Source: Candidatus Daviesbacteria bacterium (lineage in GTDB: Bacteria > Patescibacteriota > Microgenomatia > Daviesbacterales > UBA10151). From it: a DNA stretch of 64,000 bases. A program made the position numbers and the translations under genes. Positions 1-64,000 of the stretch are shown here, one piece after another. The notes beneath the pieces are model-generated. The model saw only the letters and a list, made by a program, of their open reading frames with translations. It made no database searches and had not been told where the DNA came from. The DNA lies in NCBI GenBank assembly GCA_028687915.1, contig JAQTZF010000001.1, positions 354,634 through 418,633 of the forward strand. Reading direction: 5' to 3'. Each line of letters begins with the position of its first letter. Positions within the stretch are counted from its first letter, which is position 1.

Positions 1-258
1 TTTGTAACTAATAAAGAATCTAGCACAGAAGATGTAGATCTTCTGGTAGTAGGGCAAATTGTTTTACCAGAGCTACAATCAATTGTTTCTGATGAACAGG
101 CTAAAAGAGAGGCTGAAATAAATTATTCATTTATGGATGAAGCTGAATTTAATTTTAGAGTTAAACGTCGAGATCCATTTATCTTAAAAGTAATTACTCA
201 GCCTAAGATAATGATTTTAGGTGATGAAGAAGAAATGTTGTCTGGAATGAAATTCTAA
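1..258 (+). CDS. 3' end of an upstream gene of unknown function, truncated by the window edge. Its stop overlaps the secD ATG (TAATG).
   Basis: Open frame 1..258 ending in ...LSGMKF*. No recognisable motif. Confidence 0.3.
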   Translation, partial: FVTNKESSTEDVDLLVVGQIVLPELQSIVSDEQAKREAEINYSFMDEAEFNFRVKRRDPFILKVITQPKIMILGDEEEMLSGMKF

Positions 259-1643
259 TGAAATCCCGCTTTGCCCTTTGGTCTATTGTTGTTTTTACAT
301 TGGTGGCTATTATAGTCAATCTTCCTTCTGTTAATAATTTACCAAATCAGGTTGGAGGACTTAATCTGCGCTTTTTAAAAAATAATAACCTTATCATACC
401 CTTTTTTGGACGCAATCTGGATTTAAACTTTTTATCACCTGTTAATTTAACTGGTAAATTTCCTATTAAATTAGGTTTAGATCTTCAGGGTGGTACAGAG
501 TTGATTTTGCAAACAGATATGTCAAAAATTAATGCTGCAGACCGGGACAATGCTCTGGAATCAGCACGTCAGGTTATTGAAAGAAGAGTTAACTTATATG
601 GTGTTTCTGAAAGTGTGGTTCAATCCTCTAAACTGGGTGAGCAAAGAAGGATTTTAGTCGAGTTACCAGGTGTTAAAGATTCATCATCTGCTGCTAATCT
701 TGTTGGAAAAACCGCGCTTTTAGAATTTAGAGAAATTCCAGCCAGTGCTGCAGCTGAGGCAAGTAAATCAGGGATCCCTATTTTAGCTTTTGCACAACCT
801 ACAGGATTAACTGGGGCAGATTTAAAAAAAGCCAGTGTGACTTTTGGGGGGAGTGGTGCAAAATCAGGTCCACAAGTTTCAATTGAATTTACAGATATCG
901 GTGCACAAAAATTTGGTGAAATTACCAAGCGAAATGTGGGTAAGCCTTTAGCAATATTTTTAGATGGATCTCCAATAGAGGTGCCTATTGTTGAAAGTGA
1001 GATTTTAGGTGGAAGAGCTCAAATATCTGGTAATTTTACTGCCCAAACAGCCAAGGAATTAAGTATTCAATTAAACGCGGGAGCATTACCTGTACCAATT
1101 GAAATAATAAAACAACAATCGATAGGAGCAGCTTTAGGTAACGAATCAGTCCAAAAAAGTTTATTGGCAGGCTTTATTGGAATTACAACAGTTGCTATTT
1201 TTATGGTAGCTTATTATGGAATTTATGGATTATTAGCTGACTTGGCACTGATTATTTATTCTTTATTGGTTTTAGCAATTTTTAGAACCGGTTTATTTTT
1301 AATACCTCCTGTTACCTTAACTTTGGCAGGTATTGCCGGATTTATTCTATCAATTGGGATGGCAGTGGATGCTAATATTTTAACATTTGAAAGAATGAAG
1401 GAAGAACTAAGGTCTGGAAAAACTGGGAAATTGGCTTTGGAAACAGGCTTTAACCGGGCCTGGACTTCAATCAGAGACTCTAACGTCTCATCACTCATTA
1501 CAGCTACTATTTTATATATGTTTGGAACAAGCGTGGTAAAAGGATTTGCTCTAACTTTAGCTATTGGAGTTTTAGTCTCTATGTTTTCAGCAATTGTAGT
1601 TACAAGAACAATTTTAAGAATGTTACCTAGATTTAAGAGATGA
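258..1643 (+). CDS. secD: Protein-export membrane protein SecD
   Basis: N-terminal TM segment, large periplasmic domain, then C-terminal multi-TM bundle with the typical SecD layout. SecF lies nearby. Confidence 0.85.
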   Translation: MKSRFALWSIVVFTLVAIIVNLPSVNNLPNQVGGLNLRFLKNNNLIIPFFGRNLDLNFLSPVNLTGKFPIKLGLDLQGGTELILQTDMSKINAADRDNALESARQVIERRVNLYGVSESVVQSSKLGEQRRILVELPGVKDSSSAANLVGKTALLEFREIPASAAAEASKSGIPILAFAQPTGLTGADLKKASVTFGGSGAKSGPQVSIEFTDIGAQKFGEITKRNVGKPLAIFLDGSPIEVPIVESEILGGRAQISGNFTAQTAKELSIQLNAGALPVPIEIIKQQSIGAALGNESVQKSLLAGFIGITTVAIFMVAYYGIYGLLADLALIIYSLLVLAIFRTGLFLIPPVTLTLAGIAGFILSIGMAVDANILTFERMKEELRSGKTGKLALETGFNRAWTSIRDSNVSSLITATILYMFGTSVVKGFALTLAIGVLVSMFSAIVVTRTILRMLPRFKR

Positions 1644-2518
1644 AATTTTTAGCTAAAAAACCACATTATGAATATTTAAGAAAAAAATGGATTGCTAAGC
1701 ATAAAGCTTCATCAGAGAAATTCTTAACTAATAATTCAGCCTCACTTCGCAAGATGGCTATTGGAGGTTTGGGTGGGTTATTGTTATTAACAACTCCTGG
1801 TATGGCATCAGGAGTCCCTTCTTCTAACATCCAAAACCAATCAGGAATTGAAAGTACGGAAGATAAGAATGCTATATTAGCTGCTGCTTTAAAAGCAGAT
1901 ATTCCAAAAGATAATAGTAATCTTACACCAGAAGAGGAGGTAAAAATTCAAAGTATTTTATCAGAACATTTAGGAATTAATGTTAAAGCAGAGCTAGAAG
2001 GGATAAGATTAAATAGGACTTATGGTGTAATTGGTGGTGAACAACACTTATATCGTTATCCTGGTGATAACTTATATAAACATGCCGATAATGCAGCTGA
2101 TTCTGCTATGTATATTCCAGCTGGTATTGCACCGGGACTTGGAGCTTGGGGTTATTTTGCTTCATCAGAGTCAGCTTTTACTGAAAAAGAAAAACAGGAA
2201 GAAAAATATTATTTGGCAGTTCAAACTTTTTTAGTACCAGGTTATGCTGAAAATGTTAAAAAGTATTCAACATTCTTTAAACATCGTAAGATGGTAGTAG
2301 TAAATCCTAAAACTGGTCAGGCAGTGGTGGCAGTAATAGGGGATGCAGGTCCATCACCATGGACAGGAAAGCATTTAGGTGGTTCACCAGAAGTAATGCA
2401 GGAAGTAGGGTTGGCAGGTGGTCCAAGAAAAGGTCCTGTGCTTTACTTCTTTATTGATGACGCGCAAAATGAAGTACCGCTTGGGCCAATCAAAGTAAGA
2501 AAAGGAGGATTAAATTAA
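1640..2518 (+). CDS. Membrane-anchored protein with a C-terminal RlpA-like double-psi beta-barrel (3D/DPBB) domain, a putative lytic-transglycosylase-like cell-wall protein
   Basis: One TM helix (MAIGGLGGLLLLTTPGMASG). C-terminal 'VVVNPKTGQAVVAVIGDAGPSPWTGKHLGGSPEVMQEVGL' matches the RlpA pattern VxVxNxxNGxxVVVRIxDRGPfxxGRiiDLSxxAAxxLG. ATG overlaps the secD stop (ATGA). Confidence 0.45.
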   Translation: MKFLAKKPHYEYLRKKWIAKHKASSEKFLTNNSASLRKMAIGGLGGLLLLTTPGMASGVPSSNIQNQSGIESTEDKNAILAAALKADIPKDNSNLTPEEEVKIQSILSEHLGINVKAELEGIRLNRTYGVIGGEQHLYRYPGDNLYKHADNAADSAMYIPAGIAPGLGAWGYFASSESAFTEKEKQEEKYYLAVQTFLVPGYAENVKKYSTFFKHRKMVVVNPKTGQAVVAVIGDAGPSPWTGKHLGGSPEVMQEVGLAGGPRKGPVLYFFIDDAQNEVPLGPIKVRKGGLN

Positions 2519-2520
2519 TT

Positions 2521-2853
2521 ATGAAATATTTTTATTCGCATTTAGTTGCTATTGAAACAATAACAGAAAAATTAGATGAGTTAGATATGACAGATTCTCA
2601 AAGAAAACACTTAGCAGAGCTGATTGATTCAACAATTCATCAAGAAGTTTTAGACATCATTTTTTCAAGATTAAATGAAACAGATAAGTTATTATTTATT
2701 GAGCAACTTAAGAATGATCCATCTAATCCAGAGATTATTAAATTATTAAATGAAAAAGCTGGAGATATAGAGAGCGAGATAAAAGAAGCTGTGGTAAAGA
2801 TTAAAAAAGAATTGCATGAGGATGTAGAAACAGCAAAAAGGGGAGGGGAATAA
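2521..2853 (+). CDS. Hypothetical cytoplasmic helical acidic protein, 110 aa
   Basis: ORF tightly packed between 1640..2518 and secF. No motif recognised. Confidence 0.4.
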   Translation: MKYFYSHLVAIETITEKLDELDMTDSQRKHLAELIDSTIHQEVLDIIFSRLNETDKLLFIEQLKNDPSNPEIIKLLNEKAGDIESEIKEAVVKIKKELHEDVETAKRGGE

Positions 2854-2854
2854 A

Positions 2855-3742
2855 ATGATTAATTTAATGGGAAAAAAATGGTGGTTCTTTATACTGTCTA
2901 CCATCATAATTATTCCTGGTATTATTTCTTTATTTGTTTATGGATTAAATTTAGGAATAGACTTTACTGGTGGAGCGCTTTTGGAATATAATTTTCAGCA
3001 ACCTGTTGATAAGGAACAATTAAAGGAGAATATAAAATCTGCAAATGTAGATGTGTCAGTTATTACAAACTCAGGACCAAGTACTTATATTGTAAAAACA
3101 AAACCTATAAACCAAAATCAGATAAATAAAATTAAAGAGGTTTTATCTCAAAAATATCCCAAGGTGAGTGAGGAGAGAGTTGAAAATATTGGTCCTTCAA
3201 TAGGAGCAGAAACTACCAAAAACGCTTTTATTGCGGTTGTTGTGGCCTCAATAATGATTATCCTTTATTTAGCGATTTCTTTTAGGAAAGTTCCGAAACC
3301 TGCATCTTCATGGAGATTTGGAATAACAGCAGTTGCTGCGCTTTTACATGATGTTTTACTCGTAGTGGGAGTATTTTCTATTTTAGGACATTTTTTAAAT
3401 GTTGAAATTGATGTTTTATTTGTGACAGCAATCTTAACAGTAATTGGTTTTTCTGTTCATGACACTATTGTTGTTTTTGATAGGATCAGAGAAAATTTGC
3501 CTAAAAATTTATCTAAAAGTTTTACAGAAATTGCGAATATTTCTATCACACAAACATTAGCCAGATCACTAAACACTTCTTTAACAGTGATATTGGTGCT
3601 TTTGGCAATGTTACTTTTTGGAGGAGATTCTATTAGATGGTTTATTGTTGCATTACTTATTGGAATTATTTCCGGAACTTATTCTTCTATCTTTAATGCT
3701 ACAGCGCTTCTAGTAGCCTGGGAAGAAAAATTAGGACATTAA
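2855..3742 (+). CDS. secF: Protein-export membrane protein SecF
   Basis: N-terminus 'LGIDFTGGALLEY' and a C-terminal 6-TM domain typical of SecF. Confidence 0.85.
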   Translation: MINLMGKKWWFFILSTIIIIPGIISLFVYGLNLGIDFTGGALLEYNFQQPVDKEQLKENIKSANVDVSVITNSGPSTYIVKTKPINQNQINKIKEVLSQKYPKVSEERVENIGPSIGAETTKNAFIAVVVASIMIILYLAISFRKVPKPASSWRFGITAVAALLHDVLLVVGVFSILGHFLNVEIDVLFVTAILTVIGFSVHDTIVVFDRIRENLPKNLSKSFTEIANISITQTLARSLNTSLTVILVLLAMLLFGGDSIRWFIVALLIGIISGTYSSIFNATALLVAWEEKLGH

Positions 3743-3747
3743 CTAAG

Positions 3748-5082
3748 TTAGTTTAAACTCTTAACTTTTTCCAGTAAATATTCTTTATTATTTTTAGTAT
3801 GATCTTCTAAAACTTCTTCAAAAAGTTTATTTAAAATCTCTCCAACTTTCTTACTAGGTGGAATATTTAAAGTATCCATTACATCCTGGCCATTTATTTT
3901 TAAATCAGAAATAGAAAATGGTTTAGTTAAAACTTGTTTTATCCTATCCTGGAATGCTTCCATTCTCCAGGAAACTGCCCTTTCTGTTCCTCCTCCTAAC
4001 CTGTCTCCTATCCGTAAAGCTATAGCATCATTGATATTTTCAAGTCCTACATTATTAATAAACCTTCTGATAGCAGAGTCTGTTTGATTTTCATCAACAC
4101 TAAACTGGTGCCATCTTACTAAACGAAATAACTTATCAGTTTGTTTTTTACTCATATTAAATCTTTTGGCGATTTGCAAAACTAACCTTGATCCCACAAC
4201 TTCATGATTATAAAAACTGACATTTCCGGTTTCATCTGTTTTAGCTGTTGCAGGTTTTCCTATATCATGAAGTAAAGCAGCAAGACGAACTAAAGGGTCT
4301 TCGGAGGGGATTGTCTTAAGAGAAAGAAGTGAGTGCTCTCCAATGTCATAAATTCTGTCATGTTTAGGTCCTTCTTGTGCAACACCAAAGCATGATTCTA
4401 TCTCTGGTAAAATAATTTGTAAAATCCCCGCTTCCCTTAGCTTTAGTATACCTATGTATGGATTCACTGATGCAAGGATTTGAAGTAATTCATCCCTTAC
4501 TCTTTCATGAGCGATTTCCTTAATTAGAAGAGCATCTTGCTGAATTGATTTAAAAGTTTCTTTTTCTATATCAAATCCCAGTTGAGTGGCAATTCTAACA
4601 GCACGCATCATTCGTAGGGCATCTTCTTTAAAACGGTTATTAGGATCTCCTACAGCTCGTACTAACGTATTCTTTATATCATTTTCACCTCCGTAGGGAT
4701 CAATAATATTACCAGTTTCATCTAATGCCATCGCGTTAATCGTAAAATCACGTCTAGCTAAATCTTCTTCAATTTTATTTGTCCAACCAACTTCTGTTGG
4801 GTGCCGGGAATCCTTATAAATTCCCTCTTTTCTCATTGTTGTAATTTCAAATGTTTGATCACCAATTGGAATACCAACTGTGCCAAACTTATTATCATAA
4901 AAAGCATCAGCAAAGAGTTTTAATACATCTTCTGGTTGAGCATCAGTAGTAAAGTCCCAATCATGGACTGTTCTGTTCATAAAAAGATCACGCACTGCTC
5001 CTCCGACAATATAGATTTTAAAGCTGGTACTCTTAAATTTTTCTAAAATATCATTTACACTTTCTGGTAGTAAGTAAGTCAT
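3748..5082 (-). CDS. cca: CCA-adding tRNA nucleotidyltransferase / poly(A) polymerase family protein with HD domain
   Basis: 'IYIVGGAVRDLFMNRTVHDWDFTT' is the Pol-beta NTase head domain GGxVRD..D.D. C-terminal 'LHDIGK' is an HD motif. Confidence 0.8.
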   Translation of the reverse strand: MTYLLPESVNDILEKFKSTSFKIYIVGGAVRDLFMNRTVHDWDFTTDAQPEDVLKLFADAFYDNKFGTVGIPIGDQTFEITTMRKEGIYKDSRHPTEVGWTNKIEEDLARRDFTINAMALDETGNIIDPYGGENDIKNTLVRAVGDPNNRFKEDALRMMRAVRIATQLGFDIEKETFKSIQQDALLIKEIAHERVRDELLQILASVNPYIGILKLREAGILQIILPEIESCFGVAQEGPKHDRIYDIGEHSLLSLKTIPSEDPLVRLAALLHDIGKPATAKTDETGNVSFYNHEVVGSRLVLQIAKRFNMSKKQTDKLFRLVRWHQFSVDENQTDSAIRRFINNVGLENINDAIALRIGDRLGGGTERAVSWRMEAFQDRIKQVLTKPFSISDLKINGQDVMDTLNIPPSKKVGEILNKLFEEVLEDHTKNNKEYLLEKVKSLN

Positions 5083-5136
5083 GGACTTATTGTAAGGCCC
5101 AGCAGGATTTGGAGCAAGAATGGTTTTGCGAATAGA

Positions 5137-5781
5137 TTATTTTCTTTTTTTGAAATTATTGAAAATAAATATCCCGATAATAAAAATACCGTTGAGTAAG
5201 TATACTAAACCAAGATTTGAGGCGGTAAATATGAGAGGATTATTGGTTTGAGATGCTAGTTGATACCAAATGAAAGTTCCTGGAATGCTAGCTAATGTAG
5301 AAATTATTAAATATGGATAAAACTTTATTAATGTTAAACCAGCAGCATACGAGACAACATCGTGTTCGCCTCCTAAAAATAATCGAGTGATAAACAGATA
5401 AGGTAATCCATAATTGATTGTCAATCTATCTACCCTATTCATTGTTTTTTTTCCAGCAAATTTTTCTACCAAAGATCGTCCCCAAATTCGGGCAATCCAG
5501 AAATTAATAATTGAGGCAATAAAGGACGTGGTAAAAGAGAGGAAAATAATATCTTTTCCATAAAGGTAAAATCCAACATATAGAAATGGAGAGCTGCTGA
5601 TAGGAGCAATAATATATGTCAAAAGCATCAATAGAAATAGAAGTAAAGGTGCGAAAATTCCACTACTAGTTACAATAGTTCTAATTGTTTCTTCTGGAAT
5701 TGATCTTCCAATGAGATAAATTCCACCAAAAAGGATGATAAATATAAGAATTGGGAGATATTTAGAGTGTAGGTACTTCAT
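5137..5781 (-). CDS. TVP38/TMEM64 (DedA/SNARE-associated) family membrane protein
   Basis: Multi-TM with 'LFLGGEHDVVSYAAGL' characteristic of the DedA/VTT family. The ORF-track start at 5862 is a TTG that overlaps recJ, so the first ATG (MKYLHSKY...) at 5781 is preferred. Confidence 0.55.
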   Translation of the reverse strand: MKYLHSKYLPILIFIILFGGIYLIGRSIPEETIRTIVTSSGIFAPLLLFLLMLLTYIIAPISSSPFLYVGFYLYGKDIIFLSFTTSFIASIINFWIARIWGRSLVEKFAGKKTMNRVDRLTINYGLPYLFITRLFLGGEHDVVSYAAGLTLIKFYPYLIISTLASIPGTFIWYQLASQTNNPLIFTASNLGLVYLLNGIFIIGIFIFNNFKKRK

Positions 5782-5801
5782 TGCTTCATTATATATTAAA
5801 C

Positions 5802-7412
5802 ATGGTACAATCTCTTGGTATGAAAACCTGGAAAATTGCCCCACAAAAATTTGATGATCCAATAAAGCAGCTACTTTATAATCGTGGTATTAAAACAGAA
5901 ATAGAAGTTAATAAATTTTTTCATCCAAAATTAGAAAACTTTGAAAAAGATTTTAAAATTGCAGGATTAGAAAAGGCTAAAAAAAGAATTTTAGATGCTA
6001 TTAAAAATGATGAGTTGATTGTAGTTTTTGGGGATTATGATGCTGATGGAGTTTGCTCACTTGCTGTTATGTATTATGCAATAACAGAACTGGGCGGAAA
6101 ATTTTTGCCCTATATCCCCCACCGTGATAAAGAAGGTTATGGATTATCGAAAGTTGGATTAGATTATGCAAAAGAGCAGGGGGCAGGATTAGTAATTACT
6201 GTTGATAATGGAATTGTGGCACTGGAGCAAGCAAAATACGCAAAAGAGATAGGATTAGATTTAATTATTACTGATCATCATTTACCACAAGACACTTTAC
6301 CAGGTGCATATGCCATAGTTCATTCAACTACTTTTTGCGGCGCGGGAGTGGCTTGGTGTTTAGTAAGAACTATGGTTGAAGAAAGCTTAAGTAATAATTT
6401 ATTAGATATTGTAGCTATTGCTACTGTATGTGATATGGTGCCATTAATTGGAGTAAACAGGTTTCTGGTTAAAGAGGGTTTGAAAAAACTAAATCATACA
6501 ACTAAAGCAGGCTTAATTGCTTTAATAATTGAATCGGGTTTAACTAAGGGAGAAATTGCTACCTACCATATAGGTCATATAATTGGACCAAGAATTAATG
6601 CTTTAGGAAGAATAGATCATGCTATGGATTCACTTAGGTTACTTTGTACTAAAGATTCTACAAAAGCTAGAACAATTGCAAAGCATTTATCGGAAGCAAA
6701 TGAACAGAAAAAACTTTTAACTATTGAAGCAATATATGAGGCAAAAGAAATTATAAATCAAACAGATAAACAAAAAAAGATTATTATTGTTCATTCAGAA
6801 AAATGGATCGCTGGAATTATGGGGTTAGTTGCAGGAAGGCTTGTAGAAGAATATGCAGTGCCGGTGATTGCTATTTCATGCGAAACTGGAATTGCTAAAG
6901 GTTCTGCCAGATCAACTAATGATGTAAATATTGTGGAAGTAATTAGGAAATGTGATGATTTATTGATTGCTGTTGGGGGTCATCCAAAAGCTGCTGGGTT
7001 TTCTATTGAAACAGAAAAAATTGGAGAGTTTAGACAAAGAATGGAAGAGCTATTGGAAAATGGGGGAGTCATATCTGAGGGAGAAGTGGTAAATATAGAT
7101 GCAATACTCGCACCAAAACAAATAACTAAAAAACTTATTAGTGATTTAGATGAATTTGAACCAACAGGGGTAGAAAATCCTAAGCCACTACTCGCTTCTT
7201 TAAATATTCCTGTTTCTGATATAAAGACAGTAGGTCAGGGGAAACATCTAAAGTTTAAGGCTGCAGGTCTAGATGCAATTGCTTTTGGAATGGGTGAAAT
7301 ATCAGATCAAATTAAAAATGGGCAGGAGATAAATGTAGCATATCAACTAGAGCTTAATACTTTTAATGGTACAGAAAAACTACAGCTTAAAGTTGTAGAC
7401 CTCAAGCTGTAG
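5802..7412 (+). CDS. recJ: Single-stranded-DNA-specific exonuclease RecJ
   Basis: DHH phosphoesterase motifs 'VVFGDYDADG' and 'IITDHHLP', plus a DHHA1 C-terminal region. The track start 5781 is TTG; the first ATG (MVQSLGMK) is at 5802. Start is uncertain. Confidence 0.8.
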   Translation: MVQSLGMKTWKIAPQKFDDPIKQLLYNRGIKTEIEVNKFFHPKLENFEKDFKIAGLEKAKKRILDAIKNDELIVVFGDYDADGVCSLAVMYYAITELGGKFLPYIPHRDKEGYGLSKVGLDYAKEQGAGLVITVDNGIVALEQAKYAKEIGLDLIITDHHLPQDTLPGAYAIVHSTTFCGAGVAWCLVRTMVEESLSNNLLDIVAIATVCDMVPLIGVNRFLVKEGLKKLNHTTKAGLIALIIESGLTKGEIATYHIGHIIGPRINALGRIDHAMDSLRLLCTKDSTKARTIAKHLSEANEQKKLLTIEAIYEAKEIINQTDKQKKIIIVHSEKWIAGIMGLVAGRLVEEYAVPVIAISCETGIAKGSARSTNDVNIVEVIRKCDDLLIAVGGHPKAAGFSIETEKIGEFRQRMEELLENGGVISEGEVVNIDAILAPKQITKKLISDLDEFEPTGVENPKPLLASLNIPVSDIKTVGQGKHLKFKAAGLDAIAFGMGEISDQIKNGQEINVAYQLELNTFNGTEKLQLKVVDLKL

Positions 7413-7425
7413 CTATCTATTTTTA

Positions 7426-7656
7426 TTATTCAGCACCAAACCAGCGTGCACGTAAAACAGCTCTTGCATGTGCGTCTGGATTACCTTTTCCTTCTGCTGC
7501 TGTTGCTATTGCTTCTGCAATTAGCCCGCTGAGTTCATCTGTTTTACCGCTTTTAGCTTCTTGGTCACAGTTAAATGCTATTTTTGAAGGAACACTATCT
7601 GTTGATGCTATGTAACCCATAACTCCACCGGGTAAAGTTTTAAATTCTCTGCTCAT
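7426..7656 (-). CDS. Small hypothetical protein, 76 aa, Gly/Ala-rich and hydrophilic
   Basis: Strong SD AAGGAGGTG 7 nt upstream of the ATG (minus strand). Visibly more GC-rich than its surroundings. No family recognised. Confidence 0.5.
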   Translation of the reverse strand: MSREFKTLPGGVMGYIASTDSVPSKIAFNCDQEAKSGKTDELSGLIAEAIATAAEGKGNPDAHARAVLRARWFGAE

Positions 7657-7659
7657 TTT

Positions 7660-7977
7660 TTACACCTCCTTTCTTATTTCGTTTTTAATTATTCCTGGAT
7701 ATTCTGGTGTTGGTAAACCGTTACCAAATATTAGACGCCCGCGTACCAGTCTACTATTTTCTAAAGGTATGTTTTTTGTTTGTGATTGAGACTGAGAGGG
7801 AATATCTAGATTTTGTCCAGATTCCCTTACTTCAAGCTCTCTATTTAATATTTCTTGTTCACTTATTGCCATAAAAAAACCTCTCATTTCTGAGAGGCCT
7901 CGTTCTGCATTTAGGTTTTTATTTTTCCTAAATGAGACCTCCCATAGGTACTCCAATGAGGACCAAGAGAAGGCCAA
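7660..7977 (-). CDS. Small hypothetical protein. The likely product is 70 aa starting at the internal ATG (7872, MAISEQEIL...); the upstream in-frame part (TTG start at 7977) is aromatic-rich and crosses a hairpin + U-run.
   Basis: On the minus strand, GGCCTCTCA-gaaa-TGAGAGG-UUUUUUU precedes ATGGCAATAAGT directly. The hairpin's 3' arm GAGAGG could act as the SD. Confidence 0.4.
   Translation of the reverse strand: MAFSWSSLEYLWEVSFRKNKNLNAERGLSEMRGFFMAISEQEILNRELEVRESGQNLDIPSQSQSQTKNIPLENSRLVRGRLIFGNGLPTPEYPGIIKNEIRKEV
7873..7897 (-). terminator. Hairpin (CCTCTCA/TGAGAGG) + 7-U run on the minus strand, ending immediately before the ATG at 7872. Possible 5' attenuator or terminator.
   Basis: Plus-strand sequence aaaaaaaCCTCTCAtttcTGAGAGG read directly. 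Confidence 0.45.
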
Positions 7978-8051
7978 GTAAAATAATATTAGTGTTAAAA
8001 ATATTTAATGAATTCATAACTAAAGAGCATTATAGGTCTCTATATTAACTA

Positions 8052-8080
8052 TTGTCAACAATAAGAATATTTGTTAATAT
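8052..8080 (+). promoter_or_regulatory. Sigma-70-like promoter TTGTCA-17-TAATAT
   Basis: Hexamers read directly. The predicted TSS falls ~7 nt downstream, at the ATG of the leader ORF (a leaderless mRNA). Confidence 0.45.
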
Positions 8081-8087
8081 ATTTGTT

Positions 8088-8156
8088 ATGCAAATAAAAA
8101 TGAATCGCTTTTATTTTTGGTTTACTTCCCATAAAGGGAGGAGCTTGACGTCTTAA
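8088..8156 (+). CDS. Putative leader peptide, MQIKMNRFYFWFTSHKGRSLTS (22 aa, or 18 aa from the second ATG at 8100)
   Basis: Short ORF immediately downstream of the promoter, rich in Phe/Tyr/Trp codons. Its 3' end covers segments 1 and 2 of the downstream attenuator. Confidence 0.3.
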   Translation: MQIKMNRFYFWFTSHKGRSLTS

Positions 8157-8213
8157 AAAGTCGAAAAACTTTTTAAACAGAAAGTATAACCTCCCACAAG
8201 GGAGGTTTTTTTT
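8126..8213 (+). promoter_or_regulatory. Transcription/translation attenuator with four segments: TTCCC (8126-8130), GGGAGG (8136-8141), CCTCCC (8190-8195), GGGAGG (8200-8205) + U8. Pairing 3:4 gives a terminator that sequesters the SD; pairing 2:3 gives an antiterminator.
   Basis: Complementarity read directly. The terminator hairpin CCTCCC-acaa-GGGAGG is followed by TTTTTTTT and then the ATG at 8214, so the only SD-like sequence for the NTase lies in the terminator 3' arm. Confidence 0.55.
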
Positions 8214-9014
8214 ATGGAGAAAAAGATGTTATCAGAAACAACAAGATATATTACTCATGGTGATACGGGGCTACCAATAAGAACTCCGCCGTATTTAAGA
8301 AAAGAACTAAAACGCGGATCTGAAATAGGCGACCTACAAAGAGGGATGATGGAAACAAGTCCTGTTATAGGTCAAAGAGGTCAGAGGGATTGCTTGCCAA
8401 ATAATATTTTAGAAAACATTCGTTTAAGAAAAATAGCTCGGTCTGTATCCAAGAGACTAGTGGCAATCGCAGAGGAGAAAGGAATTGGTCGGTATTGCAC
8501 TGTTGTTCATGGTTCGCTTGCCAGAGGGTTAGTTCGCCATACAGAGAGCTGTGATCCTAGTGATATCGATATTGACCTAGTAATCGGAAGTAAAAGGGAT
8601 TGTCAAAATTTGAGAAGCCAAGTTCGAGAGCAGATGTATGATTTAAGCGATCACTTTGGAGTAAGAATTGATTCTTACGTATGGAATATCGAAGAAATGA
8701 GAAGAAACAAAGGAGAATACGCCCGACTATATTTAGGTGCTGGTGCTTATTCAATTACTTGTAAGGGTAAGATATGGGAGGAGATTCAAGAGGTGGGTAT
8801 AGAAAGTCAAAAATTTATTAATTTAGATAAAAATACAAAAAGTCAATTATTTAAACGTCTTAATTATATTTTAACCAATAATATTACTGAAGCATTAACA
8901 GGATTTAAAAGTGGCAGAATGCAATCTGTGGTGTGTTCCTATTTTGGTGAGACGCTAGAACCATGGGAAATAATATTAAAAGCACAAGCTTTAAAAAGAC
9001 TAATTATGTCTTAA
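8214..9014 (+). CDS. Pol-beta-superfamily nucleotidyltransferase, ANT/Lnu-like (antibiotic nucleotidyltransferase-like fold); function unknown
   Basis: 'VVHGSLARGLVRHTESCDPSDIDIDLVIG' matches hG[GS]x9-13Dh[DE]h, very like the 'GS...G.....SDIE' of Lnu/ANT(4')/ANT(9). A third acidic residue candidate is in 'VRIDSYVW'. 266 aa. Confidence 0.65.
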   Translation: MEKKMLSETTRYITHGDTGLPIRTPPYLRKELKRGSEIGDLQRGMMETSPVIGQRGQRDCLPNNILENIRLRKIARSVSKRLVAIAEEKGIGRYCTVVHGSLARGLVRHTESCDPSDIDIDLVIGSKRDCQNLRSQVREQMYDLSDHFGVRIDSYVWNIEEMRRNKGEYARLYLGAGAYSITCKGKIWEEIQEVGIESQKFINLDKNTKSQLFKRLNYILTNNITEALTGFKSGRMQSVVCSYFGETLEPWEIILKAQALKRLIMS

Positions 9015-9090
9015 ATCAAAATACAAAGGAGGTGGTAACTATTTGATTGATATTGTTAATGTAGCCTCAAACTGATATGATCTATCGAGT

Positions 9091-10410
9091 ATGTCAAGAA
9101 CATTAATTATTGATTGTAATAACAAAGTTGGTGAAAAAGTTACCATTTGTGGGTTTGTACAAACCCGACGTGACCATGGGAAAATTGTTTTTTTAGATAT
9201 TTTGGATAGATCCGGATTAATTCAGGTAGTGGCTATGGGAGATATGGCATTAGGCTTAAATTCTCAGGATGTAGTTTGTATAGAAGGAACTGTTAGTAAC
9301 CGTCCCGAACATATGATAAATAAAAATTTATCAACAGGAGAAATAGAATTCCAGGCAGAAAAAATAGAGATTCTTTCAAAAGCAGAAGACTTGCCTTTTG
9401 ATATGGGTGTTAAAGACTTAGATTTACAACTCCCAACACTTTTAGATTTTAGGTCTTTGACCTTAAGGTTTCCTAAAGTTAAAGATATTTTTAGAGTACA
9501 AGCAGCTCTTTTAGATGGTTTTAGAAATGCTGCAAAAAAATTAGATTGTGTAGAAATTATTGTTCCAACTATATCCGCTGGTTCAACAGAAGGTGGAGCA
9601 GAAGTTTTTAAAGTTGATTATTATGGACATAAAGGATTTTTAACTCAAAGTCCTCAGCTTTATAAACAGATGATGGTGCCGGTTTATGAACGTGTTTTTA
9701 CCATTGCCAAAGCCTATCGGGCAGAGCCTTCTGTGACTACTTACCACTTATCTGAATCAACACAAATGGATTGCGAATTTGGCTTTGTTAAATTTGAAGA
9801 TCTGCTAAATTATCTGGAAACTGTGGCAGTTGAAATGATAAATGAATCTGCAAAAAATTGCGAAAGTATCTTAAAAGAATTTGATGTTCCAATGCCAAAA
9901 TTTGGGAAAATTCCTCGTTTAACTTTAAGAGAAGCCCAGGAAGTTATTTATAAAGAAACAGGAAGGGACGTTCGTCAGGAAAAAGATCTGGCACGCCAAG
10001 ATGAGGTTGATATTTGTGTTTGGGCTTTAAAAGAACATGGAAGTGATTTAGTGACAATTACACATTTCCCAACAAAGAAACGTGCTTTTTACACAAAGCC
10101 AGATCCAGCTAATCCAGAGTTTAGTTTAAGTTATGATATTTTATTTCGTGGTTTAGAAATTTGTAGTGGTTCGCAAAGGATAAATGATTGTCAGGAGCTT
10201 AAAGATGCAATTATCGAAAGAGGGATGGATCCAAAAAACTTTGAGCTTTATCTACAAGCATTTAAATACGGAATGCCTCCTGAAGGAGGGTTCTCGTTTG
10301 GGTTGGAAAGAATAACAATGCATTTATTAAATCTTGCAAATGTTCGTGAAGCTTCTTTATTCCCAAGAGATATGGAAAGAGTTGATGTAAGATTATCAAC
10401 TTTAAAATGA
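9091..10410 (+). CDS. Class IIb aminoacyl-tRNA synthetase, aspartyl-tRNA synthetase type 2 (archaeal-like; AsnRS not excluded)
   Basis: N-terminal OB anticodon-binding domain. Class II motifs include motif 3 'GGFSFGLERITMHLL' and 'FPRD'. 439 aa. Confidence 0.75.
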   Translation: MSRTLIIDCNNKVGEKVTICGFVQTRRDHGKIVFLDILDRSGLIQVVAMGDMALGLNSQDVVCIEGTVSNRPEHMINKNLSTGEIEFQAEKIEILSKAEDLPFDMGVKDLDLQLPTLLDFRSLTLRFPKVKDIFRVQAALLDGFRNAAKKLDCVEIIVPTISAGSTEGGAEVFKVDYYGHKGFLTQSPQLYKQMMVPVYERVFTIAKAYRAEPSVTTYHLSESTQMDCEFGFVKFEDLLNYLETVAVEMINESAKNCESILKEFDVPMPKFGKIPRLTLREAQEVIYKETGRDVRQEKDLARQDEVDICVWALKEHGSDLVTITHFPTKKRAFYTKPDPANPEFSLSYDILFRGLEICSGSQRINDCQELKDAIIERGMDPKNFELYLQAFKYGMPPEGGFSFGLERITMHLLNLANVREASLFPRDMERVDVRLSTLK

Positions 10411-11333
10411 TGTCTTTCTTTTATAGCCTGCTTATTATTTTTGCTTCAGTAAATATACTTTTGGTGTCCCCTAAAGCTGTGAATATGGCAGAAAAATTGG
10501 TTGAAACTCAAAGTATACCCACAAATAATATTGTGGAAGGTGGCTCAAAAGTAAAAGGTACCAGTGCTATTATTCCAAGATTAAAAGAAAACTTTACTAG
10601 TGTGCCTTATGTTAGTGCAACGGCACTTGTTGTAAAAGATACTTCTTCTAAAACATTATTGTATGTAAAAGATCCTGATAAAAGAGTTCCTATTGCTTCT
10701 ACCACTAAGATTATGACGGCCTTAGTGGCCAGTGAATATTTTAAGCCGGCAGACGTGTTGACAGTAAAAACAACATCATTAGTTGGAGGTTCATCAATGG
10801 GTTTAAAACTAGGGGAAGAAATGACATTTAGAAGTTTGTTATATGGTATGCTTTTAAACTCAGGTAATGATGCAGCTTTTACCATTGCGGATAATTATCC
10901 TGGTGGAAAAGATAATTTCATTTTGGCAATGAATGAAAAAGCTAAGAGTTTGGGTCTAATTAACACTCATTTTGAAAATCCAGCTGGTTTTGATGGAGGA
11001 ACTCATTATTCGTCTGCTAATGATTTGGCGGTAATTGCTGAAGCCGCAATTACAAATTCTCAATTTTCCAGAATTGTTTCTACAAAAGATACAGTAGTTT
11101 TTTCAATAGATAAACAATCAGAACACTCTTTAAAAAACTTAAATAAATTGTTAAGTTTACCAGGATTTTTAGGAATTAAAACTGGAACTACTCCTATAGC
11201 CAAGGAAAATTTAGTTGCTTTAGTTGAAAGAAATGGTAGGAAGATATTAACTGTTGTTTTGGGTAGTGATGATCGTTTCACTGAAACTGAAAAAATTATT
11301 GACTGGTCTTACAGTAACTTTATTTGGGAATAA
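10407..11333 (+). CDS. D-alanyl-D-alanine carboxypeptidase (S11 penicillin-binding protein)
   Basis: SxxK 'ASTTK', SxN 'SGND' and KTG 'KTGTT' motifs. N-terminal signal/TM. Confidence 0.8.
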   Translation: MMSFFYSLLIIFASVNILLVSPKAVNMAEKLVETQSIPTNNIVEGGSKVKGTSAIIPRLKENFTSVPYVSATALVVKDTSSKTLLYVKDPDKRVPIASTTKIMTALVASEYFKPADVLTVKTTSLVGGSSMGLKLGEEMTFRSLLYGMLLNSGNDAAFTIADNYPGGKDNFILAMNEKAKSLGLINTHFENPAGFDGGTHYSSANDLAVIAEAAITNSQFSRIVSTKDTVVFSIDKQSEHSLKNLNKLLSLPGFLGIKTGTTPIAKENLVALVERNGRKILTVVLGSDDRFTETEKIIDWSYSNFIWE

Positions 11334-11336
11334 ATC

Positions 11337-12338
11337 TTAATCTATCTTTATAGCAGGTACGAGTGCTGTAAAGAGCGGACCTTCAAAAACATAAACTGGT
11401 TGAAGATATGGTGTGTATTCTTCTGATTCAAAATATGCTAAATATGCTTTGATGATAGAAACCTTTGCATTAGTAGGTACTTGCGTAATGTAACCCTGAC
11501 CTAATTTTAATTCTTCAAAAGCATTTTCAATTGGCTGTAAAGGATAGGTGGCAAAAGTTGTTTTATCGATTTGCCAATAAGTATAATTTACTTCAGTGAA
11601 TCGGTTAGATTCATTATTAGGATTAGAAGTGGTTGCATTAACTAAACTAGCAGACGTTGAAGATGTTACTATCGGGACACCGTCAAAATCTGCAGGCCAA
11701 AGAGAAACAAGCGCGGAGTTGGAATTATTTGGTATGTTTTTATTGTATGCAACCTTACTCCTTCCGGTATTTAAATCATCGTTTGATACTCCATTCATTT
11801 TGAGTAAATCTTTAAAGGCGTTAACTAATTGATCTGGATTAATAAAAGTTGTATCTATTTTTGCAGAAGCGGTAGCAACTTGCTTCTGAAAATTAAAATT
11901 TCCGCTAATTAAATCAATAATAAACTTGCCATTTGAATCATCTTTATATTGATAAGTAGTGGGATTTAATACTTCTCGTGACCCATTAAAACCAAATTTA
12001 CCGGCTAACTTTTGAGATTCATCAGGTGCAAGTAGGGAAACAATATTTGCTCTTGGAATAAAATAAACTTTAATAATTTTGGGCATCTGTAAAAAACTAC
12101 CAGTTTCTGTATCCAGGGAGTATGAGTAATTTGATGAAGAAACGATGGATTTTGGAAAAACAATTTTTGGCAAGGTTCCAAATTTTAGATTTGGTTTTTC
12201 TTCAACAATTGGTAGAGTGGATTGGTAATAGTTATACCAGACACGATAACCAATTGCAGTAACAGTGCCTAAAATAAGTAATGCAGTAAAGGTTAATACA
12301 CCTCGCTTGGTAATAATTGCAACTTGAGTTAATGTCAT
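11337..12338 (-). CDS. Hypothetical membrane-anchored secreted protein, 333 aa
   Basis: One N-terminal TM helix followed by a Ser/Thr/Asn-rich extracellular region. No motif recognised. Confidence 0.5.
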   Translation of the reverse strand: MTLTQVAIITKRGVLTFTALLILGTVTAIGYRVWYNYYQSTLPIVEEKPNLKFGTLPKIVFPKSIVSSSNYSYSLDTETGSFLQMPKIIKVYFIPRANIVSLLAPDESQKLAGKFGFNGSREVLNPTTYQYKDDSNGKFIIDLISGNFNFQKQVATASAKIDTTFINPDQLVNAFKDLLKMNGVSNDDLNTGRSKVAYNKNIPNNSNSALVSLWPADFDGVPIVTSSTSASLVNATTSNPNNESNRFTEVNYTYWQIDKTTFATYPLQPIENAFEELKLGQGYITQVPTNAKVSIIKAYLAYFESEEYTPYLQPVYVFEGPLFTALVPAIKID

Positions 12339-12441
12339 GGCAGTAAGTTCATTATACAGGAATTAAGAGTAGACTGGTATAAGCGGAGCTTGAAAACTCA
12401 TTATATAGCGAAGCTTTCAAACTTCGTTTATAATATCAGTT

Positions 12442-13902
12442 ATGGAAGTACGTACAAGAATAGCACCATCGCCAACAGGTTATGCCCACTTGGGTACGAT
12501 TTATCAGGCAATGTTTGATTTTTGTTTAGCTAAGAAGGCTAAAGGGAAATTTATAGTCAGGATTGAAGATACAGATAGAGCAAGATTTGTTGAAGGAGCG
12601 GAAGAAGTTGTGTTTAGTGCTTTAGAATGGTTTGGTCTGACCCCGGATGAAGATCCAATAAAAGGTGGGCCTTTTGCTCCTTATAGACAATCTGAAAGAT
12701 TGGATATTTATCGAAAATATGTAAACCTGTTACTGGAAAAAGGCCATGCTTATCATTGTTTTTGTACGAAAGAGAGATTAGCAGAACTAAGGATTTCACA
12801 AGAAAAAGATAAACTCCCTCCTATGTATGATAAATGTTGTTTGGGGCTTAGTGCAGATCAAATAAAAGAAAATTTAGACAATAACATGCCCTATGTAATT
12901 AGAATGAAGATTCCAAAATCAGAAGTTATAAAAGTACACGATTCATTAGTGGGAGATATTGAATTTGACAGTAATCTTATTGATGACCAGGTGCTTTTAA
13001 AAGCTGATGGATTTCCTACATATCATTTAGCTGTTGTTGTAGATGATTATTTAATGAAGATAACAAATATAATCCGGGGTAAAGAATGGCTCCCTTCTAC
13101 ACCAAAGCATATTTTGCTTTACCGGTTTTTTGGATGGGAGGATTCTATACCAAAGTACACACACTTACCGGTTATTTTAAATGCTGATGGAAAAGGTAAG
13201 TTATCAAAAAGAGATGGACATGCATCTGTTGACTTCTATAAAAAAGAAGGTTTTTTGCCTGAGGCAATCTTAAATTATTTATCAAATATTGTTTGGAATC
13301 ATCCTGATGGTAAAGAAATTTATGATTTAAAGGAGCTGGAAAAGGCAATTGATATTAACAGTCCAAAGATCATTAATATTACTTCACAAGCTCCACGTTT
13401 TGATTTAAAAAAATTAGAATGGATGAATGGGGAATATATTAGAAAAATGAGTGATGAAGATTTAACTAAAAGATTAGAAGACTTTTTAGTAGATCATCCT
13501 GCTCCTGAAATAATAGCTCCTTTAGTACCTCTTGTTAAAGAAAGAATAAAGAAATTATCAGATTTTATTCTCTTAACTAATTTTATTACTGAAGCACCAG
13601 AATATGATATGGAAGTTTTTAAAAGAATTAAGGTTGAAAACCAAAAAGACGTTTTACAAAACATCTATGAAGAATTACAAAAAATGGAAAAGCCATGGAA
13701 GTCTGAAGTGTTTGAAAAAACATTTAAAGATTTAGCACAAAAACTGGATATAAAGGCAGGGGATATGTTTCAACTTATTAGAGTTGCTGTTTCTGGTCAA
13801 TTAGTGACACCTCCTTTGTTTGAAAGTATACAAATTTTAGGTGAAGAGGAAACAATAAAAAGAGTTGCAAGCGTTGTACAAAAGTATCCACTTTTTGATT
13901 AG
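12442..13902 (+). CDS. gltX: Glutamyl-tRNA synthetase
   Basis: 'RIAPSPTGYAHLG' (HIGH-type) and 'KLSKR' (KMSKS) motifs. Confidence 0.85.
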   Translation: MEVRTRIAPSPTGYAHLGTIYQAMFDFCLAKKAKGKFIVRIEDTDRARFVEGAEEVVFSALEWFGLTPDEDPIKGGPFAPYRQSERLDIYRKYVNLLLEKGHAYHCFCTKERLAELRISQEKDKLPPMYDKCCLGLSADQIKENLDNNMPYVIRMKIPKSEVIKVHDSLVGDIEFDSNLIDDQVLLKADGFPTYHLAVVVDDYLMKITNIIRGKEWLPSTPKHILLYRFFGWEDSIPKYTHLPVILNADGKGKLSKRDGHASVDFYKKEGFLPEAILNYLSNIVWNHPDGKEIYDLKELEKAIDINSPKIINITSQAPRFDLKKLEWMNGEYIRKMSDEDLTKRLEDFLVDHPAPEIIAPLVPLVKERIKKLSDFILLTNFITEAPEYDMEVFKRIKVENQKDVLQNIYEELQKMEKPWKSEVFEKTFKDLAQKLDIKAGDMFQLIRVAVSGQLVTPPLFESIQILGEEETIKRVASVVQKYPLFD

Positions 13903-13929
13903 TCGTGCGTAAATTGATATAATTAACAA

Positions 13930-15186
13930 ATGGCACAATATATTATTGAAGGCGGAAATAAACTTAAAGGTAGGGTTAAAATTTCTGGTAATAAAAATGA
14001 GGTTTTGCCTTGTTTAGCTGCATGTTTATTAACAGAAGAAGAAGTAATTTTAAAGAATGTTCCTCAGACTGCAGATGTTGAATCATCTTTGGCAATATTT
14101 CAGGATCTTGGTGTAGGGATTTCTAAAGAAGATGGCATAGTTAGAATAAACTGTCAAAAGATTAATAAAACAGTTTTAAAAACTGATTTAGCAAATAAGC
14201 TAAGAGCTTCTATTTTGTTTGTTGGTCCTCTTTTGGCAAGATTTGGTAAAGTGGAATTTCCTCATCCAGGTGGTTGTGTAATTGGTAGAAGAAGTATTGA
14301 TACCCACTTAGATGGTTTTAAACACTTAGGTTTTAAATTTAATATACAGGATGTTAATAAAGGGAGTAGGAATGGAGCAGATTTTAAAGATCAAGAAATA
14401 TTTTTAGATGAACCATCTGTTACAGCAACAGAAAATATGATTTTAACATCTACACTTCTTCCAGCTGTCACTACTGTGAAAAATTGTGCTGTTGAACCTC
14501 ATGTTGTAGGACTATGTAAAATGTTAAAAAAGATGGGTGCTGAAATAGATGGGATAGGAACACAAACAATAAAAATTAGTGGTGGTAAAAAACTTTCAGG
14601 ATGTGAATACACAATTGGATTAGATAATGTTGAATTCGGAACATATGCAATAGCAGCAGCAGTTACTAATGGAGAAATTGAAATTGAAGGAGATGATCTT
14701 GATGGATTGGAGCCAATTATTAGACCATTTGAGAAAATGGGAGTTAAATTTGAAAAAACAGATTCTGGGATTAAGGTTTCTGCTGGTTCTTTAAAGGCTG
14801 TTCCACAGATACGGGTGAATGTGTGGCCTGGCTTTCCAACAGATATGATGAGTGCTGCCATAGTCCTGGCAACTCAATCTAAAGGAGTAACACTTTGTCA
14901 TGATTGGATGTATGAATCAAGAATGTTTTTTGTAGATAAGTTAATTACAATGGGAGCCAATATAACTTTAGCAGATCCACATCGAGTTATAGTTTCAGGA
15001 TGCAGCAAGTTAAGAGGTAAGAATTTGGATACACCAGATCTTCGAGCAGGAATGGCTCTGGTATTGGCAGCTTTAAGCGCAAAAGGCACAAGTGTGATTA
15101 ATAAAGCAGAACTCATTGAACGTGGTTATGAAGATGTGGTTTATAAACTAACTGAACTCGGAGCTTCTATAAAAAGGGTAGAATAA
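13930..15186 (+). CDS. murA: UDP-N-acetylglucosamine 1-carboxyvinyltransferase
   Basis: EPSP-synthase fold with a MurA-type N-terminus 'ISGNKNEVLP' and the active-site Cys loop 'PHPGGCVIGRRSIDTH'. Confidence 0.85.
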   Translation: MAQYIIEGGNKLKGRVKISGNKNEVLPCLAACLLTEEEVILKNVPQTADVESSLAIFQDLGVGISKEDGIVRINCQKINKTVLKTDLANKLRASILFVGPLLARFGKVEFPHPGGCVIGRRSIDTHLDGFKHLGFKFNIQDVNKGSRNGADFKDQEIFLDEPSVTATENMILTSTLLPAVTTVKNCAVEPHVVGLCKMLKKMGAEIDGIGTQTIKISGGKKLSGCEYTIGLDNVEFGTYAIAAAVTNGEIEIEGDDLDGLEPIIRPFEKMGVKFEKTDSGIKVSAGSLKAVPQIRVNVWPGFPTDMMSAAIVLATQSKGVTLCHDWMYESRMFFVDKLITMGANITLADPHRVIVSGCSKLRGKNLDTPDLRAGMALVLAALSAKGTSVINKAELIERGYEDVVYKLTELGASIKRVE

Positions 15187-15525
15187 TTAACCCAATTTAC
15201 TTACAAACCAATTTAAAAGGGAAAGAACAATTCCAAAAAGAAATGCTGACCAGAAACTATCAATTCTAAATCCTGGCACAATGAGTGTTGCCAGCATAAT
15301 TAATACAGCGTTAATAATTAAAGTAAAAAGTCCTAAGCTTAAAATATTAATGGGTAGAGTAAGTAATAAAAGTATTGGTTTTAAGATAGCGTTAATAATT
15401 CCTAAAACAACTGCAATTATTAAGGCAGTGTAAAAGTTATCAACATGAACACCTTTGTCCTGGAAAAGATAAGCAGCCATAAAGATAACAAAACCGCTAA
15501 TGAGCCAATTCAGGATTATCTTCAT
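15187..15525 (-). CDS. DUF360 / phage-holin-4-like small membrane protein
   Basis: 112 aa, 3-4 TM segments, overall shape of 'phage holin family protein' entries. Confidence 0.55.
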   Translation of the reverse strand: MKIILNWLISGFVIFMAAYLFQDKGVHVDNFYTALIIAVVLGIINAILKPILLLLTLPINILSLGLFTLIINAVLIMLATLIVPGFRIDSFWSAFLFGIVLSLLNWFVSKLG

Positions 15526-15574
15526 ATATAAATGATAAACAAAAAAGGGTTAAAAAACAACTACTTTTGAAGTG

Positions 15575-15841
15575 TTATTTTAAGGATAGAGCAAGAAGTT
15601 TATCTTCTGCAGTTTTTTCTAGACGCTTTTGTCTTGCCATTTCCTGTTCGTTTTTAAGCTCAATTCTTTTAGATGTTCTTTTATCAATTTCATCCTGACA
15701 AACTTTGTTTGAACAACGGTATGTATTTTGGGTCATGGGAGCAAAGCTGCGTTCTGATTTTAACGTAGTGGTTTTTTGCAAGACTAAATCTTCCCCACAC
15801 TGATTGCATTTACGAACGATATCTGAAGATGAATTATTCAA
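15575..15841 (-). CDS. Zinc-ribbon small protein (CxxC...CxxxC), hypothetical
   Basis: 'CNQCGEDL' ... 'CSNKVCQDE', with a C-terminal basic coiled region. Confidence 0.45.
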   Translation of the reverse strand: MNNSSSDIVRKCNQCGEDLVLQKTTTLKSERSFAPMTQNTYRCSNKVCQDEIDKRTSKRIELKNEQEMARQKRLEKTAEDKLLALSLK

Positions 15842-15872
15842 CGTTTTGGTAGTATATCACATTTAGGCACTT

Positions 15873-16040
15873 TTAGCCAGAGGAAAGTTTATATCCAATA
15901 AATATGCCGATTATTGCGCCAATGCCACTAGTTAATACGCTTATATAAGAAATCATATCACCTCCAAAAAGAACTGGTAAATAACCTCCTAAGCTTGAAC
16001 CAATAAACATACCTAAAAAAATAAGGAACTTTGAGTTCAT
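15873..16040 (-). CDS. Small hydrophobic membrane protein, 55 aa (MNSKFLIFLGMFIGSSLGGYLPVLFGGDMISYISVLTSGIGAIIGIFIGYKLSSG); not in the ORF track
   Basis: ATG at 16040 (minus) to TAA at 15873. Two predicted TM helices. Fills an otherwise empty 230-bp gap. Confidence 0.35.
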   Translation of the reverse strand: MNSKFLIFLGMFIGSSLGGYLPVLFGGDMISYISVLTSGIGAIIGIFIGYKLSSG

Positions 16041-16072
16041 AATTATTTTTTACTCTTTATATTACAGAATTA

Positions 16073-17572
16073 TTGTATCACAGAAAAATGTTAAGATTAT
16101 TTATGATCAAATTTATCAAACAGATACTTAAAAAGCACTATCTTTTCATTATTATTTTTCTGATTGCGCTTATCTTACGGCTTTATCGTATTGATTATTT
16201 AACTACATTTGGAAGAGATCAAGGTATAGATTATTTATCTATTAAAGATATGATTATAAATCACAAGCTAACTTTAATCGGCATTAAGGTAAGTTTGGCA
16301 GACTTTTTTCAGGGTCCTGTATATCTTTATTTATTAGCACCTTTATTTTATGTAATGAAACTTAATCCTTTAGCTGGAGCATACACAGCAGTAATTATTT
16401 CATTATTTACTATTTTGATTCTTTATTATGTAGTTTTTAAAATGTTTAATGTTAGAGCAGCTAATTTAGCAACGTCTTTTTTTGCTGTATCACCTCAGTT
16501 AGTTGCTTTTGGAAATACACCTCTTTATCAAAATTTTACTCCTTTATTTATTCTGTTGGGAGTCTGGTGCTTATATCAGGCTTTATTGGTAAATAAAGAA
16601 AGTAGTCACAAGAGATATTTTTTTATATTTTTAACAGGAATTTTTATTGGAATTGGTTTAGAGCTACATTTTTTAATTATTACTTTAGCCTTGGCAGTAT
16701 TAATATATATTATGGGTACTGGAAGTTTTATTAAAAGTATAATCTTTTATCTATTTGGATTATTAATTTCACTTAGTCCAACAATTTTATTTGAATTAAA
16801 ACATGACTTTTTAAATATTCATCTTCTGATTAATTATTTTAATAATAGTAAACAAATTTCTTTACCATTTTTATCTGTATGGGGAGAGAGGTTAAATTAT
16901 TTTGCTATTCATGATTATAACTATCTAATTATTGCGCCAGTATTATTATTTATCTTATCTTTAGTAAAAAATAATCAATTTTCTGTTAACTCCAATTTTT
17001 TAAAAAAGCTATCCTTAATTACATTTTTTATAATTTTTATATTTGCTATTAGTTTAAGTAGTTTTGGAACACATTATTTATTACCTTTATTGATGTTGTT
17101 GTTAATTATTATTTCTGTATATTTATCTTCATTGAGACCGAGTAAGTTTATAAATATTACTTGCTTTATTTTTCTGGGTCTAAATCTTCTAATTACATTA
17201 TCACAACTTAATAATAATCATGGATACTTTATGCCAGATGGATGGAGTCTTAAAAAGATAGATCAGGTTTCACGCATTATTATTGAGAGTGCTTCTATTC
17301 ATCCTAATTATAATGTGGCTTCATTACTTGACGGGGACACAAGAACTTATCCTTTGCGCTTTGTTCTTTCTCTAAAAGGTAATGCTCCACAAGACTATAC
17401 ATCATATCCCCAAAATGATTATTTATATGTTGTAGATAGAGATGATATAAATAAAGTTATAAATTCCAATGTTTGGGAAATAAATTCAATGAAGCCTTTT
17501 AATATAGAACAAGCTTGGCAGATGGATGATGGTATTAGTCTTTATCTTTTAGCTAGAGTTAAGAATATCTAA
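16073..17572 (+). CDS. GT-C-fold glycosyltransferase-like polytopic membrane protein (ArnT/PMT-like)
   Basis: About 12 TM segments plus a C-terminal soluble domain. The N-terminal loop 'RIDYLTTFGRDQGIDY' resembles GT39/GT83 family loops. Confidence 0.5.
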   Translation: MYHRKMLRLFMIKFIKQILKKHYLFIIIFLIALILRLYRIDYLTTFGRDQGIDYLSIKDMIINHKLTLIGIKVSLADFFQGPVYLYLLAPLFYVMKLNPLAGAYTAVIISLFTILILYYVVFKMFNVRAANLATSFFAVSPQLVAFGNTPLYQNFTPLFILLGVWCLYQALLVNKESSHKRYFFIFLTGIFIGIGLELHFLIITLALAVLIYIMGTGSFIKSIIFYLFGLLISLSPTILFELKHDFLNIHLLINYFNNSKQISLPFLSVWGERLNYFAIHDYNYLIIAPVLLFILSLVKNNQFSVNSNFLKKLSLITFFIIFIFAISLSSFGTHYLLPLLMLLLIIISVYLSSLRPSKFINITCFIFLGLNLLITLSQLNNNHGYFMPDGWSLKKIDQVSRIIIESASIHPNYNVASLLDGDTRTYPLRFVLSLKGNAPQDYTSYPQNDYLYVVDRDDINKVINSNVWEINSMKPFNIEQAWQMDDGISLYLLARVKNI

Positions 17573-18993
17573 TTAGACTTAACTACATATTTAGAAAATA
17601 TATATAATTCTTCTCCATATTTTTGAACTGTGTAATTTGAATCCTCCAAAAGTTGATCTTTTAAATTTTTTACACTGTCGTATCTTAACGGAGAAAATGC
17701 ATTTGGTGTTTGTCCTGGTGTGAGGTTTAAAACTATATAATCTGGATTAATAACTTTGTAATCAGGTCTAAATGTTTTAACATTTTGATGAGATAATCTT
17801 CCAGCCAGATCATTTTGGGTATAGATTACACCATCTTTAGGTATATTTTTTAAAAAGTCATCGACATATCGAGAATATTCATTTTGCTTATAAAAGTCAG
17901 GATTATAAAATAGTCCTAATGGTCCTCTTAAAATAAAACGATGTAATACTATGTTAGAAAATATAATTGTTAGAGCTAAAAGGGTAACTAATTTAGTATG
18001 TTTAAATTTATTTTCTAATATTTTAAAAATAGCTAATGCTCCAATAAATAATAAAGGAGAAAGGGGTGAATTATAATGCATTCCTAAATCCCAACGGGAA
18101 GAAAACGATGAAAGGACAAATCTTTCTAAAAAGTTTTCAAAGATTGCAGGAATAATTGTTATGTCAAAAATTGGTAAAAATCCAAAAGTTGCAAAAGAAT
18201 ATAACATAGTTTTGTATTTTAGATCAGGAAATAAAAAGGAGTTAATAAGACTAATAGGGTTATTAGGAAGGTTAGAACTAGAGTATAGATAAATACCTTG
18301 TGAAAAATAAGGAATAACTACTTTTAATGCCAAGTATCCCCAAACTAAGCTAATTAAAATTGTGAGCAGTGCTATTTTTTTGTTAGCTCTATCTTTAAGA
18401 TATATGTATAAACCAATACCTACTCCCAGTCCGGCAAAAGATTCTTTTAAACCAAGTAATATTATTAACATAATAAAATACCAAATCCATTTTTTTTGAT
18501 AGATAAATAAAAATATTAACATCAAAGGTAAAACAGAAAGTGTGGTGTCGTGAAATTCAGAGATCAGAGCATTCTGCAGGCCAACATAACCTAAGAAAGC
18601 AACAATGAGTGCGAAAATAGCCAAATTACTTTTTAAAGTTTTTTTAGCTAAAAAGTAAGCAATAAGTGCTCCTATTCCCACTAATAAAGACTGAGCTATA
18701 AGTAAAATTTCTTGTCTATTTGTAAACCAATATAAAGGGGATAGTAAAAATACGCTGGGTGAGAAATGACTTGCAAAAATCATTACGTTTTTATCTCCCA
18801 GTTCATGATGATCAACGATGGGTAATTGAAAATGAGCAACTTTCCAAATTGCTGAATCTATTACACCAAAATCATAATAGGCAGTTTGATGCTGCCAATA
18901 TCTGTTTAAAGAAACTGTAATAGCTGCAAAAGTATATAAAACTATAAATAGAATAGTTAAATAATTTAAAATCTTACCAATATTTAATTTCAT
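17569..18993 (-). CDS. DUF2079-like polytopic membrane protein
   Basis: 'YYDFGVIDSAIW' and 'HFSPSVFLLSPLYW' motifs typical of DUF2079. Many TM segments. Its stop overlaps the stop of 16073..17572 (convergent). Confidence 0.5.
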   Translation of the reverse strand: MKLNIGKILNYLTILFIVLYTFAAITVSLNRYWQHQTAYYDFGVIDSAIWKVAHFQLPIVDHHELGDKNVMIFASHFSPSVFLLSPLYWFTNRQEILLIAQSLLVGIGALIAYFLAKKTLKSNLAIFALIVAFLGYVGLQNALISEFHDTTLSVLPLMLIFLFIYQKKWIWYFIMLIILLGLKESFAGLGVGIGLYIYLKDRANKKIALLTILISLVWGYLALKVVIPYFSQGIYLYSSSNLPNNPISLINSFLFPDLKYKTMLYSFATFGFLPIFDITIIPAIFENFLERFVLSSFSSRWDLGMHYNSPLSPLLFIGALAIFKILENKFKHTKLVTLLALTIIFSNIVLHRFILRGPLGLFYNPDFYKQNEYSRYVDDFLKNIPKDGVIYTQNDLAGRLSHQNVKTFRPDYKVINPDYIVLNLTPGQTPNAFSPLRYDSVKNLKDQLLEDSNYTVQKYGEELYIFSKYVVKSN

Positions 18994-19508
18994 AAAGATA
19001 TGGGTATTTTGGAAATACTTACTGATTGAATTTTTTCATCATTATTTAACTTTGCAGTCATAAAAAAGAGAGATTTTTCTTCTACTAAATCCTTAAAGCA
19101 ATAATTTAAATCATCAACTAACTCGAAATTGCTATCTAAAACTTTATCCTTATTTATCCAAATCAATTTTCCATCATCTGTATTTTCTCCAAGAGGGATC
19201 TCTTTTGAGGTAATTTTAATCTTAAAAAAACACATAACCCAATCTTCGCTGTACCCACCCTCTAGTTTTACAATTCCTGCTAACTTAATATTTTCTGGAG
19301 AAACTTTGTAGCCTGTTTCTTCCTCTGTTTCTCTAATTGCAGCATCTAAATAATTTTCTCCTGGTTCAACTCTACCACCAACACCATTAAGTCTATTGGG
19401 GTCAAGCTTTTTATGTTTTCCTCTGTGTAAAAAGAGATAATCATCTCCACAATAAAGGAAATTTGTGACAGAACATTGAACTTTTCTAATATATTTTTCT
19501 TCGTCCAT
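18990..19508 (-). CDS. NUDIX hydrolase
   Basis: Nudix box 'GVGGRVEPGENYLDAAIRETEEETG'. Confidence 0.8.
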   Translation of the reverse strand: MDEEKYIRKVQCSVTNFLYCGDDYLFLHRGKHKKLDPNRLNGVGGRVEPGENYLDAAIRETEEETGYKVSPENIKLAGIVKLEGGYSEDWVMCFFKIKITSKEIPLGENTDDGKLIWINKDKVLDSNFELVDDLNYCFKDLVEEKSLFFMTAKLNNDEKIQSVSISKIPISL

Positions 19509-20086
19509 TAAATGCTAAGTTTTTTGATACGGTAAACAGTATGACCGCTTCTTTTCTTTACTTCTTTTACATTAAGTTGGTGTTCTCTTCCTATTTTTGG
19601 TATTAAACGGTTTAAAGCATTTACTACCACAACCCAAAGTTCTCCTTCAGGATTTAATTGTTTAAAAGGCTCTAATATAAACTCTTGTGTAATTGCTTCA
19701 TCTCCAATTTTTGCAGGAATGTTGGATACTATTAAATCAAATGTTGTATCTGTAACTTGTTCCATTCCAACACTGCCAAAAACATCTGCATTATGAATAT
19801 TGTTTTTTTCTATGTTTAATTTTGTATAACGTACCGCCAATAAGTCTCTGTCTACCATAGTGACTTTTGCCTGAGGGTATTTTTTAGCTAATACTATTCC
19901 CAGAGGTCCATAACCACAACCCAAATCGAGTATAGTTTTAGGACTGGTATGTAGATTAATGGAACGAAGTAATACATCTGTACCATGATCTACATCAAAT
20001 GTTGAAAATAAAGTATTTCCTACATTAAATGTAAAGTTTTCTTTATTAAAAGAGTACGTAATTTCTTTTTTAAAATATATATCCAT
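19508..20086 (-). CDS. Class I SAM-dependent methyltransferase (RsmC/small-MTase-like)
   Basis: 'ILDLGCGYGPLG' motif I, 'VTMVDRD' acidic loop, 'DLIVSNIP' motif IV. Confidence 0.75.
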   Translation of the reverse strand: MDIYFKKEITYSFNKENFTFNVGNTLFSTFDVDHGTDVLLRSINLHTSPKTILDLGCGYGPLGIVLAKKYPQAKVTMVDRDLLAVRYTKLNIEKNNIHNADVFGSVGMEQVTDTTFDLIVSNIPAKIGDEAITQEFILEPFKQLNPEGELWVVVVNALNRLIPKIGREHQLNVKEVKKRSGHTVYRIKKLSI

Positions 20087-20124
20087 GAGTGCAAGTATAT
20101 CCCAAAGCTAAAATAAAGTGAAAT

Positions 20125-20712
20125 CTATTCTTGAATAGCTAGCTGTTTGCGTCTTATAATGAGTATTAATGTAAATAATCCATTGGCTATTGCTAAGGAA
20201 ATAGGGTACAACCAAGTTATAATACTGTATTCCTGTAAAGCAAAAAAACTTAAACTATGTCTAAAAGTATTTAATTGATATGAAAATAAAGTTTCAGAAT
20301 AGGGTTTGTTCCATGATTTTCTGATGGTTGGAATATATCCCAAGACAGCAACGATTGAAACTAATATTATTGATAACACTGGTTGTTTAATCACTAACCA
20401 CAAAAAAAGAGCAATAAGCGAGAGGATAAAAAAGGTTGTATCGATTTTAGTAATATCTTTTTTGCCATTGCGTAATCCAAGTATAAATATGGTTGAGCAT
20501 GATAGAACAATTCCGAGTGTTACCCATGATCCTGTACCTGCTCCTGCACTAACTTGAAGACCAAATGTGATGGCAGCAACTAGTCCCCAAATAAACCAGG
20601 TATAAACATGTGGTGATGTTTTTTGTTTTAAGGTATCTCTAATATAAGGAACATAACCAAAAAAAGTGAGGAATATTGCAATTAGGCTAATATATATTTT
20701 TATATTCTCCAT
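20125..20712 (-). CDS. Hypothetical 6-TM membrane protein
   Basis: Hydrophobicity pattern only. Confidence 0.45.
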   Translation of the reverse strand: MENIKIYISLIAIFLTFFGYVPYIRDTLKQKTSPHVYTWFIWGLVAAITFGLQVSAGAGTGSWVTLGIVLSCSTIFILGLRNGKKDITKIDTTFFILSLIALFLWLVIKQPVLSIILVSIVAVLGYIPTIRKSWNKPYSETLFSYQLNTFRHSLSFFALQEYSIITWLYPISLAIANGLFTLILIIRRKQLAIQE

Positions 20713-20742
20713 GTATTCAGTATAACAACTTTATGCTGAAAT

Positions 20743-21909
20743 TTATGAAAAAATATAGAGTTCTTCTTCTGCTCTGGTAATAGCTGTATATAACCATCTG
20801 GCAAAAGTTTCATCTGTCATTTGTTTAAACCTTTCCTCGAAAAGAATAACTCTTTTTGCTTGTGAACCTTGGGCTTTATGTACTGTTATGGCATATCCAA
20901 AATCAAACAAATCACCTTGCATAATAGTTGCTCTTTTTTCTGTAAAATTCATTGGTGTATCAGAATTAAATTGATCTACGGAAATTAAACCATCATAATT
21001 TCCCTCTTCTCCATCCATGTTAATTTCTGCCTGATACCAACTTTTATCCTTTTTCTCAATATAAATTATTGTTCCAAGCATTCCATTAAAGATATGTTTT
21101 TTATGGTTATTACGCAAACAAATAACCCTATCACCTGATTTGGGATCAACAGATTCAAATCCTTTTGCCTGACGGATAAAATTATTTAACTTTCTTCTGG
21201 TACTGTTATAACCACAAAGGACTAAAGTATCACTATTTATATTCTGCAGCATTTCTTCCATCTGTTCTTGTCCATCAATATCACCACTCGAATATTTTTT
21301 GACATAAGGTGAATATTTTCCAGGTAAAATTTCTCCCTTTTCTCTTGCTTCAATAGAAAGATTAATAATTGGATTCTTTTTAGCTTGCCGGTGAATTTCT
21401 TCTAACCTTAAATCTGGTTTTTGCATCAAATTAAAACTTCCTTTAATTGGTGGTAATTGTCCGTGATCACCAACCACAATAATTGGTACATGATAAGAAA
21501 GAAGATGTTGCCAGACTGTTTCATCAACCATTGAAGCCTCATCAATAATAATTAAATCTCTATCTATTTCTTCTTTGGTTTGCCAGCCAATAATTTCTTC
21601 TTTGTCATTTACAATTGGGGAGTAAATTAAAGAATGAATTGTGCTAATGGAGTCTTCATTTGAAAGAGTGTCTTGGTTTTTTAATTTAGTTTTTAAGACC
21701 AGAGCAGCTTTACCTGTGTAACTAGCAAAGCCAATCTTTAGATCTTTATTTATTTTCTTTAATTCTTTTCTTAAAACAGCAATAAGAGTTGTTTTTCCTG
21801 TTCCTGCATATCCTCCCAGACTGACATATTGCATAGAATGCCTATCATTTTGGTACCAAAAAAGTAAATCTTTTAAAGCTTTTTGTTGGTCTGGAGATAG
21901 GGTAATCAT
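20743..21909 (-). CDS. RecD/Pif1-like SF1 DNA helicase (AAA_30 + UvrD_C-like)
   Basis: Walker A 'GGYAGTGKTT', Walker B 'IIIDEASMVD', 'VVGDHGQLPPI', and C-terminal 'ITVHKAQGSQ'. Confidence 0.7.
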   Translation of the reverse strand: MITLSPDQQKALKDLLFWYQNDRHSMQYVSLGGYAGTGKTTLIAVLRKELKKINKDLKIGFASYTGKAALVLKTKLKNQDTLSNEDSISTIHSLIYSPIVNDKEEIIGWQTKEEIDRDLIIIDEASMVDETVWQHLLSYHVPIIVVGDHGQLPPIKGSFNLMQKPDLRLEEIHRQAKKNPIINLSIEAREKGEILPGKYSPYVKKYSSGDIDGQEQMEEMLQNINSDTLVLCGYNSTRRKLNNFIRQAKGFESVDPKSGDRVICLRNNHKKHIFNGMLGTIIYIEKKDKSWYQAEINMDGEEGNYDGLISVDQFNSDTPMNFTEKRATIMQGDLFDFGYAITVHKAQGSQAKRVILFEERFKQMTDETFARWLYTAITRAEEELYIFS

Positions 21910-22005
21910 ATTAAGAGTTCTAATATATCAGATAGTAATCAGCAAGGAAACTCTATTAATTACTCTGGTTTATATGGATTTTTTTTGCTATACTAAGCAT
22001 GAATA

Positions 22006-22683
22006 ATGGCACGTTTTGCTAGCCCACAAAATAAGCTATTTGAATTCTTTTCAAATCATCAGCCTTTTACTTATAAAAAAGGTGAAATTGTCATCAGAGT
22101 TGGAGAAAATCCATCAAACGTCTTCTTTATAGAAGAAGGATATATAAAAGTATATTCTCTGACAGAATCAGGCGAAGAAAATCTTCATTTTATTTATAAA
22201 CCTTTTGAAATATTTCCTATTGTCTGGATGTTTAGTGAAAAAGCCTCACAGGTATTTTATGAAACAATGTGTTCAGCAAAGCTCCGAAAGGCTTCAAAAG
22301 ATGCTTTTTTAGAATTTTCTAAAATAAATTCTGACGTCATGTTTTCTCTGATGGAATACACTACAGATATTCTTCATGCTTTTTTTGAAAGAATTCATAA
22401 CTTGGGATTAACTAACTCCTACCCACGTATTATTACCAGACTACTTCTTTTGGCAAAACGATTGGGAAGAGAGGTAAATGGAAAGATTGTTTTTGATGTT
22501 CCAATGACACAAAAAGATATTGCAAATTCCATCAATATGACCCGTGAAACAGCTAGTAAAGAATTAAATAAATTAGCCAGAAAACGAATTCTTAAATGTA
22601 GTGATCGCTCTTCTTTGGAGATATATAATTTGGCAAAGCTTGAAAAACAACTTGCTTTACACTACGCAGAAAAATCATCTTAG
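22006..22683 (+). CDS. Crp/Fnr family transcriptional regulator
   Basis: N-terminal cNMP-binding beta-roll and C-terminal HTH 'QKDIANSINMTRETASKELNKL'. Confidence 0.75.
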   Translation: MARFASPQNKLFEFFSNHQPFTYKKGEIVIRVGENPSNVFFIEEGYIKVYSLTESGEENLHFIYKPFEIFPIVWMFSEKASQVFYETMCSAKLRKASKDAFLEFSKINSDVMFSLMEYTTDILHAFFERIHNLGLTNSYPRIITRLLLLAKRLGREVNGKIVFDVPMTQKDIANSINMTRETASKELNKLARKRILKCSDRSSLEIYNLAKLEKQLALHYAEKSS

Positions 22684-22808
22684 CCTCCATTACTCTTTGT
22701 CTGTGACTAATTTCACACACCATGTATATTTATTTTTATAGAAGGAAGTATTGTGCTGTCATACAATACGGCTGTACTTAAATTAATAAAAGGAAGGGGG
22801 TGAGGGAC

Positions 22809-23024
22809 ATGACAGACGACAGCACAAGAGGATTTGGTTCGATGGATGAAGAGAAGAGAAAAGAGATAGCTCGAAAAGGTGGTCAGGCATCACATGGTGG
22901 GCAAAATATGAAAGCATCTTCGGATATGGATGAAGGAAAAGGACGTCAGGGTGATCAGTCAGAAAATATGAAAATGGGGGAAGAAGGAATGGGTTCAGAA
23001 GATATGATGGGTGAAGGCAGCTAA
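22809..23024 (+). CDS. KGG-repeat general-stress (hydrophilin) protein
   Basis: 'RKGGQASHGGQ' KGG motif; highly hydrophilic with D/E/G/M-rich repeats. SD GGGGGTGAGGG precedes the ATG at 22809; the track start at 22800 is GTG. Visibly more GC-rich than its neighbours. Confidence 0.6.
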   Translation: MTDDSTRGFGSMDEEKRKEIARKGGQASHGGQNMKASSDMDEGKGRQGDQSENMKMGEEGMGSEDMMGEGS

Positions 23025-23037
23025 AATAACTTCTCCA

Positions 23038-23067
23038 AACAGGCTGTCTCCCGGGAGGCAGTCTGTT
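23038..23067 (+). terminator. Long plus-strand-specific hairpin AACAGGCUGUCUCCC/GGGAGGCAGUCUGUU downstream of the KGG gene
   Basis: 15-bp stem with two G.U pairs that become C-A mismatches on the other strand. No clear U-run follows. Confidence 0.35.
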
Positions 23068-23103
23068 GCATGGTAAGCAGGCTAATTAATAGTTTTGTAA
23101 GTA

Positions 23104-23985
23104 TTATTTAGGAATTATTATTCCTGAAACTGTTGTAGTATCTTTAGGAGGTGTTTCCCATTTTTGCCATAAATTCAAATACCATCCAGGAAATATATAT
23201 TTTTCTGGATTACGGTAAAAAATATTTGCATTAAGTTCTCCCCATATTTTATAAGCCTCAGGCCATTCATCTGTAGCTGGCCTTCTCATTAGAGAGGAAA
23301 CTTTACTTCTATCAACTAGGTCATCAATTCCAATTTTTGATAGATGAGTTATTTCTTCATCATTAGGAATATTTGCTAATCCAAATTCATCAGCTAACAT
23401 ATTCCAAAAAGGATATCTTTCAAATTTAGCTAAAGTTTTTCTTGAAAATTCTAGAAGAGATATATAGTCTTTATTTCCACATCGGATATCATGTAATATT
23501 TCACAAACTGCATCCCACTTATCTGCAACATCTACTATTTGCGCCTCAGGTGTTTCTTTTTGTATTAATTCACCTTGTTCAGAAACATAAAGTTTATATA
23601 AAGGGCTGTCTTCAGGATAGCAATATAAATATCTTGCTAAAGCTATTCCAGCTGTTTGTTCCTGTGCTTTTAAATGCTGAAGTTGTTCGATGCTCAGCTG
23701 TCTTTTAACTGGTGCAGGAATATCAGTTGTAATTAGCTCGGGATCATCATGTCTAAGTCCCATACGAAAAGTTTTTTGTGCATCCAAAGAGTAGGGTGTA
23801 TCAACTCTAGTTGAAATATAAATACTTAAAACTTTTGAAAGATATCCAACTCTTCTGATATGTGTCCAAAGATCTGGTCGGTGAATCATTTCTAGGCCGT
23901 CATACCGCTTAATATTTTGCATGCAATTTACCCACAAAAGATTGATATCATCTCCGTGACTTATTCCATCAATTCGATCTGGCAT
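23104..23985 (-). CDS. HD-domain phosphohydrolase (YfbR-like)
   Basis: 'H...LRHDDPELITTDIP' resembles the 'LHDAPEALLGD' of YfbR-type HD domains. Confidence 0.5.
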   Translation of the reverse strand: MPDRIDGISHGDDINLLWVNCMQNIKRYDGLEMIHRPDLWTHIRRVGYLSKVLSIYISTRVDTPYSLDAQKTFRMGLRHDDPELITTDIPAPVKRQLSIEQLQHLKAQEQTAGIALARYLYCYPEDSPLYKLYVSEQGELIQKETPEAQIVDVADKWDAVCEILHDIRCGNKDYISLLEFSRKTLAKFERYPFWNMLADEFGLANIPNDEEITHLSKIGIDDLVDRSKVSSLMRRPATDEWPEAYKIWGELNANIFYRNPEKYIFPGWYLNLWQKWETPPKDTTTVSGIIIPK

Positions 23986-24051
23986 AGTGGGGTGAATTGT
24001 AAGACTTGTCTTATAAATTGTAAATTGGCTAGGGAAGAAAATGATTCTTGA

Positions 24052-24606
24052 TTAGCTACTTATTGTTTTGCTAAAGAGTAATACTTCTTTGCCTGTTTCT
24101 TTATATCCAGCTCTTCTTAATACCTCCTGAGAAGGTTTATTAGTATTAGCAACAATACCATATAATTCTTGATAACCTAAATGATTAAATGCATAATCTG
24201 TAAGTAGATTTACAGCTTTTGTAGTATATCCTTTACCTGTTGCCTCTTTTCCTAAGTAGTAGCCAATTTCTCCTTTATGAGGATTGTCTTTTTCCGGAGT
24301 TAAATTAATACTACCAAGTAATGTTCCTTGTGCATCCCTTATTCCAAACCTCAGTCTGTCTGGATTAGACGGCTGCAAAATACTGATTTCAACTGACTCT
24401 AATGTAGGATACTTATCAGATGTGTCTTCCTCATTTTGTGATAGATGTTCTCTGTTTCTATCAATTAATTCAAAGATTTCTTGTGTATCTGAAGGACTGA
24501 ATTGTTTTAAGATTAACTCTCCATCAGAGGATGTTATTTCTATTAAAGGTTTACTGTGTGGGCTAGTTTCCTTAACTATGTTTACGTCATCCTTTTCTGT
24601 TGCCAT
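24052..24606 (-). CDS. GNAT family N-acetyltransferase (RimJ/RimL-like)
   Basis: 'GKEATGKGYTTKAVNLLTDYAF' acetyl-CoA binding motif A. Confidence 0.75.
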   Translation of the reverse strand: MATEKDDVNIVKETSPHSKPLIEITSSDGELILKQFSPSDTQEIFELIDRNREHLSQNEEDTSDKYPTLESVEISILQPSNPDRLRFGIRDAQGTLLGSINLTPEKDNPHKGEIGYYLGKEATGKGYTTKAVNLLTDYAFNHLGYQELYGIVANTNKPSQEVLRRAGYKETGKEVLLFSKTISS

Positions 24607-24712
24607 AACTTTATGAAATATATCATTATTAAAGCTATTTTTAAAGTGAAAGTAAATAAATTTTAGTTCTATTTTAATACCTACCCTTAAAATGTTAAAA
24701 TACGATAGTTAT

Positions 24713-24727
24713 TGCGGGATCGTCTAA
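24713..24727 (+). repeat. 15-nt exact direct repeat of the 5' end of tRNA-Gln (TGCGGGATCGTCTAA), 93 bp upstream of the gene
   Basis: Identical to 24806-24820. Followed by the perfect hairpin CGAAAC-tat-GTTTCG (24736-24750). Confidence 0.6.
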
Positions 24728-24805
24728 AGATAAGCCGAAACTATGTTTCGTCTTGCGAAAGCTTTGCTTTCTTAAGCAAGCTTGCCATTAGTCGATCTAA
24801 TATAA

Positions 24806-24876
24806 TGCGGGATCGTCTAATGGTAGGACGACAGCCTCTGAAGTTGTCTATCTTGGTCCGAATCCAAGTCCCGCAG
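24806..24876 (+). tRNA. tRNA-Gln (anticodon CUG)
   Basis: Manual fold: acceptor TGCGGGA/TCCCGCA, 3-bp D stem GTC/GAC with loop TAATGGTAG, anticodon stem ACAGC/GTTGT, loop CTCTGAA (U33, CUG, A37), T arm CTTGG-TCCGAAT-CCAAG, discriminator G. Closely parallels E. coli tRNA-Gln. CCA is not encoded. Confidence 0.8.
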
Positions 24877-24898
24877 CAGAGTTAATCAAAATTAGAAC

Positions 24899-25513
24899 AT
24901 GAAAATAGTTACCTTGGAAGTAGGAGGTTTGAAGACTAATTGTTATTTGGTTTCTTCAGGTGATGAAGTTGGGATAATTGATCCTGGTGATGATGCTGAT
25001 TATATTATTCGAAAGATTCAAACTGATAATTTAAAACCTGTTTGGATAGCAGTAACTCATGGGCATTTTGATCATGTTTTAGCAGTCTCAGAGCTAGCCC
25101 TAGCTTTTAATATTCCTTTTTATATGCATCCTGATGATGAATTTTTATTAAATCGAGCCAAAGAGACTGCAGAACACTTTTTAGGTGTTTATGCTGATCC
25201 TGTTTTAGTTGAACCTAAAGATTTAAAGGAAGGGGCGAAATTAAAGGTAGGTTCAGAGGAACTGGAGGTAATAGAAACTCCAGGGCATACTCCAGGTGGA
25301 ATTTGTTTATATTCTAAATCTAATAAGGCTTTATTTTGTGGTGATTTGATCTTTGATAGAGGCACAGTAGGCAGAACTGATTTTAAATATTCATCAGAAG
25401 AAAAGATGGAACAATCTATTAAAAAAATACTAAAATTACCTGAAAACGTAACTGTTTACCCAGGACATAGTGATAAAACATCGATTTTTTCCCACAAAAA
25501 AACTCGCACGTAG
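24899..25513 (+). CDS. MBL-fold metallo-hydrolase (glyoxalase II-like)
   Basis: 'VTHGHFDHV' HxHxDH motif, plus downstream 'GH' and 'D' ligands. Confidence 0.8.
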   Translation: MKIVTLEVGGLKTNCYLVSSGDEVGIIDPGDDADYIIRKIQTDNLKPVWIAVTHGHFDHVLAVSELALAFNIPFYMHPDDEFLLNRAKETAEHFLGVYADPVLVEPKDLKEGAKLKVGSEELEVIETPGHTPGGICLYSKSNKALFCGDLIFDRGTVGRTDFKYSSEEKMEQSIKKILKLPENVTVYPGHSDKTSIFSHKKTRT

Positions 25514-25521
25514 CGAGTTTT
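25499..25521 (+). terminator. Rho-independent terminator AAAACUCGC-acgua-GCGAGUUUU overlapping the stop codon of the MBL gene
   Basis: 9-bp stem. The run of Us forms the 3' arm of the stem. Confidence 0.5.
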
Positions 25522-25602
25522 CTTGAAAAACCTATTAAAAAAACAGGTGCATAATTTATATCATTACTTGTTTTCCGGGTCAACTGTGTCATAATATATC
25601 AC

Positions 25603-26166
25603 ATGAACATTAAGCAAGATAAAAACCCAAAAGAGATGCGAGATCGCCCTCTAATTTTTTTGGATATTGAATCAACTGGACTGGAGATTCAAAAACATGA
25701 AATTATTCAAATTGGAGCCTTAAAAACAGACAGCAAGAAGCCTTTTAAGATAGTAGATCAGATTAATATTAAAGTTAAGCCTGAAAGAATAGAAGATGCA
25801 GATAAAGACGCTTTAAAAATCGTAGGATATACAGAGGCAGGGTGGGAGAATGCAATTACCTTAAAAGAAGCCCTCGCTATTTTAGACAAATTTGCTTTGG
25901 GTGGAATTATTGTGGGCTACAATGTTAATTTTGATTGGGCAATTTTAAATCAAGCTTATCATGGTTTAGGCAGAGTTGATCCTTTTTATTATCATCGGGT
26001 AGATGTGATGTCGATGGCATATCTTAAGTTTTTCTCCAAAAAATCTATCAAGAGATTTTCTTTAGGAGAAATATGTACATATCTTGAGATTAAAAGAGAT
26101 GCAGCTCATGATGCTTTGGATGATGCCAGAGTAACTTATCTTGTCTTCAAAAAATTAATGAAGTAA
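25603..26166 (+). CDS. DEDD-family 3'-5' exonuclease (DnaQ/epsilon-like)
   Basis: Exo I 'FLDIESTGL', Exo II 'GYNVNFDWAIL', Exo III 'AHDALDDARV'. Confidence 0.75.
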   Translation: MNIKQDKNPKEMRDRPLIFLDIESTGLEIQKHEIIQIGALKTDSKKPFKIVDQINIKVKPERIEDADKDALKIVGYTEAGWENAITLKEALAILDKFALGGIIVGYNVNFDWAILNQAYHGLGRVDPFYYHRVDVMSMAYLKFFSKKSIKRFSLGEICTYLEIKRDAAHDALDDARVTYLVFKKLMK

Positions 26167-26177
26167 CATTATTCAAT

Positions 26178-26630
26178 ATGATTTATTTAGGAGCAGACCA
26201 TCGTGGATTTGAACTAAAACAAAAACTTTTTCAAAGATTAAAAGACGAAGGTATGATGGTTTCAGATTTAGGTAATGATCACCTTGACCCAAATGATGAT
26301 TACCCTGATTTTGCTGAAAAAGTAGCAGAGGCTACAGTTAGCTCTTTGGAAAATAAAGGAATACTTTTATGTGGTTCAGGTGTTGGTGTAGATATGGTAG
26401 CCAATAAAGTTCCTGGGGTACGTGCTGCTTTGGTAGATGATGTTACTGTAGCAAGGCAGTCAAGGGAACATGAAGATGTTAATGTTATATCTTTGCCTGC
26501 TGATGTATTAGATGAAGAAGAAGCTTGGAATATAATAAAGATATTTTTAAGTACTCCGTTTTCTGGTGATGAAAGACATATTCGACGTTTAGAAGAAGTA
26601 AAAGATATAGAAGAGAAGCATGCAAAATAA
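26178..26630 (+). CDS. rpiB: Ribose-5-phosphate isomerase B
   Basis: 'LGADHRGFELK' and 'LLCGSGVGVDMVANKVPGVRAAL' of the RpiB/LacAB family. Confidence 0.85.
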   Translation: MIYLGADHRGFELKQKLFQRLKDEGMMVSDLGNDHLDPNDDYPDFAEKVAEATVSSLENKGILLCGSGVGVDMVANKVPGVRAALVDDVTVARQSREHEDVNVISLPADVLDEEEAWNIIKIFLSTPFSGDERHIRRLEEVKDIEEKHAK

Positions 26631-27276
26631 CTTGATTATTCCCACAATACTTGCAACTACTGAAGAAGAGTATCAAAAAAAGGTTAACTTAATAAATCAA
26701 TCAGAAGATTTAAAAAATGGTTGGGTACAAATTGATATTATGGACAATAAATTTGTTCAAAATAAGAGTGTTGGTATTGATATAATAAAAAAATACCCTA
26801 TCAATTTAAAAGTAGAAGCTCATTTAATGGTGAATTACCCAGAGAATTGGATTGATGGATTGTTTGAGATTGGTGTAGATAGAATTATTTTTCCTGTAGA
26901 AGATAGTGAGGGGATAAAGGAAAGAATTACACATATTAAAAACCACGGGATTGAAGTAGGTTTAGCACTTAATCCTGAGACACCAGTAGAGAAAGTGATG
27001 CCATATATAGATTCAATTGATACTTTGCTTATTTTATCTGTTCATCCTGGTTTTGGTGGACAGGAATTTATTCCTGAAACTATTAATAAAATAAAACAAG
27101 TTGTACTTCAAAAAAATCAAAGTTCTTTTAAGATAGAGGTAGATGGGGGAATTACAGTAGATAATATAAAGGATATTGTAGAAGCAGGAGCAGATGGTAT
27201 AGTAATAGGAGAGAGACTAATTTATGGAGACATTAGAAAAAATCTGGAAGAAATTAACCAAAAACTTAATCGTTGA
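26620..27276 (+). CDS. rpe: Ribulose-phosphate 3-epimerase
   Basis: 'IDIMDNKFV', 'HLMV', 'SVHPGFGGQEF', 'VDGGI' motifs. Confidence 0.85.
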   Translation: MQNNLIIPTILATTEEEYQKKVNLINQSEDLKNGWVQIDIMDNKFVQNKSVGIDIIKKYPINLKVEAHLMVNYPENWIDGLFEIGVDRIIFPVEDSEGIKERITHIKNHGIEVGLALNPETPVEKVMPYIDSIDTLLILSVHPGFGGQEFIPETINKIKQVVLQKNQSSFKIEVDGGITVDNIKDIVEAGADGIVIGERLIYGDIRKNLEEINQKLNR

Positions 27277-27895
27277 AAAAGCTAAAACTATTGAAAAGGT
27301 AGCTGTTTTTGGTTTTGCTGATGCTGCTCCGGAGAGTAAACTTTACAAAGATGCTTATCGTGTTTGTAAGGTGTTGGCAGAGGCAGGCTATACAGTTGTT
27401 GACGGAGGAGGACCTGGTGTAATGTTAGCTGCTAGTAAAGGTGCTAAAGCAGGACATGGAAAAGTCATTGGTGTAACTTTAAATCCACAAGATCTTACTC
27501 ACTTTGAAGGAAGAAATGATGAAAATATTGTTGATGAAGAAATTAAAACTACAACTTATATTGAAAGAACATTAACTTTAATGCAACAAGGTCAGGTTTA
27601 TGTAATCTTTAATGGTGGAACAGGAACAATTTCTGAATTTGCTATGGCTTGGGGATTGGCTAGATTATATTTTGGTCATCATAAACCACTAATTTTATAC
27701 GGAAATTTTTGGAGAAAGGTTATGAAAGCAATGAGTGAAGGATTTTTATTGCGTCCTGAAGAAAGAGAAGTTTATAAAATTGCAGATAATCCTACGGAAG
27801 TATTAAAAGCTATAAAAGAGTTTGAATGTGAAATTGAATCAGACAGAATAAAAGAATGTAAAATTAGCGGAGAAGACGGTTATAGTTTTTCTTAA
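27224..27895 (+). CDS. LOG-family (TIGR00730) Rossmann-fold nucleotide-binding protein / putative lysine-decarboxylase-like
   Basis: 'VAVFGFAD' ... 'VVDGGGPGVMLA' ... 'GGTGTISE'. The 5' end overlaps rpe by 53 nt, so the start is uncertain. Confidence 0.65.
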   Translation: METLEKIWKKLTKNLIVEKAKTIEKVAVFGFADAAPESKLYKDAYRVCKVLAEAGYTVVDGGGPGVMLAASKGAKAGHGKVIGVTLNPQDLTHFEGRNDENIVDEEIKTTTYIERTLTLMQQGQVYVIFNGGTGTISEFAMAWGLARLYFGHHKPLILYGNFWRKVMKAMSEGFLLRPEEREVYKIADNPTEVLKAIKEFECEIESDRIKECKISGEDGYSFS

Positions 27896-27897
27896 AG

Positions 27898-28710
27898 ATG
27901 GATGAAACCGAAAGATTAAATAAAACTGCTAATTTAATTAGACAGGATATTATTAAAATGTTGGTTAGTGCTGGTTCAGGACATACTGCTGGACCATTGG
28001 GTTTATCTGATATCTTTGCTGCTTTATATTTTAGAATCTTAAATCACAATCCTAATAATCCTGAATGGTCAGAAAGAGATAGATTGGTTTTATCTTGTGG
28101 TCATTATTGTCCTGTGCTTTATGCCACACTTGCTCATGCAAAATACTTTCCTCTCTCTGAATTATCAAGGCTTCGTAAAATTGGATCAAGATTACAAGGG
28201 CACCCACATCGGGAATCATTATCAGGGCTGGAAACTACATCCGGACCATTGGGTTCAGGACTCTCAGAAAGTTGTGGTATGGCACTTGCTGCAAAAATGG
28301 ATCACAAAGATTGGAGAGTAATTTGTATACTTTCTGATGGAGAACAAGATGAAGGTAATACATGGGAAGGTGTGATGTTGGCTGCTAAATATAAGCTAGA
28401 TAATTTACTGGCACTCATTGATGTAAATAAAATACAAATTGATGGGTTTACTAAAAATATCATGCCAGTAGAATCATTAAAAGATAAATATCACAGTTTT
28501 GGTTGGGAAGTTTTAGAAATTGATGGTCATGATTTTAATCAGATTATTGAAGCCTTCAGAAAGGCCAAAGAAATTAAAAATAAGCCAACAGTAATTTTAG
28601 CTCATACAATACCGGGTAAAGGAGTGCATTTTATGGAAAATAAATATGAGTGGCATGGTAAAGCACCTACTAAAAAGGAAGGAGAAAAAGCATTAAATGA
28701 ACTTAAATAA
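27898..28710 (+). CDS. Transketolase, N-terminal (TPP-binding) subunit of a split enzyme
   Basis: 'GHTAGPLGLSDIF', 'GHYCPVLYA', 'LSDGEQDEGNTWE'. 270 aa only; continues in the next gene. Confidence 0.85.
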   Translation: MDETERLNKTANLIRQDIIKMLVSAGSGHTAGPLGLSDIFAALYFRILNHNPNNPEWSERDRLVLSCGHYCPVLYATLAHAKYFPLSELSRLRKIGSRLQGHPHRESLSGLETTSGPLGSGLSESCGMALAAKMDHKDWRVICILSDGEQDEGNTWEGVMLAAKYKLDNLLALIDVNKIQIDGFTKNIMPVESLKDKYHSFGWEVLEIDGHDFNQIIEAFRKAKEIKNKPTVILAHTIPGKGVHFMENKYEWHGKAPTKKEGEKALNELK

Positions 28711-29665
28711 TAAAATGTTTGATAAGGGTGTTAAAAAAGTTTCCTCAAGAGATGGATTTGGAGAGGGGTTAGTTTTAGCAGGAAAGGATAATGAGAATGT
28801 TGTTGTTTTATCAGCAGATTTAGAAGAATCAACCAGAATAGATAAATTTATCAAAAAATTCCCTAAAAGATTTTTTGAAGTTGGGGTAGCAGAACAAAAT
28901 TTAGTAACAGTAGCATCTGGTTTAGCTGCTGTTGGAAAAATTCCATTTGCTACTTCTTATGCAGTTTTTTCTCCAGGCAGAAACTGGGAACAAATAAGAA
29001 CAACTATTTGTTATAACAATGTTCCGGTGAAAATTATTGGTTCTCACACAGGGATTAGTGTTGGTGCAGATGGTGCTACTCACCAGGCTTTAGAGGATAT
29101 AGCTTTAATGAGGGTTTTACCAAATATGGTAGTGATATCACCATGTGATTCAATTGAAGCTAAAAAAGCCACACAAGCTTTAGCTAAAATAAATAAACCA
29201 TGTTATTTAAGGTTATCCAGAAATGAAACTCCCATAATCACAACAGATAAAACACCTTTTAAAATTGGAAAAGCTGAAGTTTTTCGTGAAGGTACTTCTG
29301 CCACAATTATAGCCACAGGAGAAATGGTTTATTACTCTCTTTTGGCAGCAAAACAATTAGAAGAGAACAATATTAGTGTTCGAGTAATAAATGTACACAC
29401 CATCAAACCATTGGATACAGAATGTGTTCTAAAAGCTGCAGAAGAAACAAGGGCAATTGTTACAGTAGAAGATCATCAAACAGTAGGAGGATTAGGTTCA
29501 GCTATTGCAGAAGTTGTTTCTCAAAGATATCCAGTTCCAATTAAGATGATTGGAATAAATGATACTTTTGGAGAATCAGGAACCCCAGAGCAGTTAATGG
29601 AAAAATATGGTTTAACTGTAGAAAATATTATAAAAGCAGTTACCACAGTTATTAGAATGAAATAA
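28697..29665 (+). CDS. Transketolase, C-terminal (pyrimidine-binding + C-terminal domain) subunit
   Basis: 'FEVGVAEQNLV', 'GSHTGISVGADGATHQALEDIA'. Overlaps the previous gene by 14 nt. Confidence 0.85.
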   Translation: MNLNNKMFDKGVKKVSSRDGFGEGLVLAGKDNENVVVLSADLEESTRIDKFIKKFPKRFFEVGVAEQNLVTVASGLAAVGKIPFATSYAVFSPGRNWEQIRTTICYNNVPVKIIGSHTGISVGADGATHQALEDIALMRVLPNMVVISPCDSIEAKKATQALAKINKPCYLRLSRNETPIITTDKTPFKIGKAEVFREGTSATIIATGEMVYYSLLAAKQLEENNISVRVINVHTIKPLDTECVLKAAEETRAIVTVEDHQTVGGLGSAIAEVVSQRYPVPIKMIGINDTFGESGTPEQLMEKYGLTVENIIKAVTTVIRMK

Positions 29666-29684
29666 ATTTTGTTATACTTCCTTT

Positions 29685-30656
29685 ATGGAAAAACAAACTC
29701 CGGCTGGCAGATTAAATTACACTGGCAATCTTGAACCAGTGGTGAATAGATTATGCCAAGCGTATCAGGTTAGTAAGGCAACAGATTTTTCTGTAATCGA
29801 AATAGGTTATGAAGATTGTAATGTTTTTATTGGAACTTCCGAGAAGAAATATGTAGCTAAGATTTTTTCAAAAGCGAGAAGCTCTGAAGATATCACTCGT
29901 TATAGTGACATTATGGAAAGAGTTGTAGGAGCAGGAGTAAATCATCCAGCACTCTTAAAAACAAGTGAAGGCGGAATAGTTTATACAGATGATCAAGCTG
30001 ATGGGATATCAATGGTATTAATGCAATTTATTGAAGGCAAATCCTTTATGGATCTAGGAAGAACACCCGATCAGCAAGAGTTACAGTCAGTAATTGAGCA
30101 GGCTTCTATAGTGAATAGTATTGATTACCACCCGCCATTTATATTTGATTCTTGGGCAATTCCTAATATTTATAAAATGTTTGAAAAAGTTGGTCGATTT
30201 GTTCAAGCTGATGACCTGAAACTTGTAAAACAAGTTATTTCTCAATATGAGCAGATTCCAACTCCTAAACTTCCTCATGCTTTTGTTCATGGAGATTTTA
30301 CAAAAGCAAATGTATTAAAAGGTGACGATGGAAAAATTTATATTTTAGATTTTTCCGTAGCTAATTGGTATCCGAGAATTCAAGAATTAGCGGTAATTTC
30401 AGCTAACTTAATGCATAATGAGTCTAATGAAGGCTCGCTTAAAAATAGATGTGACTTAATTGCAGAACTGTACAGTAAGTTTGCTCCTTTAACCCAAGAA
30501 GAAAGAAAATATCTACATCCATATGCTTTAGCAGGAGTTGCAATGGAGCTTATGGGAGCGTATCAGGAAAAATATATCAATGGTAATGATACCGAGGAAA
30601 CTGAATTTTGGTTAAATCTTGGACGAAATGGGTTAAGAAAAGAACTCGAGAGTTAA
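29685..30656 (+). CDS. APH/ChoK-type phosphotransferase-family kinase, substrate unknown
   Basis: Brenner motif 'FVHGDFTKANVL' and 'ILDFSVANW' (DFS metal-binding). Confidence 0.6.
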   Translation: MEKQTPAGRLNYTGNLEPVVNRLCQAYQVSKATDFSVIEIGYEDCNVFIGTSEKKYVAKIFSKARSSEDITRYSDIMERVVGAGVNHPALLKTSEGGIVYTDDQADGISMVLMQFIEGKSFMDLGRTPDQQELQSVIEQASIVNSIDYHPPFIFDSWAIPNIYKMFEKVGRFVQADDLKLVKQVISQYEQIPTPKLPHAFVHGDFTKANVLKGDDGKIYILDFSVANWYPRIQELAVISANLMHNESNEGSLKNRCDLIAELYSKFAPLTQEERKYLHPYALAGVAMELMGAYQEKYINGNDTEETEFWLNLGRNGLRKELES

Positions 30657-30685
30657 CTGTTGCCTCAATGTCTATATAGTACCTC

Positions 30686-31378
30686 ATGAAGAAATATCAA
30701 ATTAGCGAAACAGGGAAACACAATAAAAAAGTGGTTTTTCTTCTAGAAGGATGGCATAGCAAGTTATGGATGTACTGGTTATTTTCAAGAATACTTTCAT
30801 TGAGGGGTTATTACTGTATTACATATGCTTATGATAGCGAAATATTTTCTCCAGACACACAAAAAACAGTTAAGTATTTAAATATAATTCAAAATGATAT
30901 TTTATTAAGATTAAAAACATTAAAAAATGAAGGCTATGTCGAATTTAATATTTTAGGAACAAGCCTAGGTTCAATGTTAGCATTGATGGTAGCAGATAAA
31001 TCTCCTGATATTTCCAAAGTTATTCTTAACACCATTGGTATTGATATTTCAGAAACAGTGTGGGGTTGGAATAAAATATATCCTGGATTTAAGGAGGAAT
31101 TAATTCGACAAAATTTCACACCAGATAAGCTAAAAAAGGTGTGGAAGTCAATTACTCCTGTTAATAATATTAGTAATCTGAAAAACAAGAAAATATTAGT
31201 TTATTTATCCAAAAAGGACGAGGTAATTCCTTATGATTTGGGTATGAGTTTAGTAGAAGAATTTAAAAAAAGAAATTATAAATACAGTTTGAAAGTAAAT
31301 AATTACTTAAAACATTTTTATGCAGGTTTTTACAATTTAATGAATGCAAAATATTATTTAAAATTTCTTGCTGATTAA
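30686..31378 (+). CDS. Alpha/beta hydrolase fold protein
   Basis: Nucleophile elbow 'ILGTSLGSMLA' (GxSxG). Confidence 0.55.
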   Translation: MKKYQISETGKHNKKVVFLLEGWHSKLWMYWLFSRILSLRGYYCITYAYDSEIFSPDTQKTVKYLNIIQNDILLRLKTLKNEGYVEFNILGTSLGSMLALMVADKSPDISKVILNTIGIDISETVWGWNKIYPGFKEELIRQNFTPDKLKKVWKSITPVNNISNLKNKKILVYLSKKDEVIPYDLGMSLVEEFKKRNYKYSLKVNNYLKHFYAGFYNLMNAKYYLKFLAD

Positions 31379-31905
31379 AAATATTGCTCTAATTCTAGGA
31401 TTTGTTTGATATTAAATTCATCTGTAAAATGGCCGGCGTCTTTAATTAGAATAAATTCGCCATTTAATCTTTTACTCATTTGCTCTACTGTAAAAGCTGT
31501 TATATATGGATCATTATCAGAGGAGATGCAATAAATTTTCTGAGTGTTTTCAATTACTTTTTGGTGATCAATTGCATCCGGCCAGAATAACCGATGGTTT
31601 GGAAATAAATCATTAAAATCCCAGCCAGCAATTAAAAATAATTTTCCTAGTTTATGTTTTTCTGTTAGGCGCATAGCCAGTAAGCACCCAATACTATGCC
31701 CAACGATGATTGTTTCCTCATCAAGGGGCAAGTTTTTTTCAATAAACTTAAGCTGCTCAGACATATCAGGTAAATCTGTGTGCATAGTAGGAAGATCCGG
31801 CAGGTAAACTTCATAACCTTTTTCTTCTAAAGTTTTCTTTAACCATGGGTAGAAGCTACTTGTAGTTTTTTGATACCAACCTTGTAAGATAAGTGCTTTT
31901 TTCAT
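31375..31905 (-). CDS. YdeN/RBBP9-family serine hydrolase
   Basis: 176 aa, 'IIVGHSIGCLLA' GHSxG, C-terminal 'DAGHF'. Confidence 0.6.
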   Translation of the reverse strand: MKKALILQGWYQKTTSSFYPWLKKTLEEKGYEVYLPDLPTMHTDLPDMSEQLKFIEKNLPLDEETIIVGHSIGCLLAMRLTEKHKLGKLFLIAGWDFNDLFPNHRLFWPDAIDHQKVIENTQKIYCISSDNDPYITAFTVEQMSKRLNGEFILIKDAGHFTDEFNIKQILELEQYF

Positions 31906-31914
31906 TTTGCAGGT

Positions 31915-32826
31915 TTAAATAACAATATTGATAGGTGTGCCTTTTATCCAATTTTCCACATTATCAATCATAATATCATTGGCTTTTCTGGCTGTGGCTT
32001 CTGTGTTGTAAGCTACATGAGGAGTGGTTACTACTTTAGGGTGGCTTACTAATTTTAAGTAATAAGGATTATCTGCTTCTGCTACTGGCATACCAGCAGA
32101 ATCATCAGCAGCTCCAGCTAAAATTCCTTTATCCAAAGCTTCAAACATAGCATCAATATCATAAACAGAAGAGGCTGTGATGGTAATAAAATAAGAACCT
32201 TTTTTCAAAGAATTAAAGAAACTAGTATCAAGCAAATTTTTAGTTGATCCTTCCGCTTTTAAGCAACTTACTACTACATCAGCATCTTTTACTTTTTTAA
32301 GTAAATCATCGCCTCTTTGAAAATAAGTTACATTCATGCTTAGCGCCTCACAAATTTTTCCAACAGTTGAGCCAATATTTCCTTTACCTAAAATAGTAAT
32401 ATTTTTACCAGCTAGACCTGGAGAGGTTTTAAAGATTTTTTCTTTTGGAGTATTAGTTATTCTAATCAGATGATCAAAGTTTCTCATTAAATAAATCATC
32501 ATGCCAATAATCCATTCTGAAACAGCTTCTTTATTGCACCCCGGGCTATTGGATAATGAATTTCCACCTGCCTTTAGTCTTGGTAGATCTAGCCAGGCAG
32601 TACCAACCATAGGAAGAGAAAAGTATTTATTTTTTAATTCATAACTTTTTGTTTCCATACCCACTTCACCAGTACAGATAATATCAGCATCTTTACATCT
32701 TTCTAGCCACTGCTCTGGGGTAGGGATGTCTTCATAAAAGGTTGTTTCTCCTAAGGATTTTAACCTTTTAATTTGGTCAGGGTAGAAAGCCATGTCTTGT
32801 GGCACAACAATTTTCATCTTATGCAT
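31915..32826 (-). CDS. D-isomer-specific 2-hydroxyacid dehydrogenase family (phosphoglycerate/glycerate dehydrogenase-like)
   Basis: 'ITILGKGNIGSTVGK' GxGxxG NAD fold. Catalytic 'R..D' and 'H' downstream. Confidence 0.8.
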   Translation of the reverse strand: MHKMKIVVPQDMAFYPDQIKRLKSLGETTFYEDIPTPEQWLERCKDADIICTGEVGMETKSYELKNKYFSLPMVGTAWLDLPRLKAGGNSLSNSPGCNKEAVSEWIIGMMIYLMRNFDHLIRITNTPKEKIFKTSPGLAGKNITILGKGNIGSTVGKICEALSMNVTYFQRGDDLLKKVKDADVVVSCLKAEGSTKNLLDTSFFNSLKKGSYFITITASSVYDIDAMFEALDKGILAGAADDSAGMPVAEADNPYYLKLVSHPKVVTTPHVAYNTEATARKANDIMIDNVENWIKGTPINIVI

Positions 32827-32901
32827 AGGATATCATATTTTATATTTAACTATAAGATTAACTTTTACCTACTAGACAAGTGGTTTTTTATTGTTGTATT
32901 A

Positions 32902-32918
32902 TATCCCCTACGGGGGGA
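32902..32918 (+). promoter_or_regulatory. CsoR-type operator: GC-rich inverted repeat ATCCCC-tacgg-GGGGAT, 12 nt upstream of the csoR ATG
   Basis: Strongly resembles the B. subtilis copZA CsoR site (TACCCTACGGGGGTA). Confidence 0.55.
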
Positions 32919-32929
32919 TTTTAGAGAAA

Positions 32930-33202
32930 ATGACTTACAGACCAAAAGATACACAGGAAAGAATATTGCATAGGCTAAAGATTGCTAATGGACACTTAAC
33001 AAAAGTTATTTCTATGATGGAAAATCACGAATACTGTGTGGATATTATTCACCAGTCACAAGCCATCCAATGTGCTTTAAAAGAAGTAGATAATTTAATT
33101 TTAGAAAACCATCTTAAAACTTGTGTTGCTGACTCCATTAAAAATGGTAGGGAAGAAGAAGCAATTGCTGAAGTAATGAACGTTTTTCGTAAAAAGGATT
33201 AA
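32930..33202 (+). CDS. csoR: CsoR/RcnR-family copper-sensing transcriptional repressor
   Basis: Conserved C-H-C ligands ('EYCVDIIHQSQAIQCAL'). 91 aa from ATG 32930; the track start 32891 is TTG and would cover the operator. Confidence 0.75.
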   Translation: MTYRPKDTQERILHRLKIANGHLTKVISMMENHEYCVDIIHQSQAIQCALKEVDNLILENHLKTCVADSIKNGREEEAIAEVMNVFRKKD

Positions 33203-33211
33203 TATATAAAT

Positions 33212-33565
33212 ATGGATAAAATTATTGTAACTATTTTTGGATTTTTAGGAATAATTTTTGTTTATTGGTTTTTTTTGATGAAAAAAAGTGAAGAAGTTAA
33301 AGCTGAAAATTCTGTAGACATTACTGTTAATGGAGGTTATTCACCAGAGGTAATTTCTATTCCAAAAGATAGAACTACAAAGATTAATTTTACCCGCACG
33401 GATCCTACAGATTGTTTATCAGAAGTAGTTTTAGGAGATTTTAAAATTCGCCGTGAACTTCCTTTAAATCAAAAAGTTACAGTAGAGATTACACCTACAA
33501 AATCTGGTGAGTTTGATTATTCTTGTGGTATGGGAATGTACCATGGAAAGATTGTGGTGAAATAA
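33212..33565 (+). CDS. Membrane-anchored cupredoxin-like domain protein (copper-ATPase-associated)
   Basis: N-terminal TM helix, then a beta-sandwich ending '[16 protein letters not shown]'. Stop overlaps the copA ATG (TAATG). Confidence 0.65.
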
Positions 33566-35796
33566 TGGAAACTAAAAAGACTTATTCATTAAAAGGTATG
33601 CATTGTGCTTCTTGTGTAAGAGTAATTGAAAAAGCTTTGAGTAAAGTTGATGGAGTACTGGAGGCTAATGTTAATTTGGCTACAGAAACAGCCAGTGTGA
33701 CTTTTGATTCTCAAAAAGTCTCAGAGGAAAAATTATCTTCTGCTGTTTCTCAGGTGGGTTATCAGATAATTACTGATAAGCAAGTAAAATCTGAAGACGA
33801 ACAACAACTAGAAAAGAAAAAAGAAGTTAATAATTTAAGAAATAAAGCTGCCTTTAGTTTATTTTTAGGATCTTTGATTGTCTGGGGATCTTTCCCAGGG
33901 CTTATGAATTTCTCTCCCCTATTTTTACAAAACTTTTATGTTCAAATGATACTCGCTATTCCAGTTCAATTTTGGGCAGGATTACAATTTTATAAAGCTA
34001 CAATTCCAGCCCTAAAACATAGGACTGCTAATATGGATACTTTGATTACAATTGGTACAACAGCTGCATTTATTTATTCAGTAGTGGTAACTATTTTCCC
34101 TCAGTTAGTGGAGAGTGTTGGTATTGAACCGATGCCTTACTTTGATGTGGCAGCTATTGTGATTGGTTTGATTTTACTTGGTAGGTATTTTGAAGCTAAA
34201 GCTAAAGCTGGGACATCTGAGGCAATAAAAAAATTAATTGGTTTGCAGGCAAAAACCGCTCGAATTGTTAAAAATGGTAAAGATATTGATGTTCCAATTG
34301 AACAAGTGGCTATTGGCAATATCATTCGGGTAAGACCTGGTGAAAAAATTCCTGTTGATGGAGAAGTTACAGAAGGAGAATCATCTATTGATGAGTCAAT
34401 GATTTCTGGGGAAAGTATTCCAGTGGATAAACAAAAGGGAGACTTAGTAATTGGAGGAACTATTAATAAAGCTGGAACATTAATGTATAAAGCTACCAAG
34501 GTTGGATCAGATACAATGTTATCTCAGATTATTAAATTGGTGAGTGAAGCTCAAGGCAGTAAAGCTCCTATCCAAAGAATTGCTGATTTAATTTCTGCAT
34601 ACTTTGTGCCAATTGTAATTATGCTAGCGTTAGCTACTTTTGTAATTTGGTTTGATTTTGGTCCTCAGCCAGCGTTTATTTTTGCCCTGTTAAATACAGT
34701 TGCTGTTTTAATTATTGCCTGTCCTTGTGCAATGGGATTGGCTACACCAACGGCCATTATGGTAGGTGTTGGATTAGGGGCTGAAAATGGAATCTTAATT
34801 AAAGATGCTGAAAGCCTGGAAACAGCACACAAGATTCAAACAATTATTTTTGATAAAACAGGGACTTTAACAGAAGGTAAACCAATTGTGACAGATATTA
34901 TAGTAAGCCAAAAATCAAAAGTTAAAAGTCAAAATTTATTGCAGTTGGCTGCATCGATTGAAAAAGGGTCTGAACATTCTTTGGCTGATGCAATTGTTCA
35001 AAAAGCAGAGGAAGAGAAACTTATATTAGATAAAGTAGTTAGTTTTAAAGCAGTTCCAGGCCATGGTGTGGAAGGAATTGTTGGTAAAATTAAAATCTTT
35101 TTAGGAAATAGAAAACTAATGGATAGGGAAAAGATTTCGATTGAAGAATTAAGATCTAAGATTGAAGAATTGGAAAGTAATGGAAAAACGGTAATGATAA
35201 TTGGATTAGATGGAAAGGTGGCCGGGCTTATTGCGGTTGCTGATACATTAAAAGCTTCTTCTAAAGAAGCTGTTGCTAAGTTAAACAGCATGGGTATTGA
35301 GACAGTCATGATCACAGGTGATAATGAAAGAACTGCCAAGGCTATTGCTAAGCAAGCTGGAATTACCAGGATTTTGGCAGAAGTCTTACCTGATGGTAAA
35401 GAAAAAGAAGTAAGAAAGATTCAAAGTGAAGGCAAAGTTGTAGCTATGGTAGGTGATGGGATAAATGATGCTCCGGCGTTAGCTGCTGCAGATGTTGGTA
35501 TTGCTATGGGAACAGGAACAGATGTAGCTATTGAAGCAGCAGATATTACTTTAATAAGTAAAGATTTAAAGGCTGTAGCTTCTGCTATTGTTCTTTCTAA
35601 AAAAACCATGAAGACGATAAAGATGAATTTGTTTTGGGCTTTCGGGTATAATGTCATCCTGATACCTGTAGCTATGGGGGTGCTTTATCCAATTTGGGGT
35701 ATTTTACTTAACCCTGTATTTGCATCAGCAGCTATGGCTATGAGTTCAGTTTCTGTAGTTAGTAACTCGTTATTATTAAAAAGGATCAAAATTTAA
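33565..35796 (+). CDS. copA: Copper-translocating P1B-type ATPase
   Basis: HMA 'GMHCASCV', TM6 'CPC', 'DKTGTLT', 'GDGINDAP'. The ATG at 33565 is preferred over the track start at 33523. Confidence 0.9.
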
Positions 35797-35804
35797 TCAA
35801 AATT

Positions 35805-36797
35805 ATGGATTTATTTACTATATTTTTTATTGGTTTAACAGCAGGAGGATTTGGTTGTGTAGCCTTACAAGGAGGTCTATTAACTTCGGCTATTGCTTCC
35901 CGTAGTGAGACTAAAGGTTCAGAAAAAAGTGATTTTATTCCAACCCTGGCATTTTTAGCTGCTAAATTAGTTGTTTATGCTTTATTTGGTGCTATTTTAG
36001 GATTATTTGGTTCAGCTCTATCAATTTCAGATTCATTGCGTATTGTTTTACAAATTGTGGCAGGACTATACATGATAATAATTGGTTTAAGCCTTTTGAA
36101 TGTTCATCCGTTTTTTCGCTATTTTATTATTCAGCCACCTCGTTTTGTAGCCAGATTGGTAAAAAATCAATCTAAAAGTGCTGATATTTTTGCTCCCGCA
36201 ATACTTGGTGCTATGACTATCTTCATTCCCTGTGGAACAACTTTGGCAATGGAAGCTTTAGCCATTTCATCAGGAAGCGCAATTAATGGAGCTCTGATTT
36301 TAAGTGCCTTTGTTTTAGGGACATCTCCAATCTTTTTTGGTCTTGGTATAATTACTGCCAAACTTTCTGATAATTTTAGACAAACATTTTTTAAGTTAGC
36401 TGCTATTATTATCATTTTTATAGGAGCTTCAACTGTTTATAGTTCTTGGGGCTTGGCTGGTTTACCAACTTTAAGTTGGGGATCAGATGAACAAAGTGGA
36501 CAAACTCAACAAGTGAGTAACGAGGCCACAAAACAGGATTACAAAATTGAAATATTAAATGGTGGATATGAACCAGGTTATATCAGGGTCAAAAAAGGTT
36601 TACCAGTTAAACTAACTCTTGTATCAAACAATGTTTATAGTTGTGCATTGGCTTTTCGGATTTCGGCTTTTAATATATCTATAAACCTGAAACCAACAGA
36701 TTCACAGGTAGTTGAGTTTACTCCTACTAAAACAGGAACATTTGCCTACACTTGTTCTATGGGAATGTATAGAGGAGTGATTGAGGTGGTGGAATGA
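35805..36797 (+). CDS. CcdA/DsbD-like (two TM cysteines) membrane protein fused to a C-terminal cupredoxin-like domain
   Basis: TM Cys residues in 'GGFGCVAL' and 'IFIPCGTTLA'. The C-terminus 'FAYTCSMGMYRGVIEVVE' parallels the end of 33212..33565. Confidence 0.5.
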   Translation: MDLFTIFFIGLTAGGFGCVALQGGLLTSAIASRSETKGSEKSDFIPTLAFLAAKLVVYALFGAILGLFGSALSISDSLRIVLQIVAGLYMIIIGLSLLNVHPFFRYFIIQPPRFVARLVKNQSKSADIFAPAILGAMTIFIPCGTTLAMEALAISSGSAINGALILSAFVLGTSPIFFGLGIITAKLSDNFRQTFFKLAAIIIIFIGASTVYSSWGLAGLPTLSWGSDEQSGQTQQVSNEATKQDYKIEILNGGYEPGYIRVKKGLPVKLTLVSNNVYSCALAFRISAFNISINLKPTDSQVVEFTPTKTGTFAYTCSMGMYRGVIEVVE

Positions 36798-37012
36798 TAA
36801 AAAAGAAATTTAAAATTGAGGGTATGCACTGTACCTCTTGTGCTATGTCTATAGATATGGATTTAGAGGATTTAGAAGGTGTAGTTAATTGTAAAACCTC
36901 TTATGCTAAAGGTGAAACGGAGTGTGAATTTGATTCAAATAAAGTTTCAGAAGAAAAAATATTAGAAACTATCAAAAAATCTGGCTATAACGCTTCTTCT
37001 AAAGTAAATTAA
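36794..37012 (+). CDS. copZ: Copper chaperone CopZ (HMA domain)
   Basis: 'GMHCTSCAMSI' MxCxxC motif. 72 aa. Confidence 0.8.
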   Translation: MIKKKFKIEGMHCTSCAMSIDMDLEDLEGVVNCKTSYAKGETECEFDSNKVSEEKILETIKKSGYNASSKVN

Positions 37013-37112
37013 TTTAACTCGTCTGTTAGTGATAGACTCGTTAAATATCTTGAACCCAAAATTTATGATTTAAAGTTGTACATTAAAGTGTTTTGGGTAT
37101 AGACTAATAATA

Positions 37113-38093
37113 ATGTTTGATTTAATTTCTCTTGGTGATGGTGCTGTAGATCATTTTTTTAAGATTTCTGATGCTCATGTTGAGGAAGAAAAAAGTGGAG
37201 ATGAATTATGTTTAACACTTGGAACTAAACTACCTGTAGAAACATATCAGCAAATTTTAGGAGGGAATAATGCTAATAATGCTGTGGGAGCTACCAGGTT
37301 GGGACTAAAAACAGCAATATATTTAAATATTGGAGAAGATTTAGCAGGGCAATTTACTTTATCTAAATTAAAAGAAGAGGGTGTAGATAGCAGATATGTA
37401 GTAAAAAATAAGGGTTTGGATTCTAATGTATCTGCTTTAATCAGCTTTAAAGGAGAAAGGACTATTCTAACTTACCATCAGGATTTTAAGTATGAATTAC
37501 CAGATTTGGATAAAGCACGTTGGGTTTATTTAAGTTCTATGGGAAAATCTGCCCAAAATAGTCATTTTATGGGACAGATTGAAAACTATCTGGAAAGAAC
37601 ATCTGGTTTGTTATTCTATAATCCCGGAACAATGGAATTATCAAGGGGCTTAACTAAGTTTCCTAAGCTTTTATCTTTAACAAAAGTTTTAATTTTAAAT
37701 CTGCAGGAAGCAGAACTTGTTTTAAATATTAAACCTGAGGAGAAAAAGGATATAAAACATATACTAAAAAGCCTTGTTAATTTGGGTCCCAGGATGGCAG
37801 TTGTAACTGATGGAGTGGAAGGGTCCTATGGATATGATGGAGAAGATTATTGGAAATTAGGAATCTTTCCTGCTAAGTTAATCGATATGACTGGTGCCGG
37901 AGATTCGTATGCCACAGGTCTTTTGGCGGGCATATTTTACAATAATAATTTATCTGAGGCAATGAGGTGGGGAGCTGCAAATGGAGCCTCTGTGGTGGAG
38001 AAAATTGGTCCTCAGGCAGGATTGCTTAGTTATCAACAAATCCAAGAAAAATTAAAAGAACATAGTAAAATAACTGCTCAAAAATTAAGTTAA
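37113..38093 (+). CDS. PfkB-family carbohydrate kinase (ribokinase-like)
   Basis: 'DMTGAGDSYATGLLAG' (DTxGAGD anion hole) and an N-terminal GG motif. Confidence 0.8.
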   Translation: MFDLISLGDGAVDHFFKISDAHVEEEKSGDELCLTLGTKLPVETYQQILGGNNANNAVGATRLGLKTAIYLNIGEDLAGQFTLSKLKEEGVDSRYVVKNKGLDSNVSALISFKGERTILTYHQDFKYELPDLDKARWVYLSSMGKSAQNSHFMGQIENYLERTSGLLFYNPGTMELSRGLTKFPKLLSLTKVLILNLQEAELVLNIKPEEKKDIKHILKSLVNLGPRMAVVTDGVEGSYGYDGEDYWKLGIFPAKLIDMTGAGDSYATGLLAGIFYNNNLSEAMRWGAANGASVVEKIGPQAGLLSYQQIQEKLKEHSKITAQKLS

Positions 38094-38136
38094 CCGTCTT
38101 TTATTTTTTTCACTACAGTAGTATAGTTCCTACTAC

Positions 38137-39603
38137 ATGGATTCTTTTGATTTAGTAATTTTTGGTATCACAGGAAATTTAGCCCAGATAAAATTAATCC
38201 CTGTCCTTTATGACATGGTGGAAAAAGATATTCTACCTGAATCAGTACAAATTGTTGGTACTGCCAGGTCTCCAATGACTCAGGAAGAATTTGAAAGCTA
38301 TTTTCATAAAGTATTACATCAGGACAATAGACATCATAAACATGATGTTCATGAAGCAGTTTTAAAAAAACTTTTTTCAAAGTTACATTATTTGCCAGGA
38401 AACTTAGATGACCCAAGCTTTTATCGAAATATTAAAGACTATCTTAAAAAAATTCACAAAGGTGAGGGTAAACAAAATCTAGTTTTTTATCTGGCAACTT
38501 ATCCTCAGCTTTATCAGAGTATTTTTGATAATCTCAAAAAAATTGGACTTAGTGACCAAGAAAAAAGATGGGTTCGTTTGATTATAGAAAAGCCCATTGG
38601 TTTAGATTTACCATCAGCTAAGAAACTAAATAAATTATTGCTTAAATATTTTCATGAAAATCAAATATTTAGATTAGATCATTATTTAGGCAAAGAAACA
38701 CTTCAAAATATTTTAACTTTTAGATTTGGTAATGGAATTTTTGAGCCAATGATGAATAAAAAATATATTGATCATATTCAGGTTTCTGCTCTGGAGGATT
38801 TTGGAATTGGTAAAAGGGGTGGCTATTATGATTCTGTAGGGGCATTAAAAGATGTGGGGCAAAATCATTTATTACAAATGTTAACTATTCCTTGTATGGA
38901 TCCACCAAAAGAATTTTTACATACAGAGGTAGTAAAGGAACGTCAAAAAATTATTAAGAAATTAATTTCTTATCCAAAAAGTTTAATTTTGGGCCAATAT
39001 GAGGGATATCAAAAAGAAGAAAACGTTGCACCTGACTCTGTAACAGATACATATTTTGCTTTTAAAACAGAAATAAATAATACCAGATTTAAAGGAGTTC
39101 CTATTTATATAAGAGGAGGTAAAAGTTTAAAACAAACAGCTACAGAAATTTCTATAGTTTTTAAAAACCCTACCAACAGACTATTCAAGAATTTAGATGG
39201 AGGAAAAGCACCAAATGTTTTGGTTTATCGTATCCAACCAAATGAAGGAATCATGCTACAAATTTTAACTAAAAAACCGGATCACGGAACAGCACTGAAC
39301 CATTCATTTATGCAATATTGTTATCCTCAAAACTTTCCTCAACATACATTTCCGGATGCATACGAAAAGTTAATAGTTGATGCAATTCGAGGTGATCAAA
39401 CGTATTTTAATAATGCAGCAGAGGTGGAATCTGAATGGAAATACATTGATGAATTTACAGCAAAACTTCCAGAACCTTGTCTTTATAAACCAGGATCATG
39501 GGGACCTAAAGAAGCTGATGAATTAATAGAAAAAGATGGAAGAAAATGGCTTGAGCCTTCAAATCAACTTTGTAGTTTTACTACAATTTCTTCATTAAAA
39601 TAA
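38137..39603 (+). CDS. zwf: Glucose-6-phosphate 1-dehydrogenase
   Basis: 'IFGITGNLAQIKLIPVLY' dinucleotide fold, 'RLDHYLGKE' active site, 'YRIQPNEGI'. Confidence 0.85.
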   Translation: MDSFDLVIFGITGNLAQIKLIPVLYDMVEKDILPESVQIVGTARSPMTQEEFESYFHKVLHQDNRHHKHDVHEAVLKKLFSKLHYLPGNLDDPSFYRNIKDYLKKIHKGEGKQNLVFYLATYPQLYQSIFDNLKKIGLSDQEKRWVRLIIEKPIGLDLPSAKKLNKLLLKYFHENQIFRLDHYLGKETLQNILTFRFGNGIFEPMMNKKYIDHIQVSALEDFGIGKRGGYYDSVGALKDVGQNHLLQMLTIPCMDPPKEFLHTEVVKERQKIIKKLISYPKSLILGQYEGYQKEENVAPDSVTDTYFAFKTEINNTRFKGVPIYIRGGKSLKQTATEISIVFKNPTNRLFKNLDGGKAPNVLVYRIQPNEGIMLQILTKKPDHGTALNHSFMQYCYPQNFPQHTFPDAYEKLIVDAIRGDQTYFNNAAEVESEWKYIDEFTAKLPEPCLYKPGSWGPKEADELIEKDGRKWLEPSNQLCSFTTISSLK

Positions 39604-39604
39604 G

Positions 39605-40540
39605 TTATTTTGTCTTTTTCACTGCATGCTGGCCAAATTGACCGCGCATTGCAGAAATTACTTTATTTCTAAATCCTTCCGGGGAGTCCTCTGGGTCTTT
39701 ATCAGAATTTTCTCTGATTTTAATAGCGCTTTCCATGGCTGGTACGTCAATTCCCATCTCCCTGGCTACATCAACTGTCCAATCTGCCTCTCCCGGTACT
39801 CTTTTACCAGATCCTCCGGAACCAATGCTGGATGAAATATCAGATAGCTCCGGATCTTCTTTAAAGGCATCCCAGGCCCAATTAACAAGTCTTGATTCAA
39901 CTACAGAGCGATGCATATAAATATCCAAAACCTTATTAAAGTCATATTTAAAAGGGGAAAATTTCAGAATAGATAAACCTTCACCGATTGATTCCATCAT
40001 GCCGTATTCAATAGCATTATGAACCATTTTGGCAAAATGTCCTGCTCCAATTGGGCCTAAATATTGATAAGCATCTGGTGAAGCAGCAGCTTTGGCAAGT
40101 TCTGTAATTTTTTCATAGTCTTCTTTTTCTCCACCAATCATCAAACAAGCGCCACTTCTGGCTCCGCCTGGTCCACCAGATGTACCAATATCCATAAAGT
40201 GAATGCCTTTTTTAGCCAGAATTTCATTTCTTTTTAAAGTATCTTTATAAAAAGAATTACCTCCATCAATTACTAAATCTCCTGGTGAAAGTTTTTCTGC
40301 CAATTGATTTACTATTTCATCAACGACTTCTCCTGCAGTTACCATTACCCAAATTATTCTGGGAGTTTCTAGTTTTGAAATTAAGTCATCAATACTATTT
40401 GCCGGGGTAGCACCTGCTTTAGCTACTTCTGCAACAGGATCGGGAGATCTATTCCAAGCCACAATTTCAATGCCTTGCTCAAGCAAATGAAAAACCATAT
40501 TCTTGCCCATTCTTCCAAGTCCAATATAACCAATCTTCAT
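39605..40540 (-). CDS. gnd: 6-phosphogluconate dehydrogenase, short-form (NAD(P)-binding, decarboxylating)
   Basis: 'MKIGYIGLGRMGKNM' Rossmann fold. 311 aa, YqeC-like. Confidence 0.75.
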   Translation of the reverse strand: MKIGYIGLGRMGKNMVFHLLEQGIEIVAWNRSPDPVAEVAKAGATPANSIDDLISKLETPRIIWVMVTAGEVVDEIVNQLAEKLSPGDLVIDGGNSFYKDTLKRNEILAKKGIHFMDIGTSGGPGGARSGACLMIGGEKEDYEKITELAKAAASPDAYQYLGPIGAGHFAKMVHNAIEYGMMESIGEGLSILKFSPFKYDFNKVLDIYMHRSVVESRLVNWAWDAFKEDPELSDISSSIGSGGSGKRVPGEADWTVDVAREMGIDVPAMESAIKIRENSDKDPEDSPEGFRNKVISAMRGQFGQHAVKKTK

Positions 40541-40588
40541 GATGAGTTTTAGTATACTACTTCTTTTATAAAATAAAACAACTGAAAA

Positions 40589-40617
40589 TTGACAATATAT
40601 AGGTCCTGCTCTATTAT
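40589..40617 (+). promoter_or_regulatory. Near-consensus sigma-70 promoter TTGACA-17-TATTAT upstream of 40624
   Basis: Hexamers read directly. Confidence 0.45.
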
Positions 40618-40623
40618 TTTTGC

Positions 40624-41103
40624 ATGAATGAGTACTTACTTCCCGAAGAGATATTTTGTTCCATGGAAAGAGAGGTATCTTTTGCTGATATTTTAATTAA
40701 TAAATTTAAAGAGCAAACAGATCCTCGAACTTATATTTCTGGCAGAAAAAATCCATCAAGTGAATTTATAATAGGTGATTTAAAAGCAGAGTATGACTTA
40801 GGTTGTTGCATTTCTCTGGAAAGATCTTATAGGAAACTTGATTATAAGGTACATTTTGGAGAAGCCAGTGCACGACAACTTCAATCTGGTTATTGTGCTG
40901 AAATAAGAGCAGGTGAATTGTATGATAGTCATTATCAAAAATACGTTGCAATTAAAGGAGGTATGTCACTAATAGACCTGAGTGACCCTTTGGGATTATT
41001 CTTAATTAATACTTTGAGGGATGTAGCTATAGAAGCAGGAATTAAAGGAATAAGTTTTAAGTTACTGCCTACTGATTGGCGACAGGTTATAAATGGGCTA
41101 TAG
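40624..41103 (+). CDS. Hypothetical protein, 159 aa
   Basis: ORF with a strong promoter. No recognised motif. Confidence 0.45.
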   Translation: MNEYLLPEEIFCSMEREVSFADILINKFKEQTDPRTYISGRKNPSSEFIIGDLKAEYDLGCCISLERSYRKLDYKVHFGEASARQLQSGYCAEIRAGELYDSHYQKYVAIKGGMSLIDLSDPLGLFLINTLRDVAIEAGIKGISFKLLPTDWRQVINGL

Positions 41104-41121
41104 CTATGCTATGATAAATTT

Positions 41122-41985
41122 ATGACTGCAAGAGAATGGTTGGAAAAAGCAAAGAGGGAAAAGTTTGCCATTGGTGCTTTTAATGTTGGAAATTTAGAAA
41201 CTTTTAAAGCAATAGTCGCTGCTGCTCATGCCAAAAAATCTCCTGTAATAATTGAATCTTCGCCTGGAGAAACTGAATGGATGGAAGCGGACAATATAGT
41301 TGATCTTGCCAGAAATTATTCTAAAGATTTAGGAATTCCAATTTTAGTAAATTTAGATCATGCCGAATCTTTGGAACAATGCCAGATTGGGATAGAGGCA
41401 GGTTATGATTTAATTCATTTTGATGGATCAAAATTAGCCTTTGAAGAAAATTTAGAAATTGCTAAAAAAGTTGTGGCTTTAGCTCATCAAAAAGGTTTAA
41501 TAGTTGAAGGAGAATTTGATCATATTCAAGGTTCATCAGAAGTGCATTCCGGTTCTGCAAAGGTTGAAAGTGCAAAAATACCAATGACTGATCCAAATAA
41601 GGCAGAACAATTTGTGAAAGTTACAGGAGTGGATATTTTAGCTGCTTTTTTTGGAAATGTTCACGGAGTATTTAGTGAAGGTGGGGAAGATTTGGATTTA
41701 GACCGTTTAGAAGAAATTTCTTCTAAAATGCCAGATAAATTTTTATCCCTTCATGGTGGATCCGGTATAGCAGATGAACAGGTAAAAGAAGCTATAGAAA
41801 GAGGGATAACAAAAGTAAATATTAATACAGAAATGCGCCAGGCATTCCGTGAGAATATGGAAAATGTTTTAGACAAAAACCCAGATGAAATTGCCATGTA
41901 CAAGATTGAACAACCTGTTATTGATGAAATTCAAAAAATTGTTGAGCAAAAAATTGATGTCTTCGGTTCTGCGAATAAAATTTAG
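41122..41985 (+). CDS. fba: Class II fructose/tagatose-bisphosphate aldolase
   Basis: 'VNLDHAES', 'IHFDGS', 'SLHGGSG' metal and phosphate-binding motifs. Confidence 0.8.
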   Translation: MTAREWLEKAKREKFAIGAFNVGNLETFKAIVAAAHAKKSPVIIESSPGETEWMEADNIVDLARNYSKDLGIPILVNLDHAESLEQCQIGIEAGYDLIHFDGSKLAFEENLEIAKKVVALAHQKGLIVEGEFDHIQGSSEVHSGSAKVESAKIPMTDPNKAEQFVKVTGVDILAAFFGNVHGVFSEGGEDLDLDRLEEISSKMPDKFLSLHGGSGIADEQVKEAIERGITKVNINTEMRQAFRENMENVLDKNPDEIAMYKIEQPVIDEIQKIVEQKIDVFGSANKI

Positions 41986-42689
41986 TGGATGACTACTCTT
42001 GTTCCTGGGTTATCTGGTGTGGCTCTTAGAGCATTTACTCCTGCTGGTACTACTGGTCCTGCCCAATCAAAAATTTGAGCAGCAGAGGCAAGTGGTTCAT
42101 TAACACAACCGTGACTCATGGGGTGACCAAAATTATTATGCCAATAAGCTCCATGTAAAGCATACCCCTGATAGAAAAACATATTGCTTGGAACATTTGG
42201 TAAATTATAATATGTACCTAACTCTTGTGATCCGCCTTTCATTCTTTGGTATCTGGTTTTATACCAGATATAAAATGTTCCTCGTGGTGTAGAATTCCAA
42301 AGACCTGAAGAAATTAAAAATTCAAAAACTAATCTATTGCCTTCATAAGCTCTTAGCTTTTGTTCTGCCAGAGAAACGTCTATCCATTTTTCTTCTCCAG
42401 CAGCATTGGTTGTACCAAGTACTTTTGAAGTATCTTCTTCATTGGAATTTGATAAGGCGAGTGAAGTTTTTGGATAATCTATAACCTGACTGTCAAAAAC
42501 TGCAATATTGGCTTCTTCTTCAAAGTCTCCCGAAGCAGAAAGTACCTCTTCTACTTTACAGCATGATGTAGTTGGGTCTCCTGAGATGTTTAATTTATAT
42601 GCTATAAAACTTCTAAAAGGCACATAAAAATAAGCTATAGCGATGAAAATAATAATTAGCAGGATGAAGATGGACAGTATCTTATACAC
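41982..42689 (-). CDS. L,D-transpeptidase (YkuD domain), membrane-anchored
   Basis: Catalytic 'HPMSHGCVNEP' (H...SHGC). N-terminal TM. Confidence 0.7.
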   Translation of the reverse strand: MYKILSIFILLIIIFIAIAYFYVPFRSFIAYKLNISGDPTTSCCKVEEVLSASGDFEEEANIAVFDSQVIDYPKTSLALSNSNEEDTSKVLGTTNAAGEEKWIDVSLAEQKLRAYEGNRLVFEFLISSGLWNSTPRGTFYIWYKTRYQRMKGGSQELGTYYNLPNVPSNMFFYQGYALHGAYWHNNFGHPMSHGCVNEPLASAAQIFDWAGPVVPAGVNALRATPDNPGTRVVIH

Positions 42690-42801
42690 TTAGTATATTT
42701 TCCTCAGCCTGTACCTTAAAGTCAAGAGGCGATGCATTATAACTTTGATTAAAAGTTGTAATTTGAAGTATATTTGATATAGACTTGCTTGAAAGAAATT
42801 A

Positions 42802-43917
42802 ATGAATTACAAAATAATATACAACCATAGGCATTGGTTTATTAATTTATTTCTCTTGGGAATACTAATTGTATTCCTATACTTTTTTGTATTCTTTTTT
42901 ATCCCCTTAGCATTACCAGAAGCTAGTTTTTCCAATACAACTAAATCCGGCATTATATTTAGAAATGAAAAATGGAGTGGTGTTATTACAATTACAGGAG
43001 ATATATGGACTTTTCCCGGGGCAAAAGTAAGTGTGGTTCCTGGTACAAAAATATTAATTGCCAGACAAGATAGCTTTAATTTGCATTTTATTCCCTGGGA
43101 TTTAAAGTCCGGAATGAATACTGATAAAGAAAGATTTGGTATTCGGAATGGTGAATTGTTTAAAGATGAAGGACATAAAATAAGTTTGAATTTTGGAAAA
43201 TTTTATGCTCTTGGAACAAAAGAACAACCAATCATTATTACCTCAATAGGATCAAGTGATTTTAGTCCCTATGATTTTAATGGCGTTAGCGTTCATGAAG
43301 GAATATTAAGCTTTGTAAATATTTCAAATTATAGAAAATTATTAGTGGGGAATAATGTCATAATTCGTGATAGTGAACTAACTAATTCTGGTGAATGTGC
43401 AATATGTATTGAATATGCTAATCCCACAATCGTTAATAATGTTTTTAATAAAAACCTCAGGAATTACATATGGGTTTTAGGTGGTAGTCCAAAAATTAAT
43501 GATAATTTATTTCAATCATCCAAAGGAGAGGGACTTGTGTTGGATCCTAAAAAGATTGCAGTTCCTCTTATTTATCATAATAGCTTTGAAATGCCTAGTC
43601 AGGTAGCTTTACATATATTATCTGGTGATGAAGATATAGGAGGAATGGTTGCATTTAATGATTTTGCTGGTGAAAATAAGATTTTATTACCATGTGACAG
43701 CAGAATGAAATTTGTTCAGAATTTAATTAGAGGTGGAATTGAATTTGCAAATTCAGGTAATTGTAATGGAAGTATGACCATTGGTCCAAACTATTGGCAA
43801 TCTACTAATAGAAATTCAATAATAAAAGAAAAATTCATTAATAAAGAGTCTAATTTTCAAATTATTTTACCATCTGTCTTAACTTCTACTCCCAGTACCA
43901 TAGGAAGAAGAAAATAA
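42802..43917 (+). CDS. Membrane-anchored protein with parallel beta-helix (pectate-lyase-like) repeats
   Basis: N-terminal TM, then repeated 'N..I..N.F' rungs (NVIIRDSELTNSG / NNVFNKN / INDNLFQSS). Confidence 0.45.
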   Translation: MNYKIIYNHRHWFINLFLLGILIVFLYFFVFFFIPLALPEASFSNTTKSGIIFRNEKWSGVITITGDIWTFPGAKVSVVPGTKILIARQDSFNLHFIPWDLKSGMNTDKERFGIRNGELFKDEGHKISLNFGKFYALGTKEQPIIITSIGSSDFSPYDFNGVSVHEGILSFVNISNYRKLLVGNNVIIRDSELTNSGECAICIEYANPTIVNNVFNKNLRNYIWVLGGSPKINDNLFQSSKGEGLVLDPKKIAVPLIYHNSFEMPSQVALHILSGDEDIGGMVAFNDFAGENKILLPCDSRMKFVQNLIRGGIEFANSGNCNGSMTIGPNYWQSTNRNSIIKEKFINKESNFQIILPSVLTSTPSTIGRRK

Positions 43918-43949
43918 AAGCCTTAACCTCTTGTCATCAGCAGCACAAG

Positions 43950-44681
43950 ATGATATATAAGATTTATCTTTTTATGAAACAAAATCACATTGTTATTATT
44001 TTTATCATCTTAGCAATTATTGCTCTATCTTCTGCAGGAGCTAATGCTTTAAAGATCAGTTTTTCAGCTGATAATGTAACTCCAACACCCACAGAAAGTA
44101 TTTTATTTAATCAGGATGGAAATAAGCTTGATCAAAATATTTTAAGTGCACAAGATAAAATATCACCAGCTAATACAAAACCAGAGCCAACTAAAATTCA
44201 ACCAAAACAATATCGTCAATTTCCCGGGAACCTTTCTGCAGAAGAGTTAATTAATAAAAAAGCTGTGATTGAAACAGATAAGGGAACCATCTCTTTTGAA
44301 ATTTATCCAGAAAGCACGAAAGCAGCTTCTAATTTTATTTTTTTAGCTAAAGATGGTTTTTATGATGGACTAACATTTCATAGAGTTGTTCCTGGTTTTG
44401 TTATTCAGGGAGGTGATCCATTTGGAAATGGTAGTGGTGGACCAGGATATAAATTTGATGACGAACCAGTTAATAAGCAATACTTAAAAGGAATTGTGGC
44501 AATGGCAAATTCCGGTCCAAATACCAATGGGTCTCAATTTTTTATTATGTTGGATGATAATCCACAGTTACCTCCCAAATATACAATTTTTGGTATGGTT
44601 ATCGACGGGCAAAGTATTGTTGATCAAATAAAAGTGGGGGATGTTATGAGGAAAGTGACAATCACTTCGTTGAATAAATAG
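43950..44681 (+). CDS. Cyclophilin-type peptidyl-prolyl cis-trans isomerase, membrane-anchored
   Basis: 'FHRVVPGFVIQGGDP', 'VAMANSGPNTNGSQFFI'. N-terminal TM plus linker. Confidence 0.85.
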   Translation: MIYKIYLFMKQNHIVIIFIILAIIALSSAGANALKISFSADNVTPTPTESILFNQDGNKLDQNILSAQDKISPANTKPEPTKIQPKQYRQFPGNLSAEELINKKAVIETDKGTISFEIYPESTKAASNFIFLAKDGFYDGLTFHRVVPGFVIQGGDPFGNGSGGPGYKFDDEPVNKQYLKGIVAMANSGPNTNGSQFFIMLDDNPQLPPKYTIFGMVIDGQSIVDQIKVGDVMRKVTITSLNK

Positions 44682-44687
44682 GCTATT

Positions 44688-44734
44688 ACTCAATATATTG
44701 TATATTGACAGCTGTCCTACTCAATATGTTAAGT
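44688..44734 (+). promoter_or_regulatory. Two NrdR boxes, ACTCAATATATTGTAT (44688-44703) and ACTCAATATGTTAAGT (44719-44734), 31 bp apart
   Basis: 14/16 and 12/16 matches to the consensus acaCwAtATaTwGtgt. The 31-bp (about three helical turns) spacing is typical. Confidence 0.5.
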
Positions 44735-44788
44735 TAGATAAGCAGTTGCTAAAAATAACTGATTATACAAGATATTGTATAAAGAGAT

Positions 44789-45232
44789 ATGAGATGCCCT
44801 TTCTGTAGTAATCCTAGTAATCGGGTTTTAGATAAAAGAACGGTTTCAGGTACTGGAGAAATTAGAAGACGAAGAGTTTGCTTACACTGTCAAGGTCGGT
44901 TTACCACATACGAGAGGTTGTCAAATTTACAGTTTTTGGTTTTTAAAAGGAGCGGTCATAAAGAACCATATAACCGGGATAAGTTAAAGAACGGGATAGT
45001 AAAAGCTTTGGAAAAGCGGCCTGAGTCACAAAACTTAGACGAGCTTGTTTCCAAGCTTGAACGGAAAATCTGGAAAAAAGGTATATCTGAGGTTAATTCT
45101 CAATATATTGGTAAGGTAGTGCTGTCAGAATTGAAAAAGATTGATAGTGTTGCATACTTACGCTTTGCCAGTGTTTATCGTCATTTTGAAAATCCTAAAG
45201 ATTTTGCAAAAGAATTAGAAAGCATGAATTAA
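44789..45232 (+). CDS. nrdR: Transcriptional repressor NrdR
   Basis: Zn ribbon 'CPFC...CLHC' plus ATP-cone. Confidence 0.85.
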   Translation: MRCPFCSNPSNRVLDKRTVSGTGEIRRRRVCLHCQGRFTTYERLSNLQFLVFKRSGHKEPYNRDKLKNGIVKALEKRPESQNLDELVSKLERKIWKKGISEVNSQYIGKVVLSELKKIDSVAYLRFASVYRHFENPKDFAKELESMN

Positions 45233-45235
45233 AAT

Positions 45236-45330
45236 ATAAGCAAAGCTTGAAATTAAGGAATTATAAGCAAAGCTTGAAATTAAGAAATTATAAGCAAAGC
45301 TTGCGACTAACGTCTAAAGCAAAGCTTGAA
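45236..45330 (+). repeat. Four tandem direct repeats (period 25-27 bp) with core AAGCAAAGCTTGAA, between nrdR and nrdJ
   Basis: Copies begin at 45236, 45263, 45290 and 45317. The first two 22-mers, ATAAGCAAAGCTTGAAATTAAG, are identical. Confidence 0.6.
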
Positions 45331-45347
45331 TTTTTATAAATAAAAAT

Positions 45348-47801
45348 ATGGCAAAAAAACTAAAAAATACTAAATCTAAAGTTTTCGCTCAGCAAGTAAA
45401 TGTAATACCAAAAAGCGAAAGGCATGTATCTCCTAAGCTAGAGATATCTGCTGTTCCTGAAAATCCAACTTTGATTGAAGGTTTACAGAATAAAATATTT
45501 TTAGACAGATATGCCTGGAAAGATGAAAAAGGCAATCCTATGGAAAGTGTGCCAGATCAAATGTGGTCCCGTGTGGCCAGGGCTATTGCTCATGTTGAAA
45601 AAACTCCAAAATTACAAAAAGAATGGGAGGAGAAATTCTTTTATGCTTTATCAGACTTTAAGTTTTTACCAGGAGGCAGAATTTTATCTGCAGCAGGAAC
45701 AGGTTATGAGGTAACTTATTACAATTGTTTTGTTATTCCGTCTCCTCCGGATTCAAGAGGTGGAATTATAGATAACTTAAAAATAATGACAGAGATGTTA
45801 TCTCGTGCAGGAGGAGTGGGGATTAACTTATCAACCCTTCGTCCAAGTGGTGCAAGGGTACATAAAGTAAACGGGACTTCTTCCGGACCAGTAAACTGGG
45901 CAAATCTTTATTCAGTCGCTTGCCATGATGTGATTCAACAGGGTGGTTCAAGAAGAGGAGCATTAATGTTAATGCTGCATGATTGGCATCCTGATATTGA
46001 ATTATTTATTGAAGCTAAAAAAGATTTAACGCAATTAGCAGGAGCAAACTTATCAGTTTGTTTATCTGATACATTTATGGAAGCGGTAGAAAATGACGCA
46101 GATTGGACTCTTCGTTTTCCAGATCATAAACACCCACAATATGATTTGGAATGGGATGGAGATTTAGCTGGGTGGGAAGCCAAAGGCTATCCAGTGGTTG
46201 ATTATAGAACTGTTAAAGCTAAAGATGTCTGGAATAAGATTTGTCAGTTAGCCTGGGCTTCAGCTGAGCCAGGATTACATTTCCTGGAACGCAGCAATAA
46301 ACAATCCAACACCTGGTATTTTGAAAAATTAGTTTGCACTAACCCTTGTGGAGAACAGCCTTTGGGTCCCTGGGCAGTTTGTAATTTAGGATCAATTAAT
46401 TTATCAGCCTTTGTAGAAGATGAAGTGATGAATTACGAAAGCTTGGCAGAGCATGTAGCGATTGCAGTAAGGTTTTTGGATAACGTTATTGATGATAATT
46501 ATTATTTTTATCCAGAAAATGAAGCAATTCAGAAAAATGTACGCCGAATTGGTTTAGGCACCATGGGATTAGGAGATGCTTTAATTAAAATGAAAGTTAA
46601 GTATGGTTCTCCGGAGTCTTTGGAAATTATTGAAAAAATTTATAAGACAGTCAGAGATAATGCTTATCAGGCATCTTCAGATATTGCTTTAGAAAAAGGC
46701 TCTTTTCCTAAATTTAATAAAGAAAAGTATTTACAAGGGTACTTTATTAAACAATTACCAGAAAATATTCGTGAAAGTATAGAACATCAAGGAATCAGAA
46801 ATGCTGTGTTATTAACTCAGGCACCAACCGGAACAACAAGTTTATTAGCTGGTGTTAGTTCCGGAATTGAACCAGTGTTTGATTTTGCTATGAAAAGAAA
46901 AGACAGAACTGGTGAAAGTATTATTTATCATCCTCTTTTTAAGGCCTGGAAAGATGAAAATGAGGGAATTGAGATTCCACCAGATTATTTTGCCGGAGCT
47001 AATGATTTAACTCCTGATGATCATATTTTAGTTCAGGCTACAGTGCAAAAGTATACTGATGCATCTATCTCTAAAACAGTTAACGCTCAAAATAATCATA
47101 CAGTAGAAGATGTGCAGAAGCTTTATATGGATGCTTACAAGTTAGGTTGTAAGGGTATAACTTATATGAGAGATGGTTCAAGAGAAGGCGTTTTAACACA
47201 TATTAACGAGAATTCTAAACAACAAGAATCAACTCAAGTCCAGCCTGTCCACCGTCCTATGGTTTTATCTGGTCGTACTTATGAAATTTTAACTCCTGTA
47301 GGAAAAGCTTTTATTACAATTAATCAGGATGAAAATGGGGTACCAATGGAAATCTTTATTACTGTAGGTAAGACAGGTATGCATACGGGAGCAGATGCTG
47401 AAGCTTTGGGGAGACTTATTTCCATTGCTTTAAGAGTAGATACAAATAAAAGGTTGGAAGTTGCAGAAAAAATAGTAAATCAGTTAAGAGGAATAGGTGG
47501 ATCTTCTCATATAGGTTTTGGTAAGGAAAGAGTTATGAGTTTGGCTGATGCAGTAGCAAAAGTTATGGCTGAAGATTTATCTCATAGGTTATCAAATTCA
47601 GCTAAGTCTGTTGAAACAATGCCTCTAAATTTGGATTCAGGTAAAACAAATGGGGTTGATCATTCTCAAATGTCAGGTTTACTTCCTTTTGAGGATCATA
47701 CATCAAAAAGTGGAGATCTTTGTCCTGAATGTGGGCAGGCAACCTTTGTTTTTGAAGAAGGCTGCAAGAAGTGTCACAATTGTGGCCATAGTATGTGTTG
47801 A
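45348..47801 (+). CDS. nrdJ: Class II (adenosylcobalamin-dependent) ribonucleotide reductase
   Basis: Active-site 'NPCGEQPL', 817 aa monomeric size, C-terminal zinc ribbon 'CPECGQ...CKKCHNCGH'. Confidence 0.85.
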   Translation: MAKKLKNTKSKVFAQQVNVIPKSERHVSPKLEISAVPENPTLIEGLQNKIFLDRYAWKDEKGNPMESVPDQMWSRVARAIAHVEKTPKLQKEWEEKFFYALSDFKFLPGGRILSAAGTGYEVTYYNCFVIPSPPDSRGGIIDNLKIMTEMLSRAGGVGINLSTLRPSGARVHKVNGTSSGPVNWANLYSVACHDVIQQGGSRRGALMLMLHDWHPDIELFIEAKKDLTQLAGANLSVCLSDTFMEAVENDADWTLRFPDHKHPQYDLEWDGDLAGWEAKGYPVVDYRTVKAKDVWNKICQLAWASAEPGLHFLERSNKQSNTWYFEKLVCTNPCGEQPLGPWAVCNLGSINLSAFVEDEVMNYESLAEHVAIAVRFLDNVIDDNYYFYPENEAIQKNVRRIGLGTMGLGDALIKMKVKYGSPESLEIIEKIYKTVRDNAYQASSDIALEKGSFPKFNKEKYLQGYFIKQLPENIRESIEHQGIRNAVLLTQAPTGTTSLLAGVSSGIEPVFDFAMKRKDRTGESIIYHPLFKAWKDENEGIEIPPDYFAGANDLTPDDHILVQATVQKYTDASISKTVNAQNNHTVEDVQKLYMDAYKLGCKGITYMRDGSREGVLTHINENSKQQESTQVQPVHRPMVLSGRTYEILTPVGKAFITINQDENGVPMEIFITVGKTGMHTGADAEALGRLISIALRVDTNKRLEVAEKIVNQLRGIGGSSHIGFGKERVMSLADAVAKVMAEDLSHRLSNSAKSVETMPLNLDSGKTNGVDHSQMSGLLPFEDHTSKSGDLCPECGQATFVFEEGCKKCHNCGHSMC

Positions 47802-47818
47802 TGTGCTAAAATAAGCAC

Positions 47819-48139
47819 ATGGGTTTTTTTAAGGTAGCTCATCTTTTAACTCTATTTGTTGCTTATCTTTTGCTTATTTTGCCAAATTTTAAGATTATTC
47901 CTTATCCACTTGGTGAGTATACATCGTTAGAATGGGCAGTTTTTGATCAGCTTATTGTTCTTCTGGCATTTATTACTTCAGTAATTGCATTACTAAAAAA
48001 CAAATATAGTAAAGTTTTAAGCATTTTTCTAATATTTTTATCCCTTATTCCATTTATCTTGGTTTCATTTCTGTTTATAGATGGAGTGTTTTCAGGTAAT
48101 TATCATTTGGATTATCTTTCTAATAAATATTTTAAATAA
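47819..48139 (+). CDS. Hypothetical 3-TM membrane protein
   Basis: Hydrophobicity only. Confidence 0.4.
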   Translation: MGFFKVAHLLTLFVAYLLLILPNFKIIPYPLGEYTSLEWAVFDQLIVLLAFITSVIALLKNKYSKVLSIFLIFLSLIPFILVSFLFIDGVFSGNYHLDYLSNKYFK

Positions 48140-48228
48140 TTTGATTTGGAAGATTCTTCTGGTCCAGTGGACCATCAGAATGCAAACATATATTCGCAAT
48201 GACACCTTTCTTTTGCTAGAATTGGCTC

Positions 48229-48762
48229 ATGAATGAAGATCATGGTTTGATTATTGTATATACAGGAGAAGGAAAAGGGAAAACCACTGCAGCACTTGGT
48301 ATAGTTTTGCGTTCTTTAGGATATGGAAAAAGAGTTTTAATTGTTCAATTTGGAAAGTCTGCCTTTAGTGGTGAGGTTAAAGCTTTAGAGCAATTTGGTG
48401 ATCAAGTAAAATTAATCCAGGGTGGCAAAGGGTTTGTAGGTATTTTGGGGGATAAAAAACTAATTTCAGAACATAAACAAGCAGCAATTGAGTCTTTTGA
48501 GTTATTAAAAAAAGAAATTATGTCTGAAAAGTGGGACCTGGTTATGGCGGACGAGATTATTGGAGCAGTTTCTGGTAATATACTAGATATTAAGTTGGTT
48601 TTAGACCTACTTGATCAAAAACCAGAGTTTGTTGATTTAATTCTGACAGGTAGGGGAGCAAGTCAGGAAATCATCGAAAAAGCGGATTTGGTTTCAGAGA
48701 TAAAATCAATTAAGCATCCATTTGATAAAGGAATTAAGGCTAAGAGGGGTATAGATTTTTAA
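48229..48762 (+). CDS. cobO: Cob(I)alamin adenosyltransferase (CobA/CobO/BtuR type)
   Basis: P-loop 'YTGEGKGKTTAALG' and the size typical of BtuR/CobO. Confidence 0.8.
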   Translation: MNEDHGLIIVYTGEGKGKTTAALGIVLRSLGYGKRVLIVQFGKSAFSGEVKALEQFGDQVKLIQGGKGFVGILGDKKLISEHKQAAIESFELLKKEIMSEKWDLVMADEIIGAVSGNILDIKLVLDLLDQKPEFVDLILTGRGASQEIIEKADLVSEIKSIKHPFDKGIKAKRGIDF

Positions 48763-48814
48763 AATTGACCCCTTGCCAAAAATAAGAACCTTTCGCTTTG
48801 CTCAAGAACCTTGC

Positions 48815-48865
48815 GATTGTCAAGGGTATTGACAATCTTTAGCACTCGTGGTACATTACTGCTAA
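48815..48865 (+). promoter_or_regulatory. lon promoter TTGACA(48829)-17-TACATT(48852), overlapped by a perfect 9-bp inverted repeat GATTGTCAA-N5-TTGACAATC (48815-48837) and a CIRCE-like element TTAGCACTC-N9-TACTGCTAA (48839-48865)
   Basis: Read directly. The CIRCE consensus is TTAGCACTC-N9-GAGTGCTAA: the left half matches 9/9 and the right half 7/9. Confidence 0.5.
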
Positions 48866-48889
48866 TTCTAAGTTAATTAGAAAAAAATA

Positions 48890-51310
48890 ATGATTACAGA
48901 TTATTCAACATCACCTATAAAACTACCAGAAAGATTACCTATTGGACCTTTACGAGATACTGTAATGTTTCCTGAAACTACCTTACCAATTGTGTCTGGC
49001 AGATCTAAGTCAAAAGCTGCTTTGGATCAAGCCTGGGCAACAGATAGATTGGTAGTATTCGTTACTCAAAAAAATAGTAAAATTGAAGACCCAGAAGCAA
49101 AAGACTTATTTCAAGTTGGTACAGTTTGTTTGCTTAAGCGCATGATTAAGAACCCAGAAGGAGACTATACTGTCTCTGCTGAAGGGTTAACAAGAGTTTT
49201 CATAAAGAAAATTGCCCAAGCCGGCTCATATTTAGAAGCAGAAGTTGAAGAGATTCCTCAATTATTTGAAAAGAACGAAGAAACTGAAGCTTTAGTCAGA
49301 ACTGTTCGTGAACAATTTAAAAAATATATTGAACTTGGAGGAAATCCAATGTTTGATCCTTCTGCTATACCTACCTGGACTGCAAATTGGGCAGTTATTA
49401 TTCAAAATGATGATCCAAACCTTTTGGTTAACTCGATTGCTCAGGCAATTGATTTTAAAGTAATTGATAAACAACAACTATTGGAGATGGTTTCAGCCAC
49501 AGATAGATTACAACGACTCTCTGAATTACTTGCCAAAGAAGTAAAAATCTTAGAGATCTCACAAAACATTTCATCTAAAACTCAGGAAAGAGTTTCTAAG
49601 ATGACCCGTGAGGCAATTTTACGAGAGCAAATGAAGAGTATTGAAGAAGAACTTGGTTCCAATGAAGAAAATCAAGAAATCCGTGAATTTGAATTAAAGA
49701 TCAAAAAGTCTGGTATGCCAAAAGAGGTTCGGGAGAAAGCTATTAAAGAATTAGCTGGTTTAGCTAAAATGTCTTCCTTAAATCCGGAAGCTTCATATAA
49801 AAGAAACTATTTGGAATGGTTAACAGATTTACCCTGGAAAGTTACAGATGGTAAAAAAGTTGATCTTAAAAAAGCAGAAGGTGTTTTGGATGAAGATCAT
49901 TATGGGTTGAAAAAAGTTAAAGAAAGAATTTTAGAATATTTAGCTGTTCATAAGTTGTCTGGTAAAGTTAAAGGTCCAATTCTTTGTTTTGCAGGTCCTC
50001 CAGGAACCGGTAAAACCTCTATTGGTAAATCAATTGCCCGTGCTTTAGGCCGTAAATTTGTAAAAGTTTCTTTGGGAGGAATTAGAGATGAAGCTGAAAT
50101 TAGAGGACACAGAAGAACTTATGTAGGATCTATGCCAGGAAGAATTATACAAGCTGTTAAACAAGCGGGTACCACAAATCCTGTATTTATGCTGGATGAG
50201 ATAGATAAAATTGGGGCAGATTACCGTGGTGATCCTTCAGCTGCTTTGCTTGAGGCACTTGATCCAGAACAAAATGATGCCTTCTCTGATCATTATTTAG
50301 AAGTACCATTTGATTTGTCTAATGTTATGTTTATTACTACAGCCAATATGTTGGATACTATTCCACCAGCTCTTCGGGATAGGTTAGAAATTATCAGATA
50401 TCCTGGATATACTACGGAAGAAAAATTCCACATTGCTACTAAATTTTTAATTCCTAAGCAGATTGAAAATCATGGTTTAAAAAATAAGCAGATTGATTTT
50501 AACCAGGATGCAATTCGAAATATTATTGAAAATTATACAAGAGAAGCTGGAGTTAGAAGTTTAGAAAGAGAAATCTCATCAGTTATTAGAAAAATTGCTC
50601 GAAAAATTGCAGAAGGCGATAAAGGAAAGAAATTTGTAATTGATTCTGATCAGATTGTTAAATTACTTGGTCCAGCCAAATTTACACCACAGTTAGCTGA
50701 GGTAGAAGATTCAGTTGGTACAAGTACTGGTATGGCATGGACAGAAGCAGGAGGGGATATATTATTTAACGAGGTAACTATAATGCCTGGAAGAGGACAA
50801 CTACTTTTAACCGGACAATTGGGTGACGTAATGAAAGAATCTGCTCAAGCTGCTATGTCATATGTAAGGTCTCATTGGAAAGAATTAGGGTTAGCAGAAA
50901 AGTTTTATCATAAGATTGATATTCATGTTCATGTACCAGAGGGAGCTGTGCCAAAAGACGGACCATCTGCTGGAATTGCTTTAACTACAGCAATAATTTC
51001 TGCTTTAACAAAAATCCCAGTTCATAAAGATGTATCAATGACAGGGGAAGTAACTTTAAGAGGAAGAGTACTTGAAATTGGTGGATTAAAGGAAAAAGTA
51101 TTAGCAGCACACAGAGCAGGAGTAAAAACAATTATTGCTCCAGATGGTAATAAAAAAGATTTGGAAGATATTCCTGAAAATGTTCAAAAAGACTTAAAGT
51201 TTGTTTTTGTTAAATGCATGGATGATGTATTGGAGGTTGCTTTAACCAGACTTCCAACGCCGGTATCTTTTAAAATTCCCGTAAAAACTGTTTATCCTGC
51301 AGTAGCTTAA
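48890..51310 (+). CDS. lon: ATP-dependent Lon protease
   Basis: LON N-domain, AAA+ 'GPPGTGKTS', Walker B 'FMLDEIDK', proteolytic 'DGPSAGIA' (Ser) and 'K'. Confidence 0.9.
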
Positions 51311-51355
51311 CTCTAACTAGTTGCAACTTAAGAATTAGGTTACTACAATGCAGCC

Positions 51356-52705
51356 ATGGAAACCCCTGTTGATTACTCTAAAATTATAGAGCGTTTAGAT
51401 ATAAGTATTGATCCTAAGTTTGCAGACGAGGATTTAAAGGTGGGCTTGCGATACTCAACTTTATCCCGATGGATTAAAGATAATGAGATCTACGGGGAAG
51501 CATTAAATTATCTGCCAATACTTAGATTATCTGATGTTAAATCTTTGAGTTTACTTACAGCTGTGGATTCTTTTATTCCTTCGCGTCGCATTACGAGTTT
51601 TGGTCATACTCGTTATGCGCATAGTTTAGAGGTTGCTTTAGTAAGTGAAGAAATTTTGAAACGAAGCGATTTACCTAAGGCTGAAGTTAAAAAGGGGATA
51701 GTTGCGGGTTTAATTCATGATATTGCTACACCTGCACTAGGAAATCCTGTTATGGATATTGACCCTGTAAACTTAAACGAGGAAGACCATTGGCTTGAGG
51801 TTGTAGATAATGAAAGAGGTAATAGCTTTTTTAATAGGCATAAATTAGCAAAAAGTGAACTGGATGCGATCATTCATAATAAGGGTCATTTAGGGAAAGT
51901 TTTAGATATTGCTGACCGTATTGTTTATGTAGGTGATGATGCACATGCTTTATTTGGGCAAGTTAAATACTATCAGGAGTCTAGGGAGGTCGATAAACAT
52001 TTAGAGGGAATTTATATGCTTTTGCGGGAAGATCCAGAAGTTTGTGATGTTTATCAAGATGTTTGTGTCAATCTAGAAAAAGGCGAGGTGTCTTTTCAAG
52101 ATCCCGAAAGGCTTTACCGTTTTTTAAAACTACGTGCTTTGCTTACAAAAAAGATTTATCAACACCCTTTAAATCAAGCGCGCGACAGACTTGCATCTAT
52201 TCTTATTACTCCATTTTATACTGCTGAAAGAAATGCCTCTTCAGACAAATTAACACCAGCCAGGCTCAGGAGGATGACTGATAATGATCTAATAGCCTAT
52301 CTAAATAAAGTGTATATGGGTAGCATCAACTATCTATTAAATGATGTTTCTTTTTCATTTGTTGATACTAGTTTATGGCCAGCAAGGTTCCAAGAATTTA
52401 CATCTTTAAAAGATGCTGGAAAGTTTATGAATGAAGTTCACCAACAAAAGAATTTAGTTGCTTTAGGAGATATAAAGGTTGTTAATGGTTTTAATACAGC
52501 TACATCTTATTTGGTAAAAGAAGGTGCTGGAAAGACTAGACCTTATTTTTTGGTTGACCCTCAGGGGGCAGAGGAGATAGGAGAAATAGAAAAGTCTAGT
52601 CATGGAATTTATGTTTTATATGTTAATTTGGAAGAACATTCACCAATTAATGAGATATTAAAAAGAAAAAGAGAGATGTTTGGAGGCTATCCTAATTTAA
52701 TTTGA
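51356..52705 (+). CDS. HD-domain phosphohydrolase, 449 aa
   Basis: 'RYAHSLEVA' ... 'GLIHDIATPALG' His/HD motifs. Confidence 0.6.
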   Translation: METPVDYSKIIERLDISIDPKFADEDLKVGLRYSTLSRWIKDNEIYGEALNYLPILRLSDVKSLSLLTAVDSFIPSRRITSFGHTRYAHSLEVALVSEEILKRSDLPKAEVKKGIVAGLIHDIATPALGNPVMDIDPVNLNEEDHWLEVVDNERGNSFFNRHKLAKSELDAIIHNKGHLGKVLDIADRIVYVGDDAHALFGQVKYYQESREVDKHLEGIYMLLREDPEVCDVYQDVCVNLEKGEVSFQDPERLYRFLKLRALLTKKIYQHPLNQARDRLASILITPFYTAERNASSDKLTPARLRRMTDNDLIAYLNKVYMGSINYLLNDVSFSFVDTSLWPARFQEFTSLKDAGKFMNEVHQQKNLVALGDIKVVNGFNTATSYLVKEGAGKTRPYFLVDPQGAEEIGEIEKSSHGIYVLYVNLEEHSPINEILKRKREMFGGYPNLI

Positions 52706-52745
52706 TCCTTGACTAATTAGCCTCACCCATAGTAAATTAAGGGTC

Positions 52746-54749
52746 ATGGATCTGATTTTAAACAATATGAACCTGCTTATTTGGGGCTGTTCTGGCGCCG
52801 CTTTACTTTATGGATTAATTTTAAGTATTTGGATTTTAAAACTTCCGGATGGTGACGAGAAGATGAAAGAGATCGCTTCAGCCATTCAAGAAGGTGCAGC
52901 AGCATATTTAATGAAACAATACACAACTGTTTCAATAGTGGCTGTTGTTATAACTGCTGCAATTTACTTTTTCTTGGGACTTCCTTCTGCAATTGGTTTT
53001 CTTATTGGGGCAATTTTTTCAGCATTGGCTGGATATATTGGTATGAATGTGGCTGTTCGAGCAAACATCAGATGTGCAGAAGCTGCAAAATCTGGTTTAT
53101 CTCAAGCCTTTGATGTAGCTTACAAAGGTGGAGCAGTAACTGGATTTTTAGTAGTAGGACTTGCTTTGGCTGCAGTATATGGTTTTTATCAAAACACCGG
53201 AGACCTTAAAGCATTAATTTCACTTGGTTTTGGAGGATCTCTAATTTCTGTTTTTGCTAGGTTAGGTGGAGGAATTTTCACTAAAGGAGCAGATGTTGGA
53301 ACTGACATGGTTGGTAAAATCGAAGCTGGAATTCCAGAGGATGATCCTCGAAATCCAGGCGTTATTGCTGATTTAGTTGGTGATAATGTTGGAGATGATG
53401 CTGGTATGGCAGCAGATATTTTTGAAACATATGTTGTTACAGCTATTGCAGCACTTCTTCTGGGAGATTTATTAATTCCAGGATTTCAAAATGCTATTTA
53501 TTTCCCACTCGCAATTTTATCAGTTGCTATTTTAACCTCAATTATTGGTAGTTTGTTTGTTAAATTAAGTGGTAAAAGAATTATGGGTGCTTTATATCAG
53601 GGATTAATTGTGACTGTTGTTTTATCTATTATTGCTTTTTACCCAATTACTACTATATTAATGGCTGATAATGGTTTGTACTCTACTCTTAATTTGTACC
53701 TTGCTTCTTTAGTTGGGATCTTAGTTACTGCTGGAATGTTTGTGATTGTTGAATATTACACTGGAACCAAATATAGTCCAGTTAAACTTTTAGCAGCAGC
53801 TTCTGGCACAGGACATGGTACAAATGTAATTGCTGGTTTAGCTTTATCTATGAAATCTACATTTGCTCCAATATTATTAATTTCAATCGCAATCTTCTTA
53901 AGTTATGGATTAGCCGGACTTTATGGTATTGCTGTTGCAGCAGTTGCTATGTTGTCTATGGCAGGTATTGTGGTTGCAATAGATGCTTTTGGTCCTATTA
54001 CTGATAATGCTGGAGGGATTGCAGAAATGGCAGGTCTTCCAGAAAAAGTTAGAAATAACACAGATCCTTTAGATGCTGTTGGAAATACCACCAAAGCTGT
54101 TACCAAAGGATACGCTATTGCTTCAGCAGGACTCGCAGCATTAGTTTTGTTCTCTTCTTATGCACAAGAATTTGCAAACCTTGGAAATAATTTAACTTTC
54201 GCACTAGATGATCCTAGAGTAGTAATAGGTTTGTTTATTGGTGGAGCAATGCCATATCTTTTTGGTTCACTTGCAATGGAAGCAGTAGGAGTTGCAGGTG
54301 GGGCAGTGGTCACAGAAGTCAGACGTCAATTTAAATCCATTAAGGGAATAATGGAAGGTAAAGCAAAGCCGGATTATGCAGCCTGTGTCTCAATTGTGAC
54401 AGCAACAGCTCAAAAACAAATGATTGTTCCAGCCTTAATTCCGGTACTAGCTCCATTTATAATTGGTAAACTCTTAGGACCAGTTGCTTTGGGAGGATTC
54501 TTGATGGGAACTATTATTACAGGATTATTTGTGGCTCTTTCTATGACCACAGGAGGTGCTGCTTGGGATAATGCTAAAAAGTATATTGAATTAGGTAATC
54601 TAGGTGGTAAAGGTTCTCCGGCCCATCAAGCAGCAGTTACAGGAGATACTGTAGGTGATCCTTATAAAGATACAGCAGGACCAGCTATTAACCCAATGAT
54701 TAAAGTTGCAAATATTGTAGCTCTTCTGCTTGTGCCTTTCTTAATGTAG
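52746..54749 (+). CDS. hppA: Membrane-bound proton/sodium-translocating pyrophosphatase
   Basis: '[18 protein letters not shown]', 'DNVGDNVGD', 'DTxGDPYKD' signature motifs, about 16 TM segments. Confidence 0.9.
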
Positions 54750-54754
54750 TTTTT

Positions 54755-55057
54755 ATGGAGATTTATAAACCTCTAGATGAGCCTTGCGATTTATGCAAGA
54801 ATTGGCGTCCAGTTACGGAAGTGTGCCCAGGTATTGTTGATCGAATTCCAGATATAACAGGGCATATGTGTTCCCAGAATATATTAAATAGGCAGTTTTG
54901 TAGTTGGAGTATTATTTCACGTTTTGAACCTTTAGAGGAAATAACATTTGAGCAACTTAAAGGTCATTTAACAGATGATGTAATTGAAGGTGTCAAGAAG
55001 GGTATTACTGAAAACAGACGCATTAACAATCCTCTCAAAGTTATATTTGGGCAATAA
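54755..55057 (+). CDS. Hypothetical Cys-rich small protein (CxxC ... C ... C ... C)
   Basis: 'CDLCKNW', 'CPG', 'HMCSQ', 'FCSW'. Possible metal-binding. Confidence 0.4.
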   Translation: MEIYKPLDEPCDLCKNWRPVTEVCPGIVDRIPDITGHMCSQNILNRQFCSWSIISRFEPLEEITFEQLKGHLTDDVIEGVKKGITENRRINNPLKVIFGQ

Positions 55058-55072
55058 TAAGTTCTCTATTCT

Positions 55073-55459
55073 TTAATTTGCTTGGGGTTTGCGTGCTAAG
55101 ATATTTTTAACTTCCTGAGCTATTTGATCCGGGGTGTATGAAGCCTTAATAAAATACCCTTGTGCACCTAATGTAAAAGCCTCTTTTATAACTTCATCTT
55201 GTCCTAAGTTGGTAAGCAATATTACCAATATGTCTTTTGTTTCAGGAGATTGTTTTAATTGTTTAAGGATCTCTAGTCCATTCAAATCGGGCAACATTAC
55301 GTCAAGCAGGATAATATCGTATTTTGTATGTTTGGTAGATTCTATACCGTCTTTACCATTGCCAAAGCCTACCACAGAAATACCAGATTTTTCCAACTGT
55401 CTTTTATAGATATCACGGATGAATTGTTCGTCCTCAATAATAAGTGCTTTTGGTTGCAT
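55073..55459 (-). CDS. Single-domain response regulator (CheY-like receiver)
   Basis: 'IIEDEQF', phospho-acceptor 'ILLDVMLPDLNG', 'K' in 'YFIKA'. Confidence 0.8.
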   Translation of the reverse strand: MQPKALIIEDEQFIRDIYKRQLEKSGISVVGFGNGKDGIESTKHTKYDIILLDVMLPDLNGLEILKQLKQSPETKDILVILLTNLGQDEVIKEAFTLGAQGYFIKASYTPDQIAQEVKNILARKPQAN

Positions 55460-55461
55460 AA

Positions 55462-55869
55462 TTAATCCAAGTCTAACTCTTTAAGATCCATTTGAAAAGA
55501 TGGATCTTCTAGGAATGGTTTAATTTTTTCAATTAATTGATATGGTGTCATACTCATTTTTAGTAAGTATCCTTGTGCCCCAAGATCAAAAGCTTGTTTA
55601 ACTACATCTTTTTGACCTAAATTAGTTACCAAAATTATGGGAATATTTTTAGTATCAGGATTTTCTTTTAACTTTTTTAAAACTTTAATACCATCAAGTT
55701 TTGGTAACATTATATCCAGCAATATTAAATTAAATGATTTATCAGCCAGGCGTACTCCTTCTTCTCCATCTGAGGCCAAAATCACTTCGAAATCATTATC
55801 TTTTAATATCTTCATATATAGTTGATTAATAAAGTAATCGTCTTCAATTAACAGGATTTTTTTATTCAT
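55462..55869 (-). CDS. Single-domain response regulator (receiver)
   Basis: 'LLIEDDYF', 'LILLDIMLPKLDG'. Start set at the ATG (MNKKILLIED); the track start at 55953 overlaps the kinase. Confidence 0.75.
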   Translation of the reverse strand: MNKKILLIEDDYFINQLYMKILKDNDFEVILASDGEEGVRLADKSFNLILLDIMLPKLDGIKVLKKLKENPDTKNIPIILVTNLGQKDVVKQAFDLGAQGYLLKMSMTPYQLIEKIKPFLEDPSFQMDLKELDLD

Positions 55870-55873
55870 AGTT

Positions 55874-57058
55874 TTAATTAGAAGGTTCGATTGGAAGTGA
55901 AAAGCTGAATGTTGATCCTTTTCCGGCTTCTGAATCAACCCATATTTTTCCATGATGCATTAAAGTAATTTCTTTAGAGATATATAACCCAAGTCCGGTA
56001 CCTTTAGATCCTTGTTCCAGTTTGCCGGAGACCCGGAAAAACTTGGTAAATAAATGTGGGATAGCTTCTTTGGGTATACCTTCACCTGTATCAGCAACAC
56101 TGGTAATAACTGAATCTTTATCAGGTGATAACTTTATAGAAACCTTAATTTTTCCTCCTGGTGGAGTATAAGCAATGGCATTAGAAAGTAAATTAGAAAT
56201 AACCTCAACTATTCTTAATTTATCAAGCATTAATTTAGGAATTGGAGATGTGGGTTTAATAAGAGTATATTCTAAGTTCTTTTCTTTGGCTCTTTCTGCA
56301 AATTGATCAAAAGTCTGCTTAACTATTTCTACCCAGTCTGTTGATACAGTGCTGACATTAAAAATTCCTCTTTCTATTTTTGAAACGTTTAGTAGGTTTT
56401 CAACTAAATCTAATAATTGTTCTGTTGAGATGCTAATTCTGGTTAAGAATGTATTTTGATCATCTGTAAATTTACCCTTATTTTCACTCATAAAAACTGA
56501 TAAATATCCTTTGATAGAAGTTAAGGGGGTACGAAGCTCATGAGCTGCCATTGAAACAAAATCTAACTTCATTGCTTCAAAACTTTTTAATTCTGTTATA
56601 TCGTGCAAGGTTATAATGCATCCCAAATCTGCTTTATCTCCACCTTTAATTTGATTTGAAATAAGGTTTACTACTCCTTGTTTATTTTTAAATGACATAA
56701 ATTTAACTTCATCTTTTTTAAATGTTGGAACGTCACTTGTCTTATCTGTTGTAATAAATTGAGTAAGTGGTATTTCAATATTATCCTGATACAATTTTAA
56801 GATTTGAGTAATTGATTGGTTTTGTACTTCCTGAAAAGTTGCGCCAGTTAATTTTTCTGCGGCAGGATTAAATAAAATAATTTTTCCATTAGAATCTAAA
56901 GCTATGACGGGGTCTGAAATTGCAGATAAAATTAATGCCAGCTTATTGCTGGTATCACATAGTTCTGCTTTTTCATTAGTTTGTTCTGCTGTTTTTTTAT
57001 CTGTAGCTGGAACAGTTTTTGAAGAGTTTTTAAAAAGTAATTTGCCAAAATTAAACAT
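55874..57058 (-). CDS. PAS-domain sensor histidine kinase
   Basis: H-box 'HELRTPLTSIKGY', N/G1/G2 boxes 'LLSNAIAYTPPGG', 'DTGEGIP', 'GLGLYISKE'. N-terminal PAS. Confidence 0.8.
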   Translation of the reverse strand: MFNFGKLLFKNSSKTVPATDKKTAEQTNEKAELCDTSNKLALILSAISDPVIALDSNGKIILFNPAAEKLTGATFQEVQNQSITQILKLYQDNIEIPLTQFITTDKTSDVPTFKKDEVKFMSFKNKQGVVNLISNQIKGGDKADLGCIITLHDITELKSFEAMKLDFVSMAAHELRTPLTSIKGYLSVFMSENKGKFTDDQNTFLTRISISTEQLLDLVENLLNVSKIERGIFNVSTVSTDWVEIVKQTFDQFAERAKEKNLEYTLIKPTSPIPKLMLDKLRIVEVISNLLSNAIAYTPPGGKIKVSIKLSPDKDSVITSVADTGEGIPKEAIPHLFTKFFRVSGKLEQGSKGTGLGLYISKEITLMHHGKIWVDSEAGKGSTFSFSLPIEPSN

Positions 57059-57088
57059 AAAGTATTTATTTATCTTAGCATAAGTATG

Positions 57089-57460
57089 CTATTTGTTAAT
57101 ATAGAGAGCTCCTTTTACATACTCTGCAATTTGTTCAGGAGTATGGTCTGGTTTAACAAGGTAGCCGCTTATATGTAATTTATATGCTTCCTCTATGACT
57201 TGATCGTCTGCACATTCAGTTAGAATTACCATTGGTGCTTTGTTATCCGGAAAATGATTTCTAATTGTTTTAATAAAATTTAACCCATGCATATCAGGCA
57301 ACATAATGTTTAATAAAATTAAGTTATAAGTATCTTCATTTAGTTTTTTTATTCCTTCAATTCCTCCTTTGGCGTGATGCACCTGAAAACCTTTTGATGA
57401 CAATGACTCTTCATATTTTCTGGCATCTTCCACATTATTTTCAATAATTAAAATCTTCAT
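57089..57460 (-). CDS. Atypical (pseudo-)receiver domain protein with Asn at the phospho-acceptor position
   Basis: 'NLILLNIMLPDMHG' has N where D is expected. The N-terminal acidic pair is degenerate ('IIENNVED'). Confidence 0.65.
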   Translation of the reverse strand: MKILIIENNVEDARKYEESLSSKGFQVHHAKGGIEGIKKLNEDTYNLILLNIMLPDMHGLNFIKTIRNHFPDNKAPMVILTECADDQVIEEAYKLHISGYLVKPDHTPEQIAEYVKGALYINK

Positions 57461-59956
57461 TTAGTAAATATCGTCCTTTTTTATTCTTGTTTTCATAATT
57501 AACTCAAAAATTTCTATGAGAGTTATTGAAATTAGGGATGAAATAATTGCAATTAATATTCCGTTGGTATTAAGCTCGGAAAATAAAAATAAATTTCTTA
57601 GTCCTGGAATTAAAATCGTCGCTAATAAAAGAGTGATAGTTCCTAGTGTAATAAGCTTTATGGATTTGGTAGCGCTAATAAAACTATGTAAGATATTTTT
57701 TGGTCCGTTAATGTTAGCAAACATAGCTCCAATATTTGATAAGATTAAACAGACAAAAGTTATAGTTCTAGTGGCACTATCTGTAAATCCAAGGTACCTG
57801 GTAAAGAAGATTACTCCCAGACAAATAGATAGAATTATTCCTCCCTGTATTATTGAATAATATAATGTTTTATTATCAAGAAAGGGTAGATTAAGTCTTC
57901 TTGGGTGTTTTAACATTGTATCTTTATCTGCTTCTGTTGTTTCAAAAGCTATAGCAGAAGAGGGGTCTATAAATAATTCCAGGAAAACTATGTGTAAGGG
58001 AAATAATATTAATGGTAAATGAAACAAGGGAGGGATTAAGGCAATTCCGGCAATTGGTACATGAATGGCTAGTGTATACATTACAGCTCTTTTAATATTG
58101 GTATAAATCCTTCTGCCAAGTGAAATAGCTTCAACTAAGGAAGAAAAATCTCCATTTAATAAAACTAGTGAGGCTGATTCTTTAGCTACATCAGTACTTC
58201 TTTGTCCCAGGGCAATTCCAATATGGGAAGCAGCTAGTGCTGGAGCATCATTTATACCATCTCCGGTCATAGCAACAATTTCACCATTAGCTTTTAAAGC
58301 ATTAACTATACGTAGTTTTTCCTCCGGGATAATTCTGGCAAATATACAGCTTGTAGCAACAACTTTTTGTAGCTCTGTATCAGACATCTTTGAAACTTCT
58401 TGACCGGTTACAACATCCTGTATATTCTCCAGCCCAATTTTATGTGCCACAAACTTTGCAGTTTCCGGATAATCTCCGGTTACCATTATTACCTTAATTC
58501 CAGCCTTGTGACAAACTTGTATAGCAGCTGGAACAGTTGGTCTTACCGGGTCAACCAAGCCAATAAGACCTAAAAATTTGTAATTAATTTCGTTTTGGGT
58601 TTTTGGTAAACTTGTACCTTCTGCTTTAGCAACAGCCAGAACTTTTAGACCTGTTGATGCCATCTCAGAGACCTGGAATATAAACTTTCTTTCATCTGTC
58701 TTTGATAATTTACATAATTTAATAATAGTTTCCGGTGCGCCTTTGGCAGAAAAAATATAATTTTTTGAGCCTTCTAGTTGCCAGACATTTGTTATAGCCA
58801 TAATTTCTTTAGAGAATGTATATTCTTTGATTAGTTCTTTATTTTCTATAATCTTTATATCCTGGTTTTTTGCTTTTTCTAGGATTGCAATTTCTACTGG
58901 ATCAAAAGTATTTTTGCGGGAAGCAGAAACTGCATATTCAAGAAGTTCTTGTTCTGAAGTATTCTCTTGATGAAAGAGTTCTGCAACAGACATCTTATTA
59001 AAAGTAACAGTGCCTGTTTTATCAACACAAAGTACAGTTGTTGCTCCCAGAGTCTCTATGGCTGGAATATCTTTAGTTAAAACTCCTTTTTTTGAAATTC
59101 TCCAGGCTCCAAGTGCTAAAAATACTGTCATAATTACTACGAATTCTTCTGGTAAGATAGATAAACTTAAAGTAATACCTGCAAGAAATCCTTCCATCCA
59201 ATTGTTTCTAATAACACCATAAATAATTACTACGACTAAACACAAAATTCCTCCTAATAAGGCTAATTTATAAATAAACTTGTTTGTTTCTTCTTGTAAG
59301 TGAGATTTTGTGCGCTTAATTTGAGATAAGGCTTTGCCTATTTTTCCAATTTCACTCTTAGGTCCTGTAAATATCACTTTGGCATAACAATGTCCTGTGG
59401 TGATAAGTGTTCCACTATATAAAAAAGGCAGATTTGGGCCACCAGGTCTTCTAATTGGGGTGATACTATTCCATACTGTCTTTGAAACAGCCAAAGATTC
59501 ACCGGTTAAAATAGATTCATCAACAGTCAAATTATTTGCATCTAATATTGCTGCATCTGCCGGAATCCTTTCACCTTCTGATAAAACTAAAATATCTTCC
59601 GGAACAATTTCTCTAGCTGGAATTGTCTTAATAATGCCTTCCCGGATTACCTTTGCCATTGGTTCTGATAACTCCTTTAAAGCAGCTAGTGCTTTTTCTG
59701 TTTTTTGGTTTTGATAAAAAGAAATAGCAACAATAATACAAATACTTCCAGATAAAGCTAAGGCTTCTTTAAAATCACCAAGAAAAAAGTATAAGGCAAC
59801 AGAAATAATTAACAGTATAAACATGGGTTCCTTTAAGGTGGAAATAAGGATAGAAAAAAACCCTTTCTTTTTATCCTGAGGTAAAGAGTTAAACCCTTCT
59901 ATCTCTAGCTTTTTTGCAGCCTCAGCTTCTGTTAAACCAATAAATTTTTCACTCAT
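57461..59956 (-). CDS. P-type cation-transporting ATPase (type II, Ca2+/Mg2+-like)
   Basis: 'DKTGTVT', '[19 protein letters not shown]', 10 TM segments, 831 aa. Confidence 0.85.
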   Translation of the reverse strand: MSEKFIGLTEAEAAKKLEIEGFNSLPQDKKKGFFSILISTLKEPMFILLIISVALYFFLGDFKEALALSGSICIIVAISFYQNQKTEKALAALKELSEPMAKVIREGIIKTIPAREIVPEDILVLSEGERIPADAAILDANNLTVDESILTGESLAVSKTVWNSITPIRRPGGPNLPFLYSGTLITTGHCYAKVIFTGPKSEIGKIGKALSQIKRTKSHLQEETNKFIYKLALLGGILCLVVVIIYGVIRNNWMEGFLAGITLSLSILPEEFVVIMTVFLALGAWRISKKGVLTKDIPAIETLGATTVLCVDKTGTVTFNKMSVAELFHQENTSEQELLEYAVSASRKNTFDPVEIAILEKAKNQDIKIIENKELIKEYTFSKEIMAITNVWQLEGSKNYIFSAKGAPETIIKLCKLSKTDERKFIFQVSEMASTGLKVLAVAKAEGTSLPKTQNEINYKFLGLIGLVDPVRPTVPAAIQVCHKAGIKVIMVTGDYPETAKFVAHKIGLENIQDVVTGQEVSKMSDTELQKVVATSCIFARIIPEEKLRIVNALKANGEIVAMTGDGINDAPALAASHIGIALGQRSTDVAKESASLVLLNGDFSSLVEAISLGRRIYTNIKRAVMYTLAIHVPIAGIALIPPLFHLPLILFPLHIVFLELFIDPSSAIAFETTEADKDTMLKHPRRLNLPFLDNKTLYYSIIQGGIILSICLGVIFFTRYLGFTDSATRTITFVCLILSNIGAMFANINGPKNILHSFISATKSIKLITLGTITLLLATILIPGLRNLFLFSELNTNGILIAIISSLISITLIEIFELIMKTRIKKDDIY

Positions 59957-60077
59957 AAAGATATATACTTTTATTAGTGTAACATGGCTGATTTAAAGAG
60001 GGTAAGAAGCTTGTTTCTGTAGTGTACCCCAAGAGCATTCACTACTTCATAGTAGCGCGCCCTAAAGGCACTCACCA

Positions 60078-60190
60078 CTACGTTGGTAGCGCGTACGGGA
60101 GTAGGGCTACCTCCCGACGTACGTCGGGACGATCCTGTCCCGATTAGAATCGGGATTGAACCTGCTTAGCTCTGCGAGATGCGCATGCTT
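60078..60190 (-). ncRNA. Structured tRNA-like remnant. Its 3' end ACUCCCGUACGCGCUA-CCA duplicates the 3' end of tRNA-Glu and encodes CCA. It is preceded by three consecutive perfect hairpins (UCCCGAUU-cua-AAUCGGGA; GGGAC-aggauc-GUCCC; the self-complementary CCCGACGUACGUCGGG).
   Basis: Read on the minus strand. I could not fold it into a canonical cloverleaf (no 5' acceptor partner, 9-nt T-loop). Confidence 0.3.
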
Positions 60191-60206
60191 CTTGCCCAAA
60201 TACGGC

Positions 60207-60246
60207 AAAAAACAAAAAATCCCCCACAGGGGGTATTTTGTTTTTG
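60207..60246. terminator. Bidirectional rho-independent terminator: A-run, CCCCC-aca-GGGGG, U-run
   Basis: Symmetric, and flanked by T-runs on both strands. Lies directly 3' of tRNA-Glu (minus). Confidence 0.6.
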
Positions 60247-60320
60247 TAGCGCGTACGGGAGTTGAACCCGTGATTTTCGGAATGAGAATCCGACGTCCTG
60301 GACCACTAGACGAACGCGCC
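60247..60320 (-). tRNA. tRNA-Glu (anticodon CUC)
   Basis: Manual fold: acceptor GGCGCGU/ACGCGCU, D arm GUCU-AGUGGUCCA-GGAC (Glu-type, cf. E. coli UCGUCUAGAGGCCCAGGACA), anticodon arm UCGGA-UUCUCAU-UCCGA, T arm ACGGG-UUCAACU-CCCGU, discriminator A. Followed by CA, not CCA. Confidence 0.8.
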
Positions 60321-60332
60321 ATATTTCTGATT

Positions 60333-60426
60333 TGCGTTCATCTGCGAGTGCAAAAGCCCTCTAATGACGAACACATTCTATGTATATGCGTTCATCTGCG
60401 AGTGCAAAAGCCCTCTAATGACGAAC
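60333..60426. repeat. Two copies of a 40-nt hairpin-forming unit (TGCGTTCATCTGCGAGTGCAAAAGCCCTCTAATGACGAAC) with a 54-bp period, immediately 5' of tRNA-Glu on its strand
   Basis: Exact duplicate at 60333-60372 and 60387-60426. On the minus strand each unit starts with G(C/U)GUUCGUC; the promoter-proximal copy, extended by 2 nt, reads GCGCGUUCGUC, identical to tRNA-Glu positions 2-12. Closing stem GCGUUC/GAACGC. Confidence 0.6.
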
Positions 60427-60493
60427 GCGCTGAGCAAGTGAATTTTATCAAAAAAGTATCCTTAAAGCTACATTTTTATATAAAATATCTGTA

Positions 60494-60522
60494 TTGCAAA
60501 AATAATAAATATGATCTAAAAT
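60494..60522 (+). promoter_or_regulatory. Promoter TTGCAA-17-TAAAAT for greA
   Basis: Hexamers read directly. Confidence 0.4.
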
Positions 60523-60543
60523 TTACCCAATCTATTTCTTTTT

Positions 60544-61032
60544 ATGGCTAAATTGGACAGGTCAGCCAAGATATCTAAAAAAGTTTACTTAACCCCCCAA
60601 GGTCTTCAAGACGCGAAAATTGAATTGGATTATCTTAAGAATGAAAAGAGGGCTCAGGTTGCAGAAAGAATTCAGGGAGCCAGGGATTTTGGTGATGTGT
60701 CAGAAAATTCAGAGTATGATTCAGCATTGGAAGAACAAACTTTAGTGGAAAATAGGATTGCATATTTAGAGGATGCGATTGGGAACGCTCAGCTAATTGA
60801 AGGGGCTTTAAGCTGTGAGACTGTGGTTATAGGATCAGTAGTTAAGGTAAGAATGGATGATGGTGTGGATGAATATACTATTGTGGGAAAAGTAGAAGCA
60901 AATCCTTCCAAGAAGAAAATATCAAATGAATCTCCTGTAGGATCAGCTTTATTGGGAGCTAAAATAGGGGAAGAAGTAGTTATTTGTACTCCAGACTCAA
61001 GTTATAAAGCTAAGGTACTCCAAATTAAATAA
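60544..61032 (+). CDS. greA: Transcription elongation factor GreA
   Basis: N-terminal coiled-coil with acidic tip 'DFGDVSENSEYD', and a C-terminal FKBP-like domain. Confidence 0.85.
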   Translation: MAKLDRSAKISKKVYLTPQGLQDAKIELDYLKNEKRAQVAERIQGARDFGDVSENSEYDSALEEQTLVENRIAYLEDAIGNAQLIEGALSCETVVIGSVVKVRMDDGVDEYTIVGKVEANPSKKKISNESPVGSALLGAKIGEEVVICTPDSSYKAKVLQIK

Positions 61033-61087
61033 AGCATAAATCCCCTTAACTCTTCCTAAATTAGCCAAATTTAGGTATACTTTACCC

Positions 61088-62650
61088 ATGTTCTGGGCCG
61101 ATAGAGTAGCTAAAGAAATAATAAATAGTGAAAAATATAAACCATATAAGGTGGATGAAATGTTTACACCTTCTGGTTTTATGCATATTGGGAATTTAAG
61201 GGGTTCACTTGTACATGATTTAATGTACAAGGCTTTAAGAGATGCTGGAGAAAGTCCAGTTTTTACTTATGTACTTAATGATTTTGATCCTATAGATGGC
61301 TTACCAGATGATTTACAGGAATTTAGTAAATATTTAGGTGTTCCTTTAAGAAATGTTCCCTGGAAAGATAAAGAGTATGAAAGCTTTGCTGATTATTTTG
61401 CTTCAGACATGAAAAATACTCTAAAAAAGTTTGGGGTTGATCCTCAATTTTTATCTTCGTGGGATATGTATCATGAAGGTAAATTTAATGAAGAGATAAA
61501 AGCTGCATTAGATAATGCTGTGGAGATTCAAAATATATATCATGAAGTTTCAGGTAGTCAGAAAAAAGCGCAGGGATGGTATCCATTACAAGTAATTTGT
61601 CCAAATTGCGGAAAATTAGGTACCACCAGGGTTTACGAATGGGATGGAGAAACAGTGGCCTTTAAATGTGAGCCACATATGGTGAAATGGGCAGAAGGCT
61701 GTGATTATGAAGGTAGAATTAGCCCCTTTAATGGTAATGGAAAATTGCCTTGGAAAGTAGATTGGCCGGCCCATTGGAAGGTTATTGGGGTGACTATAGA
61801 AGGAGCAGGTAAGGATCATTCTGTGGCAGGTTCATCAAGAGATGTTGCAAGAGAACTATGTAAACGAGTATTTAAGATTGAAGAACCATTTAATATACCT
61901 TATGAATTCTTTACTATTGGTGGCAAAAAAATGTCTTCCTCAAAAGGGGTAGGGTTAAAAGCACATGATTTATTTGATCTTTTACCAGCTGAGGTAGGGA
62001 GATTCCTTTATTGCAGAACTGAGTATAAGCAAGAAGTTAATTTTGATCCATTTGAAACAATGGCTATCCCGGATTTATTTGATGAATATGATAGATGTTA
62101 TCAACACTATATAGATGGTACTGATGAAAACTTTGGTAGAGCTTTTGAACTTTCCCAAATAAATAAATTACCTGTTAAAGAAAAAACATTCTTACCCAGA
62201 TTTATTGATGTTGCTAATTATATACAACAACCCAGGATTGATATTTACCAAGTATTTGGTGAAATAAAAGGAGAATCTTTAAATGAAGTTGAACGAGATA
62301 TTTTAGAAGAAAGAATTAAGTATGCTAAGGTTTGGTTAGATGGTTATGCACCAGATAAATATAAGTTTCAAATGACTAATACTGTTTCAAAAATAGCAGA
62401 GAGCTTAACTGAAGATCAAAAAGAATATTTAAAAAAAATAATACCTTTAATCAAACAAGAGATATCAGCAGAAGATTTACAGCTTAAACTTTATGAATTA
62501 TCAAAAGAGAGGGGATTAGAAGCTAAAAAGGCTTTTGGAGCAATATATATGGCATTAATTGGAAAAGAATCAGGTCCAAAAGCAGGATGGTTATTACAAC
62601 AATATCCAAGTGATAAAATTGCAGAAAGAATAGAAGAGGTAACAAGATGA
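61088..62650 (+). CDS. lysK: Class I lysyl-tRNA synthetase (archaeal-type LysRS-I)
   Basis: 'FTPSGFMHIGNLRG' (HIGH) and 'KMSSSKG' (KMSKS), with zinc-binding 'CPNCGK'. 520 aa. Confidence 0.85.
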   Translation: MFWADRVAKEIINSEKYKPYKVDEMFTPSGFMHIGNLRGSLVHDLMYKALRDAGESPVFTYVLNDFDPIDGLPDDLQEFSKYLGVPLRNVPWKDKEYESFADYFASDMKNTLKKFGVDPQFLSSWDMYHEGKFNEEIKAALDNAVEIQNIYHEVSGSQKKAQGWYPLQVICPNCGKLGTTRVYEWDGETVAFKCEPHMVKWAEGCDYEGRISPFNGNGKLPWKVDWPAHWKVIGVTIEGAGKDHSVAGSSRDVARELCKRVFKIEEPFNIPYEFFTIGGKKMSSSKGVGLKAHDLFDLLPAEVGRFLYCRTEYKQEVNFDPFETMAIPDLFDEYDRCYQHYIDGTDENFGRAFELSQINKLPVKEKTFLPRFIDVANYIQQPRIDIYQVFGEIKGESLNEVERDILEERIKYAKVWLDGYAPDKYKFQMTNTVSKIAESLTEDQKEYLKKIIPLIKQEISAEDLQLKLYELSKERGLEAKKAFGAIYMALIGKESGPKAGWLLQQYPSDKIAERIEEVTR

Positions 62651-63213
62651 TAAATAGAGAAGAGGGTTTGAAAATTTTGGAAGAAAAAGTTTCTAACAAA
62701 AATATTATCAAACATATGCTAGCAACAGAAGCCATGATGAAAGCATTAGCAAAAAAGTTTGAGTCAGACAAGCAGGAAGAGTGGGGGATGGCAGGACTTT
62801 TACATGATGGAGATTATAGTGAAGAAGTGCCTGTTGAAAAGCAAGGAATTCAAATTAGTGAATGGTTGGATGAAAAAGGATTTGAAATCCCTGAAACTGT
62901 TAAACATGCAATGGCTGCTCATAATATGGCAAATACAGGGGTCAAGCCTGAATCAAAAATGGATTGGGCTCTTTTTTGTGGAGACTCATTAACTGGTTTA
63001 ATTGTAGCTTCTGCTTTAGTTCTACCAGAAAGAAAATTGGTAAATTTAACTGTTGAATCTATTATGAAGCGTTATAAAGAACCAAAATTTGCTGCAGGTA
63101 CCAGAAGAGAAGAAATAAAGATGTGTGAGGATCACTTAGGGATTTCCTTGGAAGAATTTGTTAGAATTACTTTGCAAGCCATGCAAGAAGTGCATGAAAG
63201 GATTGGACTTTAA
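62647..63213 (+). CDS. HD-domain protein, 188 aa
   Basis: 'H...GLLHDGDY' and 'HAMAAHN' metal-binding motifs. The ATG overlaps the lysK stop (ATGA). Confidence 0.6.
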   Translation: MINREEGLKILEEKVSNKNIIKHMLATEAMMKALAKKFESDKQEEWGMAGLLHDGDYSEEVPVEKQGIQISEWLDEKGFEIPETVKHAMAAHNMANTGVKPESKMDWALFCGDSLTGLIVASALVLPERKLVNLTVESIMKRYKEPKFAAGTRREEIKMCEDHLGISLEEFVRITLQAMQEVHERIGL

Positions 63214-64000
63214 ATGTTAGACATTAATTTAATTAGGGAAAATAGTGAAAAAGTTAAAAAGGGCATAGCTAATAAAGGTTGTCCTGAGGTTTTAGTGGAT
63301 AAAGTTTTGGATTTAGACAAACAAAGAAGAGAACTAATCCAAAAAGTTGATGAACTACGAGCAGACAGTAATAAAGCAGCTAGTGAACGTGATATAGAAA
63401 AAGGAAGACAGCTTAAAGAAGAATTACAAAAAATAGATCCAGAACTGGAAAAAATTAAAGCAGAATTTGAAGAAGTCTTAATGCAACTTCCAAATCTACC
63501 AGCAGATAATACTCCAATAGGTAAAAATGAATCCGAAAATAAAGTAATGAGACAGGTTGGAACTCCTGCAAAATTTAACTTTGAACCAAAAGATCATTTT
63601 ACTTTAGGACAAAACTTAAAGATTATAGATTTTGAAAGTGGAGCAAAAGTAACCGGATCTCAATTCTATTTTTTATATAACGAAGGAGTTATGTTGGAAT
63701 TGGCACTTATCCAATATGCTATGAGTTTATTATCCAAAGAAGGGTTTATTCCTGTTATAACTCCAGATTTAGCTAAATCAAGATTTTATTTAGGTACAGG
63801 CTATGCTCCAAAAGGTGATGAAGCTCAAACTTATACAATTAATGATGAGGATTTAGGGTTAATTGCTACAGCAGAGGTAACTTTAGCAGGAAAACATGCT
63901 GATGAAATATTTGCAGAAGATCAACTTCCTATAAAATATATTGGATATTCACATTGTTTCCGAAAAGAAGCTGGAGCTTATGGAAAATATTCTAAAGGAT
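63214..64000 (+). CDS. serS: Seryl-tRNA synthetase, 5' portion only (runs off the window)
   Basis: N-terminal coiled-coil arm, then class II motif 1/2 region 'GSQFYFLYNEGVMLELALIQY...FRKEAGA'. No stop before the window end. Confidence 0.85.
   Translation, partial: MLDINLIRENSEKVKKGIANKGCPEVLVDKVLDLDKQRRELIQKVDELRADSNKAASERDIEKGRQLKEELQKIDPELEKIKAEFEEVLMQLPNLPADNTPIGKNESENKVMRQVGTPAKFNFEPKDHFTLGQNLKIIDFESGAKVTGSQFYFLYNEGVMLELALIQYAMSLLSKEGFIPVITPDLAKSRFYLGTGYAPKGDEAQTYTINDEDLGLIATAEVTLAGKHADEIFAEDQLPIKYIGYSHCFRKEAGAYGKYSKG

Follow-up and report, generated by a model that had tools for sequence, protein, structure and literature searches.

Attenuation by a translated leader peptide is textbook biology in proteobacteria and has been reported in actinobacteria. 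In E. coli, the pheM-pheST attenuator stands before the phenylalanyl-tRNA synthetase genes and lies directly after rplT. The enterobacterial pheA leader (pheL) is represented in Rfam by the family Phe_leader (RF01859), pheST is cited as a classical attenuator (PMC1262725), and leaderless short ORFs rich in cysteine codons have been described as attenuators in mycobacteria (bioRxiv 10.1101/834739). In the ermC and cat systems a ribosome stalled by a drug provides the signal, and the response is the unmasking of a Shine-Dalgarno (SD) sequence. Full-text literature searches for attenuation terms together with 'Candidate Phyla Radiation' returned no paper. Here we analyse a leader region within a 64-kb stretch of CPR (Microgenomates) DNA, referred to as the window. 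We consider that it probably encodes a ribosome-mediated transcription attenuator of the classical kind known from trp, pheA and pheST, which would sense charged tRNA-Phe and gate the expression of an orphan Pol-beta-fold nucleotidyltransferase (NTase).

Architecture of the leader region

Expression of the leader is predicted to begin at a sigma-70-like promoter on the plus strand (8052..8080; promoter scan 9/12), in which TTGTCA (8052-8057) is separated by 17 nt from a TG-extended -10 box (TGt-TAATAT, with TAATAT at 8075-8080). Read on the opposite strand, this TTGTCA contributes to a second, divergent promoter with a perfect score (12/12; minus strand, 8058..8029). The leader ATG at 8088 lies 7 nt 3' of the end of the -10 box and opens an ORF of 22 codons (MQIKMNRFYFWFTSHKGRSLTS; 8088..8156, plus strand, stop TAA at 8154-8156) which is predicted to be leaderless or nearly so. 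Its regulatory codon cluster, F-Y-F-W-F (TTT TAT TTT TGG TTT; 8109..8123, plus strand), is placed directly 5' of the first of four complementary RNA segments, all on the plus strand. Segment 1 (ACUUCCC, 8124..8130; CTTCCC at 8125-8130) is located inside the ORF at codons Thr-Ser-His and forms the 5' arm of hairpin 1, while segment 2 (GGGAGGAG, 8136..8143; GGGAGG at 8136-8141) forms the 3' arm. Segment 2 has an alternative partner in segment 3 (AACCTCCC; AACCUCCC; 8188..8195), and this antiterminator pairing encloses an AT-rich spacer hairpin (UUAAAAAGU / ACUUUUUAA; 8153..8176, plus strand) whose sequence differs between loci. Segment 3 is also the 5' arm of an intrinsic terminator, the 3' arm and U-tract of which are provided by segment 4 (GGGAGGTT, 8200-8207; GGGAGGUU) and U8 (T8 at 8206-8213), together spanning 8200..8213. 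An initial annotation of this DNA had proposed the TTGTCA-17-TAATAT promoter, the 22-residue ORF opening at ATG 8088 and the four complementary segments with their U8 terminator, and all are present where it placed them.

The terminator (8188-8213) was recovered by a terminator scan, and its hairpin alone has a folding energy of -12.9 kcal/mol. The 143-nt leader as a whole folds at -36.2 kcal/mol compared with -25.1 +/- 3.2 kcal/mol in shuffled sequences (z = -3.4), and none of 200 shuffles was as stable. The best match among 4227 Rfam families was Phe_leader, aligned over the full length of the model with 38.7 bits (E 2.4e-5), a score which falls below the curated gathering score of 55 bits and so short of formal family membership. 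The consensus line of that alignment translates as ...FFFAFFFTFP*, and weaker matches to the same family were obtained for two relatives of the locus (L001 and L007). There was no Rfam riboswitch or T-box match for the leader region, and searching the window at the gathering threshold returned two tRNAs only.

Conservation and co-variation in relatives

The arrangement of promoter, SD-less short ORF, hairpin 1 and terminator is shared by nine independent loci (the window, L001, L004, L007, L008, L009, L010, L011 and L018) whose downstream proteins are 35-72% identical. In eight of the nine, an equivalent promoter, mostly TG-extended, ends 7-11 nt upstream of a leader ATG that lacks an SD. A counterpart of the SD-less leader ORF is found in 9/9 loci with complete upstream DNA, and a hairpin followed by a U-run of 6-8 lies between this ORF and the gene at all of them. 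Two partial loci agree, one reading ...FFFTFA* (L019) and the other retaining the terminator (L021). The two most divergent loci, L015 and L017 (40% and 26% identity), contain attenuator-like hairpins without a clear Phe-rich ORF and were left out of the statistics. Scans of genome and metagenome contigs for further loci added few, and a profile re-search of the protein database gave one new family member only.

The only trait common to the leader peptides is a cluster of Phe codons, seen in the runs FYFWFT, FRFFFTF, FWFFYFT, FNFWFTF, FEFFFTFA*, FAFYFNFA*, LFFFTFA* and FRFFGYFTFA*. Over the nine loci 40 of the 186 leader codons (21.5%) specify Phe, compared with a composition-based expectation of 6.25% (binomial p 6e-12), such that codons for the sensed amino acid are enriched in the short upstream ORF as in a classical attenuator, both in the window and across the nine loci. 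The window leader itself has three Phe codons only, interleaved with Tyr and Trp. In most loci Phe codons are commoner in the ORF frame than in the other two frames, and at equivalent leader positions the changes are synonymous (TTT alternates with TTC and ACT with ACC). Segment 1 overlaps the codons immediately after the Phe cluster, and the stop codon of every locus is found either within the hairpin 1 loop or a short way 3' of segment 2.

The pairing segments co-vary. Segments 2 and 4 agree inside each genome and vary among genomes (GGGAGG, GCGGAGG, GGCGAGU, GCGGGG, GGGGGG and GGAAGG). Alignments of the full leaders and of trimmed cores with MAFFT left the stems one column out of register between rows, and we therefore used per-locus duplex energies and constraint folds in place of a column-based count of 2:3 pairs. 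Duplexes formed from segments of the same locus were more stable than those formed across loci for all three pairings (1:2, -8.8 versus -6.1; 2:3, -12.0 versus -8.3; 3:4, -12.4 versus -8.2), with a permutation p <= 1e-4 in a test that ignores phylogenetic relatedness and uses segments delimited by hand from the folds. RNAalifold reported compensatory changes in 6 of 14 pairs. The absence of hairpin conservation and co-variation from homologous loci, which the initial annotation had named as grounds for abandoning the element, is thus not what we observe. Its central proposal, a leaderless short ORF leading into a ribosome-mediated four-segment terminator/antiterminator before a Pol-beta NTase, gains support from this conservation.

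Dependence of the predicted folds on ribosome position

We used constraint folding to place a ribosome at defined positions on each leader in silico. With the ribosome at Phe codons, the nascent RNA formed the 2:3 pairing and segment 3 was occupied in 9/9 loci; in the window, with the ribosome at Phe12, this fold has an energy of -19.4 kcal/mol. With the ribosome at the stop codon, segment 3 of the nascent RNA was mostly free. In full-length leaders the terminator was thermodynamically displaced by 2:3 pairing in 7/9 loci. In the window and L001 it persisted in the full-length minimum free energy structure despite masking of segment 1, and the switch at these two loci must therefore be kinetic. 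The selection of 2:3 pairing by ribosome position that characterises a classical attenuator is thus seen in silico, for 9/9 nascent and 7/9 full-length RNAs.

The start of the regulated gene

The terminator is followed at once by an ATG at 8214, from which the NTase would comprise 266 residues (8214..9014, plus strand); from a second in-frame ATG at 8226 it would comprise 262. The second codon is preceded at a distance of 6 nt by GGAG (8216-8219, plus strand), a Shine-Dalgarno sequence within a conserved U-tract-RUGG(A/G) motif, and homologues begin at the equivalent of ATG 8226, which is probably the conserved start, served by its own GGAG. The ATG that directly follows the U-tract in L009 and L010 lies in another frame, which a stop codon closes. 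The terminator of L004, L010 and L018 lies about 25-70 nt 5' of a start codon with a separate SD. In the window, GGGAGG stands within the terminator stem 8 nt 5' of ATG 8214. SD sequestration is not conserved, and its interpretation as a design feature is not supported. The final hairpin had been described as both a terminator and the only SD of the gene, with the NTase ATG directly after the U-tract. The terminator and ATG 8214 are indeed there, but the hairpin is not the only source of an SD, since GGAG precedes ATG 8226, and it is at the latter position that homologues start.

An orphan nucleotidyltransferase family

The protein has the alpha/beta core fold and the G[GS] ... DxD ... D residues that define the Pol-beta NTase superfamily (G100-S101, D117, D119 and D153). 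These catalytic residues are conserved across the family, and on this basis the enzyme is predicted to be catalytically competent. The family also displays a unique and highly conserved N-terminal extension of 65 residues (GLPIRxPxYLR ... ENxRLRKIA), carries invariant arginines, has a basic median pI (9.0) and contains 2.24% Phe compared with 4.65% in the ORFs of the window, Tyr and Trp not being depleted. It is rare, forming about 22 clusters (50% identity) in a set of 1.84 billion representatives. Searches of the 266-residue protein against Pfam, NCBIfam, PDB sequences and PADLOC gave nothing significant, Foldseek found no match below 1e-3 in the PDB, and tblastn found no homologue on 72,556 plasmids. 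The proposal of a Lnu/ANT-like enzyme is therefore upheld as far as the Pol-beta core is concerned but not in its specifics, there being no significant profile or structural match particular to Lnu or ANT.

A resistance determinant is disfavoured by the lack of both a Pfam/NCBIfam family match and a plasmid homologue. For an MNT-HEPN toxin-antitoxin module, there is no HEPN partner adjoining the NTase or elsewhere in the window, and the small downstream ORFs share no domain.

The gene that always adjoins the Phe leader unit is the NTase. In L018 and L009 the gene order is rplT, leader, NTase, small ORF and pheS, and in L008 the leader and NTase are followed 10 nt on by a gene for a PDT+ACT (prephenate dehydratase) protein. 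Scans of these three loci found no convincing terminator between the NTase and the following genes, and some relatives are predicted to transcribe the NTase together with pheS or a prephenate dehydratase gene. In the window the NTase has no demonstrable link to Phe metabolism; the gene after it is aspS, and there are no homologues of pheS, PDT or tRNA_edit within the 64 kb. The small ORFs 3' of the NTase (51-90 residues) are mutually unrelated except for those of L001 and L009 (40% identity over 45 residues, E 2e-6), and we accordingly rejected a conserved two-gene module with a small partner protein. The small ORF in L017 is TrpR-like. The tRNA genes found beside L004 and L017 encode tRNA-Met and not tRNA-Phe.

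Model and alternative explanations

The likeness of the leader peptides in Phe alone, the Phe_leader family as best Rfam match and the presence of pheS or prephenate dehydratase in relatives together argue for Phe-tRNA sensing that acts on transcription. In our model, transcription would begin on ATG 8088 or a few bases from it at most, and translation of the 22-codon leader would therefore be leaderless. Under ample Phe-tRNA, the ribosome would pass F-Y-F-W-F and reach the stop codon, covering segments 1 and 2; segment 3, left free, would capture segment 4 once this leaves the polymerase, and the resulting hairpin with U8 would terminate transcription before the gene. When Phe-tRNA is scarce, the ribosome would stall at the Phe codons and cover segment 1 only, such that segment 2 (GGGAGG) could pair with segment 3 (CCUCCC), blocking the terminator and allowing RNA polymerase to enter the gene. 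If the leader were not translated, pairings 1:2 and 3:4 would both form and transcription would terminate. The elements, their conservation, their co-variation within genomes and the response of the predicted folds to ribosome position are in silico observations; where transcription actually starts, that ribosomes stall and that transcripts terminate is inferred. The model assumes that transcription and translation are coupled in the uncultivated CPR host.

The initial annotation had likened the element to ermC and cat. Under drug- or nascent-peptide-dependent attenuation of this kind, an antibiotic would stall the ribosome on the aromatic-rich peptide, exposing the SD or relieving the terminator and thereby inducing an ANT/Lnu-like resistance NTase; we also considered a softer version, in which the Phe sensor would detect a PheRS inhibitor that the NTase inactivates. 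The position of GGGAGG in the terminator stem, 8 nt from ATG 8214, would suit such a mechanism, and any depletion of Phe-tRNA, including that caused by a PheRS inhibitor, would trip a Phe sensor. However, apart from Phe richness no arrest motif is conserved among the leader peptides, which share only the Phe run, SD sequestration is missing from L004, L010 and L018, the conserved start has its own SD, and both the Rfam match and the placement of the gene in pheS and PDT operons of relatives favour Phe-tRNA sensing. The protein matches no resistance family and is found on none of the 72,556 plasmids. ANTs that bind aminoglycosides are acidic, whereas this family is basic with invariant arginines. 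We regard drug-induced control as improbable.

An untranslated RNA element, in which the short ORF is accidental, appears a little more doubtful still; such an element could be a riboswitch, a leader bound by a protein or tRNA, or the gene of a small RNA that carries its own terminator. Phe codons arise easily in a U-rich region, the leader ORF is not preceded by an SD, and terminated attenuator RNAs can work in trans, as does Sinorhizobium rnTrpL (PMC6614838). Against this, 9/9 loci keep an ATG 7-11 nt past the -10 box, a frame open through the Phe run and a stop at hairpin 1. The preference of Phe codons for the ORF frame in most loci and the synonymous TTT/TTC and ACT/ACC changes also argue for translation, and the top Rfam match is a leader-peptide family, not a riboswitch or T-box. 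Least plausible of the three is mainly translational control, in which 3:4 would chiefly hide the NTase ribosome-binding site with termination secondary: 8-20 nt separate the end of the hairpin from the start codon in the window, L001, L007, L008, L009 and L011, and GGGAGG could act as an SD for ATG 8214, but the U-run of 6-8 after the hairpin at every locus is the signature of an intrinsic terminator, three loci have that terminator far from the start codon, and a separate GGAG lies 3' of the U-tract.

Phe-tRNA-dependent attenuation thus remains our preferred reading. The mechanism itself is known; what is new is its lineage, its leaderless form and the gene family to which it is wired. The attenuator can serve as a functional label, since it ties a rare and unannotated NTase family to Phe or Phe-tRNA limitation and to pheST and pheA operons, and a 'hypothetical protein' thereby becomes a testable hypothesis. 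With low confidence, we suggest that the NTase acts on an anionic macromolecule of the Phe-tRNA supply line (tRNA-Phe or PheRS) and not on an antibiotic; there is nothing in favour of the earlier idea that its substrate is the product of the divergent small genes. On the most far-reaching reading, which we consider less likely than not, the NTase would be a new player in the homeostasis of Phe-tRNA(Phe) in Microgenomates, induced with PheRS or PheA under Phe-tRNA starvation. Its target would be tRNA-Phe, PheRS or some other anionic member of the charging pathway, to which it would transfer a nucleotide; alternatively, it would disarm a naturally occurring inhibitor of PheRS. If true, amino-acid attenuation would gain a gene of a kind new to it, and the Pol-beta fold would gain a new function. 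A Phe attenuator that is clean, co-varies and is apparently leaderless suggests that these CPR organisms with reduced genomes couple transcription to translation and monitor tRNA charging.

Comparison with known systems

The NTase shares its core fold and the hG[GS]...DxD...D signature with MNT antitoxins, ANT(4')/ANT(9), GlnE and DrrA, but without a significant sequence-profile match to any of them. In common with ermC and cat, the locus has a leader ORF whose translating ribosome would remodel downstream hairpins. It differs from them in its U-tract terminator and Phe-codon cluster; neither conserved masking of an SD or start codon in the switchable hairpin nor a recognised resistance determinant as regulated gene was found. 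The mycobacterial polycysteine attenuators (bioRxiv 10.1101/834739) are similar in that the ORF opens the transcript, lacks an SD and is rich in codons for a single amino acid. They differ in that amino acid and in phylum, and the CPR element has a clear intrinsic terminator/antiterminator switch.

The closest parallels are with the Phe systems. As in E. coli pheM-pheST, L018 and L009 place a Phe leader after rplT and ahead of pheS, and the L001 leader run FRFFFTF resembles FRFFFYF. In contrast to pheM-pheST, the NTase gene and a small non-conserved ORF intervene between leader and pheS in these relatives, and the unit in the window is detached from pheST altogether, with no pheS within 64 kb. 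The enterobacterial pheA leader differs in its host, a gamma-proteobacterium as opposed to a CPR bacterium; the ORF described here is leaderless and without an SD, and the first gene it would regulate is an NTase as opposed to a biosynthetic enzyme. The likeness between the two is compatible with either common descent or convergence. It extends to a short Phe-rich ORF ending ...FFFTF(P/A)*, a segment 1 made of ACC-UUC-C/GC codons, terminator stems of the GGGAGG/CCUCCC type with a U-run and, in L008, a prephenate dehydratase in the operon.

A conserved, apparently leaderless Phe-rich leader ORF

The source name of an identical protein, P0001, places the window in a Candidatus Daviesbacteria genome (CPR, Microgenomates). 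All the sequence elements described in the initial annotation are present on the plus strand of the window at the coordinates given there. The promoter (9/12 in our scan) comprises a −35 TTGTCA (8052–8057) and, after a 17-nt spacer, a −10 TAATAT preceded by TG (8075–8080); the TTGTCA also belongs to a divergent minus-strand promoter with a perfect score of 12/12. Seven bases past the −10 box, ATG 8088 opens, without a Shine-Dalgarno (SD) sequence, the leader ORF MQIKMNRFYFWFTSHKGRSLTS, whose stop codon occupies 8154–8156. The RNA arms are segment 1 (ACUUCCC, 8124–8130), segment 2 (GGGAGG, 8136–8141), segment 3 (AACCUCCC, 8188–8195) and segment 4 (GGGAGGUU, 8200–8207), with an AT-rich spacer hairpin at 8153–8176 and a U8 tract at 8206–8213 that runs directly into ATG 8214. 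The terminator was detected by pattern scan, and the folding energy of the leader beats that of its dinucleotide shuffles by 3.4 sd.

Nine independent loci with complete upstream DNA were counted, namely the window, the sister-genome locus L001, and L004, L007–L011 and L018; the more divergent L015 and L017 were left out of the statistics. Exactly one Phe-rich short ORF lies immediately 5′ of the NTase gene in all nine, the peptides from relatives being MFNKHSNFRFFFTFANSRR (L001), MKLDLNSNKVFWFFYFTR (L004), MYTHQQPKYYFNFWFTFLNREVS (L007), MKQYSNVIVFEFFFTFA (L008), MTQKLNKIPACRQAGFAFYFNFA (L009), MQKLGEISLFFFTFA (L010), MRSHQPNFAFYSQKSFAYFAYFTSRKGGWLMS (L011) and MLRPTKTFRFFGYFTFA (L018). Their sole common feature is a Phe cluster: Phe accounts for 40 of 186 leader codons (21.5% versus a composition-based expectation of 6.25%; binomial p = 6e-12), while Tyr (11) and Trp (4) codons are facultative. 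Two partial loci add a leader reading ...FFFTFA* (L019, incomplete upstream DNA) and a retained terminator (L021). Since a sigma-70-like promoter, usually TG-extended, ends 7–11 nt 5′ of an SD-less leader ATG in 8/9 loci, the apparently leaderless character first noted in the window is conserved. Within the predicted leader ORF of L009, 3′ of a promoter-like TATAAT, lies a strong GC hairpin (CCTGCCTGCC-GG-CAGGCAGG plus TTTT, 620–639) that is probably the rplT terminator.

Predicted competing hairpins

In every locus segment 1 is found directly 3′ of the Phe cluster, the leader stop codon falls in the loop of hairpin 1 or just past segment 2, and a second hairpin is followed by U6–8. Segments 2 and 4 are near-identical inside one genome and divergent among genomes (GGGAGG, GCGGAGG, GGCGAGU, GGGGAG, GCGGGG, GGGGGG, GGAAGG), and segments 1 and 3 vary in step with them. 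Same-locus duplexes outperform cross-locus ones for hairpin 1 (1:2, −8.8 versus −6.1 kcal/mol), the antiterminator (2:3, −12.0 versus −8.3) and the terminator (3:4, −12.4 versus −8.2), with a permutation p ≤ 1e-4 that ignores relatedness and uses hand-delimited segments. RNAalifold recovers both hairpins from trimmed cores, with compensatory double changes in 6/14 pairs. By both measures the segments co-vary in relatives; the initial annotation had named a lack of conservation or covariation as refuting, and this check comes out in the element's favour.

The RNA was then folded with the stretch covered by the ribosome masked. When a Phe codon occupies the A site, before segment 4 emerges, the nascent RNA folds the antiterminator in 9/9 loci; in the window this fold reaches −19.4 kcal/mol versus −12.9 for the terminator hairpin. 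A ribosome whose A site holds the stop codon leaves segment 3 wholly or largely free. In full-length leaders the antiterminator beats the terminator at equilibrium in seven of the nine loci; no such displacement occurs in the window and L001, where the switch must therefore be kinetic.

The signal and the NTase start

The plus-strand element is likely a classical ribosome-mediated transcription attenuator that senses Phe-tRNA. The initial annotation compared its architecture with ermC and cat, and four independent lines argue for Phe-tRNA rather than a drug signal. Firstly, a permissive Rfam scan of 8030–8240 placed Phe_leader (RF01859, the enterobacterial pheA leader) first among 4227 families over the whole model length (38.7 bits, E = 2.4e-5, short of the 55-bit gathering score), with weaker matches in L001 and L007; the consensus line in the alignment translates as ...FFFAFFFTFP*, which is strikingly similar to FFFTFA* in L008, L010 and L019. 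Secondly, the gene order in L018 and L009 is rplT, leader, NTase, small ORF, pheS, the leader occupying the position of E. coli pheM, and in L008 leader and NTase are followed 10 nt on by a gene for a 403-aa prephenate dehydratase/ACT protein; scans of these three loci found no convincing terminator between leader-NTase and the pheS or prephenate dehydratase gene. Thirdly, the NTase family is Phe-poor (2.24% versus 4.65% in window ORFs, second lowest among 53) and not depleted in Tyr or Trp, as expected for proteins made under Phe starvation. Finally, the leader peptides contain no conserved arrest motif beyond the Phe run.

Masking of the NTase SD by the terminator, also claimed initially, can at best be an additional effect confined to the window and is not a conserved mechanism, because homologue starts align with ATG 8226, which has its own GGAG (8216–8219), and because the terminator lies ~25–70 nt upstream of the start codon in L004, L010 and L018. 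The RUGG(A/G) after the U-tract is a conserved motif rather than a start codon. Where L009 and L010 have an ATG at this position, it lies in the wrong frame and runs straight into a stop. The motif directly follows the terminator U-tract at window 8214–8219 and at the equivalent site in L001, L004, L008, L009, L010, L015, L017, L018, L019 and L021. It is kept in almost all loci, recurs on the minus-strand leader (UUUUUUUAUGG), and overlaps the SD in some loci and not in others.

A rare nucleotidyltransferase family

Searches of Pfam, NCBIfam and PDB sequences gave no significant match for the 266-aa product. The family is rare: a word-indexed database of 5.8 billion proteins yielded 8 homologues, and about 22 close clusters came from an exhaustive profile search covering 1.84 billion representatives, ahead of weak NTP_transf_2/Polbeta-like proteins. 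None of 72,556 plasmids carries a homologue, and PADLOC returned a marginal match only. Comparison with Pol-beta superfamily members gave 9.1 for the MNT antitoxin (5yep), 8.9 for ANT(4′) (6nlt), 7.2–7.4 for ANT(9), DrrA and GlnE, and 6.3 for LinB; Foldseek against the PDB found nothing below E = 1e-3. Across 25 sequences G100-S101, D117 and D119 never vary, and conservation of D153 reaches at least 90%. Arginines R23, R55, R72, R108 and R171 are conserved too, and the family is basic (median pI 9.0). Together these comparisons and residues point to a probably active NTase, and they do not extend the supposed closeness to Lnu/ANT beyond superfamily level.

Neighbouring genes and other candidate leaders

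A free-standing tRNA_edit (YbaK-type aminoacyl-tRNA editing) protein adjoins the NTase gene in L004 (4985–5437), L017 (2606–3043) and L020 (1062–1517), and a TrpRS/TyrRS-type gene is close by in L004 and L015. An aminoacyl-tRNA theme recurs around the family, although CPR genomes are in any case rich in translation genes. L001 has, between the NTase gene and aspS, a 51-aa ORF (4812–4967) that shares 40% identity over 45 aa (E = 2e-6) with a 67-aa ORF of L009. In the window this interval shrinks to a 77-nt gap (9014–9091) containing a strong SD and then a 10-codon TTG ORF, which may be what is left of the 51-aa ORF.

The more divergent L015 and L017 show attenuator-like hairpins but no clear Phe ORF; in L015 NYN and the TrpRS/TyrRS-type gene lie downstream, and in L017 the tRNA_edit gene and a TrpR-like gene flank the NTase. 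Before the most divergent close homologue, L015 carries three tandem hairpin, U-run and RUGG units (2100–2366) with a triple ATGAATT repeat between them and a weak Rfam Trp_leader match (28.9 bits, gathering score 41); these may form a different or compound attenuator.

The minus strand of the window (8058..7868) holds a divergent unit of the same build as the leader on the plus strand, with a perfect TTGACA-18-TATAAT promoter (8058..8029), a 29-codon Leu/Ile-rich ORF MNSLNIFNTNIILLGLLLVLIGVPMGGLI (8017..7928), a hairpin GGCCUUCU/GGGAGGUC with a 3′ arm that also complements the terminator 5′ arm, and a terminator GAGGCCUCUCA-GAAA-UGAGAGG plus U7 (about 7903..7872) with ATG 7871 immediately after. 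Its RNA folds with z = −4.7 and the element is conserved in L001. The unit may be a second attenuator, perhaps of the Leu type, upstream of two small proteins that lack annotation. Weak Rfam BTnc231 matches on the minus strand of L001 (2316–2432 and 3661–3792; 35–36 bits, gathering score 80) hint at a further copy of the minus-strand leader element ahead of another small gene in that genome.

Discussion

Co-regulation with PheRS and PheA, the basic character and the conserved arginines lead us to prefer, with low confidence, an NTase that works in the supply of Phe-tRNA and has an anionic macromolecule as its target; alternatively, it may confer resistance to a PheRS inhibitor. New here are the lineage (CPR/Microgenomates, for which a full-text literature search pairing the name Candidate Phyla Radiation with attenuation terms found no paper), the apparently leaderless leader ORF and the controlled gene. 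Among known systems, E. coli pheM-pheST has its leader position matched by the leader that follows rplT and precedes pheS in L018 and L009. In the literature pheST is given as an example of a classical attenuator (PMC1262725). Precedent for leaderless attenuation comes from the mycobacterial polycysteine attenuators, whose leader ORF is leaderless like the one described here (bioRxiv 10.1101/834739).

Follow-up and report, generated by a model that had tools for sequence, protein, structure and literature searches.

The locus described here lies within a window of 64,000 nt of Candidatus Daviesbacteria DNA (the whole stretch analyzed, to which all coordinates refer). All of its features read on the minus strand; hairpins and inverted repeats are given without a strand. 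At its center is an intact tRNA-Glu(CUC) gene (60246/7-60320, minus strand), called by ARAGORN and matched by Rfam family RF00005 over its full length (model positions 1-71) with a score of 63.8 bits. The gene has what is expected of a canonical bacterial tRNA, namely a full cloverleaf, a covariance-model match and an anticodon, and it carries a G1-U72 pair. CCA is not encoded, as ...GCGCTAC is followed by AAAAAC. Next comes a terminator-like hairpin (60208-60245) with a CCCCC-loop-GGGGG core, A/T-rich arms and T runs flanking it on both strands. An earlier note on this DNA had described a tRNA-Glu(CUC) lacking an encoded CCA and followed by a two-way terminator, and ARAGORN, Rfam and a terminator scan that scored the hairpin on both strands confirmed this description. 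On the other side of the gene, an extended -10-like element, TGATAAAAT (60442-60450, minus strand), is a candidate promoter of the tRNA-Glu transcription unit. The string ...TTGATAAAATTC... is also found upstream of tRNA-Glu in five other loci (L001, L009, L152, L154 and L157). Judging from its sequence, TGATAAAAT would be the promoter of the unit; a simple promoter scan made no call at these positions. The G+C content of the region is 52-59%, compared to ~33% in its surroundings. An independent assembly, the Logan assembly of run SRR22315507, matches 59940-60299 at 100%, and a second contig from this run matches 60397-60450. The identity over 59940-60299 indicates that the locus is not an artefact.

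The block beyond the terminator (~60000-60245) contains pieces of the same tRNA. An exact 17-nt repeat, ACTCCCGTACGCGCTAC, is present at 60086-60102 and 60246-60262 and extends to 20 nt with one mismatch; 0.01 such matches are expected in the window by chance. The two copies are spaced 160 nt start to start with 143 bp between them, and the downstream copy runs on into CCA (60084-60086). Accordingly, the claim that a second copy of the tRNA 3' end carries CCA, unlike the gene itself, held up, as did its length of 17 nt, although the string written out in the earlier note has only 16 letters. The downstream copy is longer than these 17 nt, since GCAGGTTCAA (60156-60165, minus strand), in which GGTTCAA equals tRNA nt 53-59, sits 53 nt upstream of the 3'-end copy and represents a degenerate T-stem 5' strand and the start of the T loop. 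The string AAGCAGGTTCAAT is identical in locus L154 despite diverged flanks. The 3' part of this pseudo-copy (60084-60111, minus strand) consists of GGTAGCCCT followed by the tRNA 3' fragment ACTCCCGTACGCGCTA and CCA. It comprises the end of the T loop, the T-stem 3' strand, the acceptor 3' strand and the discriminator (tRNA nt 59-75), and GGTAGC could pair with GCTACC within it. The T loop is thus split directly after GGTTCAA by 53 nt that hold two TCCCGA-N6-TCGGGA hairpins. A second, more decayed tRNA-Glu copy lies at 60052-60083 (minus strand). It consists of ACGTAGTGGTGAG, which includes the D-loop string TAGTGGT (tRNA nt 13-19, at 60074-60080), and GGGCGCGCTAC, which includes the acceptor 3' end CGCGCTAC (tRNA nt 68-75, at 60052-60059). 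The tRNA-derived fragments are ordered around the gene, and the flanks hold nine tRNA-derived matches of at least 7 nt; 300 shuffles gave 2.5 such matches on average and never more than 7.

Three perfect GC-rich hairpins, three of the seven such hairpins in the whole 64 kb, fall within the block (60112-60129, 60124-60143 and 60138-60155). Three back-to-back perfect hairpins had been reported before, and this part of the claim stands; the reported span of 110 nt does not, as the hairpins occupy 44 nt, and ~114 nt is the length of the whole GC-rich stretch at 60084-60197. Hairpin A (TCCCGATTCTAATCGGGA, 60138-60155) immediately follows GGTTCAA within the pseudo-copy's T loop. Hairpin B (TCCCGACGTACGTCGGGA, 60112-60129) is a perfect 18-nt palindrome that, given the base composition, is expected 4e-8 times in the window. 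Its right arm, ACGTCGG, equals tRNA nt 25-31; this 7-nt match was dropped as not significant. In the one other lineage in which we found the block (contigs L154 and L150, both from one sample), an AT-rich hairpin takes the place of hairpin A, with a 6-bp stem and one bulged G when paired manually, and TTTTGAC-GAA-GTCAAAA stands at the place of hairpin B, equivalent to three compensated pairs. Hairpins A and B are therefore still paired in this second lineage despite six changed base pairs, which could reflect selection on RNA or on single-stranded DNA structure and not decay. The tRNA fragments of the two lineages also differ: the L150 fragment has CCCGC and AAT, as does the tRNA of its own genome (seen in L154), while the 3' fragment of the window has CCCGT and ACT, as does the window tRNA. 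That the fragment tracks the local tRNA at two positions requires gene conversion, repeated events or function. The second decayed copy is not present in L150.

Compared to shuffled sequence, the block gives much stronger folds (z = -6.3 and -5.2). In single-sequence folds it is closed by a 14-nt imperfect inverted repeat with arms at 60000-60013 and 60184-60197. This repeat is probably fortuitous, as several equally good 14-nt pairs nearby look like chance, and it is not conserved in L154/L150. Held against the features of a MITE, the block has this 14-nt imperfect inverted repeat and a possible but very short TACCC duplication, and it is single-copy within the window. The island of high G+C content, the stem that closes the block and the z-scores of the folds had prompted a structured-RNA reading. 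A structured RNA gene (6S, SRP, Y-RNA-like, tmRNA or ribozyme) was rejected because Rfam returned no match at E<=10 and the closing stem is not conserved. A riboswitch or leader of the adjacent P-type ATPase gene was rejected as well, the block being absent upstream of most orthologous ATPases and without an Rfam match.

Upstream of tRNA-Glu lie two exact leader units of 39-43 nt (60330-60372 and 60384-60426), in agreement with the two ~40-nt repeats reported earlier; no further copy was found within the 64-kb window. Unit 1 (60388-60430, minus strand) is the promoter-proximal one and consists of a copy of tRNA nt 2-12, an inner hairpin and a complementary arm. The copy, GCGCGTTCGTC, which had been noted before and is now located at 60420-60430, is followed by the inner hairpin GAGGGC-TTTT-GCACTC (60400-60415) and by the arm GATGAACGC (60388-60396), which is complementary to the unit's copy of the tRNA 5' end. 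Unit 2 (60334-60374, minus strand) is an exact tandem copy with a 54-nt period; its 5' arm, GTGTTCGTC, contains GTTCGTC (60366-60372), equal to tRNA nt 6-12, and its inner hairpin and 3' arm lie at 60346-60361 and 60334-60342. An 8-nt string that both the leader units and the downstream block contain, CTCGCAGA, was considered as a nesting junction and rejected, as such a match is expected by chance in ~500 nt and is not conserved in L154. A homologous leader unit is present in L001, L152 and L154/L153, as a single copy in every relative that has it. Among these relatives, the inner stem shows compensatory changes and the outer stem shows one-sided changes that preserve pairing. When the whole precursor is folded at minimum energy, the real 5' end of the tRNA faces competition from the antisense arms of the leader.

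The other tRNA gene of the window, tRNA-Gln, has a 15-nt leader copy of its own 5' end together with a complementary arm, and tRNA-Asn in the Patescibacteria locus L017 has a 12-nt leader copy of its own 5' end; the check for a complementary arm covered tRNA-Gln. The background for such copies is 4-8 nt, from ~50 other tRNAs. Since tRNA-Gln shares the leader design, an RNA-level role of the leader is possible, and the leader of tRNA-Glu may have one. We suggest that the leader hairpins may persist by masking the leftover 5' copy, a potential competitor for the acceptor 3' strand of the tRNA. The masking of a 5'-end copy by an antisense arm at both tRNA genes of the window suggests a testable constraint on pre-tRNA folding.

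The earlier note had called for a comparison of syntenic loci, and this was run. The single relative represented by L154 and L150 carries the block; of the four relatives that retain the junction between tRNA and ATPase, three (L001, L149 and L152) lack it. In these three, the tRNA has no following terminator, whereas a homologous terminator is located 3' of the tRNA in L154/L153. The P-type ATPase orthologs in L001, L147, L149, L151 and L152 have no block. Judged by GreA identity, roughly equal distances separate the window, L001 and L154 from one another, and the closest ATPase relative of L150 is L149.

The palindrome is found well beyond these relatives. A metagenome scan with the bare 18-nt palindrome TCCCGACGTACGTCGGGA as query returned at least 120 matching stretches, with at least 126 sites in more than 115 contigs. 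The palindrome recurs exactly in contigs of 36-75% G+C, and 37 of the sites listed are in contigs below 50% G+C; many of the GC-rich matches may reflect chance or other repeat families. BLAST extension of the matches from the window ended at ~28 nt. In at least nine contigs, TCCCGACGTACGTCGGGA substitutes the anticodon arm or the T loop of a disabled tRNA copy that adjoins an intact tRNA, and arms replaced in this way were seen in L027, L038, L065, L089, L101, L122, L143 and L144. The intact neighbors include tRNA-Val (L122), tRNA-Ala (L027) and tRNA-Asn (L065 and L038); partial copies likewise adjoin an intact tRNA of their own identity for tRNA-Asn in L158-L163 and for tRNA-Pro in L197. In L143 the palindrome lies within a repeat unit beside tRNA-Thr genes, and in L027 one hairpin is nested in another. 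Insertion at hairpin tips was rejected as a general rule, as 97 of the 126 listed sites lack a flanking pair. An nhmmer search of the palindrome flanks with a tRNA profile lacked the sensitivity needed to count pseudo-tRNAs.

In five contigs, TCCCGACGTACGTCGGGA lies no more than 22 nt from the end of a GIY-YIG gene of ~95 aa, and these cassette nucleases match PF01541 with E-values of 1e-12 to 1e-19. All eight strong nuclease-gene matches in 0.9 Mb of loci adjoin the palindrome, seven within 22 nt and one at 217 nt; a weak ninth match (L105) is 1,053 nt away. Bacteroidota loci found through the protein alone (L158-L163) turned out to be tandem arrays of a nuclease gene, a pseudo-tRNA-Asn with TCCCGATGTACATCGGGA and TCCCGATGCACATCGGGA, and a terminator. 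Here the second hairpin comes after GGTTCA, so that these arrays, like L038, carry a same-arm hairpin at the T-loop position of hairpin A. The viral contig L197 shows this design for tRNA-Pro: in its pseudo-tRNA-Pro units, the anticodon arm has given way to TCCCGATCTTAATCGGGA, a hairpin that is unlike hairpin A at two loop positions. Viral scans with the palindrome or with the 16-nt tRNA 3' end returned GC-rich chance sites and phage tRNA-Glu genes only. Scans for GGTTC or GAGCG followed by the hairpin consensus gave about the number of matches estimated by chance, all of them coding-sequence noise except L197. In tblastn searches with the cassette nucleases, only distant GIY-YIG genes in plasmids were recovered, and none in phages. 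Our literature search found no description of the palindrome or of arrays of nuclease genes and pseudo-tRNAs.

Within the present analysis, we defined a class of hairpin-substituted pseudo-tRNA cassettes on the basis of these loci. Its members, which flank tRNA genes across many uncultivated bacteria, are redundant tRNA copies in which the anticodon arm and/or the T loop is replaced by one hairpin family, and full-length members have the GIY-YIG gene of ~95 aa and form tandem arrays. At the Daviesbacteria locus, partial tRNA copies adjoin an intact tRNA-Glu of the same identity, and the two TCCCGA-N6-TCGGGA hairpins split the T loop as they do in L038 and L158-L163. A profile built from five cassette nucleases found no GIY-YIG gene among the six-frame ORFs of the 64-kb window, so that the locus can be no more than a non-autonomous or vestigial member, comparable to L122, L027 and L143. 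We favor the reading, with a probability of roughly 0.55, that the locus is one functional tRNA-Glu(CUC) gene amid decayed partial copies of itself, an ORF-less vestige of the hairpin/GIY-YIG cassette class. The anatomy of the locus, the presence and absence of the block among relatives, the shared hairpins and the association with GIY-YIG genes elsewhere are direct observations, and by analogy with SegB, a larger phage protein, we infer that a nuclease drove the duplications here. In such a sequence of events, a GIY-YIG endonuclease that cuts tRNA genes would make breaks inside them, and recombinational repair would give rise to segmental duplications. One copy would remain functional and the surplus copies would be hairpin-substituted and disabled; loss of the nuclease gene would then leave the copies to decay. 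An intact tRNA stands beside the nuclease gene in the arrays, indicating that a simple model of target immunity conferred by the hairpin is incomplete. The downstream block today probably supplies only the terminator that stands between the tRNA and the P-type ATPase gene. The nuclease arrays contain nothing equivalent to the leader unit, which may have arisen separately.

We weighed this vestigial-cassette reading against four others. The earlier note had raised the possibility of an att-site scar, in which a tyrosine-recombinase element that integrated into the 3' end of tRNA-Glu duplicated a core of 17-20 nt and was later deleted, leaving an att-flanked remnant of ~160 bp. Direct repeats of the tRNA 3' end do flank a 143-bp segment, the block is variably present among relatives, and the distal copy has CCA and an A, much as CCAA is encoded in the tRNA of L152, which would suit an original 3' end that had been displaced. 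However, the segment between the repeats holds terminator and hairpins, with no integrase and no ORF. The distal copy includes the T-stem 5' strand and has hairpins splitting its T loop, and is thus a pseudo-tRNA rather than an att core; what follows it is another decayed tRNA copy and not the ancestral spacer of L001. This second copy and the upstream 5' copies are unaccounted for, as elements that integrate at the 3' end make no 5'-end copies, and the hairpins link the block to GIY-YIG cassettes and not to integrases. What survives of the idea is that DNA was rearranged in connection with a selfish element and that relatives vary in having the block; its integrase-type details fail on the pseudo-tRNA and the GIY-YIG link, and as a whole we judge it improbable. 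Replication slippage and template switching at a structured tRNA gene, with GC-rich palindromes that accumulated independently of any nuclease or mobile element, would account for the layout of copy, inverted copy and copy in the leader, as inverted triplication by template switching would give. It would also fit the exact tandem duplication of the leader unit and the lack of a nuclease gene nearby, that is, in the 64-kb window. It would be coincidence that unrelated contigs carry exactly this 18-nt palindrome, of which 4e-8 copies are expected in the window, again within pseudo-tRNAs and beside GIY-YIG genes, and that a second hairpin has the arms and the T-loop position of those cassettes. 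We therefore regard replication errors by themselves as quite unlikely.

A further possibility is that the pieces are functional tRNA-derived RNAs: a leader that serves as a switch or processing signal of the pre-tRNA, and a downstream block that encodes an sRNA. The sRNA forms considered were a plus-strand transcript that ends at the bidirectional terminator and carries 19 nt perfectly complementary to the 3' end of mature tRNA-Glu, CCA included, or a non-decoding tRNA mimic or decoy. In favor of function are the fold z-scores, the compensatory changes that keep hairpin B, the leader inner stem and probably hairpin A (by manual pairing), the covariation of the fragment with the local tRNA at two positions, the two-directional terminator, the leader design shared with tRNA-Gln and the competition of the antisense arms with the true tRNA 5' end in the precursor fold. 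Yet the downstream block is lacking in three of the four relatives that keep the junction, lies beyond the tRNA terminator on the minus strand and has no Rfam match, and a promoter scan of the plus strand gave none that was convincing. Moreover, perfect palindromes suffice for fold z-scores of this size, intrastrand correction can keep the symmetry of a palindrome without selection, and the hairpin-bearing copies elsewhere occur in tandem, in multiple copies and together with a nuclease gene, a pattern typical of selfish DNA. A tRNA-derived regulatory RNA family, as the earlier note had put it, is thus compatible with the leader hairpin on account of its compensatory changes and doubtful for the downstream block; for the locus as a whole, we consider it unlikely. 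We give almost no credence to the last of the four, a tRNA or tmRNA that is split, permuted or in two pieces and would be assembled from separately transcribed halves, even though GGCGCGC, 30 nt past the CCA-bearing 3' half, could pair as a permuted acceptor stem. Outside the two tRNA genes of the window, ARAGORN (including its permuted tmRNA mode) was negative, and Rfam matched none of the pieces at E<=10. Assembly of the pieces by hand into a cloverleaf fails, as no fragment has an anticodon arm and the identity pairs are wrong: there is no G3-U70 pair, and the acceptor would be G1-U72, G2-C71 and C3-G70. In addition, there is no tag reading frame, the other block-carrying genome (L150) lacks the putative 5' half, and an intact tRNA-Glu(CUC) is already there. 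The suggestion of a split or permuted tRNA-like RNA is accordingly not supported.

A broader version of the preferred cassette reading, which we put forward tentatively and hold to be rather less probable than its opposite, is that the palindrome marks undescribed, cross-phylum cassettes that parasitize tRNA genes. These would span the candidate phyla radiation, Bacteroidota, others and at least one viral contig. The minimal GIY-YIG nuclease of ~95 aa would duplicate segments of tRNA genes, the palindrome would be an essential cis element, and the Daviesbacteria locus would be non-autonomous. The palindrome may, for example, be a recognition or immunity site of the nuclease; in the boldest version, it may serve as the handle by which a protein binds a guide-like RNA, one that derives from a tRNA and has flanks matching the target tRNA gene. 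The leader and trailer hairpins of the Daviesbacteria locus may then have been selected to mask leftover tRNA ends. For annotation, our findings mean that decayed tRNA copies can lie behind GC-rich, strongly folding islands beside the tRNA genes of AT-rich candidate-phyla genomes, and that fold z-scores of -5 to -6 are insufficient for calling an RNA gene. In uncultivated bacteria, tRNA genes appear to be targeted by a small GIY-YIG cassette that leaves behind debris of hairpin-substituted pseudo-tRNAs.

Several known systems bear a resemblance to this locus. Permuted and split tRNAs (Cyanidioschyzon, Nanoarchaeum) and two-piece tmRNA likewise have a CCA-bearing 3' half apart from 5'-end sequences. 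The pieces here differ in giving no cloverleaf, in having no bulge-helix-bulge or other processing signal and in accompanying an intact gene. Islands and prophages of tyrosine recombinases share the direct repeat of a tRNA 3' end and the variable presence among relatives, and there too a functional tRNA is preserved, since the incoming DNA brings a replacement end. By contrast, our locus has no integrase and combines a hairpin-interrupted pseudo-tRNA, upstream 5' copies, several decayed copies and a link to GIY-YIG genes. Rickettsia palindromic elements, REP/BIME, Correia elements and the GC clusters of yeast mitochondria are likewise short GC-rich palindromes in AT-rich genomes, and are likewise nested in other sequences, RNA genes included. 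The unit described here is only 18 bp long, recurs exactly across contigs of widely differing G+C content and replaces tRNA arms instead of being plainly inserted.

The remaining comparison is with SegB, a free-standing GIY-YIG homing endonuclease of the tRNA clusters of T-even phages that cuts inside phage tRNA genes, with RAWTSGAAC as its preferred motif; its breaks are followed by homologous recombination, which amplifies the segB-tRNA segment in tandem (PMC13096335). Reverse-complemented by hand, this motif corresponds to the T-loop sequence GTTCSAWTY. The cassette nuclease is also of the GIY-YIG type and is also encoded beside tRNA genes, and both the metagenomic arrays and the partial tandem copies of the window resemble fixed products of SegB-type amplification. 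The two differ in that the cassettes are found here on bacterial chromosomes (candidate phyla radiation and Bacteroidota) and SegB in phages, in that the cassette nuclease has ~95 aa whereas SegB is larger, and in that the 64-kb window holds no nuclease gene. Furthermore, the surplus tRNA copies of the cassettes are disabled by hairpins, which is not reported for SegB. If confirmed, the cassettes would extend the link between SegB-type homing endonucleases and the amplification of tRNA loci from phages to bacterial chromosomes, and would define a conserved 18-bp palindrome whose role is directly testable.

ARAGORN, Rfam, and repeat and hairpin scans recovered, on the minus strand, all of the features described in the earlier note. 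The intact tRNA-Glu(CUC) gene (60246/7-60320, minus strand; ARAGORN and Rfam) does not encode CCA and is followed by a hairpin (60208-60245) that a terminator scan scored in both directions. Beyond it, a repeat search identified an exact copy of the last 17 nt of the tRNA, ACTCCCGTACGCGCTAC, at 60086-60102 on the minus strand. This copy runs on into CCA, and the repeat reaches 20 nt if one mismatch is allowed (0.01 matches expected by chance). Three of the seven perfect GC-rich hairpins in the 64-kb window lie in this downstream block (60112-60129, 60124-60143, and 60138-60155). Upstream of the gene, the repeat search found two exact minus-strand units of 39-43 nt (60334-60374 and 60388-60430), the promoter-proximal one including nt 2-12 of the tRNA. 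The G+C content of the stretch is 52-59%, compared to ~33% for the genome. An independent Logan assembly of run SRR22315507 matches 59940-60299 at 100%, indicating that the block is no binning artefact.

Mapping of all matches of at least 7 nt to tRNA-Glu in the flanks yielded 9; 300 shuffled controls gave 2.5 on average and never more than 7. Beyond the terminator they run in the order GGTTCAA (nt 53-59), the 17-nt 3' end (nt 59-75), TAGTGGT (nt 13-19), and CGCGCTAC (nt 68-75), indicating that what had been described as a 3' end copy belongs to a pseudo-tRNA. Its layout is GCAGG-TTCAA[53 nt]ACT-CCCGT-ACGCGCT-A-CCA, with the T loop interrupted by hairpin A (TCCCGATTCTAATCGGGA; 60138-60155), 8 nt, hairpin B (TCCCGACGTACGTCGGGA; a perfect 18-nt palindrome at 60112-60129), and GGTAGCCCT. 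A second, more eroded copy of tRNA-Glu follows at 60052-60083. The fold z-scores of the block (-6.3 and -5.2) result from the perfect palindromes, and a 14-nt inverted repeat, which forms the closing stem of the block when single sequences are folded, lacks conservation and is probably fortuitous. Separately, ACGTCGG (60114-60120), the palindrome's right arm, equals nt 25-31 of tRNA-Glu at the D-stem/anticodon-stem junction (60290-60296). This 7-nt match is not significant; it invites the question whether a tRNA arm gave rise to the hairpin family. An 8-mer, CTCGCAGA, occurs on the minus strand in the block (60171-60178) and in both leader units (60341-60348 and 60395-60402). If the block were joined to a leader unit at the 8-mer, the product would be one complete pseudo-tRNA-Glu, its anticodon arm replaced by GAGGGC-TTTT-GCACTC, enclosing the real tRNA; the repeat is within chance and is not kept in the related contig L154.

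A metagenome scan with the exact 18-mer of hairpin B, for which 4e-8 occurrences are expected in the window, returned at least 126 sites among the matches listed (37 of the 126 on contigs below 50% G+C). A separate screen, which looked near tRNA genes for copied tRNA ends, flagged some of these contigs as well. In one contig (L122), an intact tRNA-Val precedes a copy, GCTCAGTTGGTTAGAGCG[palindrome]AGGTCAGTGGTTCAAATCCACTGTCGCCCACCA, in which the 18-mer exactly substitutes for the 17-nt anticodon arm. In another (L027), tRNA-Ala and its terminator precede at least two tandem copies with the anticodon arm likewise replaced by the 18-mer and with further GC hairpins in the T loop and acceptor strand. 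Contigs L065, L038, L101, L089, L143, and L144 carry the palindrome-substituted design with other tRNAs. At ~150-420 in L027, an intact tRNA-Ala(CGC), flanked by complementary leader (tctgctattgcct) and trailer (aggcaatagcaga) strands, seems to be nested within an outer tRNA-Ala whose acceptor contains G3-U70 and whose T loop is interrupted by the 20-nt palindrome CCTGCCTGCCGGCAGGCAGG. A neighboring pseudo-copy holds the near-identical hairpin CCTGCCTGCCGGTAGGCAGG nested inside the 18-nt palindrome. The 18-mer also caps terminator-like hairpins, as in aaaaccg[pal]cggttttt, and lies inside several distinct repeat families on contigs of 36-65% G+C without obvious tRNA context. These other sites (L044, L084, L117, L120; L048/L050/L095/L118/L129; L057/L086/L112/L123) reflect either a distribution wider than the pseudo-tRNAs or, in part, chance matches.

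In five of the palindrome contigs listed, a GIY-YIG ORF of ~95 aa (PF01541, E 1e-12 to 1e-19) ends ≤22 nt from the palindrome. All eight strong nuclease matches in the 0.9 Mb of collected loci lie beside a palindrome, seven of them within 22 nt and one at 217 nt; a weak ninth (L105) is 1,053 nt away. Homologs of one cassette nuclease, found independently of the palindrome, are Bacteroidota proteins, one of which occurs on >60 contigs. At the loci of this protein, an intact tRNA-Asn and its terminator are followed by a tandem array of at least 4 units with a 417-nt period, each containing the nuclease gene, then GGTTAGAGCGG[TCCCGATGTACATCGGGA]TTAATCCGTAGGTCGTAGGTTCA[TCCCGATGCACATCGGGA]GAGGAGC, then a terminator. 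The second hairpin of the unit comes after GGTTCA, the position of hairpin A in the window. Viral contigs scanned by pattern gave about as many matches as we estimate for chance, plus one true case (L197), in which pseudo-tRNA-Pro units have TCCCGATCTTAATCGGGA instead of the anticodon arm and adjoin a GIY-YIG gene and an intact tRNA-Pro. This hairpin differs from hairpin A at two loop positions. No cassette-type GIY-YIG nuclease is encoded within the 64-kb window; the shared hairpins and architecture suggest a tie between its block and the nuclease cassettes. As to reading frames, that of the nuclease passes through the D-arm remnant and hairpin (...GRASPDVRRD*) in L065 (234-563) and L038 (653-985), ending at TAA in what was the anticodon loop, and ends at TAG in the D-arm region in L101, L144, and L089; the 3' end of the nuclease gene thus overlaps the pseudo-tRNA.

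Syntenic loci, a comparison the earlier note had proposed, were gathered through homologs of the flanking GreA and P-type ATPase, proteins that assign the window to Candidatus Daviesbacteria (Microgenomates). The block is absent from L001 (GreA 88% identical to the window; tRNA-ATPase gap of ~70 nt), L152 (GreA 84%; its tRNA encodes CCA), L149 (ATPase 72% to the window and 80% to L150), and the more distant L009, L157, and L002. It is present in L154/L153 (GreA 86%), which contain the terminator and the start of the block before the contig ends, and in L150, a contig from the same sample as L154 that starts with the remainder, TTTTGAC-GAA-GTCAAAA and then GGTAGCCCTAATCCCGCACGCGCTAC. GreA identity puts roughly equal distances between each pair of the window, L001, and L154. 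The closest ATPase relative of L150, L149, is without the block. This scattered distribution indicates gain or loss on short time scales. By comparison, L001, L152, and L154 each have a single leader unit, and L009, L157, and L002 have none (the leader is outside L150 and not visible in L149, which starts inside the tRNA), indicating that the leader unit predates the block and has persisted more stably. Elsewhere in the neighborhood, L155 (1060-1340) and L156 (428-710), both with GreA 83%, have only an AT-rich spacer and no tRNA-Glu upstream of greA, and the gene after greA encodes class II tRNA-synthetase (tRNA-synt_2) and anticodon-binding domains in L152 and L157 compared to class I lysyl-tRNA synthetase in the window, indicating frequent rearrangement in this clade. 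Just upstream of the P-type ATPase start, AATCAGCCATGTTACACTAATAA (59971-59993, minus strand) is conserved in L001, L147/L148, L149, L150, and L152 within a spacer that is not. It ends 0-3 nt ahead of the ATG in several relatives and may be the promoter of a leaderless or near-leaderless mRNA.

A leader unit has three parts: the 5' end of the tRNA, an inner hairpin, and an arm, GATGAACGC, whose sequence is complementary to that 5' copy. Inner-stem pairs vary with compensation (GAGGGC/GCACTC, GAGAGC/GCTCTC, GAGTAT/ATACTC, and GAGC/GCTC), and in the outer stem the changes, GATGAACG to GACGGACG, affect one side and leave it paired. The conserved promoter-like box TGATAAAAT lies 8-12 nt from the tRNA in L009 and L157, placing the leader unit between promoter and gene. 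The window's other tRNA gene, tRNA-Gln(CUG) (24806-24877, plus strand), has a leader built the same way, with an exact 15-nt repeat of its 5' end, TGCGGGATCGTCTAA, 93 nt upstream at the leader start (24713-24727, plus strand), and an almost complementary arm, CCATTAGTCGATCTAAT, just upstream of the gene (24785-24801, plus strand). In the Patescibacteria locus L017, 12 nt of the tRNA-Asn 5' end recur in its leader, and ~50 other tRNAs in the collected loci have only 4-8-nt chance matches. When the whole precursor (60205-60436, minus strand) is folded to minimum energy, the promoter-proximal 5' copy pairs with the acceptor 3' strand and every antisense arm with the next 5' copy; the D stem and normal acceptor stem are lost, and the anticodon and T hairpins form. 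Folding in transcription order would instead close each leader unit on itself, and only this would give a functional tRNA-Glu structure. We propose that the leftover 5' copy would be masked by the antisense arm, and GCTACC of the downstream fragment likewise paired with GGTAGC, leaving the real tRNA free to fold.

The earlier note had offered three possible explanations of the tRNA fragments: an att-site scar, a split or permuted tRNA, or a tRNA-derived regulatory RNA. An att scar agrees with our data insofar as the block looks like DNA-level debris of a selfish element, but a nuclease and duplication class accounts for the details better than an integrase does. A split or permuted tRNA was not supported, and Rfam returned no matches over the block even at E≤10. 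A regulatory RNA is possible for the leader only.

We rate the window feature as falling within endonuclease-associated rearrangement of tRNA loci. Small GIY-YIG nucleases would cut bacterial tRNA genes, and repair would generate segmental duplications in which one tRNA copy stays functional and surplus copies carry a hairpin-substituted anticodon arm or T loop; upon loss of the nuclease gene, these would decay into blocks like that in the window. Candidate roles for the conserved palindrome are immunity plug, recognition site, and RNA handle. In the L154/L150 lineage, hairpins A and B still pair despite CCC/GGG to TTT/AAA changes, and at two positions the 3' fragment agrees with the tRNA of its own genome, the window having CCCGT and ACT and L150/L154 having CCCGC and AAT. 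These points, and the intact tRNA beside the nuclease gene in the arrays, are not explained by simple decay and call for gene conversion, palindrome self-correction, or function. A literature search that included the palindrome string, incomplete in coverage, found no description of hairpin-substituted pseudo-tRNA cassettes. The best-documented analogue of tRNA-linked GIY-YIG cassettes is SegB, a homing endonuclease of T-even phages that cuts inside tRNA genes, prefers the motif RAWTSGAAC, and makes breaks that lead to recombination-dependent tandem amplification of the segB-tRNA segment (PMC13096335). By our own derivation, which the paper does not make, the reverse complement of this motif corresponds to the T-loop sequence GTTCSAWTY. 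It is on the precedent of SegB that we propose nuclease cutting, duplication, and decay as the origin of the window block.
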